Assembly: GCA_900128395.1 (NCBI GenBank)
Contig: LT649237.1
Span: forward strand, 62,001-82,037
Length of the DNA: 20,037 nt
Direction of reading: 5' to 3'
Source of the DNA: Stramenopiles sp. TOSAG23-2
Taxonomy: Eukaryota
In this document: positions 1-20,037 of the stretch, piece by piece
Position numbering within the stretch: position 1 is the first letter of the stretch
How the letters are laid out: each line of letters begins with the position of its first letter
The notes under the pieces: model-generated
The model's input: only the letters and a program-made list of their open reading frames with translations
The model's database searches: none
What the model was told of the DNA's origin: nothing
Program-made: the position numbers and the translations under genes

Positions 1-2292
1 TAATGCTGTACTGCTTGCTGCATTTAATTTTTCATTATCTCCGCATATATGTATAGCTGCAATTCGCATTTCACGTGCCAAAGCGGTATCGCATATAATC
101 ATCAGTAAATCATCTACCGTTAAAAGACCTGCACGACCAGCAACTTCTAATGCTTTTAAACGAATAGCTGTATCTGGAATGTCGGAAGTATTACCATTAC
201 TTCGCCCATTACTACTATTAGTCCAAACGGGTCTTCCTCTTCCACCACCATTATCTAGATTATTTTTTTTTATCGATGATGATGATGGTGATGAGAAATT
301 TGTATCAACAGAAAGCATTGGCAATCCATCATCAAACGATGTATTTAATGCATCGCTAGAGCCAACTGAACCAGCGATTTTCTGTCTAGAGCGTCTTTTA
401 ATACTTTTCTTAGTACTACTCATACGAGGTGACATGGATGTTGAATTTCTACGATTTTTATTTGGTGTGCTGGTCGCTCGTGCTGGTGATTGCAGTCGTA
501 TTAATGGAATATCATGTGGAGCATCATCATCTGTTTTACTTTTATTCAAATTACTTCCGCTACTACTACTACTACCTGCAATAGTACTCATACGTTTTTG
601 GCTATTTTTATATTGCAAATTTTTTTTCTCTCGAACATGATTTAATTCTGTCCATATTAATGCTCTTAATTCTCTACTAAAATCTACTACAACATTTGGT
701 GGTAAACTATCTAATATAAATATACGTTGGCTTATTTTACCATTCAATAACGTTTCTTTAATAATACGTTTTGAAACAGGATCGGCCATATTTAAATGAT
801 GAACATCAGCCCTAATATTATCCGTTGTTGAACTTATTGTTCCATCTAACGTACCAATCATATTATAAAATTCTTTTGCATATGCAACTCTGGCTCTTAT
901 TACTTCCACTAAAAAGCCGATTGCAAGTATGACAATACAAATTCCAATGATTTTTGCATCGCTATTATTACTACTGTGTTGTTGTTCTTCACTATCCATC
1001 AAAACTGGATTATTCTTTGCAATTTCTGATTGGTATTTTTGTATATATTTTAAAAACATCGATAAAAATGCAGCGCCAGCTCGTGCTACGGAGCGAAAGG
1101 ATCCAGTAATAATTGGTTTTGCCTTAAGACGGTCTTCAATGGATAATGGTAACCATAATAATTCTCTAGATGTACCAAAAATGGTATATGTAACAGCATT
1201 GTAAATAGCGCGTGTGGAAACTAACATGAATATACTTGGTGTGGCAGCTGTGAAAAAACCAAATAATATCATAGAAATCGGCATAAATGCAAGACCATAT
1301 AATACACCAAACTGTCTATTGATGTATGATGTCGATGCTTGTAATGGAATCATCAGTAAACTTTGAAAGCCATTGATAGATCCAAGTTTGTTTTTCATTT
1401 CCGCTTCCGGTAACTTGGACAATATAGCCAACATTTGTATATCGCAAAGCACACGACCTATCGTTGCAGCTACTTCAAATACGCACATGTGTATATAATA
1501 TGGTTTACTTAATATTATTTTCATTGCTGATGCATTTTTTTTGTTGGAGGAATTTTGTTCCGCATTGCTATCATTGCTACTATTGTTATTATTGGAATTG
1601 TTTGGAGTATTCTTGTTTTTTTTTGATCCAACAGGTGATGGTGATATAAGATAACCAATAGTAAGAAACATTGCAAAGCCAGATAATATTATCAAATTTT
1701 GAATTGTTGTTATTTTCCACTCGTTCAACTTTTTAATAAATCCAAAACCAATAAATAAAGATGCAAATGTTGATCCATAATTAATAGAGTTGACCGACAT
1801 TTTCTTATCGGATAATAAAAAACTACTAGATACAGATTCCCAAAATATTTGTAACATGATACCGACAATAATATCTGAACAAACATAAAATGCTCCTGCT
1901 ATGTATTTCGCATATTCTTGAGAGTTATTATTTTTACTATTATGACTAGTTGTTGAATTATCATCTTCATGCAACGAACTAATAATACTATAAAATAAAA
2001 AATAGACAACACTTATAATGCCACTTGCACCAATCGCCACTTTTTTCAAGCTATATTTCTTCAAAGATGATGAAACTAATTTTAATATCGGCAATGATAT
2101 AAACGATACTGACAAGATTGCATATGGTAATTGATCTTTATGAAAATATTTTAAAAACAACGTATCTCGTGTAATGAAAGTTAAAACTACAAAAATTACT
2201 AATACAAATAATAATATGCCGAAAAATACAATACGATATCGTTTGTTCCCATTCTCTTCCGATGTGGTTTTGTTAGATTTCGCTTTCTTCAT
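1..2292 (-). CDS. Npt1/Npt2 (TLC/AAA)-family MFS-like nucleotide transporter with C-terminal HEAT-like region; partial, runs off the left edge
   Basis: Translated by hand: ATG at 2292 (context aaaaccATGa) opens a 764-codon frame with no stop before base 1, which explains its absence from the ORF track. About 11-12 hydrophobic segments with motifs typical of bacterial NTT-HEAT proteins: TRDTLFLKYFHKDQLPY, QIFWE, RQFGV, RELLWLPLSIEDRLKAKPII...FRSVARAG, IRARVAYAKEF. A Ser/Asn-rich linker follows, then HEAT-like helices (DTAIRLKALEVAG, REMRIAAIHICG). Confidence 0.8.
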   Translation of the reverse strand, partial: MKKAKSNKTTSEENGNKRYRIVFFGILLFVLVIFVVLTFITRDTLFLKYFHKDQLPYAILSVSFISLPILKLVSSSLKKYSLKKVAIGASGIISVVYFLFYSIISSLHEDDNSTTSHNSKNNNSQEYAKYIAGAFYVCSDIIVGIMLQIFWESVSSSFLLSDKKMSVNSINYGSTFASLFIGFGFIKKLNEWKITTIQNLIILSGFAMFLTIGYLISPSPVGSKKNKNTPNNSNNNNSSNDSNAEQNSSNKKNASAMKIILSKPYYIHMCVFEVAATIGRVLCDIQMLAILSKLPEAEMKNKLGSINGFQSLLMIPLQASTSYINRQFGVLYGLAFMPISMILFGFFTAATPSIFMLVSTRAIYNAVTYTIFGTSRELLWLPLSIEDRLKAKPIITGSFRSVARAGAAFLSMFLKYIQKYQSEIAKNNPVLMDSEEQQHSSNNSDAKIIGICIVILAIGFLVEVIRARVAYAKEFYNMIGTLDGTISSTTDNIRADVHHLNMADPVSKRIIKETLLNGKISQRIFILDSLPPNVVVDFSRELRALIWTELNHVREKKNLQYKNSQKRMSTIAGSSSSSGSNLNKSKTDDDAPHDIPLIRLQSPARATSTPNKNRRNSTSMSPRMSSTKKSIKRRSRQKIAGSVGSSDALNTSFDDGLPMLSVDTNFSSPSSSSIKKNNLDNGGGRGRPVWTNSSNGRSNGNTSDIPDTAIRLKALEVAGRAGLLTVDDLLMIICDTALAREMRIAAIHICGDNEKLNAASSTAL

Positions 2293-2599
2293 GGTTTTAT
2301 TCTTGTCTCTTTGATATTTTATTTTGGATGATCTACTAATGAGATGGTTATTTGTTTTTTTGCGTTTGTTTTGTTGTGTGAATTAAGTGTATAGCTTTAG
2401 TTATGCATACAAGTATATGTTTTCTTACATGTATATCGATAATCGATAGTAGCTTCCTGTGCTGGTGTTGGTAAACTTTTTAATTGGGCACAGATATAGC
2501 ATGAATACAGTACCAGAATACACCACAGGGAGTAAAAATCGGATTACAATATTGTTCTTGTTATTTAGTGTATAGCATTACCAGGTAGAAACCCTATAA

Positions 2600-3465
2600 A
2601 TTACATGAAAATAGAGGAATGCTATGATGTGTACATGTATTGGACACATCTCTTTTTTGCATCACGTTTGGAATTGGTGTTGTTTTTATCTGAATCCATG
2701 GTATTATCAACGGTCTTTGTTTGATTGCGCTACACGATGTAATTGTTCTGGTTTATCATCAGTAGCTTCAAGTGAATGCGTTTGCAGACATTGAATTTTT
2801 TAAAATTGTTGTTATTCCCTCATTTAGATGCTTTTTTGCATCATTAGGTATAAATATACCTTTTGATTGAGCGGTGATTGTTTCCATGATTATTTTCTTT
2901 GTGGTTCGATTTAACATAATAACAAGCATCTTCATCATCACAAACTACCAATTGATTGATACTACCAATTGATTCACGCGGTGTCCATGCAGAAAGACTA
3001 TTACATTGCTCTGTGTAATATCGTACCACTTCTGTTGGCCCCAATGATTCAATATCAACTATTGCAAAAGAAATGGCATGGTACAAACAAATTCGAAAAA
3101 TGTACAAGTAGCAGTAGTATTTTCAAAATTTGATGCAACCCCAAGCTTTGTGTCACAGTATATACAAACAAATGTTGATGGAAGAGCTTGCAGCATCTGT
3201 ATTAAAGCTCAAACCACATTATAAATTGCATGAAACATGGTATGCCTTTGTATTGATTTTCTTGTTTTTTGTTGATGCACCTTGTATTATAATACCTGCA
3301 CTATAATTCAACACTCCAGAAAATTTGGTAAATTGTATGAAATATATAAATGTCACACATGCTCTAAAATTACGCGTATTCGATTATCATGGTATTTTAA
3401 ATCCAGCAGAACGAATCAAAATTTGGCCGGAAATAATTTTAACATTAATAAATGGAGAAAGATAA
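2600..3465. pseudogene. Possible decayed coding sequence, family unidentified
   Basis: Looks less AT-rich and less low-complexity than the other intergenic spacers. Long hydrophobic frames are broken by scattered stops, and a 14-bp direct repeat with 17-bp period (2944-2974) coincides with a frame switch. Confidence 0.25.
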
Positions 3466-3587
3466 TAAAGAACACGGTACGAGTTTGACCAATGCAGACT
3501 TTGTACAAAATGTGTTTGGTGTAACCGTTAAAGTAAGTAACCAAAATCCTATATATAGGTGACTAGGTAATATAAATAACACCTTAA

Positions 3588-5216
<1,629 letters not shown>

Positions 5217-5424
5217 GTGTGGTGAAATGTTTTGAAAAAAATAGTATACAACATTATAATATTATATATATTTTTTAAAAAATTAATGTTCTCTCTCTTT
5301 TTTTTTTTTAATGTGTGTGTACGGTTCTACAAACGTCAAAAGGTATTTTTATATCCTCTCTACTGTGGTGGTTTTTTAAAAAATTTTCGTATCTTCGTCC
5401 ACCTTTGTGTTTTATTTAGAAAAG

Positions 5425-6231
5425 TTAAAATAACGCCCCTTCACCATTACTTAAAAATGCAAATGTACCAGTTAAATTTTCAATTGCACCATCTTTTAAT
5501 GTTGTTATTTGTCTTCCTTTTTGTACTGCTTTTTTTATTTCACCAATTTCACCAGTAACAGATGCGTGTAATTTCTTCAAATCATCACATACAGGTAAAT
5601 ATCCAGTTAATTCTACTGGTGCATCGCCAACACCCCTTCCAAACATCCAAACTTTTGGATTTGTTGAACGATCATGTTTTGGATCAGTTGGACCAAAAAG
5701 TAACAATCGTAAATTATTTGCAAGATAAAACGTTGCAATCGCATGTTTTCCACCTTTCATTTCACGTGGTGGGCGATCTCTATCCGTCTTAATACCAGCT
5801 TTTTGCAATTGAGCAACCATTTCATGTAAATTTTGTGCATATAAAACTAGTTCTCCAAGTTGTAAACATGTATTTGGATGTTTTGGATCTGCTTTATGTT
5901 TTGTTTGTTCTTGTGCAAATACACTTAAACCATTTATAATAGGTGGATCGTGTAAATTATTATTATCAGCTCCAGAATTGTCTGGATAACCAAATACAAT
6001 ACCAGATAAACCTGTACCACTCCCAGTGACTCGTATATTTAAATTATTTAATTTTACTAAATTTTCTTCATCTACATTAAATCCTGCATTTTGCCATGCT
6101 TCTTTACTATCTCCAACAATAATTTCTTCAATACCCCATGTATTATTAATAGTTGCCGCTGTATAATTTCTGGATATACATGTTCTTGCTCCCCCTTTGA
6201 TTAATTGTTTAATTAATTGTACACGGCTCAT
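5425..6231 (-). CDS. VOC/glyoxalase-like protein with predicted mitochondrial presequence
   Basis: 268-aa ORF. Motifs IIVGDSKEAWQNAGFNV, HPNTCLQLGELVL, DDLKKL and KKAVQKGRQITTL...FAFLS resemble bacterial (actinobacterial-type) VOC proteins as recalled. Arg/Lys-rich, acid-free N-terminus MSRVQLIKQLIKGGARTCISRNY. Confidence 0.65.
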   Translation of the reverse strand: MSRVQLIKQLIKGGARTCISRNYTAATINNTWGIEEIIVGDSKEAWQNAGFNVDEENLVKLNNLNIRVTGSGTGLSGIVFGYPDNSGADNNNLHDPPIINGLSVFAQEQTKHKADPKHPNTCLQLGELVLYAQNLHEMVAQLQKAGIKTDRDRPPREMKGGKHAIATFYLANNLRLLLFGPTDPKHDRSTNPKVWMFGRGVGDAPVELTGYLPVCDDLKKLHASVTGEIGEIKKAVQKGRQITTLKDGAIENLTGTFAFLSNGEGALF

Positions 6232-6505
6232 GATTCTGTTTTGCTGATAGTAATAATAATGATGATGTTGATTTTCTGTGTTACTCTACATCTTCCTCAT
6301 GATGAATTTATATTTATTAGTATATATTATAGAGTATACATATTCGAACAGCAATAAAAAAATGCCCCTCGTGTGGGTAAGACATGACTTTTTTTATATA
6401 TATTCACATTGAATTGTGTATAAGCTATAAAACCAAAATAGAAGAAAAACAAAACAAACATTAAATTTACTAATAATAATAGGGAAAAAAAAGGACATCG
6501 TACAA

Positions 6506-7744
6506 ATGATACAGATAAAACGATTTCAAAACAATCCAATTGTAAATCAATCGATCCATATACATGGGGATTTTCCAGATGAATATCCATCAGATAATAA
6601 ATCAAATGCAGGTTCTTCTTGGGGGACGCAAGGAAATTTGTTTAATATTAATGGACCATCTTTAATTCATATTCCAGAAAATGTTCCAAATCGTCTTGGT
6701 AAATTCTATTTATATTTTGCACATCACAAAGGAAAATGTATACGCATGGCATATTCTGACCATGTTGAAGGTCCATATACATTGTACGGTCCTGGAACTT
6801 TGCATTTAAAGGATTCGCTCTATACAACAACAGTTCCAATTGTTTCTCAAGATGTGAAATTTGCTGCGGATGTAGCTTTTGGTGTTGAAAAATCAAAAGT
6901 TGATGTTGGTTTAGAACCTCATATAGCTTCACCAGATGTACATTATGATAGCGATACAAAAATATTCCGCATGTATTATCATGGATTATGTGGCAATGAA
7001 ATCTCCAAATTTGCTGGAATGCAATTGAGCAGGGTCGCAACATCTATAGATGGGATTAATTGGAAGGCATATACAGAAGAAATCATTAAAACAGTTTATT
7101 TGCGAACATTTAAATTTCGTGATGAAATTTATGGTCTTGGAATGCCTGGAAGATTTTTTCGCTCTGAAAATGGTATATCTAATTGGAAACGTTGTTCATC
7201 GTATGCATTTACAAACATTGGTATGTGCTTTCGACATTGTGCAGTACATTTAATTGAAGAAAAATCATTATTATATGTATTTTTTTCTCGTGCTGGTGAT
7301 TGTCCTGAAAGATTATTATTATCAATTGTAAATTTAAAAAGTAATGATTGGACGGAATGGGAAGCTACAGATCCAATTGATATTCTTAAAGCAGAAGAAG
7401 AATGGGAAGGTTCAATGGAAGATGTAGAATACAGTATGCGAGGTGCTGTTAGTGGATTGAATAATCAATTAAGAGATCCATTTATATTTTCATACGATGA
7501 TAAAACGTATTTATTATATAGTATTGGTGGTGAATTTGGCATAGGTGGTTGTGAAATTAGATTGCCAAAAAAAGATCAACATGAATTTTTCATCAACAAT
7601 ATAATGAAAAAAAGGATGAAAAACCCAATGAGTGATGTTATGTATACAAAAGCAGGTGCACTTGCATTTCAAGAAAAACGTGTTATATCAATAACAAATG
7701 CAAATCATGAATTAAAAATGAAACGAGTGAGTTCTAAAATTTAA
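6506..7744 (+). CDS. Glycoside-hydrolase-like five-bladed beta-propeller protein (GH43/GH130-like fold), substrate unknown
   Basis: 412-aa ORF with NINGPSLI, LGKFYLYFAHHKG, HIASPDVH, RMYYHG, ATSIDGINW, FRHCAV, GDCPERL, WEG, QLRDPFIF and YLLYSIGGEFGIG. This motif set is typical of a conserved bacterial propeller family. Confidence 0.7.
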   Translation: MIQIKRFQNNPIVNQSIHIHGDFPDEYPSDNKSNAGSSWGTQGNLFNINGPSLIHIPENVPNRLGKFYLYFAHHKGKCIRMAYSDHVEGPYTLYGPGTLHLKDSLYTTTVPIVSQDVKFAADVAFGVEKSKVDVGLEPHIASPDVHYDSDTKIFRMYYHGLCGNEISKFAGMQLSRVATSIDGINWKAYTEEIIKTVYLRTFKFRDEIYGLGMPGRFFRSENGISNWKRCSSYAFTNIGMCFRHCAVHLIEEKSLLYVFFSRAGDCPERLLLSIVNLKSNDWTEWEATDPIDILKAEEEWEGSMEDVEYSMRGAVSGLNNQLRDPFIFSYDDKTYLLYSIGGEFGIGGCEIRLPKKDQHEFFINNIMKKRMKNPMSDVMYTKAGALAFQEKRVISITNANHELKMKRVSSKI

Positions 7745-8299
7745 ATATATATTATATATAATTATATGATATATGCGCTCCCAACAGGGTACTTTATAAT
7801 AAAATAAAAATCTAAAAAACACATTTATGTACACACACACACACATATTCTTTAAACACTTGTGCACCTGAGTTTAAATGAAAAATAATATTAATCCACC
7901 ATGAAAAACCAAGAAATGTCAATTCCATAGGCCAAAATGAATTAATTTTCAATTTTGACTATATTATATTCAAATCTCCGTTTATTAAAAATGTATTATA
8001 AATTTTATCATATCATACACTATTACAAATGATCACATGATGATTTAATAAAAAAAGATATTTCCATTTAAAATGGAGCTACAACAAAGATTTAAAATTG
8101 AAGTTAGGCGTTAAATTGCACAAAAAAGAGAGGCAAAAATACTATAAATTATATATATACATCAATGTATAGAAGGGTAGATAGGTATATTGAACATATA
8201 TTTACATACAGTTATATACGGAGAGAAATTGTATCATCTATAAAACTTTCGTAAAATAGACGTAGGATACTACAGACATATAGATATATATATATATAG

Positions 8300-10264
8300 A
8301 TGTATATAACCATGTTGCGGCATATTATTCAACCAGTGACAAGGGCATCATCAACTAAAAAGAATATATTACGTTATACTAATAAATATAATAAAAATAG
8401 GACCAACATTGTGTATAATAATAATCAAAATAAAATCAATCCTTATTTCTTATTGAATTCATCGCAACCAAAACGAATATTATATTATCATACTACGAAA
8501 ATATTAAATCAAAGTGATGAAGATGAAAAGGAGAAGAAATCGATTGGATTTTTTGACCGTGAACATTCTGTAGCTCCAGAAGGTTTTAATCGTTGGCTAG
8601 CTGTGCCGGCTGGCACACTAATAACTGCTAGTATAGGCGCTGTCTATGCTTGGAGTTCCTTTAATGCACCATTATGTCGTACGTTGGGTGTTGTTGCCCC
8701 TGCTGCAAGTGATTGGGATCTTGGTAGTGTTGTACCTATCTTTTCAGCATGTGCAATTGGATTAGGCGTTGCTACTGCTACACTTGGTAGTTGGGCTGAA
8801 AGGGAAGGACCTCGTAAAACTGCTGGTGCAGCTAGTTTCTTATGGGCTGGTGGATTAGTAGTTACATCAATTGGTGCATATACACATATTTTACCTTTAT
8901 GTTATCTAGGCTATGGTGTCGGTGCTGGTATGGGTTGGGGATTAGGATATATAAGTCCCGTATCGAATCTAATGAAATGGTTTCCAGATAAACGTGGTTT
9001 AGCAACTGGTATGGCACTTGCAAGTTTTGGTGGTGGTGCTATTCTTGCTGCACCGATGAATAAATATTTTATTGAAAAATTTTTCGTCGCACCAGAGTAT
9101 TTAGGTACATTAGATACCGTAAATGTAGTGACAGAAGAGGGCAAACGATTTGTTGATTTTGCTGGTGAGATGAAAGAAGTTGTAGTTGCTACAGCAGCTG
9201 AAGTTTCAAAATTGCCTGGAGAATTGGTGGAAGGGGTATATGTAGTTGGTACTGGTAGTACTGGTGTTGCAGAGACATTTTTAGCATTAGGGACATTGCA
9301 TTTTGCTGCTATGATGACCGGTACATTGTTACAAAAAGTCCCACGTGAAGGTTGGAAGCCGGAAGGATGGGTTGGAGATGATACCGCTGCATCGATGGTA
9401 AAGGAGCCGGAGGGAGAAGGTAGTACAGCCACAGCAACTACATTAGCGGTACCAGTTGAAAATGCAATGAAAACAAAGCAATTTTGGTTAATGTGGTTTG
9501 GTGTCTTTGGAAATGCAATTGCTGGTGTCTCTGTAATGGCGTGTGCGAAAAATATTATTGGTGATGTATTTGCAAGTGCATTCCCCGCTATTATTACAGC
9601 TGGATTTATGTCTGGTTACTTAATGACATTAAGTGCGGCAAATGGTGGTGGGCGTTTTGCATGGGCAGCTATTAGTGATTACATTGGTAGAAAAAATACT
9701 ACAATGATATTTGGCCTATCCATCCCATTTGCATTAGGTCTGCCATATTTAACAACCATGGTAACGGAAGGTGGAGGTGGAACACTTCCATTGACATTAT
9801 TTTATGCTGGATCCGTATTAGTAATATCATTATACGGTGGTATATTTAGTGTATTACCAGCGCAAATTTCAGATAATTTTGGATTGAAACATGCTGGGGC
9901 CATTCATGGTAGAGCATTAACAGCATGGAGTACTAGTGCAGTTGTTGGACCGAAGATTTTAACAACATTACGACAAATATCTGTGGAAGATGCCATTACA
10001 GATTTAGTAGATAAATGTGATCCAACTGCATTTTATGATAGGTATGGTGCGCCTGTAAAAGATTTAAAAGAATTAATTGAAACCAAGACGGTTACGATTC
10101 CAAGCTTAATGGAAATTGTTCCACCAGGTACGTTAGATCCAACACCACATTTATATGATACAACATTTTATGCTATGAGTGGTATAATTGGTGCAGCATT
10201 ATTATGTAATGCATTAGTTGTCCCTGTAGCACGTAAACATTTTGTTGAAAGTGATAAGATATAA
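8300..10264 (+). CDS. MFS transporter, oxalate:formate antiporter (OFA)-like family, with long presequence-like N-terminus
   Basis: 654-aa ORF with about 12 TM segments. Motifs FFDREHSVAPEGFNRWL, IGAVYAWSSFN, EREGPR, GLGYISPVSNLMKWFPDKRGLATGMA, NGGGRFAWAAISDYIGRK, FGLKHAGAIHGRALTAWS. The start could be ATG 8300 or 8312. Confidence 0.9.
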   Translation: MYITMLRHIIQPVTRASSTKKNILRYTNKYNKNRTNIVYNNNQNKINPYFLLNSSQPKRILYYHTTKILNQSDEDEKEKKSIGFFDREHSVAPEGFNRWLAVPAGTLITASIGAVYAWSSFNAPLCRTLGVVAPAASDWDLGSVVPIFSACAIGLGVATATLGSWAEREGPRKTAGAASFLWAGGLVVTSIGAYTHILPLCYLGYGVGAGMGWGLGYISPVSNLMKWFPDKRGLATGMALASFGGGAILAAPMNKYFIEKFFVAPEYLGTLDTVNVVTEEGKRFVDFAGEMKEVVVATAAEVSKLPGELVEGVYVVGTGSTGVAETFLALGTLHFAAMMTGTLLQKVPREGWKPEGWVGDDTAASMVKEPEGEGSTATATTLAVPVENAMKTKQFWLMWFGVFGNAIAGVSVMACAKNIIGDVFASAFPAIITAGFMSGYLMTLSAANGGGRFAWAAISDYIGRKNTTMIFGLSIPFALGLPYLTTMVTEGGGGTLPLTLFYAGSVLVISLYGGIFSVLPAQISDNFGLKHAGAIHGRALTAWSTSAVVGPKILTTLRQISVEDAITDLVDKCDPTAFYDRYGAPVKDLKELIETKTVTIPSLMEIVPPGTLDPTPHLYDTTFYAMSGIIGAALLCNALVVPVARKHFVESDKI

Positions 10265-10622
10265 ATAAAAGGCATAGTCTACATGCACTGTGTATGGATA
10301 TTATATTCAGATGGTTAAAATCTTTAAGTTATAATAATTTTATTTCTCATGTTAAATAATATGATGCTCAATACTCAATCGCAAGAATAATATTATACGA
10401 GTACTTCGTATTATATATACGAACGAGCTTGTATATATAATACTCTCGTATATTAATATATGTATATTTATGATATTGTGCGTGTGTTTTATAAATATCT
10501 TTTTTAAGCAAAAAATAAAATCTTACGAGAAGTACATTTTATATTACAATTTACTCGTACGTACGCGTACGATATTAAATAACATATATATGATATATAG
10601 GTCATATTAATAAATAAATTTT

Positions 10623-10646
10623 ATATCATATCATATCATATCATAT
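10623..10646. repeat. (ATATC)n pentanucleotide microsatellite, about 4.8 copies
   Basis: atatcatatcatatcatatcatat read directly from the sequence. Confidence 0.8.
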
Positions 10647-10739
10647 GTGATACAAAATTCGTATCCTATTGTACGCGGCACACTGCGTAATCTCTATCAA
10701 TCTCCCCTCTCCTTCGTATACTCTCTCTATTAATACACA

Positions 10740-11915
10740 TTATCTTCTTATCTTCTCATTCTTCTTATCAAATTTACTTTTTAAATATTTCCGTATAATT
10801 CTTCTACCAAATTTAATTTCTTTAAATAACCATTTAATATGTTGATGTGACATTTGATTTATTGGCTTTGCCATTTGTTCTTCAAATGAATGTCGTTTAT
10901 TATAATTGTTACTAGTAACTAAAAGAAAATGTGTCAAAAATGTATGTGATTTACCATAAACGTGTGATAAATAATATTCTTGATCGCTACACCAATTTTC
11001 TGATGGTGGTATTGGTAAAAATTGACCTTTGAATATATCCATGTGCATTTTAGAGAAAAAAGCTTTTGTTATTACACGTTTATATTGTGGATCAAGGGCA
11101 GCGGCAATGCCAAAATTTGGTATTAATTCTTTTTTCAATAAAATACTAGTTAATTTTGTCAAAGTACATGACGACAATAAAAATGAATTTGAATTTAATT
11201 GATAAAAATAATCAGCCTTTTCAACATCATATGCTTCTTTTGCTAAATGATTCCATATATAACATGGGTTAGAAGTTTGATATGGATAAAATTTCATTTT
11301 CATATTTTCTATATTATCAATGTTTCCTTTGCGACGATGATGATGGGACCATTCTAATTCTTCTTCTTCTATGTGACGTATTAATTTCATTTTTAAGTTT
11401 TGAAACAATTTTTTTTTTACATAATTTTGATACTTTTTATTTTCAAGAAATGGTAATGCAATTTTATCGTATCCAAATAAAATGACAACATTAAAATTCT
11501 TCAGATCACAACTTAAAGTTTGAAATAATGAGTCAAAAAATGCTTCGATATTATCGTTATTACGTTTCATTTCGCGAATACGAACTAATAGTGCTATTTT
11601 TGTATTAGATGATTGATAGATATTATTGTCATTATTATTATTATTGTTGTCATTCTTGTTCTTATTCTTGTTGTTATCATATATCATGTGATTAATTTTT
11701 GGATTTAAGATTTCATTATGATTTCCACCACGTACATTAAAATTATCATCATTGATTGTAGACAAAGACGATGACGCTGTTCCATGTACATGTTTGTGCG
11801 GTGTATGAAAAAATAAGAATACGACAGTAAATATTGTAAATGAAGCGCAACAACCTAATATAATTAAAATACACTGTGCACAAATTGAATAACCATTATT
11901 TTTTCGTCTCCTCAT
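10740..11915 (-). CDS. GT-A fold (GT2-like) glycosyltransferase-like type II membrane protein, 391 aa
   Basis: First in-frame ATG at 11915 (the track start 11939 is TTG). Basic cytosolic tail, one TM helix, Asn-rich stem, then ILFGYD, PCYIWNHLAKEAY...ADYFYQLN, FSKMHMDIF, ENWCSD, LSHVY. Confidence 0.7.
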   Translation of the reverse strand: MRRRKNNGYSICAQCILIILGCCASFTIFTVVFLFFHTPHKHVHGTASSSLSTINDDNFNVRGGNHNEILNPKINHMIYDNNKNKNKNDNNNNNNDNNIYQSSNTKIALLVRIREMKRNNDNIEAFFDSLFQTLSCDLKNFNVVILFGYDKIALPFLENKKYQNYVKKKLFQNLKMKLIRHIEEEELEWSHHHRRKGNIDNIENMKMKFYPYQTSNPCYIWNHLAKEAYDVEKADYFYQLNSNSFLLSSCTLTKLTSILLKKELIPNFGIAAALDPQYKRVITKAFFSKMHMDIFKGQFLPIPPSENWCSDQEYYLSHVYGKSHTFLTHFLLVTSNNYNKRHSFEEQMAKPINQMSHQHIKWLFKEIKFGRRIIRKYLKSKFDKKNEKIRR

Positions 11916-12608
11916 ATTTCTAAATATATATTTTCTCAATTGATGATCCTATCATACACATATACATATATATATATATATTTATTTACTTTTGATTTGA
12001 TAAATGATGTTGATACAATATATTTGTTGTATATACTAGTCGTCTATCCATGGATATACATAGATGTATTTATGTATAAATGTGTTTGTTGAAGAATGTA
12101 AAATTGGTAAAAAAAAAAGCACCAAAAATGATGGAACGATTATCTATCTACTACAGAGGACATACACTATAAGTCCTATTTGTATATGCTAACTGGCTAG
12201 ACTAAATAAGTATAAAAATCAATAGTCTTCAGTCCACTTATCCTATTGTCCTTACTGGAAAAGTTGACTGAGGATGATGTGGATATAAATAGCAGCTAAA
12301 TTTTCATCTCATTTTCTCTCTGCATTTTCCTATAATTTGAAATAATAAGTTAAGGTATTATAAAAAATATCGTTTTCGTGTTTTCGTTCTTTTTCTTTCT
12401 TTTTTTTTTCAGGAAAAAATCTATTTCTTCTTCCTTTTTCACCCAAAAGATACAGTATGTGATATATATATATTATTATTCATACATGGATAGGACACAG
12501 GACATACTGTATATATAGATGTAAATAATGTAGGAAAAAGAAAAAACAAACCAGAAGGAAATTACAATCAATTTGTACACTTTTATTATATACAAAATTA
12601 GTAATATC

Positions 12609-13241
12609 ATGATGAAATTAACGTATTTTAACTTTGGTCCAGGTGGGAGAGCATTCATGGTCCGTGCAGCGTTGCATCATGCTGGAATTAGATTTGAAGA
12701 TATAAGATTATCACCAACAGAATTTAAAACAGCAAAACAAAATGGAAAATATCAAACAGGCATTCCTGAATTAGTTTTACGCAATGGTAAAGTGTATACG
12801 CAGTCACTGGCAATGCTTCGTTTTGCAGGCAAATTAGCAAATATCTATCCAACAGATGAGTATAAAGCTTTTGCAGTGGATGTTGTTTGTGATACTGTAC
12901 ATGATTTATTAGCAAAAGCACCAGGAGGTTCCAATGAAGCCGAAAGAGAAAAAAACCGTCAAATATATTCAAATGGAAGAATGAAGGCATATATGGAATC
13001 ATTGGAAAGAACTATACAACAAGAACGTGGAAAATATACTGTTGGTGATGATTTTACAATTGCAGATTTAGACTTATATTTTTTAACAAATATGATATCA
13101 TCTGGTAAATTTGATTACATCCCACCATCATATTTAAATACCTATCCAAATATGGTTGAATTGAATGAAATAATTGCTAAACATCCAATATGTACAAATT
13201 GGATGAGTGAAGTTATGGCTACTTCTGGGGCAAAGCTTTAG
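12609..13241 (+). CDS. Glutathione S-transferase (sigma-like class), 210 aa, C-terminal PTS1 AKL
   Basis: ATG at 12609 or 12612 (the track start is TTG). Motifs KLTYFN..GRA..VR, FEDIRL, IPEL, TQSLAMLRFAGKLANIYP, VGDDFTIADL. Ends GAKL*. Confidence 0.92.
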   Translation: MMKLTYFNFGPGGRAFMVRAALHHAGIRFEDIRLSPTEFKTAKQNGKYQTGIPELVLRNGKVYTQSLAMLRFAGKLANIYPTDEYKAFAVDVVCDTVHDLLAKAPGGSNEAEREKNRQIYSNGRMKAYMESLERTIQQERGKYTVGDDFTIADLDLYFLTNMISSGKFDYIPPSYLNTYPNMVELNEIIAKHPICTNWMSEVMATSGAKL

Positions 13242-13441
13242 TCGCTACACGAAAAAAAAAGGGGTGTGTTTCTTCTATCAAATTTTAAAACACACACACA
13301 CCAAATCTATATCTCAGGATATGTGATTATAACGAGATGTATTAATTACACACAAATTTTTAATAATATTCTCTACTAGATACTCTCGTACAAATTTACT
13401 AAAATCATCCTCATCATGTCCTCTCGTTTTCATCCACATCA

Positions 13442-15226
13442 TCATTGATTCATAATCATATCTGCACCTTTCTCAGCAATCATAATAGTTGGTGAATTTG
13501 TATTTCCACTTGTTATTGTTGGCATAATGCTAGCATCAATCACACGAATGCCATTTAATCCGTGTACACGTAACTCTTCATCTACTACGGCTGTCGGGTC
13601 ACTTCTTTGTCCCATTTTACATGTACCAACTGGATGAAAAATAGATAACGAAATATTCCCTGCAGCTTCTGCTAGTTCCTCATCTGATTGTAATTCTTTT
13701 CCAGGTAATATTTCATTTGGTTCATATTTTTCATACGCTTTGGTGCTCATAATTTTCCGATTCCATTGAATAGATTGCGAAGCAATTTCACGATCTTCAG
13801 GTGTGCTTAAATAATTTGGATCAATGATTGGATTGTTACGTATATCTGGGCCATCCAATGTAATGGAACCACGACTTGTCGGGCGCAAATTGCATACACT
13901 TAATGTAATTGCAGGAAATTTATGCAATGGATCGCCAAATTTATCTAGACTTAATGGTTGAAAATGATATTGTAAATTTGGGGTTTCAACATCTTCTGAT
14001 GATTTTAAAAATGCACCTAATTGACTTGGTGCCATACTAAGTGGACCTGCTTGTTTAAAAATATATTCTAATCCCATTTTAATATTATCAATAATACTAT
14101 GGTATTTTTGATTTAATGTTTCCGTGCCTTCTTTTAACCGATATATCCCTCGTATTTGCAAATGGTCTTGTAAATTGTACCCAACACCATCTAATTGATG
14201 CTTCACTTTTACCTCATTTTTTTCTAATACATCTTTCGGTCCAATACCTGATACTTGTAATAAATGTGGTGATCCAACGGCTCCAGCAGTTAAAACACAT
14301 TCTTTCTTTGAGAAAATTTGTTGTGCATTTCCACTTTTATCGTAATATTCAATTCCAACCACATTTTCCGTTTCCTCATCATCAAATAAAATTTCCTTTG
14401 CTTGTGCATTTGTAATTACAGTTAAATTATCACGATCTTTGACTGGATCTAAAAAAGCACCAGAAGATGACAAACGTACCCCATCCGTTTGATTGACTTG
14501 AAAATAACCAATACCTTCCTCATTACTATTGTTAAAATGTTTACTAGTATCAATACCAATTTCATTTGCACCTTCGACGACATCGTCCAAAACTTTCCAA
14601 CTTATACGTTGTTTTTGTACTTTCCATTCACCCCCTTGTGGATATTCATCTTGAATTTCCTTATTTTCATCATCATCAAAAAAAGCAGTGGAATAATCTA
14701 ATGGTTTTTGAAAATATTGTTTTACATTTTCCCATCCCCAACCATTATTACCTAATTCTTTCCATGTATCATAATCTTTCCTCTGTCCACGCATGTAGAT
14801 CATTCCGTTAATCGAGCTACATCCACCTAATACTTTTCCTCTTGGATAAATAATACTTCGCCCATTCAATCCTTCTTGCGGCTCAGTTTTGAAGCACCAA
14901 TCAGTATATTTATTTCCTTGTGAATATAAATACCCAACAGGTACATGTATCCACGGATACCAATCTTTACCACCAGCTTCTAGTATAGCTACTTTATTGT
15001 TTGGATTGGATGATAATCGATTTGCAACTACACAACCAGCTGAACCAGCACCTACGATGATATAATCATAGGTATTACTTTCATTTTTATTATTATATAC
15101 ACTTCCACCTTGTGTTGGTACAGTATTAGAAATGCATCTAATACTACTATTATTTATTTTTTTCCTACTATTCATCCATATGCCATTATTTTTCACATAT
15201 TTCAATAATATATTTCTTCGTAACAT
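13442..15226 (-). CDS. GMC-family FAD oxidoreductase (choline dehydrogenase-like; resembles bacterial 3-hydroxypropionate dehydrogenase subtype), 594 aa, predicted mitochondrial
   Basis: ATG at 15226 (the track start is GTG). Motifs [48 protein letters not shown], catalytic [10 protein letters not shown] and GNTNSPT. Presequence [12 protein letters not shown]...SIRCIS. Confidence 0.93.
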
Positions 15227-15499
15227 GATTGAATAAATACGAACAAAATAAACCACGGTTCGATTTCATACAATAGTAGTATATTGTCACGTTGTATACA
15301 ATTGATAATAATTCTTCGTTGCTTGATTGGTATATATATATATGTCTACTTAGATGCCGTACAACTTTTATTCTTTTTGTTCCGTCCATCAATATAATTT
15401 TGATCTATTTTTTTTGTTGCAAAAAGTTGGATTGAGAAGCGCAATTCGAGTAATCTGGTAATGGTATTTTCATGCCTACACCATAAAAGTGTTGCGCCT

Positions 15500-15543
15500 A
15501 CACAGCACTGGTTATTTTTCATTACGAATAACCAGTCCTGTGT
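15500..15543. repeat. Short inverted repeat (17-bp arms, 1 mismatch, 10-nt loop)
   Basis: ACACAGCACTGGTTATT (15500-15516) pairs with AATAACCAGTCCTGTGT (15527-15543). Confidence 0.85.
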
Positions 15544-15546
15544 GTA

Positions 15547-15801
15547 CCTGTTAATCCGGAAGTCGATAGGAAAATATCATATATTGAAGTATAATAGTTA
15601 GTATTCTAAATCACACAATAAAATATTACCTTAATTTAGTTCAATTTAGAGTGTTCTCTTTGGTGTTTTGCTGCAAAATTTCAATGAAAAGCGACAATTC
15701 TATACAGTAAATTAAGGTAATATTTTATTGTGTGATGTAGATTACAAATGATTATACTTCAATATATATGATATTTTCCTACCGAATTCCGGATTAACAG
15801 G
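15547..15801. mobile_element. 255-bp fold-back / MITE-like element with long terminal inverted repeats
   Basis: Arm 15547-15638 matches the reverse complement of 15708-15801 at 85 of 92 positions, plus a 2-nt indel. The terminal 15 bp (CCTGTTAATCCGGAA) and an inner 29-bp block are perfect. The inverted repeat is certain; the mobile-element identity is inferred and no TSD was found. Confidence 0.6.
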
Positions 15802-16111
15802 ATGGTTGAACATAATACAAAAAACACAAATCCTATTTGTTGCATTTGTTGTAGGTATAAGATGTTACTTCTTGTAGAGATTGGAGAAGAACTATTTTTG
15901 TTTTTTTTTTTTTTTAATATATATATATGTTACCATTTTTATGTTTTTATGTTTTATTTTTGATTTGTTTTGTTTTTTATTTTGTTTTTTATTTTGTTTT
16001 GGTCTTTATAACAATATTAGAAAAAAATTATAGTAAGTTAGCTTTAGCATTTTCTTCTTTTTTTAAATATAATATAATAATAATAATAATAATAATAAAT
16101 ATACACACAAT

Positions 16112-17296
16112 ATGGGATGTGGTGCCTCGATACAAAGAAATCCTGATGATGGTAAAGGATTGCCAATGAAAGAAGTGGAAAATTGGGGGCATGATAATAA
16201 TAATAATCAGCAGTCGGTGATAAATAATAATGTAAAGGAAAATATTCAATTTAATTTAAAATTTGAGCCATTGAAAGAATTATGGACTAGTGAAGATATG
16301 CCAAAAGGTAAAGCATTAGTATTATTAAAAGATTGTATAAATTCATATTCAAAATTTCTAATTGCATTTTTCAATCAATTTAGTAATAGTAATAAAGAGA
16401 AAATGTCGTTAGTCGAATTTAATAATTGTATGAAAACTTGTGGAATCGATTTGGATGAAGATACTATGAAAAATCATTTATTCGAAATTGTTGGGTATCC
16501 AGAAGATGAAGATGATGCTGAAGAATTAAGTAATATTACATGTACTGTTGGTGAATTTGCATCAGCGTTAGTTCGAATTGCAAATAGTCTTGCTATACAA
16601 AATAGCGGTGCTGATAATAGTGGATTGAAAAAACAATTTTTTGATTTAATAATAATAATTAAAACAAAATTAAAAGGTGAACTTGAAACTATTTATAATG
16701 AAGGGCCAAATCAAAGCAAAATACGAAATGAAGCATTTTTTTTGCCGCCTGATGATTTTAAAGGAACATCAAAAATTGTATTTTTAACACTTGGAACAAG
16801 TAATGATGATATATGGGGAAAAGTCAAGATAAAGCTGAATACGGAGATAACTCCAATAACATCGTATAATTTTTTTTCATTATGTACCAGCAACGAAAAC
16901 AGCATTGGCGAATTATCAAATGTTCCATTGTCATTAAAAGGCTCATCCTTTCATCGAATAGTAAAAAATTCATTTATTCAAGGAGGTGATATAACTGGAG
17001 GAGATGGGTATGGTGGTGAAAGTATTTATGGTGGTGATTATAACGATGAAAATTTTGAATTAAAACATGATGTTGAAGGAATTCTTTCAAGCGCAAATAA
17101 TGGTCCAAATACAAATTCATCTCAATTTTTTATTACAACATCGCCACAAGCACAATTAGATGGGGAAAATGTTGTTTTTGGAAATGTAATTGAAGGTATT
17201 GATATTGTAAAACGTGTTGAAAATGATATTAATACAGATGAAGATGATGTACCTTTATCAAAAATTTGTATCCTTGATTGTGGAGAGGTATTGTAA
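16112..17296 (+). CDS. N-myristoylated/palmitoylated protein with degenerate EF-hand-like region fused to a C-terminal cyclophilin-type PPIase domain
   Basis: 394-aa ORF starting MGCGAS. Mid-region KMSLVEFNNCMKTCG...EFASALVRIA. Cyclophilin motifs PITSYNFFSLCT, FHRIVKNSFIQGGDITGGDGYGGESIYG, DENFELKH, ANNGPNTNSSQFFIT, LDGENVVFG. Confidence 0.9.
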   Translation: MGCGASIQRNPDDGKGLPMKEVENWGHDNNNNQQSVINNNVKENIQFNLKFEPLKELWTSEDMPKGKALVLLKDCINSYSKFLIAFFNQFSNSNKEKMSLVEFNNCMKTCGIDLDEDTMKNHLFEIVGYPEDEDDAEELSNITCTVGEFASALVRIANSLAIQNSGADNSGLKKQFFDLIIIIKTKLKGELETIYNEGPNQSKIRNEAFFLPPDDFKGTSKIVFLTLGTSNDDIWGKVKIKLNTEITPITSYNFFSLCTSNENSIGELSNVPLSLKGSSFHRIVKNSFIQGGDITGGDGYGGESIYGGDYNDENFELKHDVEGILSSANNGPNTNSSQFFITTSPQAQLDGENVVFGNVIEGIDIVKRVENDINTDEDDVPLSKICILDCGEVL

Positions 17297-17669
17297 AAGA
17301 ATAAAGTAGTGTAACTGAAGACACTGGGAGGTAATTAAAATATCATAAGTGATAATGGTATACTGGTATACACGCGTATCGTGTACATCACATTATCTGA
17401 CGACGCTTAAAAATTTTTTGAAAAAAAATGTGGTTAAAATCTAAGTTTATAATAATTTTACTTCCCATGGTAAATACTATTTTATGCTCAAATTACCCTA
17501 TCTCAGGAATAAAATATAATTTTTAATCCCCCTCTACTATTTTAGTAAAGCTCTAATGCACGTCTGCAAACAACTAATACTCTACAAAAATATACGCTCG
17601 GATGTTGTGATATTTAGTATTATATGATATAATTAAACGCACTAGTATGTTGAAATGAATCAATAATGC

Positions 17670-19631
17670 TTACTGCTGCGCACATCGACGAGCTCCTTCT
17701 GGCATATCCATATCATCGTCGTCAGAATCCTCATCATCATCCTCATCATCATCATCTTCGCCATTGTTGCTACCATCTGGTCCTTGCTGTTGTGCTTGCA
17801 TCCTTCGTAATAATTCGTGTCTTCTAGCCATAGCAAGAAGTTGTCTCAGATCACCAAATCCTTGTTGTTGTTGTTGTGGAAATTGGAATGCATGTCCATA
17901 ATCATTAGCATCCACCTCCTCCTCTTCCTCCTCCTCCTCCTCTGGTTCCTCGCATTCTTCAATTACATCTCTATTTGTTTCATCTCCATCAAAATCTAAA
18001 ACCCACGTATCACCAAGTTCCTCGTTTCCATATGGTAACGCTAATGCTCCACCAAATACAACCATGCGTGTACCACAAGCCAATTTTGCTACAGTTTGAT
18101 TTTGTCGTGCACATGGTAATCGTTGTTCATTGACCGTGGCTACTCTTTGCATTTGAAATGTATTATTATCAACTTCAAGCAAATGTAGGTGATTTGTAGT
18201 TTCATTCGGTGGTCCACCAAAACTAAATAAAATATTTCCATTCAGTTCGATGGCACTATGGCATCGACACAACCCACGAAAGTTGGTGCTCTCCATGTTC
18301 AAGAAAGAAATCTCAGGGTGCGACCAATTTAATGTTTCATTTCTCAAATCCAAAATATATAATTCTGTTTGTAATTCTTCCCCATCACGTTGGCCTTTAT
18401 AGTTTGAAGAGCCAGTCGAACCACCAGCAATGTATAATTGTCCTTTCACATACGTACATGTATGTCCAAACCGGGCGCATGGTTGCTCTCCATCAGGTTG
18501 GTTATTATCAAATGTTGGCACTAAAATTTCATTTGTCCTAGGATGCATTTCTAACTTTGCTGTTTGGAATTCTGCTATTGCGCCATTCATGTTAAATCCA
18601 CCAAATATATATAATTTACTGAGATGATTTTCATGGACACCATCTTTTATCATTTCGTTTGAAACAAAATTTACTGTATGATAAGATCTTGCAATTGCAC
18701 CATGTTGTCTTCCATTCCTTGTTATGGGCTTCCAAAGAAATTTAAATTTATTTTCATCGTTAACAATCTCGTTATGGATAGTTATAGCTGTAAGAGAACT
18801 GATTTCACCTCGATATCCACCCATCGTAACACCACCAAACATTATCATACCTTCTGCATTGGGATGGAGAACGCCTGGAGGTATGTGTGTAATGGAATGT
18901 CCATACGTAGCATTTTCCCTTCCCCTATTTTGAATATTATATGTCTGCCATTCGTATTTTGACTTTACAAAAGAGTTGCTGCTGCTGCTGCTGCTGCTAC
19001 TACTACTGCTACTTTCATCATTTGATGTGGCTTTTTTTTCAGATTTTAACGTTTCTTCCGCTCCGTTGTTTGTTGTTGTTGTCTTCGTTGTTGTGGTCGT
19101 CGTCGTCTTCTTCGTTACAGTTGTTGTTATTGGTAAGTCTCTCAATAGGCTGACGCCAACTGACAACCCTCTTGTAGTCCAACCTCCTACGATACAAAAT
19201 ACCCCGTGTGGAATTGTTGTGACAATGCATCCACTACTTCCTTGTCTTTCAATTGGGTCAGTTCTTGAAGAGTGACCATTAGATATTTGATAATATTTGG
19301 AATGTCTCAGTTGAAAACTAAGATACGCACGTCGATAATTATTATACTTTGATAAATTATTATGGTTTTTGAAAACATGTTTATAGTTTCCAAATTCATT
19401 TCCATATAATTCAATCCATAAATATTCAGTCCTACTCCTCCAGTTAATATGTTTGGAGATGGTTCCTAGTTGTGCAACTTCATAACCATGGAGAAAGGAA
19501 AACGAATATTCTAATAAATTTGGTTTTTCACTAAAAATTTCAAAATTGATTTTTTCCTCTTTTGTTTCTGTATTAGCCACCAGTGCACTCTTCTTTCCCG
19601 TAACAATCGGTGACACTACGATGGACGCCAT
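17670..19631 (-). CDS. F-box-like + Kelch-repeat protein with acidic tail and C-terminal CaaX (CAQQ)
   Basis: 653-aa ORF. F-box-like NLLEYSFSFLHGYEVAQLGTISKHINWRSRTEYLW. Kelch signatures ARSYHT, LYIFGGF, PCARFGHTC..LYIAGG, RCHSA..LFSFGG, PCARQ..MVVFGG..LGDTWVLD. Ends RRCAQQ*. Confidence 0.85.
   Translation of the reverse strand: MASIVVSPIVTGKKSALVANTETKEEKINFEIFSEKPNLLEYSFSFLHGYEVAQLGTISKHINWRSRTEYLWIELYGNEFGNYKHVFKNHNNLSKYNNYRRAYLSFQLRHSKYYQISNGHSSRTDPIERQGSSGCIVTTIPHGVFCIVGGWTTRGLSVGVSLLRDLPITTTVTKKTTTTTTTKTTTTNNGAEETLKSEKKATSNDESSSSSSSSSSSSNSFVKSKYEWQTYNIQNRGRENATYGHSITHIPPGVLHPNAEGMIMFGGVTMGGYRGEISSLTAITIHNEIVNDENKFKFLWKPITRNGRQHGAIARSYHTVNFVSNEMIKDGVHENHLSKLYIFGGFNMNGAIAEFQTAKLEMHPRTNEILVPTFDNNQPDGEQPCARFGHTCTYVKGQLYIAGGSTGSSNYKGQRDGEELQTELYILDLRNETLNWSHPEISFLNMESTNFRGLCRCHSAIELNGNILFSFGGPPNETTNHLHLLEVDNNTFQMQRVATVNEQRLPCARQNQTVAKLACGTRMVVFGGALALPYGNEELGDTWVLDFDGDETNRDVIEECEEPEEEEEEEEEVDANDYGHAFQFPQQQQQGFGDLRQLLAMARRHELLRRMQAQQQGPDGSNNGEDDDDEDDDEDSDDDDMDMPEGARRCAQQ
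18976..19012. repeat. (GCT/ACT)n trinucleotide tract encoding poly-Ser in the F-box/Kelch gene
   Basis: ttgctgctgctgctgctgctgctactactactgctac read directly; lies next to a poly-Thr tract. Confidence 0.8.
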
Positions 19632-20037
19632 GGTTATTGTTAGTATTATTGCATATGTTTATATTAGTAATATATATGATATCCGTCATACTTTGTTTTT
19701 TTATAATTTGATATCTTTTTTTTAGAATTTTAAATTTGTTTACACGTAGTAGCGAAGAATGATCAATCGAACTCTATTTCTTCATTCTGGCATTATAACA
19801 CTACATATCATTACATCTCGCATATTTTCCATCAAATTTCATCATTTTCAACATTTTCAACCTAAATTTTAGTATTTCATTGTTTTGATGATGGATTTTT
19901 CATTTCATTACATGAAAACAAAGGAAAAACATTGAAAATACCTTTTTAAACTTAGGCTCCACTAGTATACTATTTTTCCTATCAATTGGCAAAATAATTT
20001 TGACATTTCTCGTTTTCAGAAATTAGGGATAGCAGAA

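Follow-up and report, generated by a model that had tools for sequence, protein, structure and literature searches.

An NTT carrier is usually taken to signal energy parasitism or a plastid. The solved members, AtNTT1 of plants and Chlamydia pneumoniae NTT1 (9j3j, 9j3l, 9j3m, and 9j3n), are stand-alone, tail-less proteins of about 500 to 600 amino acids (aa). Fusions of the NTT-HEAT-cNBD type were described in 2017 from bacteria and oomycetes, with a duplicated cyclic-nucleotide-binding domain (cNBD) in oomycetes (Major et al. 2017, PMC5381601). That paper states that the fusion is confined to oomycetes among eukaryotes, that none of the NTT-HEAT proteins had been assayed, and that some members of the NTT family failed at nucleotide transport. 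PMC6995639 likewise states an oomycete-only distribution in eukaryotes. Bacterial fusions, such as those of Fidelibacterota/Marinimicrobia (L001 to L014, P0034, and P0035), are about 1050 aa long and carry one canonical cNB domain and no low-complexity inserts.

The left end of the window (the whole stretch of DNA analyzed, 20,037 nucleotides) very probably holds the 5' half of a genuine nuclear gene that a marine eukaryote carries as a single exon and maintains by selection, with a product in the NTT-HEAT-cNBD clade whose tail would act by cNMP regulation of transport. The earlier note had placed such fusions in free-living bacteria and called them poorly characterized; the latter holds, but oomycete fusions had already been reported (PMC5381601). 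The eukaryotic orthologs are known but uncharacterized, and the window protein adds to this architecture and is not a first eukaryotic fusion. A full-text literature search for "NTT-HEAT" found no report of a non-oomycete eukaryotic fusion.

The oomycete proteins P0155 (Thraustotheca clavata) and P0156 (Achlya hypogyna) share the domain order and two cNB domains with the window protein, whose gene is intron-free. However, the identity is only 28 to 30% over the first 560 aa, and the window type has longer loops. In addition, the window comes from a planktonic marine eukaryote with a GC content of 31%. P0155 and P0156 carry the NCBI label "ABC superfamily."

The gene and its reading frame

The 764-codon minus-strand frame that the earlier note had picked out from outside the ORF track is real. 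In an open-ended ORF listing with translation, it runs from an ATG at 2292 to 2290 to base 1 of the window and is stop-free to the edge; the other 822 codons of the gene lie beyond the left edge. The frame is not due to chance, as 165 database proteins are homologous to its product at E ≤ 1e-3, including 16 at E ≤ 1e-30, and full-length counterparts exist. One is a protein of 1586 aa (P0152 in the protein collection) that matches exactly over the window's part, and the other is a near-identical metagenome contig (L046) on which the 4758-nt frame is unbroken, with 1579 of 1586 aa identical. Two assemblies thus carry all 1586 codons without interruption. Outside the window lie the larger share of the HEAT part and the cNBD, which are known from P0152 and L046. 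The start of the window protein falls at the same alignment place as the starts of its relatives P0153 and P0154. The strings quoted in the earlier note were found in the translation: RDTLFL at aa 42 to 47, LPY at 55 to 57, RELLWLPL at 376 to 383, and RLKAKPII at 388 to 395.

The gene had been called hidden, and it is indeed missing from the default ORF list. However, the list leaves out frames that continue past the end of the window, so the absence stems from the rule for listing and says nothing about the gene. Over the span of the frame, the default listing contains only an antisense ORF at 179 to 640. As genes, this ORF and the antisense ORF at 2 to 640 (both on the plus strand) are unsupported; they mirror the low-complexity linker.

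Table 1. Features of the gene within the window (positions are those of the window; aa numbering is that of the product)
Feature	Position	Strand	Description
Gene, 5' part	1..2292	-	Codons 1-764; the single-exon gene encodes a 1586-aa NTT-HEAT-2xcNBD protein
Likely start codon	2290..2292	-	First ATG of the frame; stop-to-stop frame starts at 2382
NTT/TLC-type MFS membrane domain (predicted)	847..2235	-	aa 20-482; twelve long helices (6+6); AF2 pLDDT ~80-97 in helices
Central cytoplasmic loop, Asn/Ser-rich low-complexity run	1525..1644	-	aa 217-256; 13 N and 10 S of 40 residues; pLDDT <50 at aa 224-252
Initial helical hairpins following the membrane domain (predicted)	625..780	-	aa 505-556; helices 505-517, 520-529, and 535-556; pLDDT ~80-85
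Disordered Ser/Asn/Lys/Arg-rich linker (predicted)	172..624	-	aa 557-707; pLDDT 28-39; specific to the window's subclade
Main HEAT/ARM-like solenoid, start (predicted)	1..171	-	aa 708-764; helices 708-720, 726-734, and 740-752; pLDDT 86-89

A divergent NTT-type membrane domain

Profile comparisons and structure models support the assignment of the membrane domain as an NTT-type 12-helix MFS domain homologous to bona fide TLC members. The profile of the window's 6-sequence clade was aligned by hhalign with 13 stand-alone proteins, 11 of which score above the Pfam TLC cut-off, at a probability of 99.87% (E = 1.5e-31, 411 columns). The 13-protein set matches the solved C. pneumoniae NTT1 (CpNTT1) at E = 9e-55 and AtNTT1 at E = 6e-46, and a 21-sequence family profile matches the same two proteins at E = 7e-35 and E = 9e-32, respectively. 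In the Foldseek search with the predicted model, ranks 1 to 3 were 9j3l, 9j3m, and 9j3n (AtNTT1 and C. pneumoniae NTT1), with E values of 1e-8 to 9e-8 and TM scores by target of 0.67 to 0.71, and these solved ATP/ADP translocators outranked other MFS proteins. These results bear out the earlier reading of this part as NTT/TLC-type and not as an unrelated MFS protein. The 12-helix fold is common to AtNTT1, CpNTT1, and the window protein, with kinship at the profile level and 13 to 14% identity in the fold alignment.

The direct searches with Pfam TLC and HEAT models proposed in the earlier note left the window protein unmatched, and profile-level methods were required. Pfam TLC (PF03219) matched neither the 764-aa product at E ≤ 1 nor P0152 at E ≤ 0.1, and the clade relatives P0006 and P0012 reached 19.8 and 18.5 bits, respectively, against a cut-off of 21. 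Because the PF03219 cut-off was missed, we assign the protein to the superfamily's divergent fusion clade instead of counting it among canonical TLC members. Against Pfam and NCBIfam, the 764-aa product had no TLC, MFS, or HEAT match, and phmmer with the single protein found no useful match among PDB sequences. With the 6-sequence clade profile, the best 60 of the 81 PDB matches at E ≤ 0.01 were cNBD proteins only. The sole above-cut-off match of the product, DUF2615 (25.3 bits, aa 198 to 245), lies on the Asn/Ser run and is treated as a composition artifact.

The canonical RDTKD motif of AtNTT1 and CpNTT1 reads RDTLF in the window protein, with Leu-Phe in place of Lys-Asp, and RDTFF in bacterial fusions, so that substrate contacts may differ. 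The family motifs RDT, W151, K164, G173, E377, P382, and K392 are retained. The bacterial fusions and the window protein have the motifs (T/A)RDTxF(L/M), FW, PYxxH, ELLWLP, and KxKP in common, and many residues that are invariant across the 6 clade members sit in membrane helices. In AtNTT1, K155, E245, E385, and K527 are essential; judging by eye, we take L45, D162, D284, and K390 or K392 to be their putative equivalents here.

The altered motif, the distance of the fusion clade from the characterized NTTs, and the failure of Pfam TLC to detect the window protein would fit an NTT fold that carries a non-nucleotide cargo or that exports nucleotides (ATP, for example, to a lumen or the cell exterior) instead of importing them. 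We regard this as somewhat unlikely, since the retained motif residues, together with the solved ATP/ADP translocators as the best fold matches, argue against a non-nucleotide cargo.

The helical-repeat tail and the cyclic-nucleotide-binding domains

The models predict that the membrane domain is followed by a HEAT/ARM-like solenoid of about 500 aa, interrupted by a lineage-specific disordered linker. Homology by hhalign to the HEAT_2-positive region of bacterial fusion proteins supports the reading of the tail as HEAT-type; the hairpins at aa 505 to 556 align with the start of that region. Pfam HEAT and HEAT_2 (PF13646 and PF02985) matched neither the window product nor P0152. Near misses were P0154 (E = 0.0076) and P0012 (26.6 bits against a cut-off of 27.7), and the Pfam HEAT cut-off was passed by bacterial relatives (6 of the 22 proteins scanned). 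The structure model is confident in the helices after the insert at aa 708 to 752. In the model of the C-terminal part, the solenoid continues off-window to about aa 1150 as helical repeats, with pLDDT mostly 80 to 93 over model residues 5 to 448. VIA-align matched the repeats to an Integrator-PP2A chain (8rbx_g; Z = 10.8, 287 aligned), YibA (Z = 9.7, 263/273 aligned), CpcE/F (Z = 8.4), and armadillo and TOG proteins (Z = 8.4 to 10.8), values which for repeats (Z below about 13) may reflect a common arrangement only.

The Ser/Asn insert is predicted to be disordered, with 33 Ser and 16 Asn among the 153 residues of aa 556 to 708 and a pLDDT below 50 at aa 560 to 705. This stretch is 104 to 153 aa long in 6/6 window-type proteins, in contrast to 8 to 14 aa in 5/5 oomycete-type and 1 to 4 aa in 10/10 bacterial-type proteins, which agrees with the earlier suggestion that low-complexity inserts were added in the protist.

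The model of the C-terminal part ends in two tandem cNB folds. PF00027 matched aa 1380 to 1469 of P0152, off-window, with 29.7 bits against a cut-off of 27.5, and the best Foldseek matches of the tail were tandem-CNB PKA regulatory subunits (E = 6e-9, about 360 aligned columns). The sequence YGEIALLPQATR aligns with the phosphate-binding cassette of PKA regulatory subunits, and within it E1429 and R1438 fall on the Glu and Arg of that cassette. G1428, L1432, L1433, P1434, and R1438 are invariant in the clade; R1438 is thus present in 6/6 members, and the cassette Glu is present in 4/6 and replaced in 2/6. As judged from this alignment, the last cNB domain keeps the Gly-Glu...Arg of the cassette, and the first has no recognizable cassette. 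PKA/PKG regulatory subunits (such as 3of1 and 5kbf) also have two consecutive cNB folds, but their tandem domains regulate a kinase, whereas the pair encoded here ends a membrane protein. The alignment with bacterial fusions and the models agree with the earlier reading of HEAT-like helices in the tail, and the PF00027 match and the models place cNMP-binding domains after them.

From this architecture we infer a function in cNMP-regulated nucleotide transport. Both termini of a 12-helix MFS protein are expected to be cytosolic, which would put the tail in the cytosol. Binding of cAMP or cGMP to the last domain would then send a signal via the solenoid to the transport domain and tune how fast a nucleotide, or a solute resembling one, crosses the plasma membrane or an endomembrane.

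Among the 28 differences listed in environmental contigs, 14 are silent, which is half, compared to 21% expected by chance. The folded membrane domain has 14 silent and 4 conservative differences among those listed, whereas 7/7 of those in the linker alter a residue. This pattern of strain differences indicates purifying selection. It also bears on the idea that transport was lost and that the protein is a membrane-anchored sensor or scaffold (a "transceptor") whose HEAT arm recruits partners under cNMP control. The tail of about 1100 aa exceeds the membrane domain in size, HEAT repeats usually mediate protein-protein contacts (PMC5381601), and the cassette position of the oomycete type, from a reading of P0155, lacks the Arg that the window protein has. 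Such a loss is nevertheless quite unlikely, as the membrane domain, with its silent and conservative differences and its many invariant helix residues, is the most conserved part.

Origin and genomic setting

Over the whole architecture, hhalign aligned the protein with the Marinimicrobia-type NTT-HEAT-cNBD proteins at E = 9e-56 (query 26 to 1464, template 17 to 1053). The bacterial fusions are collinear with the window protein over these 1029 columns, with an identity of about 17 to 23%. The best bacterial-type matches, at E of about 1e-14, were P0034, which shares 89% identity with a Neomarinimicrobiota MAG protein, and P0035, both from marine Fidelibacterota/Marinimicrobia. In a phylogeny with bacterial NTT-HEAT proteins, as the earlier note had suggested (IQ-TREE, 51 rows), the eukaryotic proteins formed a clade of 13 rows with a support of 100/100 and a stem of 1.96 changes per column, adjoining a bacterial fusion clade (98/91) that includes marine Fidelibacterota (Marinimicrobia). 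A 122-row FastTree tree recovered the same eukaryote clade but with a different bacterial neighbor. The window-type subclade comprises at least 6 proteins, including one from EukProt, and branches as the sister of the oomycete-type subclade, outside it. For P0155, the Atlas yielded only clusters that are bacterial or of unrecorded origin.

On these trees, the window protein has a common origin with the oomycete proteins, nested among bacterial fusion proteins, which points to a single, old acquisition of the family in eukaryotes that is shared with oomycetes. The source lineage is probably non-oomycete and marine, and the tree and habitat together suggest a stramenopile outside the crown oomycetes. 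DNA of the source organism is recurrent in seawater metagenomes from several studies. Since the best bacterial-type matches come from the same marine habitat, the window's lineage might have received its gene by a recent bacterial transfer of its own, separate from the oomycete gene. This is very improbable, because the window type and the oomycete type form one clade in both trees, on a long stem in the 51-row tree, and both have two cNB domains, compared to one in the bacterial proteins scanned. The GC content of the gene (0.31 to 0.35) also lies inside the window's range (0.26 to 0.41) and is like that of the adjoining genes.

The adjoining Cys/Met-PLP gene has a GTAAGT..CAG intron, and the same contig carries typically eukaryotic kelch, cyclophilin, and dual-specificity phosphatase genes. 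A homology search with the GMC oxidoreductase yielded close relatives, followed by marine Alphaproteobacteria. The protein had no relative in the viral contig collection, and tblastn against plasmids gave no match. That the frame comes from contaminating bacteria, belongs to a virus, or is a pseudogene in decay is barely credible: although the gene is intron-free and can be read whole by a prokaryote-style gene caller, its contig neighbors, the viral and plasmid searches, the frame intact in two assemblies, and the purifying-selection pattern argue against these readings.

Contigs from poly(A)-selected RNA libraries map on the ORF; all RNA runs consist of contigs. Some RNA-library contigs span the intron of the neighbor, indicating that these libraries include DNA or pre-mRNA. 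Window positions 2479 to 3009 and 3364 to 3540 were uncovered in 4/4 runs, and in run X15 contig coverage was absent across 2479 to 3540, gaps between contigs that are not counted as evidence.

With a single, shared acquisition as the preferred reading, a more specific scenario can be drawn, which we offer tentatively and consider unlikely to hold in full. An early stramenopile would have acquired the fusion gene a single time, from a marine Marinimicrobia-like bacterium and ahead of the divergence of oomycetes. The gene would persist in abundant free-living marine heterotrophic protists and not in the parasitic oomycetes alone. In these protists it would serve as a cNMP-gated nucleotide carrier, for example, in the salvage of nucleotides from digested prey, with the long Ser-rich linker as a phosphorylatable, extra eukaryote-specific control.

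The fusion clade is large and widespread, and a second, well-conserved eukaryotic subclade implies a wider distribution of the family. As an intron-free and easily cloned eukaryotic gene, the gene described here is a candidate for the family's first functional test. If the scenario is true, it would overturn the published oomycete-only view of the eukaryotic fusion, and NTT-type carriers in eukaryotes would be decoupled from a parasitic or plastid lifestyle.

An open transporter frame and its genomic setting

The transporter frame runs for 764 codons from an ATG at 2292-2290 without a stop up to the window edge. Its stop-to-stop frame opens at 2382, and the alignment places the start of the closest relatives at the same ATG. 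An earlier note had called the gene hidden. The frame is real, but its absence from the default ORF list reflects a listing rule only, because frames running off the source go unlisted. The strings quoted from its translation are present (RDTLFL at aa 42-47, LPY at 55-57, RELLWLPL at 376-383, and RLKAKPII at 388-395). In GC content the gene (0.31-0.35) is in line with its surroundings in the window (0.26-0.41).

When 1.84 billion representative proteins were scanned in full with HMMER, 165 homologues had E<=1e-3; of these, 37 reached <=1e-10 and 16 reached <=1e-30. A word-index search for longer proteins yielded P0152, a 1586-aa protein that matches the window's part exactly, as well as P0153 and P0154 (73-74% identity to the window product), P0002 (54%), P0004 (48%), and the EukProt protein P0006 (37%). 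Two oomycete proteins, from Thraustotheca clavata and Achlya hypogyna, are 28-30% identical and carry the NCBI name 'ABC superfamily'. The metagenome contig L046 holds the whole gene in a single uninterrupted 4758-nt frame, whose product shares 1579 of 1586 aa with P0152. Against the window, L046 shows 3 differences in 400 aligned bases, which makes it a separate assembly from a near-identical strain. The transporter gene is thus real and is complete outside the window in P0152 and L046. Two antisense frames opposite its low-complexity linker are probably not genes but a mirror of the biased sequence there.

The window is eukaryotic DNA. Seawater and marine metagenomes from several studies contain the same DNA, and fragments of it turn up in marine metatranscriptomes, some of them poly(A)-selected. 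Besides the genes in the table, it encodes an MFS protein, a GST, and a kelch protein. The intron of the PLP gene was read as 81 nt (GTAAGT...CAG), and joining the exons there puts a conserved 11-residue motif back in frame. The MGCGAS start of the cyclophilin-domain protein is a possible N-myristoylation/palmitoylation signal. The GMC oxidoreductase has a few close relatives at 69-98% identity, after which the nearest named ones are marine Alphaproteobacteria (54-58%), and this distribution suggests a mitochondrion-derived or transferred gene. Its matches below 73% identity cover only about 88-92% of the query, which fits a terminal extension.

Features of the window and of the adjoining sequence
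Feature	Coordinates	Strand	Remarks
Transporter gene, 5' half	1-2292	-	764 codons
Antisense frame	2-640	+	212 aa
Antisense frame	179-640	+	153 aa
Strain-variable region	2303-2434		immediately upstream of transporter start codon
Cys/Met-metabolism PLP enzyme, like O-acetylhomoserine sulfhydrylase	3744-5216	+	intron-split
PLP-gene intron	4343-4423	+	
ORF	5425-6231	-	268 aa; no Pfam match at E<=1e-3
ORF	6506-7744	+	412 aa; no Pfam match at E<=1e-3
ORF	10740-11939	-	399 aa; no Pfam match at E<=1e-3
GMC oxidoreductase, choline-dehydrogenase-like	13442-15256	-	
Cyclophilin-domain protein	16112-17296	+	234-aa N-terminal extension, begins MGCGAS
Dual-specificity phosphatase, off-window, downstream of transporter gene	L046 8023-9177	-	Pfam DSPc, E 9e-36
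Transporter C-terminus, off-window	L046 ~7726-7758		P0152 aa 1576-1586

Domain architecture of the transporter

The 764-aa product was not recognised by Pfam or NCBIfam models, TLC and HEAT included, and its relationships emerged from profile-profile and structure methods. The sole match above cut-off, DUF2615, falls on an Asn/Ser run and was rejected. Among 22 more distant homologues, the Pfam scan passed 11 for TLC, 9 for cNMP_binding, and 6 for HEAT_2; in proteins of about 1000-1070 aa the domains are listed as TLC, cNMP_binding, and HEAT_2, "typically in that order". Shorter homologues passed TLC in 12 of 14 further cases. A profile of the window's own six-sequence clade (A3) aligned with one of 13 stand-alone proteins, 11 of them TLC-positive (A2), over 411 columns (query 21-466) at a probability of 99.87% and E 1.5e-31. 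A2 in turn matches the solved NTT1 structures of Chlamydia pneumoniae (CpNTT1; E 9e-55) and Arabidopsis (AtNTT1; E 6e-46), and a 21-sequence family profile (A1) matches them at 7e-35 and 9e-32. The middle part of A1 matches designed HEAT-like alphaRep proteins and its end matches cNB domains; A3 alone found only cNB proteins among the 60 structure matches listed.

The AlphaFold model of the 764 aa has a mean pLDDT of 72.4, with twelve long helices over aa 8-482 at about 80-97. Compared with the PDB by Foldseek, the model matched AtNTT1 bound to ATP, AtNTT1 bound to ADP/Pi, and CpNTT1 best (E from 1.2e-8 to 9.4e-8; target-based TM 0.67-0.71), ahead of generic MFS carriers. The proposed NTT/TLC-type membrane domain is therefore borne out by both profile and fold. 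RDT (aa 42-44), W151, K164, G173, E377, P382, and K392 are among the motifs shared with canonical NTTs, whereas the canonical motif RDTKD reads RDTLF in the window protein and RDTFF in bacterial fusions; the Lys of RDTKD is among the residues required for adenylate transport in AtNTT1.

The model has disordered segments at aa 224-252, 482-498, and 560-705 and, after the membrane domain, confident helical hairpins at 505-556 and 708-752. In the off-window tail, modelled from residue 704 of P0152 (mean pLDDT 73.4), about 445 residues of helical repeats precede two beta-rich domains. With VIA-align, the repeats matched the Integrator-PP2A chain 8rbx_g (Z 10.8), YibA (9.7), and CpcE/F (8.4), as well as armadillo and TOG proteins, Z values in the range that the tool deems possibly generic. 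The assignment to HEAT, which agrees with the earlier reading, therefore draws on two lines together: the fold, and homology to the bacterial region that passes HEAT_2. The best Foldseek matches of the tail are the tandem-CNB regulatory subunits of PKA and PKG (E 6e-9, ~360 columns), and each beta domain matches single cNB domains (Z 9-12). Pfam cNMP_binding scores above cut-off at P0152 aa 1380-1469, where YGEIALLPQATR lines up with the phosphate-binding cassette and has its Glu and Arg; the Arg is invariant within the A3 clade, and the Glu occurs in 4 of 6 members. No recognisable cassette was found in the first cNB domain. Window-type proteins conserve the extreme C-terminus of P0152, RRRKRKGVHLM, with R1576-R1578 and the final Met invariant (6/6); it is a possible signal for sorting or retention.

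The linker region (window aa 556-708), which separates the first helical hairpins from the main solenoid, measures 104-153 aa in all six window-type proteins, compared with 8-14 aa in the oomycete type (5/5) and 1-4 aa in the bacterial type (10/10). Window-type proteins also have longer loops at aa 107-126 and 424-447. By this length comparison, the inserts described earlier as eukaryote-style are borne out for the window-type subclade, not for eukaryotes at large.

Origin and strain variation

A3 is collinear with a profile of Marinimicrobia-type NTT-HEAT-cNBD fusions (A5) over 1029 columns (query 26-1464, template 17-1053, E 9e-56). Tree candidates were P0001-P0156, from the HMMER and word-index searches, and ORFs of 45 named bacterial loci; 122 rows were kept where the NTT domain covers the profile, leaving out P0122 and P0001, a duplicate. 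In an unrooted IQ-TREE analysis of 51 hand-picked rows (LG+C20+F+G4 PMSF, 470 columns), all 13 eukaryote-type rows formed one clade (100/100, stem 1.96). Within it, the oomycete-type group (Achlya, Thraustotheca, P0008, P0010, P0012, and P0021; 100/99) is sister to the window-type group, whose core has support of 99/98. P0011 (583 aa), with long Gly/Ala runs and an apparently GC-rich source, joins the latter at 86/77, a hint that other eukaryotic lineages have the family too.

Among bacteria, the nearest clade (98/91) includes Fidelibacterota/Marinimicrobia along with unnamed proteins 995-1066 aa long, echoing a weak Marinimicrobia link in Major et al. 2017 (PMC5381601). However, a 122-row FastTree recovered the same eukaryotic clade with another bacterial neighbour, so any assignment of the bacterial donor is tentative. 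Both eukaryotic groups have two cNB domains, whereas the bacterial proteins in the scanned set have one. As a whole, these comparisons favour one acquisition shared with oomycetes over a separate recent transfer.

RNA-library contigs were collinear with window 169-2434, with no splice within the transporter ORF, and one extends past the window's left edge. Some, from libraries X15 and X19, also span the PLP-gene intron unspliced; those libraries therefore contain DNA or pre-mRNA, and the contigs need not reflect transcription of the ORF. In an X15 contig (record 4), window 2304-2356 is swapped for 8 other letters, with small deletions at 2392-2409.

Within the ORF, 14 of 28 listed single-base differences (8 more lie beyond the listing) are silent and 14 residue-changing; random changes would give 21% silent. 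The folded membrane domain holds all 14 silent changes and 4 residue-changing ones, all conservative (A89V, V137I, I267M, and S359A). The remaining residue changes fall in the disordered linker (7), the central low-complexity loop (2), and the N-terminal tail (1). Judging from this tally, purifying selection acts on the membrane domain, and the linker can vary freely.

Relation to described NTT-HEAT fusions

In their account of these proteins, Major, Embley and Williams (2017; PMC5381601) describe NTT-HEAT and NTT-HEAT-cNBD fusions as monophyletic and widespread in bacteria, and as present 'uniquely amongst eukaryotes' in oomycetes, where the cNBD is duplicated. Their suggestion, made without tests, is that ATP uptake might be tuned by cAMP. 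A 2019 review (PMC6995639) repeats that, among eukaryotes, the fusions are exclusive to oomycetes. Beyond these two papers, a full-text search for 'NTT-HEAT' gave only a Chlamydiae preprint, and broader terms added nothing relevant among the matches listed. The observation in the earlier note is thus confirmed and its interpretation supported, but the architecture was already known in one eukaryotic group. What is new is that eukaryotes have a second subclade, well conserved and present in a marine plankton organism, that this subclade has a large disordered linker, and that there is evidence for the window-type and oomycete genes sharing an ancestor. By domain homology, these proteins would carry nucleotides under cNMP regulation.
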